A stretch of 64,000 bases of DNA from Candidatus Latescibacterota bacterium (GTDB taxonomy: Bacteria; Latescibacterota; UBA2968; GCA-2709665): assembly GCA_965203805.1 (NCBI GenBank), contig OZ241917.1:1-64000 (forward strand), written 5' to 3'. Positions 1 through 64,000 of the stretch are shown in pieces. How positions within the stretch are numbered: position 1 is the stretch's first letter; the number at the start of each line of letters is the position of its first letter. The notes below the pieces were generated by a model, which saw only the letters and a program-made list of their open reading frames with translations, ran no database searches and had not been told where the DNA came from. Position numbers and translations under genes: made by a program.

Positions 1-517
1 GGGCGACCACGGCGGGAACCGGAACCGGCAGTACGCCGTGGCAACTTCGGGTGGTTCCGTGACCGAATCGAAGGGGAGAGGCGTAGACCCGTTCAACGCC
101 GAGATGTTCCAGGCCGATAACGGCGCCGGCGATGTCCGCGATGGCGTCTGCTGCGCCGACTTCGTGAAACTGGACGCGGTCGACGGAGATGCCGTGAACT
201 TCGGCTTCGGCTTCGGCGAGGCGGCGGAAGATGTCGCCGGCCTGCTGTCTGGCTCTGCTCGAGATGTCCGCGCCGTCGAGTATGCGCAGCACGTCATTCA
301 ATCCTCGATGCGCGTGTCCTTCTTTCGCGACGACGTCAATCTTTGTGGCGGCGATACCGTGCCGATGGACCCTCGCGGCCTGAAGGCGGACGCCATCCAG
401 GCGGAGTTTATCGAGTTCCCCCTGCAATACCTCGATACTCAGGCCCGCATCCACAAGCGCGCCAAGAATCATATCGCCGCTTATGCCGGCGTGGCAGTCG
501 AAGTGCGCAAGTCTCAA
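1..517 (-). CDS. larC: Nickel pincer cofactor biosynthesis protein LarC (5' part; runs off the window)
   Basis: Not in the ORF track. Manual minus-strand translation from TTG at 517 gives MRLAHFDCHAGISGDMILGALVDAG...AEAEVHG...VQFHEVGAADAIADI...CHGVLPVPVPA, which carries the LarC motifs GISGDM, FHEVG and HGxLPVP. Confidence 0.9.
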   Translation of the reverse strand, partial: MRLAHFDCHAGISGDMILGALVDAGLSIEVLQGELDKLRLDGVRLQAARVHRHGIAATKIDVVAKEGHAHRGLNDVLRILDGADISSRARQQAGDIFRRLAEAEAEVHGISVDRVQFHEVGAADAIADIAGAVIGLEHLGVERVYASPLRFGHGTTRSCHGVLPVPVPAVVA

Positions 518-693
518 GATGATACCCCTATGCGGGCCTGCAGCCGGCAGGGCGTGGGCAATGCCGGTCGACTGCTTTAAAACAGCTTCTTAGACGGGTA
601 TACTCTTCCTGGCGGCCCGGGGCGTCGATCGAATGGAAACGGGACGCATCGCCGCCGCGGCTTCGGGGTGCGGCGGGCTGCTCGCTCGCGAAT

Positions 694-2106
694 TCAATTC
701 GTCCCGGGCTGGCTGCTGTTGGACGAGGCAGGGGGGTGAGGAGATCCGGGCGGGGCCTGCAGGTTGGTCACGAGCGACGCCGTCGGGTCGTCGAACAGCG
801 CCAGCAGGAGGTCGCGCTGTCGCCTGAAGCTGGCCAGCAATTCCGGGGACAGCGGCCTGGCCCTGGATCGATTGACCACGCCGGCAGGGTTGCAGAGGCG
901 ATAACCCTTGCCGTTTCTGACATAGAAGTTGTAATGAAGGTGCGGCCCCGTGGAGCGTCCGGTCGATCCGACGAAGCCGATGGTCTGCTTCTGGCTGACG
1001 TACATGCCCTTCTTCAACCCGCGCGGGAACTTGCTCAGGTGGCCATAGCCGGTCTTGTAGCCGTTTGGATGCCGGATTTCGACGTAGTTGCCGAGAGCGC
1101 CTTTCCAACCTTTATAAACAACCTTACCCGGGGCGGTCGCCCAGACTCGCGTGCCGTACGCCGCGGCATAGTCGATGCCGTGGTGCGGCAGGTACTTTTT
1201 CAGGATCGGGTGGAACCGGCGGTTGGAATAACCCGAACTGATTCGGCGGTAGTTGAGGGGAGACTTGAGAAACAGGCCGCGTAGCGACTTGCCGTTCGCA
1301 TCGTAATAGGCCACCTGGCCGTCGGGCGATTCAAACCGAAAGGCCTGATGGTTTTTTCGTGCCGTCTGGTATTCGGACGAAAGGATGTCCCCATACCGAA
1401 GGAATCGGCCGTCCTTATAGAACTTCTCCAGTGCCAGGGCAAAACGGTCGCCGGCGCGGCAATCGACCATGAAGTCGATTTCGTATTCGAAGATGCCGGA
1501 CATCTTTCCGGTCAGCACATCGGCTTCTTCGCCGGTTTCAGACAGGGCGTTCCAGAGGGTCGTCCGGATTTCGCCTGTTACGACGGCAACCCGGCGTTCA
1601 AGGGGCATGCGCTCTTTGTACGCGCTCAGGCCGCCGTTCTTTCGCGCGGCGACATACCGTGTTTCTGCAGCGCCTTTCTTGATGAACTCAAAGGCCTGAA
1701 TCGCGCCCAGGCTGTCTATACGCAATGTGTAACGGTCTCCGGTCCGGACGACTCTGGGATCGAATTCCTTCCGGGGAATCCCCGTTTTCAAGGCATTGAG
1801 CAACTCGTGGATCCGGGACGGCGCGACGTCCTCACGGTTCAGCGCGTCCCAGAATGTCTCTCTGTGACGGATGCGCCCGACGATTCCCGAGAATTGCGGG
1901 TCGGGGTCAGCCGCAATTGACGCTGCAACAGGGGGCGTTTCCGGGGCGAGAGCGGGATTTTGCAGGGTCTCGATATCGGACGTCCGGGAAGCCGTGAGCC
2001 AGATCAGTGCCGCGAGGGGCAGGTAGATCGGTACAAACTTCACCAGCCTGAACCGGCGGCCGAATCGTGAACGTCGGTTCGTGCGGTAAGGGTTACGTAT
2101 TCGCAT
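694..2106 (-). CDS. M23 family peptidoglycan DD-metalloendopeptidase (MepM/Csd3-like) with an N-terminal membrane anchor
   Basis: HHGIDYAA and GRSTGPHLHY zinc motifs. Start moved to ATG 2106 (MRIRNPY..., followed by a hydrophobic segment). Confidence 0.9.
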   Translation of the reverse strand: MRIRNPYRTNRRSRFGRRFRLVKFVPIYLPLAALIWLTASRTSDIETLQNPALAPETPPVAASIAADPDPQFSGIVGRIRHRETFWDALNREDVAPSRIHELLNALKTGIPRKEFDPRVVRTGDRYTLRIDSLGAIQAFEFIKKGAAETRYVAARKNGGLSAYKERMPLERRVAVVTGEIRTTLWNALSETGEEADVLTGKMSGIFEYEIDFMVDCRAGDRFALALEKFYKDGRFLRYGDILSSEYQTARKNHQAFRFESPDGQVAYYDANGKSLRGLFLKSPLNYRRISSGYSNRRFHPILKKYLPHHGIDYAAAYGTRVWATAPGKVVYKGWKGALGNYVEIRHPNGYKTGYGHLSKFPRGLKKGMYVSQKQTIGFVGSTGRSTGPHLHYNFYVRNGKGYRLCNPAGVVNRSRARPLSPELLASFRRQRDLLLALFDDPTASLVTNLQAPPGSPHPPASSNSSQPGTN

Positions 2107-2218
2107 ATAGGTTCGTTGCCCGGAAGGCCGGAGGGGGTCGGGGGACCAGACGACGGATCCGGCGGATACAAGCGGAAAAGTGACGTAACTCGTTGTTCTG
2201 AGGGAAGAACAGCGTCTG

Positions 2219-2247
2219 AAGATAGGACAAAACGCACATTCTGTCAA
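2219..2247 (-). promoter_or_regulatory. sigma70-type promoter of the M23 peptidase gene
   Basis: TTGACA-N17-TATCTT on the minus strand. Confidence 0.65.
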
Positions 2248-2321
2248 CCCAATTTTTCCTTGCCTCCGGAGCTCCGGGTCGTTACCCTCATATGGTTGAC
2301 GTGAATACAGGGGACAGGTAA

Positions 2322-3404
2322 ATGACGGGATTTTCGACGTCCGGCGGCCGTGTCGACCTCAAGGGATACTATCCGGAGGAACTCGAGGCGCTGGTGACTT
2401 CACTCGGGTTGGAGGCCTATCGCGCCCGGCAGATCGCCGCGTGGATTTACAATCGCGGCGTCACCGACTTCACGGAGATGACCGACCTCGCCACGGCGGT
2501 TCGCGCCACGCTCGCGCAGCGTGCGTCCATATTGAACCTTAGAGTGGCGGCACGGGCGGGCGCCGGTGGCGGCGACACCGTGAAATACCTGTTTGAACTT
2601 CCGGACGGCAAGCGTGTGGAGAGCGTACTGATGCGCGACGGGAGGCGCCGTACCCTGTGCGTTTCGTCGCAGGCAGGATGCCCGCTGGATTGTACGTTCT
2701 GTGCCACCGGTCGGATGGGGCTGCTCCGCAACCTCTCCGCCAGCGAAATTCTGGATCAGGTGATTTGCGTCCGCCGCGAATTGAGAGCGCGCGGAGACGA
2801 CCTGACCAACGTGGTGATGATGGGAATGGGGGAGCCGCTGTTGAACTACGGGAACGTCGTACGCGCGGTCCGGCTGATGAATCTGGATTACGGACTCGCG
2901 ATCGGAATCCGCAGGATCACGCTCTCCACCGTCGGCTACGTACCCGGCATATTGAGGTTGGCCAGGGAGGGATTGAAGGTTGGCCTTGCGGTTTCCCTGA
3001 ACGCGACTGACGATGAACAGCGCTCGCGAATCATGTCGATCAACCGGCGCTGGCCGATCGCCGAACTCCTGGCCGCCGTCAGGGCCTATAGAAAACGGAT
3101 TGAGCGGCCGGTGACGTTCGAGTATGTCCTTCTGCACGGGTTTAACGATTCGACGGAAGATGCCGGTCGCCTGGTCGCGCTGGTTCGGAATATCGGGTGC
3201 AAAGTCAACGTCATTCCCTGGAATCCGGTCGATGGCGCGCCATTTGCGCGGCCGCCCGCGATAGCGGTGGACCGGTTTGTGCAGGTCCTCAGGAATGCGC
3301 ATCTGACAACCACGGTACGGCACAGCAAAGGGGTGGACATCGCGGCCGGATGCGGTCAACTCTATATCCGTCCCGAGGCTGCGGAAACCGCTTCGGACCT
3401 CTGA
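2322..3404 (+). CDS. rlmN: 23S rRNA (adenine2503-C2)-methyltransferase RlmN (radical SAM)
   Basis: CVSSQAGCPLDCTFCATG, MGMGEP and C-terminal AGCGQL. Confidence 0.95.
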   Translation: MTGFSTSGGRVDLKGYYPEELEALVTSLGLEAYRARQIAAWIYNRGVTDFTEMTDLATAVRATLAQRASILNLRVAARAGAGGGDTVKYLFELPDGKRVESVLMRDGRRRTLCVSSQAGCPLDCTFCATGRMGLLRNLSASEILDQVICVRRELRARGDDLTNVVMMGMGEPLLNYGNVVRAVRLMNLDYGLAIGIRRITLSTVGYVPGILRLAREGLKVGLAVSLNATDDEQRSRIMSINRRWPIAELLAAVRAYRKRIERPVTFEYVLLHGFNDSTEDAGRLVALVRNIGCKVNVIPWNPVDGAPFARPPAIAVDRFVQVLRNAHLTTTVRHSKGVDIAAGCGQLYIRPEAAETASDL

Positions 3405-3435
3405 TTGGACCGGCCAGTCGCGCGGGACAAATGAC

Positions 3436-3464
3436 TTGATTTTTTTATAAAGATATGATATATT
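3436..3464 (+). promoter_or_regulatory. sigma70-type promoter upstream of murA
   Basis: TTGATT-N17-TATATT in an AT-rich gap. Confidence 0.55.
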
Positions 3465-3531
3465 GTAACTTATCGAGATTTATGCAGAATGTCCGTTCGC
3501 AGGACCGAGCATTGCCGGAGCGCGTGTTCCT

Positions 3532-4824
3532 ATGGAACAGTTCGTAATCGAAGGCGGATTTCCACTTTCCGGAGCCATCACGCCCATCGGAAACAAGAAT
3601 GCCGCACTGACACTCCTTGCGGCGACGCTGTTGACGGACGAGACGGTGGTATTGAAGAACGCCCCGCCGATTGGAGACGTACTCACGCTGGTCAGGCTCC
3701 TCCGCGATCTGGGCGTCTCGGTCCGGCATACGGGCCGGACCGAACTGACCGCGTGCGCCGCCTCGCTGCGTAACACCGCTTTGAATCCCGATCTGTGCAG
3801 CAAAGCCCGCGGGAGTATTCTGCTGGCAGGCCCGCTGCTGGCCAGACACGGTCGTGCGACCACGCCGCGGCCGGGCGGCGACAAGATCGGCCGCCGCCGC
3901 CTGGATACCCATCTGCGGGCCCTGGAGGCCCTCGGCGTGCGCATCCGTACCAACCACGTCTACGAAATGCGCGCGCCGGGCGGCTTGACGGGCGCCGACA
4001 TTTTTCTGGATGAGCGAAGCGTCACCGGCACCGAGAACGCGGTCATGGCATCCACACTGGCCGAGGGCACGACCGTCATCCGCAACGCCGCGTGTGAACC
4101 GCACGTGCAGGAGTTGTGCCATCTGCTCAACGCCATGGGCGGACGGATTTCGGGTGTGGGAACGAATGAACTGACCATTGAAGGCGTAAAAACGCTCAGC
4201 GGCGGCGAGCACACCATCGGTCCCGATTATATGGAAGTCGGAAGCTTCATCGGCCTCGCGGCCGTCACCAGCGGCGAGATACGGATACGAGACGCGGCGC
4301 CGCATCAGATGCGCCGGAGTCTGATGGTATTCGAGCGGCTCGGCGTCGAGGTGGAGATCGACGGAGCCGATATTCTCGTTTCTGACCGACAGAAGCTGGA
4401 GATCGTCCGGGACGTCGGAGACGCGATTCCGAAAATTTCGGACGATCCCTGGCCGGGTTTCCCGGCCGATCTGATGAGCATCGCGCTCGTGGTGGCCACA
4501 CAGGCGCGGGGAACCGTCCTGTTTTTCGAGAAAATGTACGAGAGTCGCCTCTTCTGGCTGGATCGGCTGATCGAGATGGGCGCCGAGATCATCATCTGCG
4601 ACCCCCACCGGGCGGTTGTTGCAGGGCCGTCGAAGCTATATGGTGAGCGGATTACGAGTCCCGATATCCGGGCAGGAATGGCGTTGCTGATCGCCAGTCT
4701 GTGCGCCGAAGGCCGGAGCGTGATCCGGAACATCGAACAGATCGATCGCGGGTACGACGACATCGACGGTCGTCTACGCGCGCTTGGCGCCCGGATCGAA
4801 CGTGTTCCCGTACCCCTGGATTGA
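3532..4824 (+). CDS. murA: UDP-N-acetylglucosamine 1-carboxyvinyltransferase (Asp at the fosfomycin-target Cys position)
   Basis: [37 protein letters not shown] and PDIRAG. Confidence 0.95.
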
Positions 4825-4829
4825 ATGTC

Positions 4830-6197
4830 ATGCCATCTGCCCGCGACACGGCAATCGAAGTGGTCCGACGCCTCCACGCGCACGGGTTCAGGGCTTTACT
4901 GGCCGGCGGTTGCGTGCGGGATCTCCTGCTCGGGTTGGAACCCCGGGATTACGACGTCGCAACCGATGCCGATCCCAATCAGGTGATCGGCATTTTCCAA
5001 CGCGCACAGCCCGTGGGCGCCCACTTTGGCGTTGTGAAGGTGCGGCTTGGTGGGCACGCGTTCGAGGTCGCCCGTTTTCGACGTGATCTGGGCTACGGCG
5101 ACGGACGCCACCCCGACGCGGTGGAATTTGCGGACGAAACCGAAGACGCCCGGCGTCGGGATTTCACCGTTAACGGGATGTTCTGGGATCCCCTGACGGA
5201 CCGGGTGATGGATTACGTGGGCGGACAGGCGGACCTGAGGGGGAAAGTAATCCGAACCATCGGCGCCGCCGGTGATCGGTTTTCGGAAGACCGCCTGCGG
5301 ATGATGAGGGCCGTGCGTTTCGGCTGCCGTTTCCACTGGAGAATCGACGGCGCCACGTTTTCGGCGATACGGCGTTTGAGCGGAAACCTCACGGAGGTCA
5401 GCAAGGAACGCATCCGGGACGAATTCGTCAGAATTCTGATCGAGGGTGGCGCGCCTCAAGGGGTGAGATGGCTGATCGATTCCGGACTGATCGCCGGCAT
5501 CGTTCCGGAGGTGCCGGCGCTCGACGGCGTCGCCCAACCGCCGGAGTTTCATCCGGAAGGGGACGTGCTGACCCACACCCTTATCATGCTGGGGCTGATG
5601 CGAAATCCGTCACCGGAATTGGCCATGGCGGTGCTGTTGCACGACGTGGGCAAGCCCGCCACGTTTGAATCCGCCGACCGTATTCGTTTCGACAATCACG
5701 CCCGCGTGGGCGCACGGATGACGGAAGCGATATGTCGCCGGCTTCGTTTTTCCGGGGAGGCGACCCGCCACATCGTTCGACTGGTGGCGGACCACCACCG
5801 GTTTATGCACGTACGCCAGATGCGCAAGAGCAAGCTGAAGCGGTTTTTGCGGATGGAGCGATTTGAAGAGCACCTGGAATTGCACAGGGTCGACTGTTTG
5901 TCCAGCCACGGGAATCTGGAGAATTACATGTTCTGCCGGCATGCCCTGGAGACGCTGGAGCCCGACGAGATTCGACCGGAGCCGATGGTTACGGGCCGGG
6001 ACCTCATCGAACTCGGCTACACGCCGGGACCGGCCTTCAAGGCGGCGCTCAGGGCCGTGGAAGACGGGCAACTCGAAGGCCGCGTTAAAGACCGTGAAAG
6101 TGCGCTGCGTGTCGCACGGGGTCGGATTGACAGGGTCGTGGAGGCCGCGCGCACAGGTCCGGCCGATAACGGATCCGGGGGGGAAACCGCGGATTAG
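4830..6197 (+). CDS. CCA tRNA nucleotidyltransferase / poly(A) polymerase family with HD domain
   Basis: GGCVRDLLLG..PRDYDVAT, RRDFTVN, EDRLRMMRAVRF and LLHDVGKP. Start at ATG 4830 just after the murA stop. Confidence 0.9.
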   Translation: MPSARDTAIEVVRRLHAHGFRALLAGGCVRDLLLGLEPRDYDVATDADPNQVIGIFQRAQPVGAHFGVVKVRLGGHAFEVARFRRDLGYGDGRHPDAVEFADETEDARRRDFTVNGMFWDPLTDRVMDYVGGQADLRGKVIRTIGAAGDRFSEDRLRMMRAVRFGCRFHWRIDGATFSAIRRLSGNLTEVSKERIRDEFVRILIEGGAPQGVRWLIDSGLIAGIVPEVPALDGVAQPPEFHPEGDVLTHTLIMLGLMRNPSPELAMAVLLHDVGKPATFESADRIRFDNHARVGARMTEAICRRLRFSGEATRHIVRLVADHHRFMHVRQMRKSKLKRFLRMERFEEHLELHRVDCLSSHGNLENYMFCRHALETLEPDEIRPEPMVTGRDLIELGYTPGPAFKAALRAVEDGQLEGRVKDRESALRVARGRIDRVVEAARTGPADNGSGGETAD

Positions 6198-6329
6198 CGG
6201 CGGCCGTTCCGCGCTGTCCGTTCGCGGCGTCGGGGTGCATGGTTGGAACCATCGCCGCACAGCGGCGTTTCCAGTTTGAGAAGCCCGCTCTACCTTACCG
6301 ATTCACTCCTGCTTCGCGACGGGTGTTTG

Positions 6330-6905
6330 ATGTCCGGTCCGATTCGATTCGCAGTGATCATCGTCATACTCGCCAGCTGGGCTCCTCGGCCCGGCGCGAC
6401 GTCCGTTGTACGGTTCGCGTTCGATTCGCTGTGTGAAAAAGCGGAGACGATCGCCCACGTTCAGTGCGTGTCGCGCCGAAGTTTCCTGGATGAAGGCCGG
6501 GGGGAAATCGTAACGGAGCACCGGTTCCGGGTGATTACGCCTGTCAAGGGAAATCCCGGCGGCGAAATCGTCCTCACGCTGCCGGGGGGTACCGCCGAAG
6601 GCCACAGACTTTACATTCCCGGTATTCCCGCGTTCGGCGTCGACGAAGAGGCCGTTCTGTTCCTCACGGCCCCGGACATGCACGGATCGCCGTGGCCTCT
6701 CGGCCTCGGACAGGGCTGTTACCGCGTACCGGAGACCCGGGAGGGCCGCGCGCAGGTCAGGATGCAACCCGGTACCACGCCTCTGCCTGCGGGAGCGCTC
6801 TTCAAGCCCGCCCTCGGCCCACTCGCCCGGCCCTTCAATGTGCCGCTGCAGCATTTTCTTCATCAGATCCGGCTGACGATTCCCGAAGTGTCCGACGAAA
6901 GGTGA
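6330..6905 (+). CDS. Hypothetical secreted protein
   Basis: Signal-peptide-like N-terminus (MSGPIRFAVIIVILAS..) and an LPGG...PGIPAF...EEAVLFL...GLGQG pattern seen in small secreted beta-rich proteins. Confidence 0.65.
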   Translation: MSGPIRFAVIIVILASWAPRPGATSVVRFAFDSLCEKAETIAHVQCVSRRSFLDEGRGEIVTEHRFRVITPVKGNPGGEIVLTLPGGTAEGHRLYIPGIPAFGVDEEAVLFLTAPDMHGSPWPLGLGQGCYRVPETREGRAQVRMQPGTTPLPAGALFKPALGPLARPFNVPLQHFLHQIRLTIPEVSDER

Positions 6906-7196
6906 GATGCAGGAGGAGGTCCGGCGCCGGCGAGCGGACGGCCGCGATGGCCGCCGGCTTTTACATAGCAAAAGGCGGTTGCGGGATCAACGGATGCATG
7001 CTCGCCTTCATCCATTGATCCTTTTTATTTTGCTTGACTTTGATCCCACATTGTTGCATCATATTCGTGCGGTATTTTTGTTCCCCTATGTGCTTGTAAA
7101 GTACTGATTTTAAGTGACTTTGGCACATTCGGCATGCTTCGAGGGCGGCGTTGTGCCCTTTTTTTGTTGGCTTCGAACCGGGAAGGAGGCGCAGTA

Positions 7197-8390
7197 ATGT
7201 ACAAACTGCATTTTGACATTCGGGACATCTTTCGGGTGGTTCGGCTGGGATGGTCCGGAAAGAAGATCTGGGTGGGTTTGTGCGGTACGCTGATTGCCTA
7301 CGCGGGGTACACCATCCTGGCCATTGCCGACCACCTTCTGGCAGGGGCTGCGCTCCGGGAGATCTGGGACACGTACGGGCTCTTTCCCGGTACCGCTCCC
7401 TTTCCGGCCACACTGGCCGGCACGGCCATCGACGTGGTCGCAATGCTGTACGTCTGGATCGTCGTTCTCCTGACGGTATGCACGATCTGCAAGATCACCT
7501 ACCAGCAACTGAAGGGGGATGATTTTTATTCCTCGGGCGACGCATGGAGATTCATCATTCAGAACTGGGGGGGTGTGGTCTGGGGGCCGGTGGCCACGCT
7601 GGCGCTGTTCATCTTCTTCGTTGTCGCCGGGATCGTCATCGGATGGCTGGCCGGGATGATTCCATGGGCTGGTGAACTGGCATTCGGGATTCTCTTTATT
7701 CCGATCTTCTTCGCCGCGCTGGTCGCTGTCTTCATTTCAATCGCGTTTGTTGTGTCCATCACCATGGCTCCGGCCGTCGTGGGGACGGTCGGCGAAGACG
7801 CGCTCGAGGTGGCCATCCAGTCTTTTTCGTTGGCCTGGAGCCAACCCTGGCGGTTGGTACTTTATCTGGTCTGGATGAAGATTTCCGTCTCGATAGGGGC
7901 CATCTTGCTGGGAATCTTTATGGCCTCCGCAATGAGCCTGGTCAGCTGGGCCTGCGGCCTGTTCATGAAAGAGAAACTCGCCAATCTGGTGTACGTCGCG
8001 GGACAGTATGTTCCCTATGACTTCACCCGGAGCGAATGGTTGTCGATGGACATGACGGCGTTTCTGCCGGCTGCCGGCAACCCGACAGGGTCCGAACTGC
8101 TGGCTGGCGGCATTCTGGGCGTGATGCTGATTCTGCTCACGGCCATTCTCAGCTCTTACGCCCTGTCCGCGTACGCTTCGGGCATCAGTCTGATCTACGT
8201 GATTCTCAGGAAGCGCAAGGACGACGAGAATCTTCTCGAATGGGAAGACGACGAGTCGGAGCAGGACGAGGAACAACCCGGTGACGCGGAGGCGACCGGG
8301 AGCAATGACGAGGAGACGGGTGACGACTCGTCCGCGGCATCGGAGAACGGAGACGGTGAGGCGTCGGACACGGAATCGGAAAAGGACTGA
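7197..8390 (+). CDS. Multi-pass membrane protein with an acidic C-terminal tail
   Basis: Strong SD (GGAGG) before ATG 7197, several hydrophobic helices and a D/E-rich tail. Confidence 0.8.
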   Translation: MYKLHFDIRDIFRVVRLGWSGKKIWVGLCGTLIAYAGYTILAIADHLLAGAALREIWDTYGLFPGTAPFPATLAGTAIDVVAMLYVWIVVLLTVCTICKITYQQLKGDDFYSSGDAWRFIIQNWGGVVWGPVATLALFIFFVVAGIVIGWLAGMIPWAGELAFGILFIPIFFAALVAVFISIAFVVSITMAPAVVGTVGEDALEVAIQSFSLAWSQPWRLVLYLVWMKISVSIGAILLGIFMASAMSLVSWACGLFMKEKLANLVYVAGQYVPYDFTRSEWLSMDMTAFLPAAGNPTGSELLAGGILGVMLILLTAILSSYALSAYASGISLIYVILRKRKDDENLLEWEDDESEQDEEQPGDAEATGSNDEETGDDSSAASENGDGEASDTESEKD

Positions 8391-8409
8391 CGGCCGGCAT
8401 TCAGGAAAC

Positions 8410-9405
8410 GTGCTTGCGGACGTGGCGGCCGACGCGCGCCTGGCCGAAGGGCCGGAAGGCGTTCGACGGATTCTGAGAGCCGTCTATCGGACGGGCACGC
8501 TGCCGGTTCGGGACCTGTCGCGGGAGACGGGTCTGCCGGTGCCGGTGGTGGCAGCGGTTCGCGGCGAGTTGGAAAAACGGGGGTGGGTGGAGCGGCGAGG
8601 GGGAGTCGTCCTTTCTTCTGCCGGTCGGAGTGCGGTTGAAAAACGCCTGGGCCTGGGTTGCCGGCGGCGGTTTCGCAGGCCGGCTTTTCCCGTTCTGGAC
8701 GACGATATGCGTTGTTTGCGGGCACGGATGGAGGCGTACGGGGAGCGCAGGCCGGCTGTCGACGTGCGGCTGGACCAATCCCATGCGACGGCGGAAACCG
8801 CGTTGCGCCGCGCCGTGTATCTGTTTGAGAACGACGGTCTCGAAGGACGGGACATCCTGATCCTGGGAGACGACGACCTGACTTCCCTGGCGATCGGCCT
8901 TCTGGCGGAATTCCTGGGGGTTTCGGTGCGCCGGCTGGTGGTGCTGGAATGCGACGCGCGCCTGGTGGCCTTTCTGAACGCCGCATCGGGTGAGACACCG
9001 CAAACCATCGAGGCCGTCGAACACGACCTGAGGGCCGATCTGCCCGGCGAATTGGTCTCCGGTTTCGATGTGTTCCTCACCGATCCGCCATACACACTTG
9101 CCGGGTTGTCGTTGTTCGTCTCCCGGGGCGCAGCCGGACTTCGGCAGGAGGCGGGCAAGCAGGGTTACGTCTGTTTCGGAAGCCGGAGGCCGGAGGAAAC
9201 CGTAGCCGCCGTGGCCGAAATCACGGAGACCGGGCTTGCTCCGGTCGAGATTATTCCGGATTTCAATCGGTACGTGGGCGCCCAGATGCTCGCCGGTGTC
9301 AGTCATCTGATCCGCACGGTTTCGGCGGCCCGGCTGACACCACAGGTCCAGGGGTTCTATGAAGGCGCCCTCTACACGGCCGACCGGACGCGGATAACGG
9401 GATGA
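8410..9405 (+). CDS. Branched-chain polyamine synthase BpsA-like (N4-bis(aminopropyl)spermidine synthase / DUF43 family) with an HTH-like N-terminus
   Basis: LDQSHATAETALRRA, LEGRDILILGDDDLTSLA, HDLR and FDVFLTDPPYT motifs. GTG start at 8410. Confidence 0.8.
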   Translation: MLADVAADARLAEGPEGVRRILRAVYRTGTLPVRDLSRETGLPVPVVAAVRGELEKRGWVERRGGVVLSSAGRSAVEKRLGLGCRRRFRRPAFPVLDDDMRCLRARMEAYGERRPAVDVRLDQSHATAETALRRAVYLFENDGLEGRDILILGDDDLTSLAIGLLAEFLGVSVRRLVVLECDARLVAFLNAASGETPQTIEAVEHDLRADLPGELVSGFDVFLTDPPYTLAGLSLFVSRGAAGLRQEAGKQGYVCFGSRRPEETVAAVAEITETGLAPVEIIPDFNRYVGAQMLAGVSHLIRTVSAARLTPQVQGFYEGALYTADRTRITG

Positions 9406-10331
9406 ATCTGCCGTTCGCAGCCGAATCCGTTCACCCCGGGCATACGAGCCGGTTGCAGGGAATATTCGCGTCCGCCCGTAAGAACGCCTGGTGTTACTAC
9501 GCCCCGTTTATCTGCTGTTTCAGCCTGCCTCCGGCGAGGGAAGTGTTCGTGGCCGAACACGATGGCGCACTCTGGCTTCCCGTGCGCCGCGCCGCGAGGA
9601 ACGGCCGCGTCTGGTTCGATTTCGTGGTACCTCCGATTCCGCTTTCCGCACCGTCTCTCGTTGCGATGCTGGACGAGATCCGTGAGATCAACGGCGGCCG
9701 CTGTCCGCGTATTCTGTGGCTGGATGAGGAGGACAGGCGGCGCATGGCGCCTGATGGACTGGACGTCATCATCCGGTCGCGCGAATATCTGTACGTACCT
9801 TCGAAGGTCGTGGCGGCGGCGGGGCGGCCGTACCGTGACGTGCGGAAGCGGCTCAGACGCATACGGAGAGAGGCGGACCCGCATTTTCGGAAAATGACGC
9901 CCGCCGACATGCCGGCCTGCCACGCGTTGTTGCGAACCTGGAGGAAGCGGCAGGGTCGCAAACGGGAATTCCTGCTTGACTGGGGATATACCCGGTCTGC
10001 GCTCTCGATGTACGGGCATTGGAATTCGGAAGAACTCCAGGGGTGGTGCGTGGAGGTGGATGGCCGGGTCGCGGCTTTCGCGTTCGCCGGACGCATGCAC
10101 GCCGGGATGGCGAATTTCTTCGTGGCGAAAACGGATCCCGGCGTCCGGGGACTGTCGGAATATCTGCGGACGGAGGTCTGCCGGGCGCTGATGGACTACG
10201 ATCTTGTCAATGACGCCGGAGACCTGGGGCTGCCGGGCTTGCGGCAGCATAAGCGGAAGTTCAGGCCCGTCGGGCGGATACCCGTATACAGCGCATCGTA
10301 TTCGGTCCCAACACAAGGAGGCTGTACTTGA
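9402..10331 (+). CDS. DUF2156 / aminoacyl-phosphatidylglycerol synthase C-terminal-like GNAT-fold protein
   Basis: EYLY...G..Y...RK, AKTD..VRGL and VNDAGDLGLPGLRQHKRKFRP pattern. 4-nt overlap with the upstream gene. Confidence 0.75.
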   Translation: MNLPFAAESVHPGHTSRLQGIFASARKNAWCYYAPFICCFSLPPAREVFVAEHDGALWLPVRRAARNGRVWFDFVVPPIPLSAPSLVAMLDEIREINGGRCPRILWLDEEDRRRMAPDGLDVIIRSREYLYVPSKVVAAAGRPYRDVRKRLRRIRREADPHFRKMTPADMPACHALLRTWRKRQGRKREFLLDWGYTRSALSMYGHWNSEELQGWCVEVDGRVAAFAFAGRMHAGMANFFVAKTDPGVRGLSEYLRTEVCRALMDYDLVNDAGDLGLPGLRQHKRKFRPVGRIPVYSASYSVPTQGGCT

Positions 10332-10957
10332 CGGCAGCGAAAGCAACCAATATTGTGTGGCACGAAGGCCATGTGAGTCGTTCGGAGCGGGAGCGTCTGT
10401 TGACGCAGGCAGGGTGTCTGGTGTGGCTGACGGGTCTGCCCTCCTCCGGGAAAAGCACCATTGCGTTTACCGTGGAGCACGCGCTGGCCGCGCGGGGTCG
10501 CATGGCCTATGTGCTGGATGGGGACAATATACGGCATGGGTTGAACTGCAATCTGGGTTTTTCGCCTGAGGACAGGGCTGAGAATATACGCCGTATCGGC
10601 GAGGTGGGAAAGCTGTTCGTGGATGCCGGGATCCTGACGATAAGCAGCTTCGTGAGCCCGTACAAGGCGGACAGGGACGGCGTCCGGGGAATGCTGCGCC
10701 AGGGCGACTTTCTGGAAGTTTACGTGGACACGCCTCTTGTCGTCTGCGAGGAGAGGGACCCGAAGGGACTGTATAGGAAGGCGCGCGCCGGCGAGATACC
10801 CGATTTTACCGGGGTATCGGATCCCTACGAGCCACCGGAGGATCCGGAACTGGTGATAAAGGCAGCCGAATGTTCGCCCGAAGAGGCCGCGCGGCAGATC
10901 CTCCATCTGCTTGAGTCCCGTGGAAAGATTTCAATGCCGGAAGGGGCTGAACCGTGA
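10328..10957 (+). CDS. cysC: Adenylyl-sulfate kinase
   Basis: WLTGLPSSGKST, LDGDNIRHGL, RDPKGLY and FTGVSDPYE. Confidence 0.95.
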   Translation: MTAAKATNIVWHEGHVSRSERERLLTQAGCLVWLTGLPSSGKSTIAFTVEHALAARGRMAYVLDGDNIRHGLNCNLGFSPEDRAENIRRIGEVGKLFVDAGILTISSFVSPYKADRDGVRGMLRQGDFLEVYVDTPLVVCEERDPKGLYRKARAGEIPDFTGVSDPYEPPEDPELVIKAAECSPEEAARQILHLLESRGKISMPEGAEP

Positions 10958-12330
10958 TGTCGCTGGACGGGCGGAGGGTGCTCGTGATGGGCCTTGGCCT
11001 GTTCGGCGGGGGCGCGGGTGCGGTGCGGTTTCTGTGCAGAGAGAGCGCGCGCGTTACCGTTACCGACCTGCGGCCGGCAGACGCGCTTCGGGAATCGTTG
11101 CGGACGCTCGAGTCGCTGCCCGTCGCCTACAGGCTGGGTGGACACGAGGCGTCGGATTTCCGGGCGGCGGACCTTGTCGTGGCCAATCCCGCGGTCCCCC
11201 GGTCTTCCCCCTTCCTGAAGGCTGCCGAACAACGGGGTATCCCGGTCACTACGGAGATCTGCCTGTTTGCGGAGCGGTGCAGGGCGCAGGTCGTGGGGAT
11301 TACCGGCACCAGCGGAAAGACGACGACCGCTTCTCTGGCGGCCGAGATGATGCGGCGCAAGTCACCCCGGACGCTGGTTGGCGGAAATATCGGAGGGTCT
11401 TTGCTTGAACGCCTCGAGGAGATCACGCCGGATATGCATGTGGTCCTCGAACTGTCCAGCTTTCAGCTCGAGCGGCTGACCGAGTTGAATTGGAGCCCGG
11501 AGACCGCCGTGATTACGAATTTCGCCCCGAATCACCTGGATATGCATGGTTCACTGGAGGCATATAGGCGGGCGAAGCGACAGATAATCGCCCATCAGGA
11601 CGAAAGCGACGTCGAGGTGCTGAACGGCGACGATCCTGAAGTCAGGCAGTGGCGGGGGCGCGGACGCCGCGTCGTATTCGGCACGCAACGGACGTCGGAC
11701 TGCGACGTCTATCTAGAAGACGGAGAGATCAGACACCGGATCGGCCAAACCGAAGAAGCCGTCTGTACGGCTGGTTCGGTCGCTCTGCCCGGACGGCACA
11801 ATCTGGCGAACGCGCTGGCCGCGTGCGGGGCGGCGCTGTGCAACGGCGTGACCGAAACGGACATCGCGGACGTGCTTCGCGGGTTCAGGGGGGTGCCGCA
11901 CCGGATGGAACGGGTGGCCGTGATCGAGGGCGTTACGTATTACAACGATTCGATTGCCACCAGCCCGGACCGGACGCTCGTGGCGCTCTCGGCCCTGCCG
12001 CCGGGCGTGGTGCTGATCGCAGGGGGCTACGACAAGGGTCTGTCATACCGTGTGCTGGGCCAATATATCGGGCGCAGGGTGTCGCATCTGATCCTGACGG
12101 GCGACACGGCGGATGCGATTGCGGCGTCGGTCCCGTCCGGATCACCCACACGTATTTCACGCGTGGATTCGCTGGACGATGCCGTGTTCGCCGCATCGCG
12201 GATGGCAGGAACCGGCGGCACTGTTCTGTTTTCTCCGGCATCGGCCAGCTACGATTGCTTTCGCAATTACGTGGAGCGCGGAGACCGGTTCAAGACACTG
12301 GTTCTGGATACGGGGGGTTCTGATGGCTGA
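10954..12330 (+). CDS. murD: UDP-N-acetylmuramoyl-L-alanine--D-glutamate ligase
   Basis: GITGTSGKTTT, GGNIG, ELSSFQL, NHLD, HRME, YNDS and FSPASASYD. Confidence 0.93.
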   Translation: MMSLDGRRVLVMGLGLFGGGAGAVRFLCRESARVTVTDLRPADALRESLRTLESLPVAYRLGGHEASDFRAADLVVANPAVPRSSPFLKAAEQRGIPVTTEICLFAERCRAQVVGITGTSGKTTTASLAAEMMRRKSPRTLVGGNIGGSLLERLEEITPDMHVVLELSSFQLERLTELNWSPETAVITNFAPNHLDMHGSLEAYRRAKRQIIAHQDESDVEVLNGDDPEVRQWRGRGRRVVFGTQRTSDCDVYLEDGEIRHRIGQTEEAVCTAGSVALPGRHNLANALAACGAALCNGVTETDIADVLRGFRGVPHRMERVAVIEGVTYYNDSIATSPDRTLVALSALPPGVVLIAGGYDKGLSYRVLGQYIGRRVSHLILTGDTADAIAASVPSGSPTRISRVDSLDDAVFAASRMAGTGGTVLFSPASASYDCFRNYVERGDRFKTLVLDTGGSDG

Positions 12331-13165
12331 ATCCATCGACTTGCGGGCGATCGCTCCCACCGTTGCCCGCGTATTGGATGTGCCCGCGCCCCGTGGCGCA
12401 GAGGCGGCGCCGATCGCCGCCGTCATCGAGACCCTGGATGCGGCCGACCGGCTGGCACTGGTGGTGGTGGACGGTTTCGGCTCGTCGTTGTGGGCATACG
12501 TTCGCGATTCCGTGCCGGTGTTCAACCGGATCGCGGGGCTGCGGCACCTCGAAATCCAGTCCGTGCTGCCGTCCATGACGTATATCTGCATCTCGACGAT
12601 GTTGACCGGCATATCTCCGGCCTCCCATGGCGTGACGGATTTACAAACGATGATCCACGCGACACGGTCGCCCGACATGGATTCCGTTTTCAATCGCGTC
12701 AGGGCCGCGGGCGGACAGACGTTGATGGCCGTGCACAAACGGGATGTGGCGGGCCTGGACATCGAACGGTTTGCCGACAGGACCGTCCTGGCCGAGGAGC
12801 GAAACGATCTGGAAATCTACAGCCGGGTGCCCGGTTTAATCGTCGAAGATTCGCCCGGATTCGCGTTCGTGCATCTGCTCGACATCGACGAAGCCGGTCA
12901 CAGGTACGGTCCCTATACGCAGGAGGTCCGCGAAGCCGCAGTGAACACGGACCGGCGCATGAAAGGCCTGCTGGCCTCTCTCGCGGCCTCCGGATATGCC
13001 GTCGTAATCGTTGCGGATCACGGGATGCACGAGTCACCGTGCGGCGTTGCGGACGAAGGGGGGAATCTCGGTACCCACGACGGTTCGGTTACGGAGGATC
13101 TGCTCGTACCGCTGCTGTGGGCAACGGCGGAGGAAGTGGGCGAAATTGCAAGCTATGAAGAATAA
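12323..13165 (+). CDS. Alkaline phosphatase superfamily (nucleotide pyrophosphatase/phosphodiesterase-like)
   Basis: VVVDGFG, PSMT nucleophile loop, DEAGHRYGP and ADHGM metal ligands. Confidence 0.8.
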   Translation: MAESIDLRAIAPTVARVLDVPAPRGAEAAPIAAVIETLDAADRLALVVVDGFGSSLWAYVRDSVPVFNRIAGLRHLEIQSVLPSMTYICISTMLTGISPASHGVTDLQTMIHATRSPDMDSVFNRVRAAGGQTLMAVHKRDVAGLDIERFADRTVLAEERNDLEIYSRVPGLIVEDSPGFAFVHLLDIDEAGHRYGPYTQEVREAAVNTDRRMKGLLASLAASGYAVVIVADHGMHESPCGVADEGGNLGTHDGSVTEDLLVPLLWATAEEVGEIASYEE

Positions 13166-13196
13166 AAAAAGCCGAGACCGGTCGTCCGGCCTCGGC
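13165..13196 (-). terminator. Rho-independent terminator of the sigma factor gene
   Basis: The minus strand reads GCCGAGGCCGG-ACGA-CCGGTCTCGGC followed by TTTTTT, between convergent genes. Confidence 0.8.
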
Positions 13197-13213
13197 ATGG
13201 AACGTTGTACGGT

Positions 13214-14077
13214 TCAGGCGCCGTCGGAATAGGGCATGAGTTTTCGACCCCGGGTCGGGTGGCGAAGCTTCCTGAGGGCCTTTTCCTTGATCTGCCGGAC
13301 GCGTTCACGCGTGAGTCTGAACCGGATGCCGATTTCTTCAAGGGTCATTTCGGAATCGCCGCCCAGGCCGAAATAGAGTCGAATGACCTCCCGTTCCCTC
13401 TCTTCCAGTGTATCCAGCGCCGCGAGTATTTCATCTTCAAGTGAATTCCGCATGAGCAAATGGTCGGGCGATTCCTGGTTTTCGTCCGTCATGATTTCCA
13501 GAAGGCTGTTCTCCTCGTCTTCGCCGAAGGTCATGTCGAGGGAGAGGATGCGCTGCCCGCTGGCAAGGGTATCGACCACCTGTTCGACCGTGATGCCCAA
13601 CTCCTTCGCGATCTCTTCTTCCGGGGGTCGCCCGGACGTCTCCTGTTGCCTGTTGTTCACGTAGCGGGAAATGCGGCGCAAGAGATCCACCCGGTTCAGC
13701 GGCAGGCGGACGACCCTGGAATGTTCCGCCAGGGTTTGCAGGATGGACTGGCGAATCCACCAGACCGCGTAGGAGATGAACTTGAACCCCCTGGTTTCGT
13801 CGAACCGCTCCGCCGCGGTGATGAGCCCGAGGTTGCCGGCGCTGATCAGATCCGCCAGCGGCACGCCCTGGTTCTGATACTCGCGTGCCACGGTGATGAC
13901 GAATCGAAGATTGGCCTCGACGAGTTTCCTGCGGGCATCGAGGTCTCCCTTCCTGATGCGGCGAGCGAGGATGACTTCCTCCTGGGCCGACAGTGGTTCG
14001 GACGTGGCAACGTCTTCCAGGTAGCGGTGCAATGAATCTTTCACGGCATCGCGGTAGATTCCGCTCTTTCTGGCCAC
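13214..14077 (-). CDS. RNA polymerase sigma70 factor, RpoD/SigA family lacking region 1.1
   Basis: Region 1.2 DSLHRYL, region 2 VEANLRFVITVA and GFKFISYAVWWIRQSI, region 4 MTLEEIG..LTRERVRQIKEKALRKLR. GTG start at 14077. Confidence 0.92.
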   Translation of the reverse strand: MARKSGIYRDAVKDSLHRYLEDVATSEPLSAQEEVILARRIRKGDLDARRKLVEANLRFVITVAREYQNQGVPLADLISAGNLGLITAAERFDETRGFKFISYAVWWIRQSILQTLAEHSRVVRLPLNRVDLLRRISRYVNNRQQETSGRPPEEEIAKELGITVEQVVDTLASGQRILSLDMTFGEDEENSLLEIMTDENQESPDHLLMRNSLEDEILAALDTLEEREREVIRLYFGLGGDSEMTLEEIGIRFRLTRERVRQIKEKALRKLRHPTRGRKLMPYSDGA

Positions 14078-14159
14078 GAAGGTCACCTCGAATGGATATG
14101 CGTATGTTGGATGGGAAAAGGCAACCGGCGGGAGGGCGCTAAGGAAAGAAATCAATCGA

Positions 14160-14188
14160 AATATTCGGCGTTCTTCCGTGGATGTCAA
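14160..14188 (-). promoter_or_regulatory. sigma70-type promoter of the sigma factor gene
   Basis: TTGACA-N17-AATATT on the minus strand. Confidence 0.6.
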
Positions 14189-14460
14189 GCGAAATCTCCG
14201 GTGAAGACTTCGGGTGTCCGTTACCGGAATTCCCCGTAACTCCGGCAGGCGAGGACAACGGGATTCTCAACAGTACCGTGGTGACTGCGTCCCGGCTTGT
14301 GCCCGACGTCGGCCGCAAGATCGGCTCTTCGACCGGCCCCGTCTTGACCGCGCCACGTGTTTGACGTAGATTACGCATCGTTCACTCCGGTTCGTGTTCC
14401 TTACACGTCCGATCCGGCGCCGCGACGGCGGCCCGGGCGAGGGCGAATGGAGGCCTTCCG

Positions 14461-15510
14461 ATGGATGTGCCGATTGACCGTTTACGTCTCCTGGAATTGC
14501 TGGAAAAACTCCTGACCGCGCATGCCCCTCCGGGGGCCGAAGGGGAAGTCGACGCCATTGTTATGAACGAGGCGCGACCGTTCGCGGCGTCGGTCTGGCA
14601 GGATGCCGCGGAGAGCATCGTGATCCATTTCAAGGGCCGCGGGAACGGCGCGCCGGTTGCCGTCACGGCGCACAAGGACGAGATCGCGCTGATGGTCAAG
14701 CGCGTCCAGGACGACGGTCGACTGCGCGTCCGGCCGCTGGGCGGGCTCCATCCCTGGGCCGTGGGAGAGGGACCGGTTGACGTTCTGACGGAAGGTGAAC
14801 CGGTAACGGGCATCCTGTCCGTAGGGTCGAAACATGTATCCGACGAAAGTCCGGCGGGCCCTCTGAAGTCCGGCAACGCGATAAAATGGGAGACGTTCTG
14901 GATCGAGACCAAGCGCTCCGCCGGCGAACTGCGCGAACTCGGCGTACATCGCGGCAGCAAGGCGGTCCTGGCGAGGTCCCGAAAATCACCCGTGTACATG
15001 GGTGATTTCATTTGCGGTTACAATCTGGACTGCAGGGCGGGACTGGCCGTTTTGCTCGAGGCGGCAAGGCACCTGGCGGAAACACCGCCGCCGCGCGACG
15101 TCTATCTCATTGCAAGTTCGGAGGAGGAGATCGGCGCGCAGGGCGCCGCTTTTTCAATCGGACAACTGCCCGCCCAGACCGCAGTAGCGCTGGATATCGC
15201 CCCGGTGGCCGAGGAGTACCAGATTGAGAATTGCGGCAATCCGGTTCTGCTCTGGGGTGACGCGTCCGGCGTCTACCATGAACGGACGTTGCGCCGCCTG
15301 AACGGGCTGGCAGACCGGATGGGATTCCAGACGCAGCCGGCCGTGGTGACTTCCTATGGGAGCGACGCCAGCATTTCGAAACGCGTCGGGTCGGCCGGAA
15401 GGTCGGCCTGTATCGCGTATCCGGGAGAGAATACCCACGGGTACGAGATCTGTTCGGTGGAAGGGATACTGAATTCGGCGCGGCTGCTGATCGCGTATCT
15501 CAGCGCCTGA
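14461..15510 (+). CDS. M42 family metallopeptidase (M20/M25/M40 clan)
   Basis: PPGAE, TAHKDEI, LDCRAG, EEEIG and THGYE. Confidence 0.85.
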   Translation: MDVPIDRLRLLELLEKLLTAHAPPGAEGEVDAIVMNEARPFAASVWQDAAESIVIHFKGRGNGAPVAVTAHKDEIALMVKRVQDDGRLRVRPLGGLHPWAVGEGPVDVLTEGEPVTGILSVGSKHVSDESPAGPLKSGNAIKWETFWIETKRSAGELRELGVHRGSKAVLARSRKSPVYMGDFICGYNLDCRAGLAVLLEAARHLAETPPPRDVYLIASSEEEIGAQGAAFSIGQLPAQTAVALDIAPVAEEYQIENCGNPVLLWGDASGVYHERTLRRLNGLADRMGFQTQPAVVTSYGSDASISKRVGSAGRSACIAYPGENTHGYEICSVEGILNSARLLIAYLSA

Positions 15511-15520
15511 CGATCCTCTT

Positions 15521-16270
15521 ATGCTATTTGAAAATAAAAAAGGACAATATCGATTCCTCAAGGGAATTGATCCCTATTCGTGCGGCGTCATCGCCGCGTC
15601 CGGGTACGAGGTCGTACACGCGACGTTCAGGCACCCGCCTCCGTGGCGCGAGGGGTTCCGGATGGCGGACAGGCATCTTCGTGACTCGGGCCGGGGCCGG
15701 CACGCCCTTTGCGGCGTGGAACTGCGCTGTCCGGAACCGCATCCGATGGACGGTTTCATCAGGTTCAACGGGGCCTATTGCGACCTACTGGCGTCCTGGG
15801 ACCTGCACGTGGACGGGATGAATCCGGTAGCACGAACCAATGTTGCTCCGGTGCACGGTCCGCCGGGCGAGACGGTGATGCAGGCATTCTCGTACACCGT
15901 GCCCTGTCGTGAACAGGAAAGCGGGACGTTCGTCATCGCGGGTGCGGGTGAATTGCGTGAAGGCGTGCTGACAAACGACGGTATCGTGAGGCGCGGCGAG
16001 ACGGGCGCCGGCGCATTGCGGGAAAAAGCGGCGTACGTGGTGCGGGTGATGGCGGATCGGCTGGAGGGCCTGGGCGCGAACTGGGACCTTGTGACGACGG
16101 TGGATGTCTATACGGCTCACCCGCTGGAGGGCATTCTGGACGAGGTCTTGCTGCCCTGCGTCGGAGGGGCGCAGCGCCATGGCTTACGGCTGTACCGGGC
16201 GCGTCCGCCGGTCATCGAGATAGAATTCGAGATGGATTTGCGGGGTGTCATGAGGGAAATCCGCATTTGA
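15521..16270 (+). CDS. CnbZ-like (2-amino-5-chloromuconate deaminase) RidA-related protein
   Basis: YRFLKGIDPYSCGV, CGVELRCPEP, NPVARTNVAP, FVIAGAGE and RPPVIEIEFEMDLRGV resemble the CnbZ family. Confidence 0.7.
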   Translation: MLFENKKGQYRFLKGIDPYSCGVIAASGYEVVHATFRHPPPWREGFRMADRHLRDSGRGRHALCGVELRCPEPHPMDGFIRFNGAYCDLLASWDLHVDGMNPVARTNVAPVHGPPGETVMQAFSYTVPCREQESGTFVIAGAGELREGVLTNDGIVRRGETGAGALREKAAYVVRVMADRLEGLGANWDLVTTVDVYTAHPLEGILDEVLLPCVGGAQRHGLRLYRARPPVIEIEFEMDLRGVMREIRI

Positions 16271-16376
16271 GGTCGTCTTCTCAGGTGCGAACGCGCCGGG
16301 CCTCTTCGAGGCTGCGATCCACCGGCATCCGCCTGACGGGTCGAACATTGCGTTCGGCCCGTCTCTATCGGGTATT

Positions 16377-17345
16377 TTACGGCATCAGGAGCACTTTGCC
16401 CGTCGTCAGTCTGCCTTCGAGAAGCCGGTGGGCTTCCCGGGCATCCGAAAGGGGCAGCGTACGATCGATCCGCAAACTGAGCTTCCCGGTTTGAATCCAG
16501 CCAAGTACGTCTCCGGCGCGAAGTTGCAGCTCTTCCCGGGTCGCAGTGTAATCGACAAGGGTGGGACGGGTCAGAAAGATTGAGCCGAGACGGCTGAGCA
16601 GCAGCGGGTCGACCGGCGGCACCGGGCCGCTGGCATTGCCGAACAGCACGAGGTAGCCCCTGGGGCGCAGGCAATTCATGCTCTTTTCCCACGTGGTCCT
16701 CCCCACCGAGTCGTATGCGACGTGGACGCCCTGCCCGTCCGTGAGCCGATTGACTTCGGTTTCGAAATCCTGTTCGGTATATCGAATGATGTCATCTGCT
16801 CCGGCGCCCCGTGCCAGTTGCGCCTTTTCCTCCGTTGAAACCGTCCCGATGACGCGCGCGCCCCGCATTTTCGCCATCTGAACCAGAATGAGTCCTACGC
16901 CTCCGGCGGCCGCGTGAATGAGCACGGTATCGCCTTCCAGGACGTTGCAGGTACTGTGAACGAGATAATGGGATGTCATCCCCTGCAGCATGGCGGCCGC
17001 GCCTGCGGCGGCATCCACGCCATCGGGGAGTCTGACGAGTCTCTCCTGCGGTGCTGCGACGAATTCGGCATAGGAACAGGGCACTCCCGCGTAGGCGACG
17101 AGGTCTCCCAACCGGAATTCCGTGGCGCCCGCACCGAGAGCCGCCACGGTACCCGCGGCCTCGAGACCCGGGATGAAGGGCAGGTCCAGCGGATAGAGGC
17201 CCGTGCGATGGTAGGTGTCGATATAATTCAGTCCGATGGCATCGATTCTCACCAGCACCTCGCCAGGGCCGGGTTCGGGATTCGGTACGTCCTTGAACAG
17301 GAGGACCTCGGGTCCGCCGGTGCGGGAAACTTGAATCGCTTTCAT
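16377..17345 (-). CDS. qor: NADPH:quinone oxidoreductase (MDR/zeta-crystallin family)
   Basis: GLNYIDTY, PGLEAAG, HAAAGGVG, FGNASG and TTGKVLL. Confidence 0.9.
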   Translation of the reverse strand: MKAIQVSRTGGPEVLLFKDVPNPEPGPGEVLVRIDAIGLNYIDTYHRTGLYPLDLPFIPGLEAAGTVAALGAGATEFRLGDLVAYAGVPCSYAEFVAAPQERLVRLPDGVDAAAGAAAMLQGMTSHYLVHSTCNVLEGDTVLIHAAAGGVGLILVQMAKMRGARVIGTVSTEEKAQLARGAGADDIIRYTEQDFETEVNRLTDGQGVHVAYDSVGRTTWEKSMNCLRPRGYLVLFGNASGPVPPVDPLLLSRLGSIFLTRPTLVDYTATREELQLRAGDVLGWIQTGKLSLRIDRTLPLSDAREAHRLLEGRLTTGKVLLMP

Positions 17346-17366
17346 GGAAAAATCTCCTTGCCGGGT

Positions 17367-19580
17367 TCAGTACCTTGCGTTAATGCCGAGAGAAATGCGT
17401 CTGGGCGACCCCAGATTGCGTTCCACAACGGCGTAGTTGTACGCCAGCGCGTTATGTGCCTTGAGAACGACCTGGACTTTGCCGATGGCGTACGCGGTTG
17501 AGAGGTCGAGCAGGTAGACCGGAATCAAATCGCGGTTCCCTTCCGGCAGGAGTCCGGATGCACGCAGGATCCGGCTCCTGAACCTGAATCGGCATTCCAC
17601 CGTCAGGCGGCCCGACGTGGTCCGCGCGCCGGCTGCGGCAATGTGCCTGGGGCGATACGGCAGCGGCAGGTCGCCGCCGGCCAGATTCTCGATCGCGCTT
17701 ATAAACGTATAGGTTCCTTCCAGACGAACCGGGCCCATCGCGGCGGCCAGACTCGTCTCGATACCGGCCGTCCGGCCCATGGCGACGTTCCTGAAACTGA
17801 CGCGCCCTGTCGCGTCCGGACGGGCTTCGACGAGGTCCTCATAGCGGCTCCAGAACCCCGCGGCGTTGACGTGTGACCACGACGTGGGCCGGTGATCCAG
17901 GGCGACTTCGGTGGAGATGCTTCGTTCCGCCACGAGGCCGGTATTGGGCACGATGGGAATCGCGGAGAAGGTGGCGTTGGTGTAGATCTCGGCGATCGCA
18001 GGGCCTCTGAAGCCCCATCCCAGGGTCGCGCGCAACGTGGTGCGCCCGGTGGGTCGATACGAGAAGCCCAGCTTGGGGCTGATGCGGTTCTCGGCGGCGC
18101 GGTCGTCGGTGCGGTACCGATCGTAGCGGCTGCCACCGGACAGCGTCATCCGATCCGTCGCTTCGATTTCGGCCTGTGCGTAGGCGGCCAGGTTGAGCCC
18201 GGTGTGATTGCCGAAGAGGTGGTCCGATGAATGCACAATATCGTGAATCCACTGAGTTCCGACGGTAAGCGCCACCTTCCCCGCAGGCTGGAGGTCCAGC
18301 TGGAGTTCCTGCCCGACCTTGTAGGCTTCCGACGAGGTCCGACTGCCGATTTCGTTGTCGAATTGCGTGCGGTACACAAACGATTTCAGTCTATAGCCCG
18401 TCCGCGGGCTGAGCAGGTGATAGAAATCGACGTTCAGGTTCAGCTTCTGGGATACGGTCTTGTCGTTCTTGGCGCTGTCGGGCACCTCCAGAGGCTCGTT
18501 TCGGTCTTTCCACAGGACGAAGGTACCGTGATCGTCCAGGGCCCAGTTTGAGGTTGCGGTTATCGATGCCGAGGTCTTGAATCGATGTCTGAGTTTGCCG
18601 AAGAGTTTGTATCTCCGGTGCCATGCGTTTTCTCGGAATCCGTTGGTCCATTTTTGTCCGGCCCCCAGAATGAACCCGGTATTGCCGGACTGACGGGAAT
18701 GGCTGACGTCCGTTCCCTCGAAGTACCGCCCGCTCGACGACCATCGCCACTCCTGATGGCCGGGTTCGCTGTATCGACCGCCCAGAAACCGGATGTGCGT
18801 CTCCGGCTCGGTCGACGGATTCCGGGTAATGACATTGATGATGCCGCCGAGTGCGCCGGTGCCGTAAAGCGCGGATCCGGCGCCCTTGATGACTTCCACG
18901 CGTGCGATCTGGTCGATGGGGATGGCGTCCCACTTGACCTCGCCGTTGTCCGCGGACAGCGCCGGAAAGCCGTCGATCAGCATCAGTACGCGGCTTCCCG
19001 TTCCCCTGGAATAACCGCTTGACCCCCTGATGTTGACCTGACCTCCCACCATATTCACGCCGGGCACATATTCCAGTGATTCGTTCAGGGTGACGGAATT
19101 GTCGGACTGAATTTCCTCAGAGCCGATGAGCGAGACGCTTGTTGGCGCGTCGACGACATTTCGCGCGCGTTTGCTGGCGGAAACCACAATTGCGGGCATG
19201 TGGATCGGCGTCGACGAGAGTCCAACGGACAGACGGAGGGTATCGTTCGCGGCAACCTCGACGTCTTTCGACACATGAGGCGCGAAACCCAGCAGGGAGA
19301 CGGAGACGGTATAGACGCCCGGCGGCAGACGGGTCAGGCTGAATTCTCCTTCAACGTCGGTTTCGGTTCCGATGCCGGTACCCAGCAATACGACGCTGGC
19401 GCCGGGCAGGGGTTCACCGGTCGCCTTGTCGGTTGTTCGTCCCGACATCGCGCCGGAGGTCTCCGCCTGCAGCGTTGAGCCCTGACAGAGTGGGCAAAGG
19501 AGGCAGAAAATCAGTGCAAATATGCCGATCCGGCCGGTCGGCGCCCTGCACGAGGTCGAAATAGGTCTGAATGTCGACAT
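17367..19580 (-). CDS. TonB-dependent receptor with an N-terminal carboxypeptidase-regulatory-like domain
   Basis: GEPLPGASV..GTGIGTETDVEG, plug motifs IRG and RVEVIKGAGSALYGTGALGGIINVIT, and a terminal aromatic residue (NARY). Start uncertain (ATG 19580). Confidence 0.9.
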   Translation of the reverse strand: MSTFRPISTSCRAPTGRIGIFALIFCLLCPLCQGSTLQAETSGAMSGRTTDKATGEPLPGASVVLLGTGIGTETDVEGEFSLTRLPPGVYTVSVSLLGFAPHVSKDVEVAANDTLRLSVGLSSTPIHMPAIVVSASKRARNVVDAPTSVSLIGSEEIQSDNSVTLNESLEYVPGVNMVGGQVNIRGSSGYSRGTGSRVLMLIDGFPALSADNGEVKWDAIPIDQIARVEVIKGAGSALYGTGALGGIINVITRNPSTEPETHIRFLGGRYSEPGHQEWRWSSSGRYFEGTDVSHSRQSGNTGFILGAGQKWTNGFRENAWHRRYKLFGKLRHRFKTSASITATSNWALDDHGTFVLWKDRNEPLEVPDSAKNDKTVSQKLNLNVDFYHLLSPRTGYRLKSFVYRTQFDNEIGSRTSSEAYKVGQELQLDLQPAGKVALTVGTQWIHDIVHSSDHLFGNHTGLNLAAYAQAEIEATDRMTLSGGSRYDRYRTDDRAAENRISPKLGFSYRPTGRTTLRATLGWGFRGPAIAEIYTNATFSAIPIVPNTGLVAERSISTEVALDHRPTSWSHVNAAGFWSRYEDLVEARPDATGRVSFRNVAMGRTAGIETSLAAAMGPVRLEGTYTFISAIENLAGGDLPLPYRPRHIAAAGARTTSGRLTVECRFRFRSRILRASGLLPEGNRDLIPVYLLDLSTAYAIGKVQVVLKAHNALAYNYAVVERNLGSPRRISLGINARY

Positions 19581-19980
19581 TTTTCGTGGTTTCACCTGTG
19601 CGAACCTGCACCGGTGTGGGCAGGGTGTCATTTCCAACGTGGTAACACCCGAGCAACGAGTCGAAGTTCCAGAACCCGCCCCGGGGCCGCCAGGCCACCA
19701 CAATCCACTCATAGGTGCCCGGCTCTTCCAGGGGGACGAAATATTCGTACCGGACCGCCCCGATCGTCACGGTGGTGTCCCATCCGGCAATATTGAAGAA
19801 ATCGGCGAGGGTTTGCGGGCGACGGCGATAGACCGCCACCGCGACGTCGTCGGTTTCCGGCGGCCACTCGCCGTTGAATATGAGGGTTCCCTTGATGCCC
19901 GTACCTTCGGGCGGCCCCGGTCCCAGGCCGCCGCCGCAGGCGATGAGCACGAGAAGGGCCGTTGGCAGGAAGCGTTTCAT
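19414..19980 (-). CDS. Hypothetical lipoprotein upstream of the TonB-dependent receptor
   Basis: Lipobox-like MKRFLPTALLVLIA|C and a beta-rich body. The 3' tail overlaps the receptor gene. Confidence 0.75.
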   Translation of the reverse strand: MKRFLPTALLVLIACGGGLGPGPPEGTGIKGTLIFNGEWPPETDDVAVAVYRRRPQTLADFFNIAGWDTTVTIGAVRYEYFVPLEEPGTYEWIVVAWRPRGGFWNFDSLLGCYHVGNDTLPTPVQVRTGETTKNVDIQTYFDLVQGADRPDRHICTDFLPPLPTLSGLNAAGGDLRRDVGTNNRQGDR

Positions 19981-20050
19981 GTCGGATACGCGGCGCGCGG
20001 GCGGGGATTCGAAGGGTCATCCGGAATCCGCGTCGCCGCCCCGGTTTTGC

Positions 20051-20079
20051 TTGACACGCCCGGAGGTACGAAATAAGTT
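20051..20079 (+). promoter_or_regulatory. sigma70-type promoter of the aminomethyltransferase-like gene
   Basis: TTGACA-N17-TAAGTT. Confidence 0.55.
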
Positions 20080-20129
20080 CCAGCAGGTCTTAACGGTGTG
20101 TGTTCTGCGTTCATTCGGGAGGTCGCTCA

Positions 20130-21191
20130 ATGACTGTTTCATCGTTGCGGGAAGCCAAACAGGCGGCGGGCGCGGTATTCGAACGAATCGACGGCATCGA
20201 GGCGGCTGTGCATTACGGCGATGCCGCGTCCGAATACGCTTCCGTTCGAGAGGCCGCGGGTCTGGTCGATCGGAGCAACCGGGGCCACCTGCTGGTTACC
20301 GGCTCGGACCGTGCGCGGTTTTTGCACGGGATGCTGAGCAATACGGTCGAGGGGCTGGAAACCGGGGCGGGCAACTATGCGACGATGACCACGCCACGGG
20401 GACAGACGCTGACGGATGTATGGGTTTATCACCGCGCGGAAGCGTTCCTGCTTGAGACGGAGCCGGGATTGCAGGAAAAACTGATGGCGTCCCTGGACAA
20501 ATACCTGATCGCGGACGACGTCGATATCAAGGATGTAACCGGGGCGCAGGCCACATTGGGTGTACACGGACCGGGCTCCCGCGCGCTGATCGCGCGTGTG
20601 CTGGGCGAGGTGCCCGTCGATCTCGCGGATTGCCACACCGTTTTCCGGACCCTGGGACGCGCGGATGTGTCCGTGACCGCGCGCGGCTATACCGGAGAAC
20701 CCGGCTACGATCTCCGGATAGCGGCTGCCCTGGCCCGGCGCCTCTGGAGTGCGTTGACTTCCGCGGGCGCGCGGCCCGTGGGCGCCCGGGTTCTGGAAGC
20801 ATTGCGTATAGAAGCCGGCATTCCACGCTACGGAGTGGACGTGGACGAGCGGGTCGTGCCCCTGGAAGCGGGCCTCTATCACGCGGTCGATTTCGCGAAA
20901 GGATGTTTTATCGGACAGGAAACGATCGCCAAAATGCACAATCTGGGCAAGCCCAGGCGGTATCTGGTTGGTCTCCGTCTGGACACGGAAACCGTTCCGC
21001 CCGCTGAAACGCCGCTTCGAGACGGCGAAAGACAGATCGGGTGGATAACAAGCGGCCTGCACTCCCCGGCCCTGCGGCGGGTGGTTTCGCTGGCCTCCGT
21101 CCGCCGGGGTTTCGAACAGCCCGGCCGGATGCTGTCCGTAGACGGCGGAGGCCGCGCCGAGGTCGTCGAACTGCCGTTTCTTCGGCGATAG
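20130..21191 (+). CDS. GcvT/YgfZ-like folate-binding aminomethyltransferase family protein
   Basis: GSDRARFLHGMLSN, LRIEAGIP and the YgfZ motif KGCFIGQE. Confidence 0.88.
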   Translation: MTVSSLREAKQAAGAVFERIDGIEAAVHYGDAASEYASVREAAGLVDRSNRGHLLVTGSDRARFLHGMLSNTVEGLETGAGNYATMTTPRGQTLTDVWVYHRAEAFLLETEPGLQEKLMASLDKYLIADDVDIKDVTGAQATLGVHGPGSRALIARVLGEVPVDLADCHTVFRTLGRADVSVTARGYTGEPGYDLRIAAALARRLWSALTSAGARPVGARVLEALRIEAGIPRYGVDVDERVVPLEAGLYHAVDFAKGCFIGQETIAKMHNLGKPRRYLVGLRLDTETVPPAETPLRDGERQIGWITSGLHSPALRRVVSLASVRRGFEQPGRMLSVDGGGRAEVVELPFLRR

Positions 21192-21317
21192 ACGGGTCGA
21201 CCCGGCAACGACGCATCATTCTACGATAACGGCGAAAATCGGCGATGTCAAGGGCTTTTTGTCTCAGGAGCACGCGGTTGCAGGGGAGGTCTCCCGGGTC
21301 CTGAATCGAGAGGGTTG

Positions 21318-21346
21318 TTGACTCTGCACATTTGTTCATTTATATT
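21318..21346 (+). promoter_or_regulatory. sigma70-type promoter of the fol-pan operon
   Basis: TTGACT-N17-TATATT. Confidence 0.65.
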
Positions 21347-21451
21347 GATAAACAACGAAGTGTCGGGCGTTGGATGTCCCTTACGTCGCCGGCCGGGTCA
21401 CACGGGGCCGGCAAGGGTTCCGACATCGTCTGGAGGTGGCTGAAACAGGCA

Positions 21452-21808
21452 ATGGGAAACGACGTGTTGCGCCTGAGAAACATGAGGTTTTTCGCCTACC
21501 ACGGGCTGTTTCCCGAGGAGGCGAAACTGGGGCAGTGGTTCGAAGTGGACGTGGAGATCTTTTCGGACTTCCGGGGCTATGCCCGCGGCGGCGACTCCGG
21601 CGCCGTCGACTATTCACGGGTTTACGAAACGACGAAAGCGGTCGTCACCGAAGAACGATTCGGTCTGGTGGAAGCGCTCGCAGACCGGATCGCGGAGGTG
21701 CTGCAGTCGAGCCACCGACTTGAGCGACTGCGCGTACGGGTGCGCAAACCCAATCCGCCCATCCAGGCGATGTTCGACGGCGTCGAGGCCGAAGTGGAGC
21801 GAGGATGA
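21452..21808 (+). CDS. folB: Dihydroneopterin aldolase
   Basis: FFAYHGLFPEE..LGQ.FEVD, VDY, LVEALA and RKPNPP. Confidence 0.92.
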   Translation: MGNDVLRLRNMRFFAYHGLFPEEAKLGQWFEVDVEIFSDFRGYARGGDSGAVDYSRVYETTKAVVTEERFGLVEALADRIAEVLQSSHRLERLRVRVRKPNPPIQAMFDGVEAEVERG

Positions 21809-21811
21809 CCC

Positions 21812-22324
21812 ATGGCGCTCTCCTACATCGGGATGGGTGCGAACCAGAACGACCGGGCGGCTGCGTTGCGCCGGGCCGCGGCCGCGCTCCACGAACACGA
21901 CGGACTCGACGTTAAGCATGCCTCGCCGGTCTATGAAACCGCGCCGATCGGGGTCACCGGGCAGCCGATGTATCTGAATGCGGTGCTCGCGGTGGAAACG
22001 GATCTCGAACCGCGTGCGCTGCTGGCGTGTCTGTTGGCTGTCGAAAGGAGGTTCGGGAGAGTCCGGAAACACAGATGGGGCCCCCGCTCCCTCGATCTGG
22101 ACATCCTCCTGTACGGGAATGAGATAATCCGTGTTCAGGGGCTTCAAATCCCCCATCCCAGGTTGCACGAGCGGGCATTTGTGCTGATTCCGCTGCGCGA
22201 ACTGGCGCCGCGCGGCCGCCATCCCTTGTTCAACAGGACCTTTTCGGAATTGGCCGAATCGATCGTTCCGACGCAGGAAGTGAGAAAGCTTGACGGGGTT
22301 TCGCTGCTGTCGGTTTGCACGTAA
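21812..22324 (+). CDS. folK: 2-amino-4-hydroxy-6-hydroxymethyldihydropteridine diphosphokinase
   Basis: WGPRSLDLDILLY and PHPRLHERAFVL. Confidence 0.95.
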   Translation: MALSYIGMGANQNDRAAALRRAAAALHEHDGLDVKHASPVYETAPIGVTGQPMYLNAVLAVETDLEPRALLACLLAVERRFGRVRKHRWGPRSLDLDILLYGNEIIRVQGLQIPHPRLHERAFVLIPLRELAPRGRHPLFNRTFSELAESIVPTQEVRKLDGVSLLSVCT

Positions 22325-22335
22325 AGGCGTCATTT

Positions 22336-22977
22336 GTGGCGGTACGATATCTCGCAATCGAAGGGCCTCCCTGCGTGGGCAAGACGGATCTCGCCCGGCT
22401 CCTCGGAAGATCGATGAGCGCGCGCCTGGTCCTTGAAGAGGCTGAAGAAAATCCGTTTCTGCCCCTGTTTTACGAGAATCCGGAGCACTATGGGTTTCAG
22501 ACGCAGGTCTTTTTTATGCTGCACAGGTACAGGCAGCAGCAGGACCTGCATCAGATGGACCTGTTCGAGTCCACGGTGGTCAGCAACTACCTGTTCGCGC
22601 GGAGCGGCATATACGCACACGTCTGCCTGAACGACGCTGAACTCTCGCTCTACGAACGCATGGCCGAAACGATCAGGGAAACGGCGCCGAAGCCCGATCT
22701 GGTCATATACCTCCACAATTCAACGGAGAGCCTCCTTCAACGAATTCGCCGGCAGACGCCGTCTTACGAGCGGCTGATGACCGAATCTTACCTGGAAAGG
22801 CTCGTTGAGGCGTACACCCATTTCTTCTTCCACTATAAAGAAACGCCGTTGCTCATCATCAATGTGTCGCAGGTCGACTTCGTACGGAATCCTGAGGGTC
22901 TGGAGGAACTGCTGCGGCAGGTGAAAGCGCCGCCTGCCGGCACCCGCTACTATCGTCCATCTCGCAATGAGGCCTGA
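22336..22977 (+). CDS. Deoxynucleoside kinase (dCK/dGK family)
   Basis: IEGPPCVGKT P-loop, NPFL..FY and PDLVIYL. Confidence 0.88.
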   Translation: MAVRYLAIEGPPCVGKTDLARLLGRSMSARLVLEEAEENPFLPLFYENPEHYGFQTQVFFMLHRYRQQQDLHQMDLFESTVVSNYLFARSGIYAHVCLNDAELSLYERMAETIRETAPKPDLVIYLHNSTESLLQRIRRQTPSYERLMTESYLERLVEAYTHFFFHYKETPLLIINVSQVDFVRNPEGLEELLRQVKAPPAGTRYYRPSRNEA

Positions 22978-22992
22978 TCGCGGAATACCGTT

Positions 22993-23871
22993 ATGGAATA
23001 TGCAGATACAGTCAAGGGAGTCCGGGAGGCGCCCCAAGGGGAATTGCGTACCGCACCCGGTTTTCTGACCGGGATGAAACAGCGGGGGGAACCCATCGCC
23101 ATGCTCACCTGCTACGATTTCCCCTCCGCCATCCTTCAGGACGCGTCGGACGTGGATGTCATCCTGGTGGGCGATTCGGTGGGGATAAATATCCTGGGGT
23201 ACGAAAGTCCGCAGCAGGTCACGATGGCGGATATGCTTCACCATACCCGCGCGGTCAGGCGTGGCGTGCAGAAGGCAGTCCTGTTGGCCGATCTGCCGTA
23301 CCGGTCCTACGAAACGGATTCCAATGCCGTCGAAAATGCCCGGCTGCTGGCGGATGCGGGGGCCGATATGGTAAAGCTCGAAGGCGCGGAGGAAGTGGCG
23401 GCAAGGATCGGAGCGATAACCGCCGATGGCATACCGGTCGTTGGCCACGTGGGCCATATGCCGCAGACGTGGAAGGGAAACCGGCATGTCTACGGAGACC
23501 GCGCCGATGAAGCGGCCCTGGTCCTCGCAGGCGCGCTCGCGCTGGAGGCTGCGGGTGCGGTCGCCGTGGTGCTCGAATGCGTCCCCGAACGGGTGGCCGG
23601 CGTTGTTTCGCGGGCGCTGGGCATTCCCACAATCGGGATCGGGTCGGGTCGACGGTGCGACGGTCAGGTGCTTGTGGCGCCGGACCTTTTGGGCCTCAAT
23701 GACTTTTCGTTCCGGTATTCCAAGCGCTACGCGGAGTTGGGAACCACCATCTGCGACGCGTTTTCGGCCTACGTCAAGGATGTAAAGGCGAAGCGGTATC
23801 CGGCCGAAGAGCATCGATATCGAATCAGAAACGAAGAATTGAAGAAGTTCAAGGCCCTCGCCGGGGATTGA
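22993..23871 (+). CDS. panB: 3-methyl-2-oxobutanoate hydroxymethyltransferase
   Basis: MLTCYD, ILVGDS, VKLEG and IGIGSG..CDGQVLV. Confidence 0.95.
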   Translation: MEYADTVKGVREAPQGELRTAPGFLTGMKQRGEPIAMLTCYDFPSAILQDASDVDVILVGDSVGINILGYESPQQVTMADMLHHTRAVRRGVQKAVLLADLPYRSYETDSNAVENARLLADAGADMVKLEGAEEVAARIGAITADGIPVVGHVGHMPQTWKGNRHVYGDRADEAALVLAGALALEAAGAVAVVLECVPERVAGVVSRALGIPTIGIGSGRRCDGQVLVAPDLLGLNDFSFRYSKRYAELGTTICDAFSAYVKDVKAKRYPAEEHRYRIRNEELKKFKALAGD

Positions 23872-23960
23872 ACGCAACGTCGATAGGTTGGGCGACACCA
23901 CCGAGGGGCGGGGATCTCCCGCCCCTTGTTTCTTGTCTGGAGACAGGCGGCGCGCGCAGC

Positions 23961-24842
23961 ATGGGAACGGTAAGGGTCATACGTACCGTGAGCGAGATGC
24001 ACCGAATCGCCGAACGGATGCGCAGGGACGGATTCCGGATCGGGCTGGTTCCCACCATGGGATCTCTGCACGCGGGCCATTCGAGCCTGATGCGCATGGT
24101 GGGTCGGGTGGCCGACCGGACGGTCGTGAGTGTCTTCGTCAACCCCACGCAGTTCGGGCCCCAGGAGGATTTCGAGACGTATCCGCGCGATTTCGAGCGC
24201 GATCTGGACATGGTTCGCGTCCAGGGAGGCAACCTGATCTACGCGCCGTCCGCGGAAGAGATGTATCCGCATGGTTACGCGACCTACCTGGAGGTGGAGC
24301 GACTGGCGGACCATCTGTGCGGCGCTTTCCGTCCCGGTCACTTCAGGGGAGTGGCCACGGTGGTGACCAAGCTCTTCGCGGCCGTGAAGCCGCACGTGGC
24401 GGTTTTCGGACAGAAAGACGCCCAGCAGGCGGGTGTCGTCCTCCGGTTGACGAGAGACCTGAACCTCGACGTGGAAATCCTGATCGCGCCGACGGTGAGA
24501 GAGGCGGATGGGCTGGCGAAGAGTTCCCGCAACCGCAACCTTTCACCCCGGCATCGGCGTTGCGCCGCGGTAATCTACAGGGCCCTGCAGGAGGGAAGGG
24601 ATCTGGTGCTGGCCGGCGAAAAACGCGCGTGTGTCGTCATCGAAGCCATGGATCGCCGCGTGCGCCGGAAACCGGGCGCGGAGGTCGATTACATCGCGGC
24701 GGTCGATGCCCGGGATTTCCGGCCGCTCGAAGCGATTGAGGGCCGGGTCCTTCTGGCGGCGGCCGTTCGTTTCGGCCAATCCCGGCTTATCGACAATGTC
24801 GTCGTGGAAACCAACGGGCGGGTGGTGCAGGAAATACGATAA
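23961..24842 (+). CDS. panC: Pantoate--beta-alanine ligase
   Basis: VPTMGSLHAGH, FVNPTQF, RPGHFRGV, FGQKDAQQ and RLIDN. Confidence 0.95.
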   Translation: MGTVRVIRTVSEMHRIAERMRRDGFRIGLVPTMGSLHAGHSSLMRMVGRVADRTVVSVFVNPTQFGPQEDFETYPRDFERDLDMVRVQGGNLIYAPSAEEMYPHGYATYLEVERLADHLCGAFRPGHFRGVATVVTKLFAAVKPHVAVFGQKDAQQAGVVLRLTRDLNLDVEILIAPTVREADGLAKSSRNRNLSPRHRRCAAVIYRALQEGRDLVLAGEKRACVVIEAMDRRVRRKPGAEVDYIAAVDARDFRPLEAIEGRVLLAAAVRFGQSRLIDNVVVETNGRVVQEIR

Positions 24843-24882
24843 GTGTAAGTTTTTGTTATATGTAAGGGGGGCTGGAAATCGC

Positions 24883-24911
24883 TTGACGATTGGCTTGTAC
24901 TTGGTTATATT
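24883..24911 (+). promoter_or_regulatory. sigma70-type promoter of sodA
   Basis: TTGACG-N17-TATATT. Confidence 0.65.
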
Positions 24912-24983
24912 TTGTCATATTCTCATTCGTTCGTTGTGTCTGATTCAGTCGATCATCCTCATTCAATTCAAGGAGTGTACCCA

Positions 24984-25598
24984 ATGGCACATTCACTACC
25001 CGATCTGCCGTACGGTTACGATGCTCTGGAGCCCCATATAGACGCCCGCACCATGGAGATTCACCATGGCAGGCACCATAACACCTATGTCACCAACCTG
25101 AACAACGCACTCGAGGGGCACGACGACCTGGCCGATCGGAGCGTGGAAGATCTGATCAGCAATCTGGATGGCGTTCCCGAGGCGATTCGCACGGCGGTTC
25201 GGAACAACGGTGGCGGCCATGCCAATCACAGCCTGTTCTGGACGATCATGTCGCCCGGCGGAGGCGGAGAACCCTCCGGAGATCTGGCCGACGCCATCAA
25301 CGCCGCGTTCGGCAGCCTGGACGCTGCACGGGAAGCGTTCGTCCAGGCGGCAACAACCCGCTTCGGCAGTGGATGGGCCTGGGTGGTCGTGAAGGACGGC
25401 AAGCTGGAGATTCTCAGTACCCCGAATCAGGACAGCCCGCTGATGACGGGCGATGGCGCCCCAATCCTCGGACTGGACGTCTGGGAGCATGCGTATTATC
25501 TGAATTATCAGAACCGGCGCCCCGATTATATCGAAGCGTGGGGAAACGTGATTGACTGGGACGCGGTGTCGGCCCGGTTCGCGGAAGCAGCCGCCTGA
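24984..25598 (+). CDS. sodA: Superoxide dismutase [Mn/Fe], Mn-type signature
   Basis: [23 protein letters not shown] and [16 protein letters not shown]. Confidence 0.95.
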
Positions 25599-25689
25599 CC
25601 GCAACCACGGGGCGGCACAATGTTGACGGTTGTGCAGTCAGTGTGAATGTACGGCCGGTATTCCGGAATCACACGAAAGGATCATCACC

Positions 25690-26166
25690 ATGGGGATCAA
25701 TGTAGGCGATCGGGCGCCCGACTTCACGCTGAAGAGCAAACGCGGCGACCTGGAGGACATTGCATTGAGCAGTTTCAGGGGAAACAGAAACGTCGTGTTG
25801 CTTTTCTTTCCTCTGGCGTATACGTCGGTCTGCACCGACGAAATGTGTTCGGTGAGCGGAGGACTTGCCGAATACGACAATCTGAACGCGCAGGTGCTGG
25901 CCATCAGCGTGGACAGTCCCTTCGCTCAGGAGGCCTGGGCGGACCAGAACAACATTTCCATCCCGCTGCTGAGTGATTTCAATAAGGAAGTGAGCGCCGC
26001 CTACGGAGCCCAATATCAGGATCTTCTGGGTTTCATCGGTGTCGCAAAACGCGCGGCGTTCGTTGTCGATAAGGAAGGGATCGTCCGGTACGCGGAGGTC
26101 TCGGAGGACGCGACCGTACTGCCTGACTTCGACGCCGTAAAACGCTGTCTGTCCGCAATCGGATAA
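25690..26166 (+). CDS. Peroxiredoxin (AhpC/TSA, AhpE-like)
   Basis: APDFTL, FFPLAYTSVCTDE (PxxxTxxC), ISVDS and LLSDF. Confidence 0.9.
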   Translation: MGINVGDRAPDFTLKSKRGDLEDIALSSFRGNRNVVLLFFPLAYTSVCTDEMCSVSGGLAEYDNLNAQVLAISVDSPFAQEAWADQNNISIPLLSDFNKEVSAAYGAQYQDLLGFIGVAKRAAFVVDKEGIVRYAEVSEDATVLPDFDAVKRCLSAIG

Positions 26167-26211
26167 GCGGAAGTGATTCTAGTGTTCTGTCCCGGGAATG
26201 TCGAGGGAAAA

Positions 26212-26535
26212 ATGGTAACGGTCACCGAAGCTGCTGCGGTAAAAATCAAGGACTTGCTCGAACGCGAAGGCGTTCCGGACGCGGGTCTCCGGATGAAGGT
26301 GGTCGGAGGCGGATGCTCCGGGCTGCAGTACCAATTGGGCTTCGAAGATGGCCCCGGCGAAGACGACGACACCATAGAGTGCAAGGGCGTCAGGGTGTTT
26401 GTGGACATGAAAAGCGCACTCTATCTCGCCGGGTCCGAACTGGACTATGACGATGGGTTGATGGGGGCCGGCTTCAGGGTACTTAATCCCAATGCCACGA
26501 ATCAGTGCGGCTGCGGGGAATCGTTTGGTGTTTGA
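26212..26535 (+). CDS. A-type iron-sulfur carrier (HesB/IscA/ErpA)
   Basis: GGGCSGLQY and NPNA..CGCGESF. Confidence 0.95.
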   Translation: MVTVTEAAAVKIKDLLEREGVPDAGLRMKVVGGGCSGLQYQLGFEDGPGEDDDTIECKGVRVFVDMKSALYLAGSELDYDDGLMGAGFRVLNPNATNQCGCGESFGV

Positions 26536-26586
26536 CGAAATGAACCGGTTCGGCCTGCTTTGGCGGCCGGTTGATTTCCGGATTAT

Positions 26587-26779
26587 CAGCCCGATGAAAA
26601 AGTCCATCCGGGCTGCGTCCGGTCCTTCTGACCGAATGACGGCGTTGCCTGCCTGCGCCAAGCGAAGCGCGGCAGGCAGGCGCTCCCTCCCCGAATCCGC
26701 GGATTCGCGTCGGTCGCGCGCCTTGTCTTCGGCCACAATGACTCGGCCTCGCCTGCAGAGCGACTTTCTCATCGGACTG
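26587..26779. mobile_element. MITE-like element, long copy (193 bp) with 18-bp imperfect terminal inverted repeats
   Basis: Ends are CAGCCCGATGAAAAAGTC and GACTTTCTCATCGGACTG. Near-identical to 58261-58349 apart from an extra internal ~104 bp with palindromes. Confidence 0.7.
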
Positions 26780-27037
26780 TCAGGGGAGGGAGGGGTCCGG
26801 TTCGGATGCCTCCCTTTGTTATCCGTTCGATCTGATGAACCGGAGTCTTATGTTGTTTTTGCTGCACATTGCATGCCTGCTGCCTGAGGGGCGGCGGCGG
26901 CAATTGGCTCTGTTCGGGAATTCCGGAGAACCGGCGTCGCATTGTTGCACGGAGCGAGAGCGACAATTCACGGCGGGGCCAACTGTGCGTAAATCGATTG
27001 ACCTGGACCTCAATTATTACGAAGACGGGAGGCTTCA

Positions 27038-28837
27038 ATGGCGCTGGATGCAACCTCAGTCAGTCTTGCCATTGCATGCGCGATTCTCCTCTTCGTTGCC
27101 GGATGGTTCTTGTGCGCGAGGCTCAAGGCCCGCAAGATTCAGGAAATTGAACACCACACCGAGCGTCGCATTTCAAAATTGGTCGAGAAGGCAGGCCGGG
27201 AGCGCAGAGCCACATTTCTCGAAGAGAAGAACAGATGGTACGACGCCAAGAACACGTTCGAGCACGAACTGGATACAAAAAGGCGCGAACTGGAACGCCG
27301 GGATGAGGACCTCAACGAAAGAGAGAACGGAATACTGGAGCAGCGTGAGAACCTCAAACAGCGAACCAGGGAGCTGAATCGCCGGGAGCGCGACGTTCGG
27401 CAGCGCGCGGTACGACTGGATCAGAATCAGCAGGAGATCGAACAGGTGCTGACCGAACAGCGCGGCCTGCTGGAACGTATATCCGGCATGAATATCGACC
27501 GCGCCCGCGAGATGCTGCTGGAAAATATCGAGACCGATCTCCAGCATACGGCAACCGCCATGGGTATGGAGATCATCGATCAGGCCAGGGAGCGGTCCGA
27601 ACGGGAATCGAAAAAGATCATTGCGCAGGCGATCGAACGCTGTTCCACCGATCAGACCGTGCAATCGTCGATTTCGGTCGTGGCGCTGCCCGACGACGAT
27701 ATCAAGGGGCGAATCGTCGGCAAGGAGGGGCGGAATATTATTTCGTTCGAGGCCGCCACCGGCGTGAAGGTGATCGTTAACGATACGCCGGAAGCCGTGG
27801 TTCTCTCCAGCTTCGATCCGGTAAAGCGGGACGTGGCCAGGCTGGCGATGGAACAACTGGTGAAGGAGGGGCGAATCAACCCGAGCCGGGTGGAAGAGGT
27901 CGTGGCCGAATGCGAGAGCCGTATCGAGACCCTGATCGAAAAGGAGGGGCGTCGCGCGGTCAAGGAAGTCGGCATCGACGACATGCACTCCGAACTGGTA
28001 ACGATGCTGGGGCGCCTCAAATACCGGACCAGTTACGGACAGAGCGTATTGGGGCATTCCAAGGAAGTCGCCTTCCTGTCGGGCGCGATGGCGGCGGAGC
28101 TCCGGATGGACGAGATGCTGGCGCGACGTGCCGGGCTCTTGCACGACATTGGCAAGGCGGTCGATCAGGAACAGGAAGGAACGCATACCGACATCGGTGT
28201 CGCGATGGTGCGCCGGCACGGCGAAGGGCCGGAGGTTGGGAACGCCATTCTCTACCATCACGGAGACGCCGAAGCCAGTTCTCCGATTTCCTTCCTGGTT
28301 AAGGCGGCCGACGCCATATCATCGTCCCGCCCCGGCGCCCGGCGTGACGATGCGGAAGGGTATATTCGCAGAGTGCGGGATCTGGAGGATATCGCGCGGG
28401 GTTTCCATGGCGTTCGCGACGCGTATGCCATCAATGCGGGACGGGAAATCCGTGTGATGGTAAATGCCGGCCGGGTGGACGACGAGCACGCCAAGGGGCT
28501 TTCTTTCGAAATCGCACAGCGCATCCGGGAGGGAATGACCTATCCCGGGGAGATTCAGGTTACGATTATCAGGCAGACGGTCGCCACGCAGTGGGCGGGC
28601 CGTTCAAACAAGCGGCGCAAGGGCAGGTCCCGGAACAGGAGAGGAGAACGCCGTTATGAAAAAGGTCGGTCACGAAATGACGCTGACCGAAAAAATGTAT
28701 CTTCCGGCAATCACAAAGGGTCTGTCGCTGACCTTCAGGCATCTGCTCGGCAAAAAGATCACGATGCAGTATCCGGAGGAAACCTGGACAAAGCCCGGCG
28801 GATACCGGGGGCTGCACAAGCTAACGAAGGACGATAA
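27038..28837 (+). CDS. rny: Ribonuclease Y, with an extended basic C-terminal tail
   Basis: N-terminal TM and coiled coil, KH motif KGRIVGKEGRNI, HD motif GLLHDIGKA, ADAISSSRPGARR and YPGEIQVTIIR. Confidence 0.95.
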   Translation: MALDATSVSLAIACAILLFVAGWFLCARLKARKIQEIEHHTERRISKLVEKAGRERRATFLEEKNRWYDAKNTFEHELDTKRRELERRDEDLNERENGILEQRENLKQRTRELNRRERDVRQRAVRLDQNQQEIEQVLTEQRGLLERISGMNIDRAREMLLENIETDLQHTATAMGMEIIDQARERSERESKKIIAQAIERCSTDQTVQSSISVVALPDDDIKGRIVGKEGRNIISFEAATGVKVIVNDTPEAVVLSSFDPVKRDVARLAMEQLVKEGRINPSRVEEVVAECESRIETLIEKEGRRAVKEVGIDDMHSELVTMLGRLKYRTSYGQSVLGHSKEVAFLSGAMAAELRMDEMLARRAGLLHDIGKAVDQEQEGTHTDIGVAMVRRHGEGPEVGNAILYHHGDAEASSPISFLVKAADAISSSRPGARRDDAEGYIRRVRDLEDIARGFHGVRDAYAINAGREIRVMVNAGRVDDEHAKGLSFEIAQRIREGMTYPGEIQVTIIRQTVATQWAGRSNKRRKGRSRNRRGERRYEKGRSRNDADRKNVSSGNHKGSVADLQASARQKDHDAVSGGNLDKARRIPGAAQANEGR

Positions 28838-29153
28838 AGGCCGCCCCAAATGTGTCGCGTGCTACATGTGCGCCACGGCGTGTCCTGCCGATTGCATCGC
28901 CATCGAGGCCGAAGAAGCGCCCTGGGAGGACCGGGAGAAACATCCCAGACGATTTGACATCGATATGTTGCGTTGTATTTTCTGCGGCATGTGCGTTGAA
29001 GCCTGTCCTGAAGACGCGATCGTCATGACCGAGCGAACCGAACTGGCGGCGGAAACCCGGGCCGAGCTGATTTATACCAAGGAACGACTGCTTGCCGTGG
29101 AAGACAGGGTAACGCTCACGCCGCCTCGAAGGCCGCTGGAAAGTACCCCATGA
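28656..29153 (+). CDS. nuoI: NADH-quinone oxidoreductase subunit I-like 2x[4Fe-4S] protein (stand-alone)
   Basis: TMQYPEE, CVACYMCATACP and CIFCGMCVEACP. Own SD (AGGAG). Confidence 0.85.
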   Translation: MKKVGHEMTLTEKMYLPAITKGLSLTFRHLLGKKITMQYPEETWTKPGGYRGLHKLTKDDKGRPKCVACYMCATACPADCIAIEAEEAPWEDREKHPRRFDIDMLRCIFCGMCVEACPEDAIVMTERTELAAETRAELIYTKERLLAVEDRVTLTPPRRPLESTP

Positions 29154-29174
29154 GCCGGCGGGTGGTTGGGCTCC

Positions 29175-29564
29175 ATGGCAGAGATTTATAGTGAAATTGC
29201 CCTCGATCACTTCAGGAATCCTCGCAATGCCGGAACCATGCGCGATGCGGACGGCTTCGGCTCCGTGGAAAATCCGGCATCCGGCGCAGTCGTTTCGCTT
29301 CAACTGAAAGTTGTCGATGAACGTGTCGTCCGGGCGATGTTTCAGGCCCAGGGCTGCACGGCCACCATCGCCGCAGCTTCCATATTAACGGAGATGGTGG
29401 CGGGCCTGCCGGTTGCGGCGGCGGCGGCGGTTACGCGGGCGGATGTCGAGGCCGGACTGGGCGGTCTGCCGCCTACAAGAAGACATGCCGCGGCGCTGGC
29501 CAGAGATGCGGTCAGGGCGGCGCTGGCGGATTTCAGGGTCCGGGTGAAGGCCTGCCGGCCCTGA
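29175..29564 (+). CDS. IscU/NifU_N-like scaffold homolog with degenerate ligands
   Basis: YSE..LDHFRNPRNAG, GC and LPP.R.H. Only one of the three canonical Cys is present. Confidence 0.8.
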   Translation: MAEIYSEIALDHFRNPRNAGTMRDADGFGSVENPASGAVVSLQLKVVDERVVRAMFQAQGCTATIAAASILTEMVAGLPVAAAAAVTRADVEAGLGGLPPTRRHAAALARDAVRAALADFRVRVKACRP

Positions 29565-29640
29565 TTCTGATGTACGAAAAAGGACAGGGCGCGTCCGTTC
29601 CCTGTCCTTTTGGGCTTGTTTGGCAGCCACGGCGGTGGAT

Positions 29641-30873
29641 ATGGTCATCGAAAAGCGGCAGTTGACGGCTCAGATCAAGCGGAAGGCCCGCAGAATGGGG
29701 TTCGGCCCCGTTGGGGTCGCGCCCGCCGGCCCGCCGGAGCACTGGAACTTTTTTCTTGACTGGCTGACGCGTGGGTATGGCGGCCAGATGGCCTATCTCG
29801 GTCGGAATCTCGACCGCAGGTCGCATCCCGGGCAAGTGCTTCCGGGCGCCAGGAGCCTCCTCTGTGTGGGGATGAATTACGATCAGGAACCAGGCGCTCA
29901 TCCCGTGAACGGGCGGCCGAGGGGAAAGATTTCCAGGTATGCCAGGGGCGACGACTATCACGACCTGATGACCGCCCGTCTGAAGCGCCTCCTGGAATGG
30001 ATTCAGGTGCGGGAACCCGGGGCGAAGGGAAGGGTCTACGTGGACACCGGACCGGTGCTGGAGCGCGATTTCGCCGCCCGGGCCGGCATGGGTTGGTTCG
30101 GAAAGCACACCAATCTCATCCACAAGCGCAGCGGATCGTGGTTCTTCCTGGGTGAAATCCTGCTGACCGTCCCTCTGGTCTACGATCGTCCCGTCGCCGA
30201 CCATTGCGGGACCTGCACGCTGTGTATGGATGCCTGCCCCACCGATGCGATTCCACAGCCCTACGTGCTGGATTCCAACCGATGCATCTCGTATCTGACG
30301 ATTGAGCTGAAGGGCTCCATACCAAGGGATTATCGGAAGAACATGGGAGACTGGATCTATGGATGCGACATATGCCAGGAAGTCTGTCCGTGGAACCGGA
30401 AACATTCCGATCCGTCGACGGAGCCGGCACTGAAAGCCCGGGAAGGCCTTGATGCGCCCGATCTCTCCGAATTGCTTTCCATGGACCAGGCGGCGTTCAG
30501 CCGGCGGTTCCGCGGAAGCCCCATCAAACGCGCCAAACGACGCGGGCTGTTGCGGAACGCCGCCGTGGCCCTGGGCAACCGGGGAACAGCGGACGATATT
30601 CCCGCGCTGTCGGGAGCGCTTTCCGACCATGAACCCCTTGTACGGGGACATGCGGCCTGGGCATTGGGCCGCATCGGCGGTCCGGAAGCCCGCCTCGCGC
30701 TTTCGGCGGCCGGCGGCTCCGAGACGGACGAGGCCGTCCGGGAGGAAATCGCACAGGCGATAAACGAGATCGACCGGAACGTCGAAGAACGGGGACACCG
30801 CTGCCGGAAGCCGGAGGTCCCCGCCAAACCGAAGACGGGCCATCATCACGGAGTGCCGCATGCAGCTTCTTGA
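29641..30873 (+). CDS. queG: tRNA epoxyqueuosine(34) reductase with a C-terminal HEAT repeat
   Basis: YARGDDYH, VDTGPVLER, CGTCTLCMDACPT, CISYLTIE and GCDICQEVCPWN. Confidence 0.95.
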   Translation: MVIEKRQLTAQIKRKARRMGFGPVGVAPAGPPEHWNFFLDWLTRGYGGQMAYLGRNLDRRSHPGQVLPGARSLLCVGMNYDQEPGAHPVNGRPRGKISRYARGDDYHDLMTARLKRLLEWIQVREPGAKGRVYVDTGPVLERDFAARAGMGWFGKHTNLIHKRSGSWFFLGEILLTVPLVYDRPVADHCGTCTLCMDACPTDAIPQPYVLDSNRCISYLTIELKGSIPRDYRKNMGDWIYGCDICQEVCPWNRKHSDPSTEPALKAREGLDAPDLSELLSMDQAAFSRRFRGSPIKRAKRRGLLRNAAVALGNRGTADDIPALSGALSDHEPLVRGHAAWALGRIGGPEARLALSAAGGSETDEAVREEIAQAINEIDRNVEERGHRCRKPEVPAKPKTGHHHGVPHAAS

Positions 30874-32236
30874 CATCGAACGGCAGCCGGACATATCCAC
30901 GGCGGAAAATCTGAACCCGCGCGCTTCCGCGGCTGCGCGAAGGGTCTATATCGAGACCTATGGCTGCCAGATGAACGTGTCCGACACGGAGCTGATGATG
31001 GGCGTTCTGAGGAAGGCGGGTTTCCGCACGGCGATCGGCGTTGAAGATGCGGACGTGGTGCTGTTGAACACCTGCGCCATCCGAGAGCGCGCTGAAGAGC
31101 GGGTGGTGGGCCGACTCTCCCAGTTGAGCCATGCGAAACGGTCGCGCCCGGACCTCGTGCTCGGCGTGAGCGGATGCATGGCCAAGCACCTTGCGGAGCA
31201 ACTCCTCGACGAGTTGCCGTACGTGGACCTCGTGGTCGGGCCCGATTCCTATCGCCGCCTGCCCGAACTGATCGGTGAAGCGTCTGGTAATCCCGCGCTG
31301 GACGTGCGGTTCGACCGCCGCGAGGACTATCTGGAACTCGACCCCGTACGCCAGGCGGGTACCAACGCCTGGATCACGATTATGCGGGGATGCGACAAGT
31401 TCTGTACGTTCTGCATTGTGCCCTATGTCCGCGGCAGGGAGCGGAGCGTGCCTGCGGCCGACGTGCTGCGCCAGGTCCGGATGGCCGCGTCGGAGGGGTT
31501 CCGGGAAGTGACCCTTCTGGGACAGACCGTGAACTCCTATCACGATGGAGAGACCGATTTTGCCGACCTTCTGAAGCTGGCGGCCGGAGTGGAGGGAATA
31601 CGGCGGATTCGCTTTACGTCGCCCCATCCCAGTGACTTTTCACGGAAACTGATCGACACCATGGCAGATGAGAAAAAAATCTGCCGGTTCATCCATCTTC
31701 CGGTACAGTCCGGTTCCGACAGGGTTTTGAAGGCGATGAAGCGGACCTATTCCCCGGAAGGGTACCTGGACCTTGTCGCACGCCTGCGGTCGGCCCTGCC
31801 AGGGCTCTGCCTGTCCACGGATATCATCGTGGGATTCCCGGGTGAGGCGGATTCGGATTTCGAATCGACCCTGGCGCTGATGCGGCATGTACGGTACGAT
31901 TCGGCCTTTATGTTCAAATATTCACCCAGGAAGGGTACGGTAGCCTACCGGGATATTCCCGATACGGTCCCGGAGACCGAAAAGGCGCGGAGGCTGGAGG
32001 CCGTGATTGCCCTGCAGACAAGGATCTCCGGCCAGATCAACAGAAGTTACGTCGGAAAGCTGCAGGAGGTGCTCGTCGAGGGGGATGCGAGGCGGGGCGA
32101 GGGACAGGCGGCGGGAAAATCAGACGGATTCAAAACGGTGGTGTTTCCGAGAAACGGAATCGGGACGAATACATTCGTGAACGTCAGAATTACCGACGCA
32201 ACCTCGCGCACGTTGATCGGTCATCCCGAAAACTGA
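30860..32236 (+). CDS. miaB: tRNA-2-methylthio-N6-dimethylallyladenosine synthase
   Basis: [33 protein letters not shown] and a TRAM domain. Confidence 0.95.
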
Positions 32237-32282
32237 GTTGTCGTGCGGAGCCTGGCAATCGACGCCGCGCCGCGACGCCTAT

Positions 32283-33170
32283 ATGATCCTGCAAATCGAA
32301 AACCAGAACCCGAGAAGAAACCGGCGGTTGCCGGACTGGTTCCGCGTACCCGCGCCCGGCAATGCCGGGTACCGGGAATTGAAACGCCTGATGCGGGAAC
32401 TGGACCTGCACACCGTTTGCGAGAGTGCGCGGTGTCCGAATATCGGCGAATGCTGGAGGGCCGGTACGGCCACATTCATGATCCTGGGAGATATCTGTAC
32501 CCGAAGTTGCGGGTTCTGCGCGGTAAAGACGGGGCGGCCGGAGGGCCTCGACCTGGAAGAACCCGGCCGGGTCGCCGAAGCCGTGCGGCGGCTGGGCCTG
32601 AGACATGCCGTCGTGACTTCCGTGAACCGTGACGAATTGCCGGACGGAGGCGCGTCGATATTTGCAGCCACCATCCGGGCGATCCGTCGGTTGCGGTCCG
32701 AAACACGGGTGGAAGTCCTGATTCCGGACTTTCAGGGAAACTGGCCGGCTCTGGAGACGGTGATGTCCGCCGGTCCCGACATTCTGAACCACAACGTGGA
32801 AACCCCGCCCAGATTGTACCGCCTGATGCGCCCTCAGGCGAATTACGCCCGGTCTCTCGAACTGCTCAGGCGCGCCCGAAGGGCCGACCCCCGTATTGCA
32901 ACGAAGTCAGGGATCATGGTCGGCGCCGGCGAGAGCCTCGAAGAGGTGTATCAGACCATCGACGACATTGCCGAACAGGGAACGGATATACTTACGGTGG
33001 GTCAATATCTGCAGCCTTCGCCGACCCATGTTTCCATCGCCAGATTCTACCGTCCGGACGAATTCCGGAAGATCCGGACTTTTGCGGAGATGCGAGGTTT
33101 TCGCCACGTGGAGTCGGGGCCGCTGGTACGGAGTTCCTACCACGCCGCAAGCCACGTTTCTGCAGGGTGA
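32283..33170 (+). CDS. lipA: Lipoyl synthase
   Basis: [20 protein letters not shown] and PLVRSSYHA. Confidence 0.95.
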
Positions 33171-33174
33171 GTGC

Positions 33175-33567
33175 GTGTTCAAGTTGAATCGACGGCGTCC
33201 GAAAGACCGGTGTCGAACCGGTCGGTCCGCCCCCGGCGGCTCAGGCCGCGGCCAGCGGTTCTTTCACGTGGCTTCGATGCAGGAAGTCCCGCCCGGGAAG
33301 GGCAAACTGGTGACGATGATGGGACGTGAGATCGGGCTGTTCAACGTGGGCGGCAGAATCGAGGCGATCGACAACGTCTGTCCTCACAACCAGCGACCCA
33401 TCGGCACCGACGGGATCAGCGGCGGGATGGTGACCTGTTTCTGGCACAACCTCACGTTCGATCTCGAGTCCGGCGCCTGTACCGAGGCGCCGCATTTCAA
33501 GGTCAGGAAATATCCCGTACGTATCCGGGAGGATGAGATTTTCGTCTCTCCAGACGCCGGAGTCTGA
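33175..33567 (+). CDS. Rieske [2Fe-2S] ferredoxin (NirD-like)
   Basis: CPH...CFWH..FD motif. Start uncertain. Confidence 0.8.
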   Translation: MFKLNRRRPKDRCRTGRSAPGGSGRGQRFFHVASMQEVPPGKGKLVTMMGREIGLFNVGGRIEAIDNVCPHNQRPIGTDGISGGMVTCFWHNLTFDLESGACTEAPHFKVRKYPVRIREDEIFVSPDAGV

Positions 33568-33589
33568 CGGGTTGCCGGGCGCTTTGGAG

Positions 33590-33618
33590 TTGACTTGAAT
33601 GGCGGCGTTCAATACATT
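33590..33618 (+). promoter_or_regulatory. sigma70-type promoter upstream of the GWxTD gene
   Basis: TTGACT-N17-TACATT. Confidence 0.55.
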
Positions 33619-33725
33619 GCCTGTTTCGGCTCCGGGCGGGAAGCCGCCCGGCCGCAATTGATTCCCGGTGTGCCGGGCGGGACACCGGATTTGAATCGTT
33701 ACAGACAATCTCGGAGACCTGGGAA

Positions 33726-35102
33726 ATGGGATCTAAAGATCGGCTTTGGATAGGCGTCCTGCTGTTTGCGGGCGTTTCGTTCTGGTGTGCGGATGGGCAT
33801 TGCGGCGAAGCGACGGGCGTGGACCTGCCTCTGATCGGCGAAGGCGATCTGGCGTTTTTCACGGACACCGCCGGCTTCCAGGCGTCGGCTGGATATACCC
33901 GCCAGGAGATTTACGTTCTTCTCGATGCGAGTCAGTTGAAATTCAGGCGGAAGAGAAAACGATACGAAGCCGAAATGGAATTGTCCGTTTCCCTGACCGA
34001 CTCCGCGGGCGCCGTCGTCAACGAAGAGACCTGGAAACGCAAGGTGTGGGTCGAAAGCGCCGACGATGTCGAAGGCGCCGGATTGCCCTTTCGGGATATG
34101 ATCGGATTCGACCTGAGGCCCGGCGCCTACCGGATGACCCTTTCGATTCGAGACCTCAAGGAAAAAAAGAAAGCGGTGGCGGAAGGAGCGTTGCAGGTTC
34201 GGAACTTTGAAAGGCAAACCTTGAAATCCAGCGATCTTCTGTTCGCAACGGGGCTTTCAAAAGCCGAGACCGACAGCCGGTTTTCGAGATACGGCTGGCT
34301 GGTGACCCCCAACGTCACGCGGACCTATCCCGCCGGCGGAGACATCGAAGTCTATTACGAGATCTATCACCTTTCGCCTCCGGTTGAGGGAGCGGACAAT
34401 ACGTTTCTGCTGGGTTACAGCGTGCTGGATACGGCCGGCGCCGTGCTTGCGAAGTTTGCCGACCAGCGGTTGATGAAACCGGGGACCAGCGCCGTTAAAA
34501 CAGAGATCTTCAACACCGGCGATCTGCCTCCGGGCACCTACTATCTTCAAGTCGAGGCGCTGGACCGGAGCAACCGCGCGGTACACAGGGTGAAGCGGAT
34601 GGTTTCGCTGGCCCGGCAGCGGGAAGTCGTCGAATTGACCAAGGAGGAACGGGACAACATTCGATTTTACAGAGATATCCGATATATCGCCAGGGGTTCG
34701 CAGCTAAAGGAATACAGGAAACTGAAGAACCGACAGGACCAGATGGTGTTCCTGAAGGGGTTCTGGAAGGAACTTGATCCTACGCCGGCCACCGACGAGA
34801 ACGAACGCCTGATTCAGCACATTCAGCGAATGCGGTTTGCCGAGAACAACTACGCCGCCAGCCGGGGAAAGCGGGGGTCGGATACGGACAAGGGCCGGGT
34901 CTACATCAAGTTCGGCGAGCCGAGCGACATACAATACAATCTGGCGGCATCCAACGAGAAGCCGTTTGAAGTCTGGACGTACGAAAACCAGCGGGGTGTC
35001 CGGTTCATTTTCATGGACCGGCGCGGCGCAGGTGTTTTCGAACTCGTGCACTCCACCCATCCTGCGGAAACGTATAATCCGAACTGGCGGCTTATCGAGT
35101 AG
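33726..35102 (+). CDS. GWxTD domain-containing secreted protein
   Basis: Signal peptide, then FW..LDPTP.T.ENE, GSDTDKGRVYIKFGEP and EVWTY. Confidence 0.85.
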   Translation: MGSKDRLWIGVLLFAGVSFWCADGHCGEATGVDLPLIGEGDLAFFTDTAGFQASAGYTRQEIYVLLDASQLKFRRKRKRYEAEMELSVSLTDSAGAVVNEETWKRKVWVESADDVEGAGLPFRDMIGFDLRPGAYRMTLSIRDLKEKKKAVAEGALQVRNFERQTLKSSDLLFATGLSKAETDSRFSRYGWLVTPNVTRTYPAGGDIEVYYEIYHLSPPVEGADNTFLLGYSVLDTAGAVLAKFADQRLMKPGTSAVKTEIFNTGDLPPGTYYLQVEALDRSNRAVHRVKRMVSLARQREVVELTKEERDNIRFYRDIRYIARGSQLKEYRKLKNRQDQMVFLKGFWKELDPTPATDENERLIQHIQRMRFAENNYAASRGKRGSDTDKGRVYIKFGEPSDIQYNLAASNEKPFEVWTYENQRGVRFIFMDRRGAGVFELVHSTHPAETYNPNWRLIE

Positions 35103-35195
35103 TGCGCCGTCCGTGGCCGGGAGCCCGGGGGCGCGTGCGGTTCCGGGTTCACGGCAGTTGTTGCATTCGGCACGGAACCATCCAAGGAACTCGCC

Positions 35196-38100
35196 GTGGA
35201 TCCGAGATTTCTCCTGGAAGAAGGCGTGGGGATCTTTACCGGCAATGAGCTCATTGTCAAGGGCGGTCTGGAACACCGCATGGGTATGCTTACGGGCTAC
35301 CCGGGCTCTCCGGTCGCCGAGGTCTTCGATGCCGCGGAACGCATCCGCGAACTGCTGGTGGAGCAGGGGGTTGTGGTGCAGATCGCCAACAACGAAGCGC
35401 TCAGTGCCGCACGGCTCAACGGCTCCCAGATGGCGCCCGTGCGCGCGATGGCGGTAATGAAGAGCGTGGGCGCCCACGTGGCGTCCGACGGGCTTGCTCT
35501 CGGCAATATGGCGGGTACGGCGCCCGGAGGCGCGGCGGTGGCGGTGTTCGGCGACGATACCTGGTCCGAAGGCACCCAGGTGCCGGCCGATTCCCGGTTT
35601 ATTGCCAAGCATCTTTATATGCCCATTCTGGAGCCCAGTACGTTTCAGGAAATCAAGGACTGGATCGGGGCCGCGTTCGACCTGTCGGAAAAGACACGCC
35701 TTTACGTGGCCTATCTTGTTACCTCCAACCAGGCCGATGGAGGAGGCACGGTCGAGGTGGCTGCCAATCGGTTCCCCGATCTGACGGCGAACACGCCCTT
35801 AACCATCGACAGCGGGTCGATTCCGCTGGACGACCGGGTGATCATCCCGCCAAGCACGGCCGTCAAAGAGGAGGATGTCCTTCATCGACGGATGCCGGAG
35901 TTTCTCGAATGCGCCCGTGAATACAATCTGAATCGCATTCTGTATCCGCCTGAATCGGGGAAAAAGCGATTGGGATTCATCAGTTCCAGCCTCGCCTATT
36001 GCTATCTTGAGCATGTGATGAATATGCTGGGGCTGGAAGGCAGCATTCCGATTCTGAAATACGGGCTGACGTATCCCGTGGATCCGGAGATACTGAAGGA
36101 CTTCGTTGCGTTCGTCGATGACATATACGTGGTGGAAGAGAAACGCGGATTTCTGGAGGGACAGGTCACCGCCGCGCTGCAGAGACTGCATCAGGATGGT
36201 ATGATCGGCCCGTTCAGGGTCTGGGGGAAGCGCTTTCCCGGAGGGCAACCGGGCATTCCGGACAGCAAGGGGATGAATCCCTCCATCCTGCTCAAGGCGC
36301 TCTCGCCCGTGCTGCTGCAGCTGGACGATCCCACGGTCCCCGTCGACCGGGACCGGATTGCGCGGGAAGTGGACCTTGTAAACGAGACGGCCGACTATCA
36401 GGTTCAGGCGGCGGTTCGCACGCCATCCTTCTGTCCCGGTTGCCCGCATCGGGACTCCGCCAGTGTATTGAATCGGGTCATCGACGATTTCAGCAACGCG
36501 GATTATATGAGGAAACACCACCAGAAAGATCCCGCCGACCTGGTGTTTCATGGCGACATCGGTTGCTATTCCCTGCTGAAATACAAGCCTTTCGACCGGC
36601 TGATGCACAATTTGTCCGGTATGGGTCTGGGTGGCGGCACGGGCGCCGGGATCGATCCCTATATTGATAACAAGCAGCTTGTCTTTATGGGAGACTCGAC
36701 TTTCTTCCATAGCGGCATGGCGGCGATTTCCGATTCCATCAAACATGGCCAGGACATTACCTACGTCATTCTGGACAACAAGACGACGGCGATGACGGGG
36801 CACCAGCCGACCCCCGGCGTCGACGTGGACATTCTCGGCAAACCGACGTTCGCACAAGATATCGAACAGGTTGTGCGGGGTATGGCGGGCGACGGAGAAA
36901 GCGTGTTTATCGCGCGGATGAATCCGGCGGAGCGGACGTCCTACCGGCAGACCCTTGAGCGCGCGTTGTTGAAAGACGGCGTGAAGATCATCATTGCGGA
37001 CAAGGAGTGCGGAATCACGTTCCACCGCAGGCAGCGAGCCCTGCAGAACGATATCGTTCAGGACAGGGGATTCCTGCCCGAGGAGCGTCACATCAACATT
37101 ACGCCGGAGGTCTGCGAATATTGCCTGGAATGCACGCGGGCAACCGGTTGCAGCGGATTGACGGTGGAGCAGACGCTCCACGGTCCGAAAATTGCCACGG
37201 ATCTGTCACTGTGTGTCGCGGACGGCGCATGCACACGGGTGACCGTTTCGAACGGCGACGGCACCTGCCCGTCGTTCGAGGAGGTTATCGTAAAGCGTTC
37301 CCGGGCCACGCGGCGACGGACGGAAGCCATCGACCTTTCGAATCTGCCGGCGCCCGACGTCAAGGCGTTTGACGCCACATGGTACGCGTACATCGCCGGG
37401 GTGGGCGGCATGGGCATCAATACCATCGCCGCGATTCTCTCCGTGGCCGGCGCCCGGCAGGGGTATACCGTCCGGTTTACCAACAAGAAGGGATTGGCGA
37501 TCCGAAACGGGGCCGTCTATTCCCACGTGAGCTTCGCGAAGGGCGACCGTGTGATTTCCCAGATCACCCCCTACGGTCATGCCGATTTGCTTCTGGGCCT
37601 GGATATCCTGGAGGCGGTGCGTGGTCTCGAGTCCATGGGTAACGGACGTGTGGCCAGCCCGATACATACAACCGCGGTGGTGGAGACGGGCAAGCGGGAC
37701 ACGGTACTTACGCTTACCGGCCAGGACGAATTCGATACCGCCCGTCTGGAGGAGGTACTGAAGCGCCACACCAGATCCGAGGCGTATTTCGGGATGGACC
37801 TCGGGGAGATATCGGAGCGTTTCCTGGGCAACAAGATTTATGCGAACAGCATCCTTCTCGGGGTTGCGTATCAGCGGGGCGTGTTGCCGCTGGATCTGGA
37901 GAACATAAGATGGTCGATGCAGCGCAACATTAAACGCAGCGACCTCGAGTCCAATTTCAGAGCTTTTGATCTGGGCCGCAAGATCGCCATCGAACCGGAG
38001 GTCGTCGCGCAGGAGAAACCTTCGCTTTCCTCCAACGAGCTGATTGAAGACAAGGCTGGCATTCTTGAACGTGGAAGGGGCAGGAAAGCGAGCGCGGTGT

Positions 38101-38801
38101 ACCTCGATCTGACCGCCGAGGTTGCGCCGCTGGACCTTGCCGACGAGGATCGTCTGCAGTTTGCCCTGGGTGTGTACGATCTGATGCAGTGGGACGGCGC
38201 GGACTACGCCAGGTCTTACGTGAGGCGGGTGCGAAAGGTGTACGAAAAAGACCGCCCCGAAGAGGGATACGAAGCGACCCGCGCGGTCATCAGGTATCTG
38301 CCCCGCGTGATGGCGTACAAGGATGAGGTGTACGTCGCGCATCTGCTGACAAGCGAAGAAAAATACAGGCGCGACCGTGAGCGATTCAACGTGAGCGCCG
38401 AACGCGGAGACCGGATTTCCTACCGTCACTTCAACCGGGGCAATTTCAACATTCTCGGGTTCAACCTGTATCTCAAGCTGACCACCCGGGACTGGATGCT
38501 GAAGCTGATGAAACGAATGAAATTCCTGCGGAAGTTGATGCCGTCGTGGCATCGGGAGGAGAAGGCGTACCGCGACTGGTACGTCGATTTTGTCGACCGG
38601 TTCGAATTCGATCATGAGGAACGGTACGGGGACTACGTGCGGGTGTTCCGCATGCCGGAGGAAGTGCGCGGTTATCGCGAGGTGATCCGCCCCAGGATCA
38701 AGGCGGCGTATCAGGCGGCCGCAGCGATGATGGACGGCAACGGACGCCCCCGGTCGGCCGAACCCTATCTTTCCATCGAGCCCGTTGTTGAACGGGTCTG
38801 A
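35196..38801 (+). CDS. Fused indolepyruvate:ferredoxin oxidoreductase family protein (alpha+beta, DUF6537-like C-terminus)
   Basis: GYPGSP, FCPGCPHR, GDIGC, TPP motif GDSTFFHSG..LDNKTTAMTGHQP, CEYCLEC, GVGGMG and MAYKDEVYVA. Confidence 0.88.
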   Translation: MDPRFLLEEGVGIFTGNELIVKGGLEHRMGMLTGYPGSPVAEVFDAAERIRELLVEQGVVVQIANNEALSAARLNGSQMAPVRAMAVMKSVGAHVASDGLALGNMAGTAPGGAAVAVFGDDTWSEGTQVPADSRFIAKHLYMPILEPSTFQEIKDWIGAAFDLSEKTRLYVAYLVTSNQADGGGTVEVAANRFPDLTANTPLTIDSGSIPLDDRVIIPPSTAVKEEDVLHRRMPEFLECAREYNLNRILYPPESGKKRLGFISSSLAYCYLEHVMNMLGLEGSIPILKYGLTYPVDPEILKDFVAFVDDIYVVEEKRGFLEGQVTAALQRLHQDGMIGPFRVWGKRFPGGQPGIPDSKGMNPSILLKALSPVLLQLDDPTVPVDRDRIAREVDLVNETADYQVQAAVRTPSFCPGCPHRDSASVLNRVIDDFSNADYMRKHHQKDPADLVFHGDIGCYSLLKYKPFDRLMHNLSGMGLGGGTGAGIDPYIDNKQLVFMGDSTFFHSGMAAISDSIKHGQDITYVILDNKTTAMTGHQPTPGVDVDILGKPTFAQDIEQVVRGMAGDGESVFIARMNPAERTSYRQTLERALLKDGVKIIIADKECGITFHRRQRALQNDIVQDRGFLPEERHINITPEVCEYCLECTRATGCSGLTVEQTLHGPKIATDLSLCVADGACTRVTVSNGDGTCPSFEEVIVKRSRATRRRTEAIDLSNLPAPDVKAFDATWYAYIAGVGGMGINTIAAILSVAGARQGYTVRFTNKKGLAIRNGAVYSHVSFAKGDRVISQITPYGHADLLLGLDILEAVRGLESMGNGRVASPIHTTAVVETGKRDTVLTLTGQDEFDTARLEEVLKRHTRSEAYFGMDLGEISERFLGNKIYANSILLGVAYQRGVLPLDLENIRWSMQRNIKRSDLESNFRAFDLGRKIAIEPEVVAQEKPSLSSNELIEDKAGILERGRGRKASAVYLDLTAEVAPLDLADEDRLQFALGVYDLMQWDGADYARSYVRRVRKVYEKDRPEEGYEATRAVIRYLPRVMAYKDEVYVAHLLTSEEKYRRDRERFNVSAERGDRISYRHFNRGNFNILGFNLYLKLTTRDWMLKLMKRMKFLRKLMPSWHREEKAYRDWYVDFVDRFEFDHEERYGDYVRVFRMPEEVRGYREVIRPRIKAAYQAAAAMMDGNGRPRSAEPYLSIEPVVERV

Positions 38802-38865
38802 TGCGGAAGACGGCGGCGGCCCTGCAGTTTCGCGGATCCGTCCTGTTCTGTCCGGGGAAGGAGAT

Positions 38866-39915
38866 ATGTTAAAGGTCGGGGTTGCCGGTTTGAGGCGTGG
38901 CCGAAGCCTTGCAAATACGTTTCAGAACCATCCGGAAGCGCGACTTGCGGCGGTCTGCGATCCAGTAGCGGAGTGGCGGGAGCGGGCTGCAGACGTCTTT
39001 CGCGTCGGATCGGCGTACGCGGATTTCGACGCGTTTCTGGCGGCGGACCTGGATGTCGTCGTTGTGGCGACGCCGGCGCCCATGCACGCGAACCATTCCA
39101 TTCGGGCGATGGAATCGGGCGCCCACGTCCTGAGCGAGGTTCCAGCCGCCTGGTCGCTGGACGAATCCGACGCGCTGGCCGACGCCGTTCGCCGCACCGG
39201 GCGGATCTACATGATGGCAGAGAATATGAACTTCTACCATTATGTTCAGGACTGGAAGACGAAGATTCAATCGGGTGCAATCGGGCGAGTCTTCTATGCC
39301 GAAGCGGAGTATATACACGATTGCCGGAAACTGATGCAGGGTCCTGGGGGAGAACTGACGTGGCGGGCGTCGATGCCGCCGATTCATTACTGTACCCACA
39401 GCCTCGGTCCGGTTCTGGATATCCTGGACGACCGATGTGTTTCCGCGGTGGGCATGTCGACGGGCACGCATACCGAGCCCGAGATCGGCTCGATTGACAT
39501 GCAGGTGGGGTTGTTCCGGACCGAGAAGGGAAACGTCATCAAGATCCTGTGCGGGTTTACGGTGACCAGGGAGCCCGGGATGCACTGGCAGATCTTCTAC
39601 GGTACCGAGGGTACCCTGGAAAACAGAAGGGCGCCGTGGGAAGACGCCAAGATTTTCCGTACGGGTGAGGGGCCAATGGAGAAAATTCAGGCACTGGACT
39701 CCGATCCCGATGCGCCCGTGGAGGCCAGGGCCGGTGGGCACGGGACCTCGGAATACTTCATGGTGGACCGGTTCGTGCGGGCCGTTTACGGCCGGGGGCC
39801 CGTACCGATAGACGTCTACCGGTCGCTGGATTTTTCGGTCCCGGGACTGTGCGCGCATCTGTCGGCGCAACAGGGTAGCGCGCCGGTCGACGTTCCGGAT
39901 TACAGGGTCCATTGA
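38866..39915 (+). CDS. Gfo/Idh/MocA family oxidoreductase
   Basis: Rossmann start, VVATPAPMH, HVLSEVP, YCTHSLGP and GGHG. Confidence 0.88.
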   Translation: MLKVGVAGLRRGRSLANTFQNHPEARLAAVCDPVAEWRERAADVFRVGSAYADFDAFLAADLDVVVVATPAPMHANHSIRAMESGAHVLSEVPAAWSLDESDALADAVRRTGRIYMMAENMNFYHYVQDWKTKIQSGAIGRVFYAEAEYIHDCRKLMQGPGGELTWRASMPPIHYCTHSLGPVLDILDDRCVSAVGMSTGTHTEPEIGSIDMQVGLFRTEKGNVIKILCGFTVTREPGMHWQIFYGTEGTLENRRAPWEDAKIFRTGEGPMEKIQALDSDPDAPVEARAGGHGTSEYFMVDRFVRAVYGRGPVPIDVYRSLDFSVPGLCAHLSAQQGSAPVDVPDYRVH

Positions 39916-39985
39916 GTCCCGTCGTTCCGGTCCGTGCCGGGCGACGACCCGGCTGCGCATCTGATCCGGATCCTCGTCTGAAATC

Positions 39986-40014
39986 TTGAATCGGCCGACC
40001 CAATTGGGTATATT
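39986..40014 (+). promoter_or_regulatory. sigma70-type promoter of the hydroxypyruvate reductase gene
   Basis: TTGAAT-N17-TATATT. Confidence 0.55.
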
Positions 40015-40113
40015 CGCCGGGCAATCAGGCGAAATTTACATGGCGGCTCCGGTCGGAACCACCGGGATTCGACCGCATTCTACGCTGTTTTCAATTTCCA
40101 AGGAGGGCGTGTT

Positions 40114-41259
40114 TTGGCTGCAAATGAGTGGACGACGGTCAATGCTTCGGGAAATCTGCGCGTGGTGGTTACCAAGGAACTTCCTGGCGACCGCTGGCTG
40201 AATATTCTGGAACGGGCGGGATGTCGGGTTGAATACAATACCTCCACCCGGATCCTGCAGGTGGATGAAATCGAAGCGGCAATCGGCGATCGTTGCGACG
40301 GTGTGATCGGACAGCTTACCGAAGATTGGGGGGAACCGCTCTTTTCGGCACTGAAAGCGGCCGGCGGCAAAGCCTACAGCAACTACGCGGTAGGCTATAA
40401 CAACGTGGACGTGGATGCGGCCACGCAGAATGGAATTCCCGTTGGAAACACGCCGGGCGTATTGACGGAAACCACGGCCGAAATGGCGATCGCGCTTACC
40501 TTCTCGGCCGCGCGCCGCGTGGTGGAAGCCGATGAATACATGCGCGGCGGCAGGTACGAAGGATGGTTGCCCACCCTGTTCCTGGGGCAGTTGCTGAACC
40601 GCAAGACCGTCGGAGTGATTGGCGCCGGGCGGATCGGTGCGACCTATGCGCGAATGATGGTCGAAGGGTTCAAGATGAACTTCATCTATTACGATCCCTA
40701 CCCGAATGAGCGCCTCGAAGATTACATACGCGACTACGGCGCGTTCCTTGAGGCTCACGGCGAAGAGCCAGTGAGCGTGACCCGGGCAGACACCGCGGAA
40801 GAGGTGTTGCGCGAGGCCGACGTGGTGAGCCTGCATCCGCTTCTGGATCCGACAACGCACCACCTGATGAACGAGGAACGCCTGAACCAGATGAAGTCCG
40901 ATGCCATTCTGGTAAACGCGAGTCGCGGCCCCGTCATCGACGAAACCGCGCTCGTGGCGCACTGCAGAAAAAATCCGGACTTCAGGGTCGGGCTCGACGT
41001 CTTTGAAGACGAGCCGGAAATGAAGCCCGGATTGAATGAACTGAACAACGTGGTGATCGTTCCCCACATCGCGTCGGCAACGAGTTGGACCCGCGAAGGG
41101 ATGGCGACGCTCGCCGCCAGCAATGTCGCGGGCGTTCTTCGGGGCTTTCCCGCGTGGGCGGACCAGGACGACATCCTGCCGTTTCTGGGCGACGGCGCGC
41201 CCAGCGCGTGTCCGAGTATCGTGAATGCGGAAGAACTCGGACTGCCGGTCGCGGGGTAA
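40114..41259 (+). CDS. D-glycerate dehydrogenase / hydroxypyruvate reductase (plant HPR1-like clade)
   Basis: AVGYNNVD, GVIGAGRIG, NASRGPVID, GLDVFEDEP and PHIASA. SD AGGAGG before the TTG start. Confidence 0.9.
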   Translation: MAANEWTTVNASGNLRVVVTKELPGDRWLNILERAGCRVEYNTSTRILQVDEIEAAIGDRCDGVIGQLTEDWGEPLFSALKAAGGKAYSNYAVGYNNVDVDAATQNGIPVGNTPGVLTETTAEMAIALTFSAARRVVEADEYMRGGRYEGWLPTLFLGQLLNRKTVGVIGAGRIGATYARMMVEGFKMNFIYYDPYPNERLEDYIRDYGAFLEAHGEEPVSVTRADTAEEVLREADVVSLHPLLDPTTHHLMNEERLNQMKSDAILVNASRGPVIDETALVAHCRKNPDFRVGLDVFEDEPEMKPGLNELNNVVIVPHIASATSWTREGMATLAASNVAGVLRGFPAWADQDDILPFLGDGAPSACPSIVNAEELGLPVAG

Positions 41260-41360
41260 TCGAACCCGTCCGGCTGCGGATGACCAGGACCAGAGCGGCG
41301 GGGTTCCACGCGCACAAGGCGTGAAATCCCGCCGTTCGGTTTTTCGTGGCACGGCGCCGT

Positions 41361-42218
41361 TCACTCCGTTATCTTCGCAATTGCGATTCCGTATTCACCG
41401 GCGACGGAGTAGAGAAGATAGGTATCGGCGTCCTCCCGGTAGATCCCCGGATCGCGAAGCTGCCGCACCCGCTCGGGGGACCATCCGCGTCGGGAGGGCT
41501 CGAGGGGAAGGTCGGCGCCTTCGTAGTCGGTTTCGGGTTCGAGGATGACCTCGGCCCCGGACGCCTGCCAATTCATCCAGTCCGGCGTAAGGCCGACCCG
41601 GGAGCGCAGGATCCGTTCGGGGCAGTCGTGTGCGTTTGAATAGAAGACCGAGAGCGTGTCGCCATCCAGTTTCAGGGCCGTGTGGCGCTGGTCTTCGGAG
41701 AACAATACCGGCCCCTCCTCGAAATCCGTGAGGCCGTCCGACGACCGATAGAAGATCCCCGGCATACCCAGCGCATACGTCGCACCGCGCCAACGGAAGA
41801 CCCGGAAATAGGAATTGCCGAGGTTTTCCGGATATGCTGTGAAGTGAATCCCGTCAGCCGACAGCGCGATTTTGGACTGTTGGCCGTGGCCCGGCACCGG
41901 GCCGTGGTAGTACATCCTGAATTCGCGATTCCTGTCGTCCACGTGGACGTCCGGGGAGGCGAGGTGTCCGGTGGTGTAGGCGTCTTTCAGATCCAGCACC
42001 CCGGGTTCGTAGGTGGTCCACGGACCGGAGAGCCGGTCCGAAAAGGCAAGGCGGATATACTCGCCGCGATGGTGACCGAAATAGAGATAGTACCTGCCGA
42101 GGGGGTCCGGGAGCCATTCGGGAACCCGGACGAGGGATGGACCGTTGACGTTGTCGCCCATCCGGGCGTCCATATGCGGACGGATAATGGGGTTGTCCGG
42201 CAGTCTTTCGATGCGCAT
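41361..42218 (-). CDS. Hypothetical protein, probable five-bladed beta-propeller (GH43/32/130-like fold)
   Basis: NPII, NGPS, YYLYFGHH, ASPDV, LRDP and YLLYSVAGE repeats. Confidence 0.7.
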   Translation of the reverse strand: MRIERLPDNPIIRPHMDARMGDNVNGPSLVRVPEWLPDPLGRYYLYFGHHRGEYIRLAFSDRLSGPWTTYEPGVLDLKDAYTTGHLASPDVHVDDRNREFRMYYHGPVPGHGQQSKIALSADGIHFTAYPENLGNSYFRVFRWRGATYALGMPGIFYRSSDGLTDFEEGPVLFSEDQRHTALKLDGDTLSVFYSNAHDCPERILRSRVGLTPDWMNWQASGAEVILEPETDYEGADLPLEPSRRGWSPERVRQLRDPGIYREDADTYLLYSVAGEYGIAIAKITE

Positions 42219-42307
42219 TGACGGGTCCTCCTTCAGGCCGGCTGCAGATTGACGCAGGCCGCGCCGCCACCGGCCGTACGGTCTTTCACCTGAGCTGGGG
42301 CCTGACG

Positions 42308-43291
42308 TTGGCGGAAAAGACGTTCAACAGACGCCTGTCGGTCGCACCGATGATGGACTGGACGGACAGGCACGAACGGTATTTCCTGAGGTTGTTCTCG
42401 CGGCGCATCCTGCTCTACTCCGAGATGATCAGCACCGATGCCGTCCTCCGGGGCCGACGCGAGCAGCTTCTGAAACACCATCGCCGCGAGCATCCGGTGG
42501 CGCTTCAGCTGGGAGGCTGCGATCCGGCGGCGCTGGCGCGCTGTGCGCGGATCGGACAGGACTTCGATTACGACGAGATCAATCTCAACGTGGGCTGCCC
42601 GAGCGACCGCGTGCGGGCAGGCCGGTTCGGCGCATGCCTCATGGCGGAGCCCGACCTGGTCGCCCGTTGCGTGGCGGCCATGCGCGAATCGGTTGAAGTC
42701 CCGGTCACCGTGAAGACGAGGATCGGAATCGACAACCGGGATTCGTATGCGAACCTCGCGCATTTCGTACGCACGGTTTCCGGCGCCGGATGCCGCGTGT
42801 TCGTCATCCACGCCAGAAAGGCGTGGCTGCATGGATTGAGTCCGAAGCAGAACCGCGAGATCCCGCCGCTGCGATACGACGTGGTATATCGTCTGAAACA
42901 GGACTTCCCGGACCTGGAGGTCGTCCTGAACGGAGGGATCACAACCCGCGAACAGGTACGGGAACACCTCGAAACCGTGGATGGCGTCATGATCGGTCGC
43001 GAGGCCTACCAGAATCCCTACTTTCTGGCGTCGATGGACCAGATGTTCTACGGCGATCCGCGCCCCGTGGCCGGGCGGGGGGAGATCCTGGATCGATTCT
43101 GTGAATACGTCGACGATCAGCTGCGCCTGGGGATGCCGCTGGTTGGCATGACGCGGCACATCCAGGGCCTCTTTCAGGGGTTGCCGGGCGCCCGCGCCTG
43201 GCGCCGGCACCTGAGCGAGAACGCGCACAGGCCCGGATCGGGCGTCGAGGTGATCCGGCAGGCCGCCACGTTCGTCCTCGGGCCGTCGTGA
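42308..43291 (+). CDS. dusA: tRNA dihydrouridine(20/20a) synthase
   Basis: SVAPMMDWTDRH, INLNVGCPSDRV, HARKAWL.GLSPKQNR and GVMIGREAY. Confidence 0.93.
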   Translation: MAEKTFNRRLSVAPMMDWTDRHERYFLRLFSRRILLYSEMISTDAVLRGRREQLLKHHRREHPVALQLGGCDPAALARCARIGQDFDYDEINLNVGCPSDRVRAGRFGACLMAEPDLVARCVAAMRESVEVPVTVKTRIGIDNRDSYANLAHFVRTVSGAGCRVFVIHARKAWLHGLSPKQNREIPPLRYDVVYRLKQDFPDLEVVLNGGITTREQVREHLETVDGVMIGREAYQNPYFLASMDQMFYGDPRPVAGRGEILDRFCEYVDDQLRLGMPLVGMTRHIQGLFQGLPGARAWRRHLSENAHRPGSGVEVIRQAATFVLGPS

Positions 43292-43332
43292 TCCTCCAGG
43301 GGACTATAGAGGAACCCTTCACGCCCGGTTGC

Positions 43333-44118
43333 TCACGTCTGTGACGCCTGCCGGCAGGCTGCAAGCAGTTCGCTGTGGGATGTGGTGTATCCTATATTGA
43401 CCTCCGTGTCGATGACGGCGGCCCGGGACAGGTCCAGGTTTTCAGACGTGTCCGCGACTTCGATGGCGGTGGTGCAGTCCCTGATGAGGATGATGTCGTA
43501 TCCGCGGTCTTTCATGGCCCTCATGCCGTAGTCCCTGAAGGGGACGCACATGTTGGCGGCGAAGCCGGCGTAGAAAAGGTGCAGGATCCCCCGGTGTTTC
43601 AGAACTCGGTGCAACTGGGCGCCGGTGACGATTACGTCGTCGCCGTGGCGAGGTTCGGCTTCGGGAATGATGCGGCGGTTCTTTATGGTGTCTTCGAACA
43701 CCTGATCGTGCGGATCCTTGGGCTGCGCCCACGCTTCGTAGTCGCCCGTTCTCGACCGGAATTCCGCGGGCGGCCAGTCGTCGGAGGCCGGCCCCGGTCG
43801 TCCGAAGACTTCGTCATCGCCCGCAAAGCGGGTCCACGCCTCATAGCGTTTGGCGCAGTCGGGGCTGGGCGCGTGGATCACCGCGGCGCCGACCGATCGG
43901 AAGGCCTCCGCAACCGGGACGATGCGTTCAAGGGTGATGTCTCTCCCGCGCCGCAGGTGCGTGCTCACGAAGTGGTCGCTCCACACGTCCACAAGCACCA
44001 GTGCGATCCGGTCCGCCGGATAGTCTCGCTGCAGGGTGCGGAGATGGAATTCGTCTTCGGTGACTTTAGCTCGCCGGGTGAGGTGATAGTACCGGACGTC
44101 CAGCCGGAGGTTCTTCAT
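43333..44118 (-). CDS. Isochorismatase/cysteine hydrolase family protein
   Basis: ALVLVDVW, GFAANMCV (catalytic Cys) and LIRDCT. Confidence 0.75.
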   Translation of the reverse strand: MKNLRLDVRYYHLTRRAKVTEDEFHLRTLQRDYPADRIALVLVDVWSDHFVSTHLRRGRDITLERIVPVAEAFRSVGAAVIHAPSPDCAKRYEAWTRFAGDDEVFGRPGPASDDWPPAEFRSRTGDYEAWAQPKDPHDQVFEDTIKNRRIIPEAEPRHGDDVIVTGAQLHRVLKHRGILHLFYAGFAANMCVPFRDYGMRAMKDRGYDIILIRDCTTAIEVADTSENLDLSRAAVIDTEVNIGYTTSHSELLAACRQASQT

Positions 44119-44300
44119 TGCGGACCTTTCGTTTCGGGGCGGTGATTTCGAACCGTCTTTCCTCACGTAATATGGCGAGGATTGAACACCGGTGTCAAGG
44201 ATAACCCGTCGTTCATGGGGATTCGGCGGTACCGATCGGGCGTAACCCCGCGGCAGAGGTTTCCATTACGTCAACCCTAACGAGGAAGGCGGCTCTGGGG

Positions 44301-45671
44301 ATGAAGAGAGAACACATCTGGGCGCATCATGAGTGGGACGCAACGATCAACTGGAAGTTGATGGAAGGCGGATATGCCGACCTGCAGAGCGTGAGGGCGG
44401 GGGAGGAAATCACGTTTCACATTTCGAACTCACGGTCGTACTACGAGATCTTCATCTTCCGGGAAGGCGCCAAAAGGGAACTGGTCAAGACTATAGAGGG
44501 GCTGCGGGGGGCGCTTCAGGAGGTACCGGAGCTGGGCTACCGGGATGGGTACGGGTGGGCGCCGGCGGCGTCCTTCGTCATTCCGGAAACCTGGAAGAGC
44601 GGAATCTATATTGCAACCTTCCCGACCGGACAGGGGCTGCGCGAGATTTTCTTCGTGGTACGCCCCAGGTCGCCGGAATCTCCAATGTTGCTGACGGTTG
44701 CGACCAATACCTACCAGGCCTACAACAATGTGGGCGGCAAGTGCTTTTACGACTATATATCCACCGACCGGCAGCACGCCAAATTGCTGAGTTTCGAACG
44801 CCCCCTTCAGATGGAGTGCCTGGGCAACTTCTACATCTGGGACCAGTTTTTCACCTCGTGGCTGGATGCGGAGGGGTACGGCGTCGATTATTGTGTGAAC
44901 GGCGACCACGACGCGGAACCCGATATTCTGAACGACTACCGGGCAAACGTACGTTTCTGCCACGACGAATACAACAGCAGAAACGAGTGCGAACAGTTAC
45001 AGCGTTTCGTTCGGAATGGAGGCAATCTCATCCTGTTCGGCGGGAACTGTTTCTGCCAGGAAATCGAGTTGAGAAACCACGGCAGGCAGATTTATTGCGC
45101 AAAGCCCTACTATCACGATCATCCCACGCCCGAGCGTCCGGAAACGTCGTTTCTCTGCTTTCTGGACGACCTTCGCCAGCGCACGATCGGCGTGTTCTAC
45201 ACGTCGTTTGTCCACACGAAGACAACCGATCCGAACGTTTTCCTGGCTCCCACGACCGAGGACTGGGGGTACTACCGCGTGTGCGACCCGGAACACTGGG
45301 TGTATGAGGGAACAGGGTTGGCCGAGGGGGACGAATTCGGACGGGAGGACTCGATCGTCGGCGTGGAGGCGGACGCGGCGGACCTGAAATTCATTGACGG
45401 CCGGCCCGTGTACACGGGTGCGGACGGGGTATCGCCGGAGTACAGGATCGTGGCGCTTGCGGATTGCATGACCCCCGACGGTCACCGTCTGGCGAAGGAA
45501 GGGGGGAAAGAGGGCGTTGCGCCGTGCTACGGCACGGTGGCCATCAATGAAACGGAGTTCGAGGGTACGATTTTCAACGCCGCCACCATCGAATGGGCTC
45601 ATGGGTTGTACCGCGACGAAAGCGTGGTGGCCGTGATTACCCGCAACGTTCTGGACAGGTTGGCGACGTAA
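44301..45671 (+). CDS. N,N-dimethylformamidase beta-subunit C-terminal-like protein (DUF6605)
   Basis: WKSGIY, TNTYQAYNNVGGK.FY, SFERP, HDEY, GGNL..FGGN, HWVYEGTG and GVEAD. Confidence 0.75.
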   Translation: MKREHIWAHHEWDATINWKLMEGGYADLQSVRAGEEITFHISNSRSYYEIFIFREGAKRELVKTIEGLRGALQEVPELGYRDGYGWAPAASFVIPETWKSGIYIATFPTGQGLREIFFVVRPRSPESPMLLTVATNTYQAYNNVGGKCFYDYISTDRQHAKLLSFERPLQMECLGNFYIWDQFFTSWLDAEGYGVDYCVNGDHDAEPDILNDYRANVRFCHDEYNSRNECEQLQRFVRNGGNLILFGGNCFCQEIELRNHGRQIYCAKPYYHDHPTPERPETSFLCFLDDLRQRTIGVFYTSFVHTKTTDPNVFLAPTTEDWGYYRVCDPEHWVYEGTGLAEGDEFGREDSIVGVEADAADLKFIDGRPVYTGADGVSPEYRIVALADCMTPDGHRLAKEGGKEGVAPCYGTVAINETEFEGTIFNAATIEWAHGLYRDESVVAVITRNVLDRLAT

Positions 45672-45731
45672 CGGGGACCGATCCGGTTTCTCACGGCAAC
45701 ACATGGAAACGCTTCGAACGGGGTACAGCCA

Positions 45732-47399
45732 ATGTCTGATGCGGGTGTGCGAATTCAACTGGACCTGAGCATCCCGATGAGAGACGGGGTGACGCTCTAC
45801 GGCGCGGCATATCGGCCCGCGCACGGCGAGTGCTTTCCCGTTCTGCTGATCCGGTCGCCCTACAGTACCGAGCATCCCAGATACGTGGACTGGGCGGTCC
45901 GGTTCGCGAGGTCCGGCTACGCGGTGATCATGGTGGACAGCAGGGGGCGGTACGAATCGGAAGGGGAGTGGCGGGCCTATGCGGACGAAGCTCGCGACGG
46001 CTACGACACGCAACAATGGATCGGGGCGCAGGCATGGTGCGACGGCAATATCGGGATGTTCGGGATTTCCTATCCGGGCTTCACCCAGATTCTGCCGGCC
46101 CCGTTCCGGAGCCCCTTCGTAAAGGGGCTGATGCCCATCGCAAACCAGGAGGACAACTACGGTCACCTGCGCTACAATGGTCTCCTTCAGCTGCAGAATG
46201 CGATGAACTGGATCTGGCTCGGAGGACGGACCAACCAGAACGCGCCGCGGGAACTGCTGGACTGGGAACGCATCTACCGCCGGCTGCCGCTGATCTCGGC
46301 AATGGACGGCATCGCGGAACGGCCTTTTTTCAGAGAGGTGGTCCGGCACGGCGAATTCGACGAATTCTGGTCGTCAACCAGCATGAAAGGCCGGTACCGG
46401 GAAGTGAACGCGCCGGCCTATTTCGTCACGGGATGGTACGACAATCTCGTTCACGAGGGCTTCAAGTGTTTTCGCGGCTGGCGTACGGAGCCGGCAGACG
46501 CCCGGACCCGAACGTTGACCCGCCTGTTGGTCGGGCCGTGGACGCATTCGCAGATCGGGAGCGCGGAGCCGTACGGGGATATCGATTTCGGATCGAATGC
46601 CGCGGTGGATATTCCCGGCGAACACCTGCGCTGGTACGACCGGCGGCTGCGCGGAATCGATACGGGGATCGACGAGGAGCCGCCCGTCAGGATCTTCGTG
46701 ATGGGCCGGAATTCCTGGCGGTGGGAAAACGAGTGGCCGCTGGCGCGAACGCAATACACGGCGTACTATCTCCACAGCGGCGGCCGCGCCAATACTTCGT
46801 TCGGCGATGGAACGCTCAGCCGTGAAGCGCCGGGGGACGAGCCCGCGGACCGGTTCGACTACGATCCGGAGGATCCGGTGACCACAGTGGGCGGGCAGAG
46901 CTTGTTCCCCGCCAACACGGGTCCCCGGGACCGGCGGGGCTTGGAAACCCGCGAGGACGTGCTGGTATACACAACGGAAGCCCTGACGTCGGACGTGGAG
47001 GTGACCGGCCCCGTGGAACTCACCCTGTTCGCCGCATCGGATGCGCGCGATACGGACTTTACGGCCACCCTGGTCGACGTGTATCCCGATGGCGCGGCGA
47101 TCCACGTTACGGAGGGCATCGTGCGGGCCCGTTACCGAGAATCCTTTCGCAGGCCGAGTCCGATCCGTCCGGGGGCGGTGGTGGAATACCGGATCGTACT
47201 CTGGGAGACGAGTAATCTGTTCAGGGCCGGCCATCGGATCAGGCTGGAAGTCTCCAGCAGCAACTTTCCCCGTTTCGACCGGAATCTCAACACCGGCAAT
47301 ACCCCCGGCCTGGACGACGAAATGAGAGTCGCCCGTCAGACGATCCATCACAGCGGCCAATATGCCTCTTTTCTGCGTCTCCCGGTCATTCCCCAATGA
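45732..47399 (+). CDS. CocE/NonD family serine hydrolase
   Basis: MRDGVTL, RSPY, DSRGRYESEG, GISYPG nucleophile, GWYD, GPWTH and SSSNFPRFDRN. Confidence 0.92.
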   Translation: MSDAGVRIQLDLSIPMRDGVTLYGAAYRPAHGECFPVLLIRSPYSTEHPRYVDWAVRFARSGYAVIMVDSRGRYESEGEWRAYADEARDGYDTQQWIGAQAWCDGNIGMFGISYPGFTQILPAPFRSPFVKGLMPIANQEDNYGHLRYNGLLQLQNAMNWIWLGGRTNQNAPRELLDWERIYRRLPLISAMDGIAERPFFREVVRHGEFDEFWSSTSMKGRYREVNAPAYFVTGWYDNLVHEGFKCFRGWRTEPADARTRTLTRLLVGPWTHSQIGSAEPYGDIDFGSNAAVDIPGEHLRWYDRRLRGIDTGIDEEPPVRIFVMGRNSWRWENEWPLARTQYTAYYLHSGGRANTSFGDGTLSREAPGDEPADRFDYDPEDPVTTVGGQSLFPANTGPRDRRGLETREDVLVYTTEALTSDVEVTGPVELTLFAASDARDTDFTATLVDVYPDGAAIHVTEGIVRARYRESFRRPSPIRPGAVVEYRIVLWETSNLFRAGHRIRLEVSSSNFPRFDRNLNTGNTPGLDDEMRVARQTIHHSGQYASFLRLPVIPQ

Positions 47400-49495
47400 A
47401 TCGGACTTCATATCGAATCGGCGCCGACGTTGGCGGAACCTTCACGGATGTCATCCTCATGGACGGCGAGGGGAATATACGGACCCACAAGATCCCCTCG
47501 ACGCCGCCGGACTTCGAGCAGGCCGTGCTGGACGCCATCGCCCGCCTGCTGGGAGATTCCGGCATCCCGGGCGGAGAGATCGGTGATGTCTCCCACGGGA
47601 CCACCGTGGCGACGAATGCGGTCCTGGAGCGGCGGGGAGCCAGGACCGCGCTGATTACCACGCGCGGATTCCGGGACGTTCTGGAACTGAGGCGCATCAG
47701 GGCGCCGCAGATGTACGATCTGTTCTTCGACAAGCCTGAACCGCTGGTGGAACGGTATCTGAGATTCGAGGTGTCGGAGCGCTTTGCCGCGAATGGTGAC
47801 GTTCTGGCGCCCCTGGACGAGGCGGACCTCAAGGCGGTCATCTCAGCGCTGGAGAAGGAACGGGTGGAGTCGATTGCGGTCTGCACGCTTCACTCGTACG
47901 CGTATCCCGAGCATGAACACGCCATTGGCCGGTGTCTCGAAGGCGCGTGTCCCGGTGTACCGGTGTCTCTCTCGACGGAGATTCTGCCGGAGCGGCGGGA
48001 GTACGAACGTTCGGCAACCACGGTGCTGAACGCGTACGTCCGTCCGGTGATGCAGCGTTATCTCACGGCGATGCGGGTTGGGTTGAGTGAGCAGGGCATT
48101 CAGTCGCCGGTGCTGATCATGCAGTCTGCCGGGGGCCTGACGCCCGAGGCAGACGCGGCGCGTCGACCGGTTTACGTTCTCGAGTCGGGACCGGCGGCCG
48201 GGGTCTTCGCCGCCCGATCCGCCGGAGAGCAACTGGGTATCGGCGATCTCATCACGTTCGACATGGGGGGCACTACGGCCAAGGCGTCCATCGTGGAAGA
48301 AGGCGAAATCTCCTACAGCCCGGAATACGAGGTCGGCGCATCCGTATCGGCCGGAAACCGGCTGGTGGGCGGAGGCGGGGAACTGATCCGCGCGCCCAGC
48401 ATCGATATCGCGGAGGTGGGATCGGGCGGCGGCAGCGTGGCCTGGCTGGACGGTGCCGGCGGGTTGCGGGTGGGGCCAAGAAGCGCGGGTGCGGTTCCGG
48501 GCCCCGCATGTTACGGCCGCGGTGGAACGGAGCCCACCGTAACCGACGCGAATGCGGTGCTCGGATATATCCGGCCGGGCGAACTGGCCGACGGGGGGGT
48601 ATCCGTAGACCCTGAGGCCGCGAGAAGGATCGTCCACGACCGGATCGCGGGTCCGCTGGGCATGGACCTGCTCGAAGCGGCCGAGGGCATACACCGCATT
48701 GCCAATGCCCGGTGTATGCGAGCGCTTCGGTCCGTGTCCACCGAGCGGGGCCGCGATCCAAGGGCGTTCTCTCTGATCGCCTTCGGCGGGTCCGGTCCGA
48801 TTCATGCGGCCGGGCTGGCCAAAGAGCTCCTCAGCCCCAGGGTGATCGTACCTCCGCTGCCGGGGTTGTTCAGCGCGCTGGGACTGCTGTTTTCCGGCGT
48901 TGAACACCATGAAATATCCAGTTGTCTGCTCTCCGGCGACGGACTGAGCGCCGGGGCGCTCGGCGGCATCCAGACGGACCTGAAACAGAAGATGCTGGCC
49001 AGGTTCAGGGCAGAGGGATATTCCGCCGAACAGGTGGCGATGTACGACAGTGTCGACGTGCGTTACAGAGGCCAGGCGTCCGAAATCCGGATTCCGCTGC
49101 CGGAATCACCGGCGACGGACGCCGCGATAAAGCATCTGCACGAAGCGTTTGAACGCGCCCATCGGCAGATGTACGGGCATTCGTCGGACCCGGACAATCC
49201 GGTCGAGGTGGTTGCCGTTCGCCTGATCGGCAGAACGGCCCGCCGCGACGCGAGCGGCCGAATGCGCGCCACGCGGCCCGTCGGGCGCAAGGTGTCCGTG
49301 CGTCGGGCATATTTCGGAAAGGCCTGGGGAACGGTGGAAACGCCCGTAATCGACCGCGCGGAGCTTGTCCGGCCTCAGGACGGGCCCCTCCTGATCGATG
49401 AATACGACTCCACGATCGTCGTACCGCCGGACCAGCGGGTGTATCGCGACCGGCAGGACTACGTGATTCTGGAGGACGTCGGGGCGCGTGGATAA
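47396..49495 (+). CDS. Hydantoinase A / 5-oxoprolinase family ATP-dependent subunit
   Basis: DVGGTFTD, HGTTVATNAVLER, ESGPAAG, DMGGTT, GPRSAGAVPGP and FGGSG. Confidence 0.92.
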   Translation: MNRTSYRIGADVGGTFTDVILMDGEGNIRTHKIPSTPPDFEQAVLDAIARLLGDSGIPGGEIGDVSHGTTVATNAVLERRGARTALITTRGFRDVLELRRIRAPQMYDLFFDKPEPLVERYLRFEVSERFAANGDVLAPLDEADLKAVISALEKERVESIAVCTLHSYAYPEHEHAIGRCLEGACPGVPVSLSTEILPERREYERSATTVLNAYVRPVMQRYLTAMRVGLSEQGIQSPVLIMQSAGGLTPEADAARRPVYVLESGPAAGVFAARSAGEQLGIGDLITFDMGGTTAKASIVEEGEISYSPEYEVGASVSAGNRLVGGGGELIRAPSIDIAEVGSGGGSVAWLDGAGGLRVGPRSAGAVPGPACYGRGGTEPTVTDANAVLGYIRPGELADGGVSVDPEAARRIVHDRIAGPLGMDLLEAAEGIHRIANARCMRALRSVSTERGRDPRAFSLIAFGGSGPIHAAGLAKELLSPRVIVPPLPGLFSALGLLFSGVEHHEISSCLLSGDGLSAGALGGIQTDLKQKMLARFRAEGYSAEQVAMYDSVDVRYRGQASEIRIPLPESPATDAAIKHLHEAFERAHRQMYGHSSDPDNPVEVVAVRLIGRTARRDASGRMRATRPVGRKVSVRRAYFGKAWGTVETPVIDRAELVRPQDGPLLIDEYDSTIVVPPDQRVYRDRQDYVILEDVGARG

Positions 49496-49512
49496 CCGGC
49501 GGCGGCATATGG

Positions 49513-51282
49513 GTGGTACCTGAAACCATGACGGCAATTGATCCTGTTACTCGCGAAATCATGCAGAATGCGCTGGCCGCGGCCGCCGACGAAATGGGCG
49601 CCGCGCTCTATCGCACGGCCTATTCCACCATCGTGCGCGATTGCCTGGACTATTCCACGTCGCTGTGCAACGCAAACGGTCAGATGATCGCGCAGGGCGT
49701 TACGATTCCACTGCATCTGGGATCTGTACCGTATGCATTGAATGCGCTGCTCGAACGGTTCGGCGATGACATCGACCCCGGCGACGTGTTCATCATGAAC
49801 GATCCGTTCGACGGCGGGATGCACATTCCGGACATCTTTATCGTGCAACCGATCTTCTGGGAGGGTGAGCGGGTGGCCTTTGCGGTGAGTACGGCGCACC
49901 ATCTGGACCTGGGCGGACGCCTGCCCGGAAGTTCCGCTTGCGACAACACGGAGATCTACCAGGAAGGCATCCGGATTCCGTGGCTGAAGCTCTATCGCCG
50001 GGGTGAGCCCGAAGCGTCCATTTTTGCCCTGATCCGTGCGAACGTCCGAGTGCCCCAGATGACGATCGGCGACATCAGAGCGCAGTTGGCGGCCTGCCAT
50101 ATGGGGGAACGGGCGGTGCATGCGTTGATCGAGCGGTACGGACCCGAGACGTTTCTGGCGTGCGCGCAGGATCTGATCGACTATACGGAACGGCTGGTAC
50201 GTGCGGAGATCGCTTCGTGGCCCGATGGCTCCCATACCTTTACCGATTTCCTGGACAGCGACGGCGTGGGCGGGCCCAGGGTGCGGATCCGGGTGACCGT
50301 GACCGTGCGGGGTGACTCGCTCACGGCCGATTTCACGGGGACGGACCCCCAGGTGCGCGGCGCCGTCAACAGTACGCTCTCGTTTACCGCAGCCGTCGTG
50401 GCCCTTTGCGTTCGCGCCGTGATGCGTGAGGAGATTCCGAATACGGAAGGGATGTTCCGACCGCTGGAGATCATCGCGCCGGAGGGTGCACTCGTAAACG
50501 TGAGGATGCCGGGCGCGTCGTCGATGCGTGGCGTGACCGGGTTCCGGATGACGGACGTCGTGTTCGGGGCGCTGGCCGGGCTGCTGCCCGACCGTGTGCC
50601 GGCCGCCGGCGAGGGCGGCAATACGCTCGTTATCATCGGCGGACAGCGGCGGGACCGGTCGCCTTACGTCTATTATGAGCTGCTCTCCGGGACCTGGGGG
50701 GCGCGGCCGGACCGGGACGGAAACGATGGACTGTGCAATCCGGCCAACGTGGCCAGCAATATTCCCGTTGAACAGGCCGAATGCGAATATCCCGTGAGAA
50801 TCGACCGGTACGGACTGGTCTGCGACAGCGGCGGTCCGGGCAAATACCGGGGCGGACTGGCGATCGAGCGGGAGTGGACGCTGCTTTCGGGACAAGCGCA
50901 TCTGGCAATCCGGTCCGATCGAAGAGACCATCTGCCATACGGATTGTACGGGGGCCGGCCGGCGACGGGATCGACCAACGTGCTCTACGGCAGCGACGGC
51001 GGCGAGGAGTTGCCGACGATGATTTCGACGACGATGGCGGCCGGAGAGCGGATCTACCACCGGCAGGCGGGCGGCGGGGGATGGGGAAATCCGATGGAAC
51101 GGGACCCGGGGGCGGTCGCGCGGGACGTGAAGAACGGGAAGGTGTCGGTGGACCGGGCGCGGGAGCAGTACGGCGTGGTGATCGATGAAGGGAATCTCGC
51201 GGTAAATCAGGCGGAAACCGGGAAGACCCGGCGGAGGATGGCGGATCAGGGTGCCGTGCCCGCAAGCGGCGACTCCGGTTGA
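49513..51282 (+). CDS. Hydantoinase B / oxoprolinase family subunit
   Basis: TAYSTIVRD, NDPFDGGMHIPD, HHLDLGG, EGIRIP, DSGGPGKYRGG and GGGGWG. Confidence 0.92.
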   Translation: MVPETMTAIDPVTREIMQNALAAAADEMGAALYRTAYSTIVRDCLDYSTSLCNANGQMIAQGVTIPLHLGSVPYALNALLERFGDDIDPGDVFIMNDPFDGGMHIPDIFIVQPIFWEGERVAFAVSTAHHLDLGGRLPGSSACDNTEIYQEGIRIPWLKLYRRGEPEASIFALIRANVRVPQMTIGDIRAQLAACHMGERAVHALIERYGPETFLACAQDLIDYTERLVRAEIASWPDGSHTFTDFLDSDGVGGPRVRIRVTVTVRGDSLTADFTGTDPQVRGAVNSTLSFTAAVVALCVRAVMREEIPNTEGMFRPLEIIAPEGALVNVRMPGASSMRGVTGFRMTDVVFGALAGLLPDRVPAAGEGGNTLVIIGGQRRDRSPYVYYELLSGTWGARPDRDGNDGLCNPANVASNIPVEQAECEYPVRIDRYGLVCDSGGPGKYRGGLAIEREWTLLSGQAHLAIRSDRRDHLPYGLYGGRPATGSTNVLYGSDGGEELPTMISTTMAAGERIYHRQAGGGGWGNPMERDPGAVARDVKNGKVSVDRAREQYGVVIDEGNLAVNQAETGKTRRRMADQGAVPASGDSG

Positions 51283-51307
51283 CTCGGGCGCCGAACGGTG
51301 GTATATT
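51279..51307 (+). promoter_or_regulatory. sigma70-type promoter of ankyrin gene 1
   Basis: TTGACT-N17-TATATT. Confidence 0.65.
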
Positions 51308-51356
51308 TGGATAGAGGCTGGCGGAACATCTGACGATGTTAATCTGGAGGTATCCT

Positions 51357-52202
51357 ATGTCCCGAAAAATCAATCAGTTCGTTCTGGTTCTTCTGTTGTT
51401 CGGGTTCGCGGGCTGCAGCGCCCCGCTGACGGAGTTGTCGCGGCGCGGAGACGTCGGGGGCGTTCAGCGGGCCCTCGAACGCGGACGCGACGTAAACGCG
51501 AGGACGCCGCAGGGACACAGCCCGTTGACGCTGGCATCCAGAGAGGGTCATCTGGAGGTCGTTCTCGACCTGCTCCGGGCCGGCGCGGACGTCCACGCCG
51601 TGGCCTGGACCGTTGGCGCCCATACCGTCGAGAGCCAGGATCGACACGGCGGCTACGCGTTCATCAGGGAACGGTACGTCAATCCCGACAGTTCCGGCCC
51701 TCAGTCCAGATTCATGGCGCAGCGTACGCGCGGCTCGGCCGGCTGGGTGCTCAGAGACGGGAAGACAGCGCTGATGCTGGCTGCCGAGGCCGGTCACGAG
51801 GACGTGGTCGAGGCGCTTGTCGAAGGCGGCGCCGACCTGTTCGCCACCAGCGGCGGTGAGATCGTGACCGCCGGAATGCCGTCGTTCAGGGATTACGATG
51901 CATATATCTCCGGATATACCGGTGCGCAACCCGAAGACATCGGCCGCGAAGAGGATAAACATGGCGGCAGTTACTACGGACCCGAGCACGGCCGCGTTCT
52001 CTATTACGATATTGTCCATTCCTATCCCGAGCGTCCTTCCTGGTCGATCGGCGGAAGCACGGCGCTGGACCTCGCCTACGGGAACGGACATAAGAAGATT
52101 ATCGAGTACCTCCTGGAAGCCGGCGCGGGGATGACGCCATCGGGTCTGAAACGTGATCTTTCGTCGCCTCGTGAGGACGCTAACGATGTTTCGAATCATT
52201 GA
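51357..52202 (+). CDS. Ankyrin-repeat lipoprotein 1 (about 4 repeats, two large loop insertions)
   Basis: Lipobox FAG|C, then GHSPLTLA..GH, GKTALMLAA..GH and GSTALDLA..GH. Confidence 0.85.
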   Translation: MSRKINQFVLVLLLFGFAGCSAPLTELSRRGDVGGVQRALERGRDVNARTPQGHSPLTLASREGHLEVVLDLLRAGADVHAVAWTVGAHTVESQDRHGGYAFIRERYVNPDSSGPQSRFMAQRTRGSAGWVLRDGKTALMLAAEAGHEDVVEALVEGGADLFATSGGEIVTAGMPSFRDYDAYISGYTGAQPEDIGREEDKHGGSYYGPEHGRVLYYDIVHSYPERPSWSIGGSTALDLAYGNGHKKIIEYLLEAGAGMTPSGLKRDLSSPREDANDVSNH

Positions 52203-52271
52203 TCGTCGTACAGCGCTGGTCATTCTTACGGCGGTCGCGGCTTGGCAATGCGCCGGCGGACGAGATCCCGT

Positions 52272-52300
52272 TTGACTTGACCGGTGAAGGTGGCTATATT
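52272..52300 (+). promoter_or_regulatory. sigma70-type promoter of ankyrin gene 2
   Basis: TTGACT-N17-TATATT, similar to the gene 1 promoter. Confidence 0.65.
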
Positions 52301-52350
52301 TTCGGGTGTTACGATGCTAATTGCCAATCGAGCCCCGGAGGAGGTGGACA

Positions 52351-53148
52351 ATGTCTAATACATTCAAGCCACTTGCACTCCTGTTTGCCCTGATGGGTGT
52401 CTGGGGCTGCAGCGCTTCGTTAATGGAAATTTCGCAGCGGGGAGATCTGCAGGCCGTCCGGAGGTCGCTGCACCGTGGAAGCGACGTGAACGCCCGGACG
52501 GTGCAGGGACACAGCCCCCTGACGCTGGCGGCCAGGGAAGGTCATCTGGACGTGGTTCAGGCCCTGATTCAGGCCGGCGCGAACCTGGACGTCAGGGCGT
52601 GGACGTTAGGTGCTCGCGCGGGTGTACGTACGCATCGGCACGACTTTACAGGGCTTTCGAGGGAACAGTTTGCCAATGCCGACAGTTCCGGGCCCCAGTC
52701 CAGGTTTATGGCTGAGCGTACCCGCAGCCGATCCAGTTGGGTGCTGAGAGACGGTAAAACGGCAATGATGCTCGCCGCGCAACGCGGGCATCGTGATATT
52801 GTGGAGGCACTGATCCAGGCCGGCGCCAACGTGCATGAGACCAGCGGCGGAGAGATTGTGACCCGTGCACGTGCATCGTATGAGGACTTTCACGCGTATT
52901 CCGCTGGCACGTCCCGGCCTTCGGGGGGTACCGCCGCGCCCGAACCTGAATATCGCCCAGACGATAAACGCGGCCCCGATGATCCCGGACGCAGCCACTA
53001 CCCGGTCGACTATGCCTATCCCAAACGACCCTACTGGTCGCCGGGCGGCAAAACCGCTCTGGACTTCGCCCGCGAAAACGGGCATTCGGACGTCGTCGAT
53101 CTCCTTCTTGAAGCAGGTGCGCGGATGCGTGAATCAAATTCCAATTAG
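52351..53148 (+). CDS. Ankyrin-repeat lipoprotein 2 (tandem paralog)
   Basis: Lipobox-like VWG|C with the same repeat and insert architecture as gene 1. SD GGAGG. Confidence 0.85.
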   Translation: MSNTFKPLALLFALMGVWGCSASLMEISQRGDLQAVRRSLHRGSDVNARTVQGHSPLTLAAREGHLDVVQALIQAGANLDVRAWTLGARAGVRTHRHDFTGLSREQFANADSSGPQSRFMAERTRSRSSWVLRDGKTAMMLAAQRGHRDIVEALIQAGANVHETSGGEIVTRARASYEDFHAYSAGTSRPSGGTAAPEPEYRPDDKRGPDDPGRSHYPVDYAYPKRPYWSPGGKTALDFARENGHSDVVDLLLEAGARMRESNSN

Positions 53149-53265
53149 GTTCCTGGAGCGTTCTCGCCCATTGGATATTCGGTCTCGTAACAGCGACACA
53201 TTGCGAGACCGTTTTTTGTATCGTGCTATCGATGTATCGGGATGGGGTATTAACGTGATGCAATC

Positions 53266-54855
53266 ATGGATCTGGTGATTTCGGGCGGTACGGTGGTTGA
53301 CGGTACCGGCGCCGCTCCCGTCCCGGGCGACGTGGCGGTGGCCGACGGCCGGATCGTCGGCTTCGGACGTTTCCACCGGCCGGATGACGTCCCCTGTGTG
53401 GATGCGGCCGGGTGTTACGTTGCGCCGGGGTTTATCGATATACACAGCCATTCCGATTTCACGCTGGTCGTGGATCCGCGAGCGGTGAGTTCGGTCACTC
53501 AGGGCGTGACGCTGGAGGTGGTGGGGAACTGCGGTCACGGTTGCGCGCCCATCGTCGACCCGGACCGCGCCCGCGCGAATATCTACGGATGCAGGACCGG
53601 CCACGAGATTCAATGGCGTACTGTCGGCGAATACCTGGACGTCCTGGAAGCGCAGCGCCCGGCTGTAAACGTCGTGACACTGGTGCCCAACGGAAATCTG
53701 AGACTGGCGGTCTGCGATGCGGTGGATCGACCGTCCACGCCGGATGAACTGGCCACAATGAAACGGATGCTGGCGCAGGGAATGGAGGAAGGCGCCGCGG
53801 GGTATTCCACGGGTCTGGAATACGGCACCGAGCGGGACTGTCCCGAGAGCGAGATTTCCGACCTGTGCGCGGTCACGGCGGAATACGGCGGGATCTACGC
53901 AACCCATACCCGCAACCGGATGGGCGAGGCGGAGGAGACTGTCGCGGAGGCGATCCGTACCGCCGAATCGGCCGGCGCGCCCCTCCAGATTTCCCATATT
54001 TCATCCGTCGCGCGGCTAGCGGACGACGGCGGGTGGGCGGTCGATCGGGCCCTCGAACAGGTCGACCGTGCGCGCGGCAGCGGCCTGGACGTGCAGTTCG
54101 ACATGCACACGCGGCTCTTCGGGACAACCAATTTGAGCGCCGCGCTGCCGTCGTGGGCGCTGGAAGGACATGAGGGCGACATTGCGCGGCGCCTGCGGGA
54201 TCCGTCCGTTCGGCGGGAGATGGAACACTGTCAGAGTATCGTCTCCGCGCTGGCGCGTGGCGACTGGGGGCGGATCGTCGTCTTCCACTCACCCGTGCAG
54301 CCGGAGCTTGCGGGGAAGAGTATTGCCGAACTCTCGGCCGCCGGGACCGGCAATGCCTTCGACACCATCTGCGACATTCTGTATGCGGCGGTCGACCGAC
54401 TTCACGAAATCATGGTGATCGCGTTCAGCTATCGGGAGGCGGACGTCCGGCCGGCATTCGAACACCCGTTCTGCATGGTCGGATCCGACGCGACCGCGCT
54501 GGCCACCGACGGTCCGTTGAGGGAAGACACTTTTCACGGCGCTTACACGTGGGCATCCTGGTTCTTCCGTCATTTCGTTCGGGACCGGAAATTGTTCTCC
54601 CCACAGGAAGCCGTTCGCAGGCTGACGGCGCTTCCGGCTTCCCGGCTGGGGTTGTCCGACCGGGGCGTGATTCGCGAAGGAGCGCGTGCGGATCTGGCCG
54701 TCTTCGATCCGGATGTGTTTTCCGATCGCGGGACCACGTTCGAACCGAACCGGACGGCCGCGGGCATGCGCCACGTACTGGTAAACGGCGGCTTCGCGGT
54801 GAAGGACGGCGTCCTTACGGGCCAGCGGTCCGGACGGGTATTGCGTCGTGATTGA
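53266..54855 (+). CDS. N-acyl-D-amino-acid deacylase (amidohydrolase)
   Basis: PGFIDIHSHSD, GNCG, STGLEY, TH.R, GSDA and ADLAVFDP. Confidence 0.9.
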   Translation: MDLVISGGTVVDGTGAAPVPGDVAVADGRIVGFGRFHRPDDVPCVDAAGCYVAPGFIDIHSHSDFTLVVDPRAVSSVTQGVTLEVVGNCGHGCAPIVDPDRARANIYGCRTGHEIQWRTVGEYLDVLEAQRPAVNVVTLVPNGNLRLAVCDAVDRPSTPDELATMKRMLAQGMEEGAAGYSTGLEYGTERDCPESEISDLCAVTAEYGGIYATHTRNRMGEAEETVAEAIRTAESAGAPLQISHISSVARLADDGGWAVDRALEQVDRARGSGLDVQFDMHTRLFGTTNLSAALPSWALEGHEGDIARRLRDPSVRREMEHCQSIVSALARGDWGRIVVFHSPVQPELAGKSIAELSAAGTGNAFDTICDILYAAVDRLHEIMVIAFSYREADVRPAFEHPFCMVGSDATALATDGPLREDTFHGAYTWASWFFRHFVRDRKLFSPQEAVRRLTALPASRLGLSDRGVIREGARADLAVFDPDVFSDRGTTFEPNRTAAGMRHVLVNGGFAVKDGVLTGQRSGRVLRRD

Positions 54856-54902
54856 TGGACTTTGGGTTCCTTGCCGCGGTTGATCGGGAAGTGAGGAGTT
54901 CC

Positions 54903-55904
54903 ATGGATCGAAACTCGATTTCAGGCCGGATCCGGTGGACGATCGGCGATGAAAACCCGGTGATCGCCCCGGGTCAGTTGCACGCGGATATGGATAGCAG
55001 GCGCGCCGGCGCCGCCCACGTACTGCAGCTTGGCGATCGCTACCGAATGTACTATTGGGGTACCGGGACGAACGGGTTTCACCGAATTCTGATTGCCGAG
55101 AGCCCTGTGGACGAGCCCAACGACTGGCAGCCCGTGGGCGTCGCGCTCAGCCGGCAGCGGGACACGGACTACAACGATCAGGGGCCGGGGTTTCCATTTG
55201 TGGTTCCGAGCGACGACGGCCCGTGGCTCCTGTACTTTTGCGGTTGGGGGAAAACCAGGGAGGACGGCAAATTGCCGAATACCACGGGCGTGGCAGTCAG
55301 CGACGACGGAGGATATCGCTTCAGTTACCCGAAACGGGAACCCGTGTTGCCGCTGGACCGGGACTGGGACCGGGAGGGTACCGGAAGCGTATGTGTCTTG
55401 CGGGTCAATGCCCGTTACCACATGTACTATACGTCTATCGGGGCCTATTTCAACCGGCCCGAGGGCGCCATAACGGGCCACGGAGACGTGATTCCACGCA
55501 TCGGCGTTGCGTACGCAGGGTCGCGGGACGGTATGGTGTGGACCAAACCCACAGATGGTCTGATGGTCGGACCAAGGGGCTTCGCCACCGAACCCTACGA
55601 GTATATCTGTTCGAAACCCTTTGTCATGCGGGAGCCCGGCGGCTACAGGATGTGGGTGAATACGTTCGGCACGGCCTATCGGATCAGGAGTCTGGTCGGA
55701 CCCGACGGGCGGGACTGGCGCTGGTGCGACAGCGGACCCGATGGCGAACTGGGGGTGGGAAACCCGGGCGCGTTCGACGACAGGCAGCGGTGCTACGTCA
55801 GCGTCGTCAGATGCGGAGACGAGTATCGATGCTGGTATACCGGAAACGGTTTCGGCGCCACGGGGATGGGTTACGCGGTGGGAGTGGTTGAAGACGAGCG
55901 ATGA
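54903..55904 (+). CDS. Hypothetical protein, five-bladed beta-propeller (glycosylase-like)
   Basis: Repeated YRMYY/YHMYY/YRMW/YRCWYTGNG blades and S.DG..W motifs. Confidence 0.7.
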   Translation: MDRNSISGRIRWTIGDENPVIAPGQLHADMDSRRAGAAHVLQLGDRYRMYYWGTGTNGFHRILIAESPVDEPNDWQPVGVALSRQRDTDYNDQGPGFPFVVPSDDGPWLLYFCGWGKTREDGKLPNTTGVAVSDDGGYRFSYPKREPVLPLDRDWDREGTGSVCVLRVNARYHMYYTSIGAYFNRPEGAITGHGDVIPRIGVAYAGSRDGMVWTKPTDGLMVGPRGFATEPYEYICSKPFVMREPGGYRMWVNTFGTAYRIRSLVGPDGRDWRWCDSGPDGELGVGNPGAFDDRQRCYVSVVRCGDEYRCWYTGNGFGATGMGYAVGVVEDER

Positions 55905-56002
55905 CCGTGAATCGCTCGATGCGGATCCCACGCGCAATCGTACATTGTCGAAAACGGCGTCAGCGGGCTTTCGTTCATTACAGGAGATCAGGAGTCAGGC
56001 GT

Positions 56003-56725
56003 ATGAAACTGGGCGAGTCGAAAGTACGGCAGTATGAGAGCGAAGGATATACCGCGGTTGAAGGGCTGATCTCCACCGACGAGGCCGCCGCCGTGCGGAT
56101 GCGGCTGATGGAATTGATGGAAGGGGAGCACGACTGGCCGGACCTGCATTTTCAGGTCCTGGACCCCGCGAAGTTCCGCAATTCGAAGGATAGATTCGTA
56201 CCCATCGGCGTCCAGAGGCCCGCCAGGCAGGAGGCCGTTTTCCGGGAGGTTGCCGACCACGCCAATCTGAGGCGGGCGATGTCGCAACTGCTGGGTGGGC
56301 CGGTCAAACGATTTACGGATCAGGCGCTGATCAAGAACCGCGCGATCGACGGGCAGTCGTTCTATCACCAGGACTCCTATTACTGGAAGATCGAGCCGAA
56401 GCGGGGGTGCAATGCCTGGATTGCGCTGGATGAGGTGGGGGTCGACGCCAGCGCGCTGGGCATCCTGCCCGGTTCCCACGCGGACTGGACGCTGACCGCC
56501 CACGAACGCTATTACGACGAGCCCAATTACTTCGCCGCGCGGACCGGCGAAGCGTTCACCCGCTGGCGGATTCCGACCGGGGGGGTGGACCTGTCCCGTG
56601 AAGTGGTGCTGCCGATGCGGCCCGGCGACGCGGCGTTTTTCTCCAATTATACCTGGCACCGGTCGGAGGTGAACCGGTCGGGCGAACACAAGACGGCCTA
56701 CGCGATCGCGTACCAGTTGCGGTAG
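56003..56725 (+). CDS. Phytanoyl-CoA dioxygenase (PhyH) family Fe(II)/2OG oxygenase
   Basis: HQDSYYW (HxD), WIALD, PGSH and WHRS..N. Confidence 0.88.
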   Translation: MKLGESKVRQYESEGYTAVEGLISTDEAAAVRMRLMELMEGEHDWPDLHFQVLDPAKFRNSKDRFVPIGVQRPARQEAVFREVADHANLRRAMSQLLGGPVKRFTDQALIKNRAIDGQSFYHQDSYYWKIEPKRGCNAWIALDEVGVDASALGILPGSHADWTLTAHERYYDEPNYFAARTGEAFTRWRIPTGGVDLSREVVLPMRPGDAAFFSNYTWHRSEVNRSGEHKTAYAIAYQLR

Positions 56726-56802
56726 ATACCCGCCGCCGGCGACGTGAGCGGCGAGGCCGGTGTACGCACGGTTGCGTCATCGAATACGGAGAGAGGGTCC
56801 GG

Positions 56803-58260
56803 ATGGTTCGAAGAACGGAACGCGCGCCCACCTCCCGCGTGCGCTATGGCTTTGCACGGGTGGATATTACGCCCCCGGTGGGGATCTACCATCGGATGTG
56901 GGGTGCGGCCAGGCACGACAGGGCAACGGGGGTTCATCGGCCGATTCTGGCCGACGTGCTGGCATTCGCGTCGGTGGACGCGCCGGGGGAAATTGCGCTG
57001 GTTCGCGCGCACCTGGACTTGGTCGGTCTGGTCGCTCAACAGTATGCGGCGCTCGTGAATGCCCTCTGCGACGCCGCGGGGGTCGGGCCGGATCGGGCAG
57101 ACGTGACGTTTTCGCACTCCCATGCCTCCGGGTGGTACGCACCGGATCGATTCGGCATGCCGGGGGGCGAACTGATACAACCGTTTTTGAACGATGTCGC
57201 AGAGAAGCTCGCGCGGGCCTGTGCGAACGCATTGGCGGATATGCGGGAGGTGCTGATTACCTATGCGGACGGGCATTGCAGCATGGCTGCAGACCGGGAT
57301 TACCGGGATGACGTGTTCGGCGGATACGTGTGCGGGTACAATCCTGAAGGCGATGGCGACGACACACTGCTGGTGGGAAGGATCTGCGACGAGGAGGGGA
57401 CGCCGGTGACGACGGTGGTGAATTACGGATGCCACCCGACGACGCTGGCCTGGGAAAATTCCCTGATCAGCCCTGATTTCGTCGGTGCGATGCGGGAGGA
57501 AGTCGAGAGGGTGACCGGGGCGCCATGCACGTTTGCGCTGGCGCCGTGCGGAGACCTGGGGCCGAAAGACGGGTTTGTTGGAGATCTCGAAACGGCCGAA
57601 AAGAACGGCCGGCAACTCGGGTTCGCGGCGCTTTCCGTCCTGATGTCCATGGGCCCGCCGGGTATGGACTTCGTATACCAGGGTCCCGTGATCTCGGGCG
57701 CCACGCTGGGCACGTGGGCGCATTCGGCATTCGGTCGGGAGCGTTTACGGGGGGTTTCTCACGTAACCGGAGGCGTCTATTCCGTGGATCTGCCGATGGT
57801 GGAACGGCCCGATCGGGAAACGCTGCAGGAAGACGTGGCGCGGTGGTCCGAGGCCCAACGGGCCGCTGACGAGGACGGGGATGACCTGAAAGCCCGGTCC
57901 TGCGGCGCCCGGGCCGAACGGGCCAGGCGCTGGCTCGCGCGGATCGCGAACCTGCCGCCGGGCGAGTCATATCCCTATCGGTTTTCGGTATACCGAATGG
58001 GAGACGCAATCTGGGTGACCTGCGGCGGGGAACCATACAGCGATCTTCAGGTCGTGTTGCGCCGGCGGTTTCCCGGGTTCGCGATTCTGGTTTCCCCGCT
58101 CGCGGGCAACGTACAGGTGGCTTACCTGTTGCGGAAAGACGCGTACGGAAAGGGGCTGTACCAGGAGGAGCCGTCGAGTCTCGCGCCGGGCTGCCTCGAA
58201 ATCCTGACCGAGGCCATCGCGGAACGAATCGACAAACTCGTTGCTTCTGATATGTCTTGA
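56803..58260 (+). CDS. Neutral/alkaline ceramidase N-terminal-like hydrolase
   Basis: G.ARVDITPP, SHSHAS, NYGCHPT, ISPDFVG and CGDLGP. Confidence 0.7.
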   Translation: MVRRTERAPTSRVRYGFARVDITPPVGIYHRMWGAARHDRATGVHRPILADVLAFASVDAPGEIALVRAHLDLVGLVAQQYAALVNALCDAAGVGPDRADVTFSHSHASGWYAPDRFGMPGGELIQPFLNDVAEKLARACANALADMREVLITYADGHCSMAADRDYRDDVFGGYVCGYNPEGDGDDTLLVGRICDEEGTPVTTVVNYGCHPTTLAWENSLISPDFVGAMREEVERVTGAPCTFALAPCGDLGPKDGFVGDLETAEKNGRQLGFAALSVLMSMGPPGMDFVYQGPVISGATLGTWAHSAFGRERLRGVSHVTGGVYSVDLPMVERPDRETLQEDVARWSEAQRAADEDGDDLKARSCGARAERARRWLARIANLPPGESYPYRFSVYRMGDAIWVTCGGEPYSDLQVVLRRRFPGFAILVSPLAGNVQVAYLLRKDAYGKGLYQEEPSSLAPGCLEILTEAIAERIDKLVASDMS

Positions 58261-58349
58261 CAGCCCGTTGGAAAAGTCCATCCGGGCTGCGTCCGGCCCT
58301 TGTGACCGAATGACGGCGTTGTCTGCAGAGCGACTCTTTCAACGGACTG
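58261..58349. mobile_element. MITE-like element, short copy (89 bp)
   Basis: Ends are CAGCCCGTTGGAAAAGTC and GACTCTTTCAACGGACTG, and the flanks TTGA/TCAA extend the inverted repeat. It abuts the upstream stop codon. Confidence 0.7.
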
Positions 58350-58367
58350 TCAAGCGGAGACGTCTAT

Positions 58368-59252
58368 ATGGCGGAACTGATCTACGATGGCGGCGCCGAT
58401 ACGTATCGGTTCGAGACGGAAGCGATGTCCGGCGAGATCCGCGCGTCGGGCGACTATCACGGCGTGTGGACGCTTACGGACAAAATTACGGGCAGACAGG
58501 TGATTCATCCGAAATATTCGGCGTTGAACCTGTTCCGGCTGTTCGCGGTTCACCAGGGCCTGGATCAGCCGCGCCTGATGGAACGCGCCATTGAAGCCCG
58601 TGACAGGGCTGTTGAGGTACATTGGCCCGTTACCGAAACACACCAGGGCGCGCTGACCGCACGGTACGAGGTGATCGAGCCCAACGGGATCGATCTGACG
58701 GTGACGGTGACTTGCGAAGGGACGTATGCGGGATATGAGCTCTTCCTTTCCAACTATTTCCACAAGACACTGCGGCCGCACGTCTATCTCCACGGAAGCC
58801 GGTACGGCCGGGCGGGCACGGCACCCGAGCTTGTCGTTCCCATGGTCAACGACGTCTTTCGCGGGACCGTCGTCGTGTTTCCGCGGGACCCGCACGCCGC
58901 CCGCCGTTGCGTGGACGGGCGGTGGAACCGCAGCGAGGGCAACTCACCCACCGTGCAGATGTGTCCGGTGCGGTACTACGGGTATCCGTTCTCCTTCCTG
59001 ACGGACACCGCGAACCGGCTGGGCGTTGTGCTGATGTCGAAGGAAGCGGACTGTTATGCCATCAGTACGCGTTACCACGTGGACAACGAAGCCGATCGCA
59101 TGACGGATTACAGCGCGTTCGACTTTTCGCTGTTCGGCGACGACCTAGTGCCCGGCAGCCGACGCACGGTCCGGATGCGGCTGGTATTGACAGAGCTCGA
59201 TGAAGACATGTCCCAGCCGCTGGCGCACTATCGGGCGTTTGCGGGGGTTTGA
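58368..59252 (+). CDS. Hypothetical protein (beta-rich)
   Basis: Long ORF with typical codon usage and an SD (GGAG). No family recognised. Confidence 0.7.
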   Translation: MAELIYDGGADTYRFETEAMSGEIRASGDYHGVWTLTDKITGRQVIHPKYSALNLFRLFAVHQGLDQPRLMERAIEARDRAVEVHWPVTETHQGALTARYEVIEPNGIDLTVTVTCEGTYAGYELFLSNYFHKTLRPHVYLHGSRYGRAGTAPELVVPMVNDVFRGTVVVFPRDPHAARRCVDGRWNRSEGNSPTVQMCPVRYYGYPFSFLTDTANRLGVVLMSKEADCYAISTRYHVDNEADRMTDYSAFDFSLFGDDLVPGSRRTVRMRLVLTELDEDMSQPLAHYRAFAGV

Positions 59253-59352
59253 CGGCGCCCGGCTGCAAAGGCATTCAGGGCACGGTTCGCCGTTGGGTCC
59301 GGCAGTACAGGCCCCAATGCGCGGGATTCAGGGTACCGAATCGATTTCGGGG

Positions 59353-59381
59353 TTGAATCGCGGCTGGCTTGTTCCTATTTT
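59353..59381 (+). promoter_or_regulatory. sigma70-type promoter of the NHL-TlpA-barrel operon
   Basis: TTGAAT-N17-TATTTT. Confidence 0.5.
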
Positions 59382-59539
59382 TACAGGATGGACGGTGTCC
59401 GGGGCGCCGCGGCATGCACTGCGCGATCCGGGTCCGCCGGTCGCGCGGAGCCCATCCGGGCGATTCAAGTGCTCGCCTGGGATTTCCACGGAGGAAAGAA
59501 CCCGTTGGCATTCGACATGGGGCTTTCGGACGAATCCGC

Positions 59540-60736
59540 ATGATGAGACGACTGAAACGGGTGTGGGTTCGGCTCGCGATGGTGGTCGGCGCTTCCGCGG
59601 CCGTGGCCGCTTGCGGAAAAACGCCTCCCACCGTCGACGACGACTTATACGAAGCGTATCCGGGGTTGCCCTACGGGATCATGATCACCCTCGCCGGCAC
59701 CGGGGACCCGGGCAGAAGTGCCGCGGGATCGGGTCCGCTTGACACGAACCTGTATTTTCCCCAGGATATGGCCGTGGGCCCCGGCGGCCGGACGTACATT
59801 CTGGACTGGAACAACAATCGGGTTGTCGTGATCGACAACGGAATCGTCCGTACCCTCATTGGCAACGGCGAACCGGGCAATGCCCGTGCGGGGCCCGCGC
59901 TGGAGACGGGGGTCGATCACCCGACCCATATTTCTTTCGATCTCCAGGGACGGCTGATTCTGTCGGCCTGGCAGAATTCCACGATCCTGAGGTATGACGC
60001 GACCTCCGGTCGCGTCGAACCGATTGCCGGGCGTGGCGACCGCGGTTTCGGGGGTGACGGCGGCCCCGCTCTCGAGGCCTCGCTGAACCTGCCGAGTTCC
60101 ACGGTATTCGACCCGGCCGGTCGCATGTATATCTCGGATCAGGGCAACCTTCGCATCCGAATGGTGGACCTTGACGGCGTGATCTCCACGATTGCGGGCA
60201 CCGGACGGGAGGGGTTTTCCGGGGACGGCGGTCCGGCCCACCTGGCCGACCTCTATGCGCCCACAGGCGACGCCGCGCACCCGGGGGGCCGGATTGCGAT
60301 GGATGGCAGGGGCAACCTTTACATCGCCGATACGTTCAACAACCGCATCCGAATGGTGGACGCCACGGGCAGGATCAGTACGGTGGCCGGCGGCGGAAGC
60401 ATCGGCCCAACCGCCGGTACGTATTCCGGAGACGGCGGCCCGGCAACTCAGGCCAGCCTTTCCCGCCCCAGCGACGTGGCCGTCGACACGGAGGGGAATC
60501 TGTATATTGCCGATACCGGCAACCACTGTATCCGAAAGGTGGATACGGAAGGGGTCATTAACACGCTTGCCGGCAGGTGCGGCGAGCCGGGATTCAAGGG
60601 CGACAGCGACCATCCCCGATGGGGCAAGCTCCGGAGTCCGTTCGGAGTGGCGCTCGACCGGGAGGAGAATCTGTACATCGCCGATACGTTCAACCACCGC
60701 ATCCGCGTGGTGTACAAGCACGTCGCCGAAAGATGA
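59540..60736 (+). CDS. NHL-repeat (beta-propeller) lipoprotein
   Basis: Lipobox VAA|C and repeated GDGGPA...L..P..VA.D..GNLYIADT.NHRIR units. Confidence 0.88.
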   Translation: MMRRLKRVWVRLAMVVGASAAVAACGKTPPTVDDDLYEAYPGLPYGIMITLAGTGDPGRSAAGSGPLDTNLYFPQDMAVGPGGRTYILDWNNNRVVVIDNGIVRTLIGNGEPGNARAGPALETGVDHPTHISFDLQGRLILSAWQNSTILRYDATSGRVEPIAGRGDRGFGGDGGPALEASLNLPSSTVFDPAGRMYISDQGNLRIRMVDLDGVISTIAGTGREGFSGDGGPAHLADLYAPTGDAAHPGGRIAMDGRGNLYIADTFNNRIRMVDATGRISTVAGGGSIGPTAGTYSGDGGPATQASLSRPSDVAVDTEGNLYIADTGNHCIRKVDTEGVINTLAGRCGEPGFKGDSDHPRWGKLRSPFGVALDREENLYIADTFNHRIRVVYKHVAER

Positions 60737-60801
60737 TCCGTCGGGCATTCGGCTGGAGAAGAGGAATCGGGGACCGGATACCGTTCTCTGAGGTTTCGAT
60801 T

Positions 60802-61302
60802 ATGGGTGGAATGCAGCTGCTCCGGATAACCGGTTTCGTACTGTCCGCGGGTCTGTGCATTTTCTTTGGTGATACCGCCGCCGCGGGCGATGGACCCGAT
60901 CCACTGCCCCGGGTGCAGGTCGTCACGCTCGAGGGAGATACGCTGAGTCTGGCCGACGTCTGCAAGGACAGGACATCCTTTGTCTATCTGTGGGCAACCT
61001 GGTGCAAGACGTGCAAAAGGGAGTTGAAGCACGTCTACAAGCTGAGGAAGAAATACGGAGACAGGGTGCAGGTCTTCGGCATCGCGTGGAAGAACAGCGC
61101 GGAGGAAATACAGACCTACTTCTCAGACAAGAAGGATTCGCTGCACAGCTATATCGATTCGGATGGCCGGGTGTTCGAAGCCTTCGAGACCCGCTTGACG
61201 CCCACGGTTGTCATCGTAAACGCCCGGGGAGAGGTCGTTTTCTCGGGGTACGGTTCGTTTCGGAAATACAGGAAAATACTTGAAAAGGCATTGAAGGGGT
61301 AG
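60802..61302 (+). CDS. TlpA/ResA-like exported thiol:disulfide oxidoreductase
   Basis: Signal peptide, WATWCKTCKRE active site and a cis-Pro TPT motif. Confidence 0.88.
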   Translation: MGGMQLLRITGFVLSAGLCIFFGDTAAAGDGPDPLPRVQVVTLEGDTLSLADVCKDRTSFVYLWATWCKTCKRELKHVYKLRKKYGDRVQVFGIAWKNSAEEIQTYFSDKKDSLHSYIDSDGRVFEAFETRLTPTVVIVNARGEVVFSGYGSFRKYRKILEKALKG

Positions 61303-61316
61303 TCGCCGGAGGATCC

Positions 61317-62297
61317 ATGACCATGAGCCGCACGATACGTGGAATCACGTTATTTCTGTTTGCCCAACTAGTTCTTGCAACCCAGCCCGTTCAGGCGCAG
61401 CCCGGCGTGAGCTGACGCCGTCCCGTGCTCCCGGGCGGGAGAATGCTGCAGGGCAGTCTGATCACCAAAGACCTGCTGGTTCTGAGCGTGAATTACGAGT
61501 ATGAGTACCTGGGAGATGCGATGTACGGTACCGGGCCGATACCCAACATCAACCAGGAAGTGACCAGCATGTCCACAGTGTCCGTATTCGCCAGTTACGG
61601 GGTCAAGGACTGGTTCGGCGCCGCCGTGGTTCTACCGTTTCGTTCCATAACCAACGATAAAATCCTCCTTCCCGGTCAGTACGACAACCAGTATCAGGGC
61701 GGCGAATACATCCGGCATGCCGCGGGCCTCGGCGACGTCGTTCTGATGTTGAACTTTGCTCCACCACTGCCGGAATCGTTGCCAGGCCTGCTCTTTTCTG
61801 CAGGTGTCAAGCTCGCGAACGGGTCGACCCACGCGGTCGACGAATACGGCGAGCGCTTCGCCGACCTGCTGCAGGTGGGGTCAGGAAGCATGGATCCCAT
61901 TTTCTCGGTCAGTCTGTCGCGCGCATTCGACAACCTGTTTTTCAACGGTATGCTGTTCACCCGCATTATTTCCCGCGAGAATGTATACGGCTACAAATAC
62001 GGGAACGAGTTTCAGGGCATCTTTTCGATGGAGTATATGCACGGGGAAAAGCTCATTGCGGGTGTCAGCATGAACCACGTCTACACGTCGCGCGATTATT
62101 TCCAATATGGAAAGATCGCCCGAAAACGCGGCGGCACCTGGCTGTATCTTGCACCGAAGCTGGGCATACGGGCAACGGAGAATCTGAGCCTCGAGGCCCG
62201 GCTGCCGCTGCCGGTCTATCAGAACGTGAACGAAAGCCAGTTGACGTCCGACTACCAGCTCCACGTAGGCGCCACGTATCACTTTTTCGCACGCTAG
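61317..62297 (+). CDS. Outer-membrane beta-barrel (MetA-pathway/'transporter'-like), predicted selenoprotein with in-frame UGA at codon 33
   Basis: SD GGAGG, then MTMSRTIRGITLFLFAQLVLATQPVQA|QPGVS-TGA-RRPVLPGG, in frame with the tracked ORF 61425-62297. Body has GLGDV, GVKL..G, LQVGSGS.D and YKYGN motifs and a terminal beta-strand with aromatic residues. Confidence 0.75.
61416..61454 (+). promoter_or_regulatory. Candidate bacterial SECIS element
   Basis: Stem CTCCC(61428-32)/GGGAG(61437-41) with a G-starting loop GGGC, 17 nt after the UGA. A plausible lower stem extends to about 61454. Confidence 0.55.
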
Positions 62298-62338
62298 GGG
62301 CCGCCTCGCGTCGTTTCGGGTAGCGTCCGGAGGCTTCC

Positions 62339-63073
62339 GTGGCACCCAGAGAAACCGAAAAAATGTGGGTCGCTCTGGCGCCGTTCTACGACGTGATGTA
62401 TCAGTGGAAGGATTACCGGGCCGAGTCGGAGCAAGTACATCAGATGATCCAGGCAAGGCGCGTGTCATCCGGCCGTTCTCTGCTGGACGTCGCGTGCGGG
62501 ACCGGGGAACACGTCCGGTTCTTGCGGGAGCACTACGACGTAACCGGACTGGATCTGAACCGTGAGATGTTGAAGGTGGCGCGCAGCAAGAATCCCGGCA
62601 TCCCTCTGCGTTGTCGCGACATGACCTCCTTCGACCTGAAACGCCGCTTCGACGCCGTCGTCTGCCTGTTCAGTTCGATCGCTTACGTCAGGACCTACCG
62701 GAATCTTGGACGGTCGATCGCGTGTTTCGAAAAACACCTGAAACCGGGCGGCGTACTTGTCATCGAGCCCTTTTTCACGACCGAGACGTTTCTGCCGGGG
62801 TCGATACACGGCGGCACCATGGAAGGAAAGGGTGTCAGAATCTCCAGGCACAGCGTGAGCAGGCGCCGCGGAAACCTGGCCGTTCTCGATTTCCATTTTC
62901 TCCTATCCACAAAAAAGGGCGTACGATACTTCCACGATACCCACGAACTGGCGCTCTTCGACCGGTCGCGGTTCCTTGAAATCCTTTCGAACGCCGGGCT
63001 CCGCACCTGGTATTGCGAGGATGGATTGACGCCGGGTCGAGGGCTGTACGTGTCGTTGAAAGCGCTCCCGTAA
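62339..63073 (+). CDS. Class I SAM-dependent methyltransferase
   Basis: LLDVACGTG, GLDLN, FDAVVCLFSSI and HLKPGGVLVIEP. Confidence 0.9.
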   Translation: MAPRETEKMWVALAPFYDVMYQWKDYRAESEQVHQMIQARRVSSGRSLLDVACGTGEHVRFLREHYDVTGLDLNREMLKVARSKNPGIPLRCRDMTSFDLKRRFDAVVCLFSSIAYVRTYRNLGRSIACFEKHLKPGGVLVIEPFFTTETFLPGSIHGGTMEGKGVRISRHSVSRRRGNLAVLDFHFLLSTKKGVRYFHDTHELALFDRSRFLEILSNAGLRTWYCEDGLTPGRGLYVSLKALP

Positions 63074-63132
63074 GCCGCCTGCCCGCGTCGCGGGTGGGGC
63101 TGAAACCGTTGAACCCCACAACGTTTCCTCCT

Positions 63133-63160
63133 TTGACATCCTGCGGCCCTTCCGTATTAT
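63133..63160 (+). promoter_or_regulatory. sigma70-type promoter of the glxD-like gene
   Basis: TTGACA-N16-TATTAT. Confidence 0.6.
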
Positions 63161-63258
63161 CTACCGCTTACCCCCTGACGGACAGACGACTGAACGCATA
63201 AACGTGCGCAGCTTTCGGGTCCACGATTCTCCGAAGCCGACGCCAGGAGTGACGGGTT

Positions 63259-64000
63259 ATGGATACACCCGGCAATGACGTTTCCGGAAATGGCCGGCAC
63301 GACCGGAACCCCCAGGTTCTGGGCAGGAATTTCATGTTTCCGCCCCACGTGATCGACGATATCCACATCAAGGCGAATCTGGGGCGGTACCGCATGCGGG
63401 GCATGGCGCTTTTCAAGCAGATTCCATCGTGGGACGACCTGACGTTTCTTCCCGGCACGCTCACAAGGTTCGTGATCGAGGGATACCGCGAGAAATGTGA
63501 GACACGGACCGTGATCGGGCCCGGGGCCGAACGGCCGCTCGTTCTGGATATTCCCATCTACATTACGGGCATGAGCTTCGGCGCGTTGTCCTACGAGGCG
63601 AAAGTGGCGCTGGCGAGAGGGGCCACGATGGCGGGAACCGCGACCTGCTCGGGAGAAGGCGGCATGCTGCCCGATGAGCGCCGGTATTCCGAGAAGTGGC
63701 TCTACCAGTGCATCCAGTCCCGCTACGGGTTCAACCCGCACCACATGCGTCTCGCCGACGGCGTGGAGTTCTTCATCGGACAGGGATGCAAGGTGGGGCT
63801 CGGCGGACACCTGATGGGCCAGAAAGTAACCGACCAGGTGGCTGAAATGCGTTCGCTGCCCGCGGGGATCGACCAGCGTTCGCCGGCGAGGCACCCGGAC
63901 TGGCTGGGCCCCGACGACCTTGCCCTGAAGATCGAAGAGATCCGGGAGGCGACCAACTGGCAGGTGCCCATTCAATTGAAACTCGGCGCGGCCCGGGTCT
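63259..64000 (+). CDS. FMN-binding glutamate synthase family protein, GlxD/MgsC-like (3' truncated by the window)
   Basis: Not in the ORF track. Manual translation gives GMSFGALSYEAK, SGEGGM, GQGCKVGLGGHLMGQKV and RSPARHPDW.GPDDL..KI.EIRE. Confidence 0.85.
   Translation, partial: MDTPGNDVSGNGRHDRNPQVLGRNFMFPPHVIDDIHIKANLGRYRMRGMALFKQIPSWDDLTFLPGTLTRFVIEGYREKCETRTVIGPGAERPLVLDIPIYITGMSFGALSYEAKVALARGATMAGTATCSGEGGMLPDERRYSEKWLYQCIQSRYGFNPHHMRLADGVEFFIGQGCKVGLGGHLMGQKVTDQVAEMRSLPAGIDQRSPARHPDWLGPDDLALKIEEIREATNWQVPIQLKLGAARV

Follow-up and report, generated by a model that had tools for sequence, protein, structure and literature searches.

Reviews list two types of outer-membrane selenoprotein, a barrel of MtrB/PioB type and a TonB-dependent receptor (passages of PMC13188914). 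Both of these, the GSU2204 family of MtrB/PioB type (NF041027) and the receptor with the FCYXU motif (NF049945), are exported outer-membrane barrels predicted to contain selenocysteine (Sec), as is the protein described here (comparison with the same passages of PMC13188914). They are different, larger barrel families, whereas the present protein would carry Sec at its mature N-terminus. ExtI, which the original prediction for this locus cited as a selenoprotein porin, is not one; the selenoprotein is ExtKL (according to an excerpt of PMC5877670).

Canonical bacterial selenoprotein genes, selD for example, have an in-frame UGA with a bacterial SECIS element (bSECIS) just 3' of it. The gene described here shares this layout, and its dependence on selA, selB, selC and selD is presumed from their presence. 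Unlike in canonical selenoproteins, the predicted Sec belongs to no active-site fold of an enzyme or thioredoxin-like protein, and is placed at the N-terminal end of an exported membrane barrel; in further contrast, no close Cys-form homolog was found, and the SECIS-like element is built from conserved LPGG(S/R) codons. FapF-type channels have a long N-terminal periplasmic domain and a fap operon context, and the SusCD and BtuB-BtuG systems are barrel plus surface-lipoprotein pairs of Bacteroidota.

We analysed a 64,000-nt stretch of DNA from a Candidatus Latescibacterota bacterium (contig OZ241917.1; hereafter the window). The gene at 61317-62297 forms a single-cistron frame of 326 residues with one recoded codon, read from the translation (Table 1). 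Our main reading, drawn from comparative sequence evidence and held at a probability of about 0.88, is that this gene is one cistron for an exported outer-membrane barrel whose UGA is read as Sec. The precursor begins MTMSRTIRGITLFLFAQLVLATQPVQA, continues after the predicted cleavage point with QPGVS and then reaches the TGA, downstream of which the translated frame is intact to the TAG. On re-reading, the Shine-Dalgarno sequence, both ATG codons, the signal peptide ending VQA and the single in-frame TGA with its open frame were all found where the original prediction had placed them. It was also right that the mechanical ORF list begins the gene at GTG 61425, as a 290-aa ORF that has no signal peptide.

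Table 1. Features of the barrel gene and its upstream neighbours (positions in the window; a slash divides residues).
Feature	Position	Strand	Basis
NHL-repeat beta-propeller protein, probable lipoprotein MMRRLKRVWVRLAMVVGASAAVAAC/GK	59540..60736	+	Pfam NHL/TEN_NHL on longer ORF 59369-60736
TlpA/ResA-like thioredoxin-fold redoxin, N-terminal signal or anchor, WCKTC	60802..61302	+	Pfam Redoxin 7.9e-14, AhpC-TSA 3.9e-12; start likely
Shine-Dalgarno-like GGAGG	61308..61312	+	Read from sequence; 4 nt before ATG 61317, 10 nt before ATG 61323
Signal peptide coding region, predicted cleavage VQA/Q	61317..61397	+	Translation; cleavage site inferred by eye
Mature N-terminus QPGVS, within conserved Q(G/P)G(V/I)S motif	61398..61412	+	Homolog comparison
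TGA, putatively read as Sec: precursor residue 33, predicted mature residue 6	61413..61415	+	TGA conservation, Sec machinery, independent runs
SECIS-like hairpin, flanks included	61427..61442	+	Folding, covariation, SelD geometry
RRPVLPGG tail, short helix, beta-barrel, stop TAG 62295-97	61416..62297	+	AlphaFold, Foldseek, homologs

The predicted Sec at residue 33 is the sole Sec or Cys of the translated protein. Signal regions of the homologs are all open, run from basic to hydrophobic and end in A-x-A/Q or similar, with free divergence of sequence. The C-terminus reads ATYHFFAR, with aromatic residues at -4 and -3 and Arg last; the foreseen barrel was thus confirmed (AlphaFold, below), with this small correction to its terminal aromatic strand. 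A promoter and terminator scan of 59000-62600 found sites no commoner than in shuffled sequence.

We found TGA at the Sec column in all 124 homologous loci with a readable N-terminus, which represent 78 distinct sequences from pooled, partly overlapping sets; conservation to this degree goes far past what chance would give. Within the phylum of the window TGA occupied 34/34 places, which comprise members of two other genera and, from each of the 15 genomes of the genus, two paralogs; these paralogs are ~52% identical, and both keep the TGA in 15/15 genomes. TGA was likewise present in 45/45 close-family loci from one-genome-per-species contigs, in 19/19 metagenome loci reaching the N-terminus and in 26/26 matches among 401 genomes from the phylum of G174. 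By record titles, the taxa with a TGA-containing barrel are Latescibacterota, KSB1, Calditrichaceae and Fidelibacterota/Marinimicrobia.

The residues around the TGA are conserved as well. The motifs AQGG[V/I]S-TGA-RRPxLPGG are kept as protein through synonymous changes, and the Ser codon 5' of the TGA is AGY in most lineages and TCC or TCA in loci L164-L170. This switch between AGY and TCN indicates that selection acts on the amino acid, and since both flanks are conserved as protein, translation, on this comparative evidence, passes the TGA. Hence, the conserved TGA with conservation on both sides, which the original prediction had named as its support, was borne out. Contigs of one independent DNA run and two RNA-library runs span the TGA with no other base listed, and a base-call error at 61413, a further concern raised, is thereby excluded; the RNA-library contigs cannot prove transcription, and the gene parts they leave uncovered carry no meaning.

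The predicted hairpin, CTCCC-GGGC-GGGAG, was present as described: CTCCC (61428-32) faces GGGAG (61437-41) across the tetraloop GGGC (61433-36), and the loop begins 17 nt after the TGA. Across the family the hairpin has a 5-6 bp stem and an NGGN tetraloop, and it lies within codons for Leu-Pro-Gly-Gly-(Arg/Ser). The flanking G61427 and A61442 are unpaired in the window copy and paired in the paralog and in other phyla. In the window the named hairpin has a folding energy of -8.3 kcal/mol, and the single-sequence minimum free energy (MFE) fold of this copy favours a competing stem.

Covariation was clear at this element. Across 67 distinct sequences, 93.3% of cells were paired, versus 27-70% in slid registers, and the covariation score was unmatched in 500 shuffles. 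The pair of columns 27 and 36 (CG 41, UA 20, UG 4, AU 1, GC 1, unpaired 0/67) occurs in each of the four Watson-Crick forms through synonymous changes, the covarying bases being the third positions of Leu and Gly codons. The bSECIS model in the Fig. 2 legend of PMC13188914 has a loop of 3-9 nt, a stem of 4-16 bp, G in loop position 1 or 2, a spacing of 16-37 nt and an MFE of at most -7.5. Measured against that legend (PMC13188914), the family has G within the first two loop positions in 68/68 sequences, a 4-nt loop, 17-nt spacing and a stem of at least 5 bp in 66/68. The MFE mark (-7.5 kcal/mol) was reached by the hairpin alone in 50/68 and missed in 18/68, and the 42 nt after the TGA reached it in 61/68 and missed it in 7/68. 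Hence, the covariation and bSECIS check that had been proposed came out in favour of the hairpin, which covaries and agrees with the published loop, spacing and G-position values. RNA structure at SECIS distance from the TGA is, on this comparative evidence, under selection.

The selD gene of the same genome offers a direct comparison: its TGA is followed by 10 nt, a 7-bp stem and a GGTC loop that starts 17 nt after the TGA. The barrel hairpin resembles this SECIS in its 17-nt spacing, CC/GG closing pairs and G-rich tetraloop. An Rfam search over 61000-62500 (E ≤ 10) returned no SECIS family and a single chance snoRNA match. Scanning the whole genome for a TGA with a similar hairpin in long open frames gave 63 candidates, 20 of which were tested against Pfam; 18 had no family, and the other two were an M20 peptidase and a sulfatase whose domain begins well after the TGA. 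Because no candidate among these 20 gained support, the SECIS consensus of the organism stays with SelD and the two barrels.

All the Sec machinery that the original prediction had asked for was found in the genome, with every match above its curated cut-off: tRNA-Sec (73.4 bits versus a cut-off of 47), SelA (559 bits), SelB, and SelD, which itself has one in-frame TGA. By this gene content, the organism decodes Sec. SelB was present in 18/18 genomes of the phylum that carry a TGA-containing barrel, a co-occurrence of little weight because 130/168 genomes have SelB anyway. Among carrier genomes of other phyla it was present in 8/10, and the two in which none was found are metagenome bins of 3.4 and 1.6 Mb. 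The ribosome would read the UGA as Sec, with the hairpin recruiting SelB and tRNA-Sec. Once the signal peptide is cleaved, a flexible tail of ~25 residues would lead into the barrel, with Sec at about its sixth position.

The AlphaFold model of the barrel has a pLDDT of 88.4 and a pTM of 0.85; the ~25-residue tail bearing the Sec position is modelled as flexible (pLDDT ~52), so that it may serve as a plug or lie in the periplasm, the two placements named in the original prediction. The best Foldseek match was FapF (5o65; E 4.4e-13, TM 0.68, 296 columns, 13-14% identity), and the COG4313 channel of Pseudomonas putida F1 (4rl8) was also matched (E 1.3e-11, TM 0.69/0.76). The barrel fold is, as modelled, FapF/COG4313-like. 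FapF is the closest structural match, yet its long N-terminal domain is impossible in ~25 pre-barrel residues, and among the neighbours, which include the redoxin, propellers and a methyltransferase, we saw no fap-like genes. The COG4313/PF13557 (Phenol_MetA_deg) channels share the barrel fold; relative to them, the window protein adds the predicted Sec, the conserved RRPxLPGG tail and the redoxin and lipoprotein gene context. Pfam gave no family at E ≤ 0.01 for the window protein (P0001), PF13557 included; precomputed PF13557 assignments exist for 8/44 homologs, and among named ESM Atlas clusters the closest is PF13557.

We found that the barrel gene is part of a conserved unit with a CxxC redoxin and a beta-propeller lipoprotein. 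The redoxin gene ends 14 nt before the first ATG of the barrel. Its product has a hydrophobic N-terminus and Redoxin and AhpC-TSA matches over the Pfam cut-offs; with the NCBIfam models ResA, StoA and TlpA every match was below cut-off. A same-strand redoxin lies immediately upstream of the barrel in 13 of the 18 loci compared, and CxxC is kept in 13/13. In the CxxxxC-type subfamily a redoxin lies downstream in 3/7 loci, and in two homologs the barrel itself is joined to a CxxC domain. The neighbour redoxin shares with TlpA/ResA/DsbE reductases the fold, the signal or anchor and an invariant WCxxC; in contrast to these, it would presumably act on the selenol of an outer-membrane barrel, and it is no equivalog of the named TlpA or ResA.

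The propeller gene is the first of the local unit, its start and a lipobox-like AAC being read from the translation, and its product is probably a lipoprotein. An ortholog occupies the same place in 4/18 loci. A predicted complex of barrel and lipoprotein scored 0.63 (median of three runs) versus 0.00 for the best control; that mark is reached by 58/80 solved complexes and 2/110 mismatched pairs, counts that hold only roughly because our own alignments were used in the prediction. At least 63% of contacts agreed between runs, and partner pLDDT was at least 85. The predicted interface uses the invariant barrel loops IPNxNxE and NEKVLFRGQ..GG; the window copy is without the downstream propeller gene used in this prediction, and its loops at the predicted interface differ. 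The model supports binding of the propeller lipoprotein by the barrel. The arrangement is like that of SusCD and BtuB-BtuG in that a propeller lipoprotein is predicted on the long loops of a neighbouring barrel, and the lineages fall in the broad FCB group; in contrast to those systems, the barrel here is small, FapF-like and not TonB-dependent, and surface exposure of its lipoprotein is presumed.

The residues at the Sec column of relatives bear on both the decoding and the function. Two full-length close homologs without TGA have Ser there (P0012, P0025), and more distant relatives have Glu or Ala; Cys was absent from the column among close homologs. A redox Sec that has no close Cys-form homolog is unusual. 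The original prediction had expected Cys or a conserved TGA in this column and had counted other residues against itself: the conserved TGA was found, whereas Ser in close relatives and Glu or Ala in distant ones fall on the other side. We consider these residues outweighed by the 124/124 loci with TGA. Its statement that related barrels carry N-terminal Cys motifs held, as distant relatives have CC, CxC and CxxxxC types at the same N-terminal place. In remote relatives (21-28% identity), motifs such as QGCC and SCSC fall at the Sec column, and the alignment runs gap-free from there to the first strand; an Acidobacteria-type subfamily has SCGSANC, and a homolog from Myxococcota reads C-P-G-TGA, followed 16 nt later by a hairpin of its own.

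We infer that the selenol at the tip of the tail is redox-active or metal-binding. Gene linkage suggests, at somewhat under an even chance, that it is a redox-active nucleophile recycled by the adjacent TlpA-like CxxC reductase: the selenol would react with a substrate reaching the channel, and the periplasmic reductase would restore it. The beta-propeller lipoprotein would dock on the long barrel loops, on the face opposite to that from which the tail emerges. Long loops of outer-membrane proteins are usually on the outer face.

The same selenoprotein might instead use its tip selenol as a soft-metal or metalloid ligand (e.g. for Cu(I), Hg, As or Se species) that takes up an ion at the channel or passes it on, with the TlpA-like reductase merely keeping the selenol reduced and ready for binding. 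We regard this as possible and rather less probable than the redox role. TlpA proteins reduce the copper-site cysteines of ScoI and CoxB, in keeping with metal binding. The vicinal CC at the same place in relatives points the same way, as do the lack in the Sec form of a second Cys to resolve a selenenylsulfide and the small Cys-rich ORF upstream of the CxxxxC-type barrels in loci L112 and L113. Many predicted Sec sites are metal-binding, and several transporter-associated selenoproteins are tied to metal resistance (passages of PMC13188914). However, the conserved neighbours that were tested included no recognisable gene for metal handling, and Ser, Glu or Ala at the column in some relatives is no easier to reconcile with a metal ligand than with redox chemistry.

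In a bolder arrangement, which we consider improbable, the three genes would together form a relay over the outer membrane that works through the selenol. From the periplasm, the arm of ~25 residues with Sec at its tip would pass through the FapF-like barrel to the propeller lipoprotein docked on the outer loops. Between the surface of the cell and the periplasmic TlpA-like reductase it would transport either reducing equivalents or a chalcogen or metal species bound to it. If so, redox equivalents or cargo would have a route through the outer membrane that needs no haem.

With regard to decoding, it is very unlikely that near-cognate decoding or a locally altered code lets the TGA be read through as another amino acid (Trp, Cys or Gly). 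Support for Sec is entirely comparative, and two database protein records (P0057, P0191) have Trp at the column. However, P0057 shares 68% identity with a genomic clade in which the codon at the DNA level is TGA, so that a code-4 gene call is likely behind its Trp, and both Trp calls belong to a clade with TGA in its DNA. Moreover, TGA ends ordinary genes in carrier genomes (the SelD frame, the L026 barrel), the hairpin is placed like the SECIS of SelD, and SelB accompanies the barrel in the carrier genomes at the frequencies given above.

Slightly less credible again is a true stop at the TGA, dividing the locus into a 32-codon signal-like leader ORF and a separately initiated barrel (from GTG 61425 or ATG 61443), with the hairpin serving in coupling or regulation. 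ORF callers annotate it so, 42/44 database homologs are at most 289 aa and lack the N-terminal part with signal peptide and Sec, and GTG and ATG codons do occur 3' of the TGA in the window copy. Yet a barrel that has no signal peptide would not be exportable, RRPxLPGG is invariant even though AT-rich lineages have no start codon there (their first after the TGA is 64-337 nt downstream, in the strands of the barrel), the full-length Ser homologs unite both parts in one protein, and both Sec machinery and SECIS-like geometry are present. A pseudogene, nonsense mutation or sequencing or assembly error, to which a lone in-frame stop in an otherwise intact gene might point, is refuted by the same TGA in 124/124 loci and 78 distinct sequences, by its retention in both paralogs of all 15 genomes of the genus, by the intact frame and by the agreement of independent runs, and we give it a negligible chance.

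With UGA as Sec thus strongly supported by the conservation of the TGA and its flanks, the covarying hairpin and the Sec machinery, the barrels almost certainly are, as regards the Sec reading, a conserved outer-membrane selenoprotein family routinely shortened by gene callers. The family was unmatched in searchable selenoprotein catalogues and NCBIfam models; GOS_A, an old entry without sequence, is a possible exception. When the window protein, one CC-type relative and two orthologs were searched against NCBIfam release 20.0, which is assumed to include NF041027, NF049945, NF041374 (GOS_B) and NF045500 (GOS_C), no family matched at E ≤ 0.01. Hence, the proposal of an undescribed family holds for the catalogues and models searched, with GOS_A as the one possible match.

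The loss of signal peptide and Sec at the TGA in 42 of the 44 database homologs means that such proteins are recorded as 'transporters' or as hypothetical proteins that look cytoplasmic, and that selenoproteome counts of these phyla are too low. Since close Cys forms are absent, searches for Sec/Cys pairs would miss the family. Biologically, the family stands out in that an exported barrel of the outer membrane is predicted to carry a single selenol at its tip and is linked with a lipoprotein and a periplasmic reductase. Formed by LPGG(S/R) codons, the natural SECIS is compact and shows textbook covariation, which makes it a good test case for recognition by SelB. Carrier lineages are, by record titles, marine and sediment phyla of the FCB group, and the window sequence itself recurs in sponge, coral and marine metagenomes.

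The original prediction placed a Shine-Dalgarno-like sequence, two candidate starts, a signal peptide and a single in-frame TGA followed by an open frame at the Sec barrel gene, an outer-membrane beta-barrel gene, and we found all of these as described (table). In the mechanical ORF list the gene starts only at GTG 61425, without its signal peptide; 42 of 44 database homologs are likewise annotated from an internal start (at most 289 aa, without signal peptide). As the translated protein contains no Cys, a recoded residue would be its sole Sec or Cys. A base-call error is excluded by contigs from independent DNA and RNA-library runs, in which the TGA is unchanged: 61413-15 is covered by a 4-kb DNA contig and by two from RNA libraries (no proof of transcription), with no alternative base listed. 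The window sequence recurs in runs from seven metagenome studies, labelled sponge, coral or marine. Contigs of two sequencing runs, X19 and X4, match just 61403-61451 (motif and hairpin) and then continue into a different signal-peptide sequence, as would be expected if these samples also contained genes of the paralog-B type.

Features of the Sec barrel gene, its surroundings and the selenocysteine machinery (G000, the genome of the window; positions without a prefix are in the window)
Feature	Position	Strand	Remark
NHL propeller	59540-60736	+	
TlpA/ResA-like redoxin	60802-61302	+	
GGAGG, Shine-Dalgarno-like	61308-12	+	read from sequence
Candidate starts, ATG	61317 and 61323	+	read from sequence
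Signal peptide ending VQA, then QPGVS	before the TGA	+	translation
In-frame TGA	61413-15	+	read from sequence
Stop, TAG	62295-97	+	frame open from TGA to here (translation)
Class I SAM-dependent methyltransferase	62339-63073	+	Methyltransf_25, Methyltransf_11; directly downstream of barrel
tRNA-Sec, selB and selA cluster	G000:C1:1837983-1841498		outside window, near 1.838-1.841 Mb
selD	G000:C1:2775468-2776391		outside window, 2.775 Mb; itself a selenoprotein, one in-frame TGA at 2775495
Second Sec-barrel paralog (L051)	G000:C1:670400-671341	-	outside window; TGA at 671272; about 52% identical

We searched 168 genomes of the window's phylum, 32 of which gave a match, and found 34 places with a close relative, each with exactly one TGA and all at the same column (34/34). 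Two paralogs, about 52% identical, occur in all 15 genomes of the genus, and the TGA is also present in two genomes of another genus and in one 27-30% identical relative from another family. Scanning one genome per species gave 51 loci, including 45 in the close family, and the TGA was at the column in all 45; the record titles of this family name Latescibacterota, KSB1, Calditrichaceae, Fidelibacterota, Neomarinimicrobiota/Marinimicrobia and some bins labelled Gemmatimonadota. Metagenomes added 21 close-family loci, two without the N-terminus and the other 19 with the TGA. Among 401 genomes of a further phylum (that of genome G174), 26 matched at E <= 1e-20, and all 26 have one TGA, including a clade just 34-42% identical to the query. 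Pooled, with overlapping sets and some genomes reached by two tools, the TGA is present in 124/124 loci with a readable N-terminus (78 distinct 360-nt sequences).

Conservation on both sides of the TGA, which the original prediction had named as support, was also found: AQ(G/P)G(V/I)S before it and RRPxLPGG after it are nearly invariant through synonymous codon changes, while the signal peptides drift freely. The Ser before the TGA is encoded by AGY in most lineages; loci L164-L170 use TCC or TCA, and this switch shows that selection acts on the residue. After the TGA, AT-rich lineages lack a start codon, the first possible starts lying 64-337 nt downstream inside barrel strands, and two full-length database homologs join the N-terminal part and the barrel in one protein. 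A leader peptide followed by a separate signal-less barrel does not agree with the conserved flanks, the missing starts and these joined homologs.

The hairpin after the TGA, read as SECIS-like in the original prediction, is borne out by covariation. Its stem (CTYCC/GGRAG) and NGGN tetraloop correspond to the codons Leu-Pro-Gly-Gly-(Ser/Arg), and the codons for Leu and the second Gly always match in 68 distinct hairpin regions: CTC/GGG in 41, CTT/GGA in 20, and more rarely CTT/GGG (4, a U-G pair), CTA/GGT (1) and CTG/GGC (1); the remaining one, L027, has its stem shifted by one base. Of the cells in the 67 in-register sequences, 93.3% are paired, vs 27-70% when the register is slid; the variable inner pair is unbroken in all 67, and none of 500 shuffles reached the observed covariation score. 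RNAalifold predicted the same stem. By the bacterial SECIS model in the Fig. 2 legend of PMC13188914, loop size, 17-nt spacing and the G rule hold in 68/68, and the energy mark given there is reached by 50/68 as the hairpin alone and by 61/68 as the 42 nt after the TGA. The window hairpin has an energy of -8.3 kcal/mol, and an Rfam search gave no match to a SECIS family. Like the SelD hairpin of the same genome, the Sec-barrel hairpin has a loop starting 17 nt after the TGA and CC/GG closing pairs; the SelD stem has 7 bp with a GGTC loop. Three Sec-barrel lineages have the GGUC loop, as in SelD.

The genome encodes the machinery that the original prediction called for, with tRNA-Sec (73.4 bits vs a cut-off of 47), SelA, SelB and SelD all present. 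SelB was found in 18/18 TGA-barrel genomes of the phylum, a co-occurrence of little statistical weight because SelB is common there anyway (130/168 genomes), and in 8/10 carrier genomes of other phyla, the two misses being bins of 3.4 and 1.6 Mb. We consider recoding by SelB at a canonical-type SECIS well supported, with a probability of roughly 90%, and the recoding mechanism itself ordinary.

Homologs had been expected to carry Cys or a conserved TGA at the Sec column; the TGA is conserved in the TGA loci and Cys occurs only in remote relatives, and two close full-length proteins without TGA have Ser. Trp, which would favor a nonsense mutation, occurs in two database proteins, P0057 and P0191, probably through a code-4 gene call; this is likely for P0057 because the genomes of a clade to which it is 68% identical, with identical flanks, have TGA at this position. 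Glu or Ala stands there in more distant proteins. In the wide family (21-28% identity) the mature N-terminus is conserved as QGCC, QSCSC or similar, and in a MAFFT alignment the first Cys of this motif falls in the Sec column, with no gap to the first strand; an Acidobacteria-type subfamily has SCGSANC. A remote homolog in a Myxococcota bin (L114:1144-2130) reads C-P-G-TGA-TNPTLPG right after its signal peptide, a CxxU motif in the same position, followed 16 nt after the TGA by a 7-bp hairpin of its own, and looks like an independent Sec form within the superfamily. From these alignments, members across the superfamily repeatedly have a Cys or Sec motif within 2-7 residues of the mature N-terminus as predicted. 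The close Sec/Cys pair that is usual for selenoproteins is missing in the Sec barrel family.

AlphaFold modeled the mature protein confidently (pLDDT 88.4, pTM 0.85; about 52 for residues 1-20), and among PDB entries it most resembles FapF (E 4.4e-13, TM 0.68) and the Pseudomonas putida COG4313 channel (TM 0.69/0.76), as expected for the predicted beta-barrel. Each of these barrels has 12 strands and a plug formed by an N-terminal segment. In the ESM Atlas the protein adjoins Fidelibacterota clusters and a PF13557 cluster; Pfam gave no match to the window protein.

The tables of two reviews list only the MtrB/PioB type and the TonB-dependent receptor type as outer-membrane selenoproteins (PMC9312934, 2022; PMC13188914, 2026); PF13557, COG4313 and phenol are absent from the latter. 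A literature search linking selenocysteine with COG4313, Phenol_MetA_deg, MetA-pathway or PF13557 found no relevant paper, nor did NCBIfam, including models cited for catalogued selenoprotein families, match the protein. ExtI, cited in the original prediction as a selenoprotein porin, is described as a porin, and ExtKL is the selenoprotein (PMC5877670). GOS_A ('hypothetical protein', GOS study; 2 Sec sequences, 155 Cys homologs) is listed in 2022 without domain, motif or accession (entry in PMC9312934) and is missing from the text of the 2026 review (PMC13188914). Sequence comparison indicates that the Sec barrel is a real, conserved selenoprotein family, unusual in location and systematically mis-annotated; judged from these reviews and searches, with GOS_A known by description alone, the family, which the original prediction suggested may be undescribed, and its three-gene envelope context appear new.

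Gene context was compared at 18 loci, namely the window and 17 others picked to represent the span of lineages. Directly before the barrel, 13 of them have a TlpA-like redoxin gene in the same orientation; directly after it, 14 have a gene for a protein of about 350 aa; and 11 have a nearby FG-GAP/ASPIC protein with a type IX secretion tail. The redoxin CxxC is invariant (13/13), and the redoxin N-termini are mostly signal peptide- or anchor-like, three longest-ORF calls beginning upstream of that stretch. The product of the downstream gene is a beta-propeller that matches SGL/lactonase models weakly and has one invariant Cys, in a lipobox-like ...SC|SLYxD(D/E). The genus paralogs divide these neighbors: the window copy has the redoxin and, before that, an NHL-repeat propeller that also carries a lipobox-like Cys, and the second copy, with a 6-bp version of the hairpin, is followed by the propeller lipoprotein gene. 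The methyltransferase is not among the conserved neighbors in other lineages. FG-GAP/ASPIC examples are L090:2379-4346 and L104:2684-4450, with C-terminal sorting domains of type IX secretion; at L104 the unit is also flanked by CBM and esterase genes whose products end in this tail.

A thioredoxin-fold link recurs in remote subfamilies, as judged from gene order and fusions: at L112 a free-standing redoxin gene (WCPHC) begins 10 nt downstream of the barrel, and L139 and L141 have one likewise (3/7 such loci), and P0050 and P0052 (402 and 407 aa) are superfamily barrels with a fused C-terminal CxxC thioredoxin-like domain. Just upstream of Acidobacteria-type CxxxxC barrels lies a small Cys-rich ORF with a GCSM..C..CC pattern (L112:4372-4746, L113:4434-4775), which may be a metal-binding partner or a long-ORF artefact in GC-rich DNA. 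Tentatively, a flexible arm would carry the Sec as a redox-active selenol, which the neighboring periplasmic CxxC reductase would recycle. We rank second, as rather unlikely, a selenol serving as a soft-metal or metalloid ligand; neither reading explains the Ser forms.

For the ancestral-type pair of L104 we modeled the barrel after the TGA with the lipoprotein without its signal peptide and obtained a median score of 0.63 vs 0.00 for the best of three controls; this mark was reached by 58/80 solved complexes and 2/110 mismatched pairs, counts that apply only approximately because we supplied our own alignments. At least 63% of contacts agree among runs, with partner pLDDT of at least 85, and the model supports, short of demonstrating, binding of the propeller lipoprotein by the L104 barrel. 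On the barrel side the contacts fall in invariant loops (residues 42-47, 81-88 and 94-97 of the modeled piece), and on the propeller side they fall on invariant residues. These loops lie between strands 1-2 and 3-4 of the AlphaFold strand map, opposite the short turns and N-terminal tail, on what would be the outer face by the usual rule for outer-membrane proteins. Precisely the loops with predicted lipoprotein contacts are those in which the window paralog departs from the ancestral IPNxNRERT and NEKVLFRGQ, which would fit a partner change to the upstream NHL propeller. Its loops read IPNINQEVT (61545-61575) and NDKILLPGQYDNQYQGGEY (61665-61730), at approximate coordinates.
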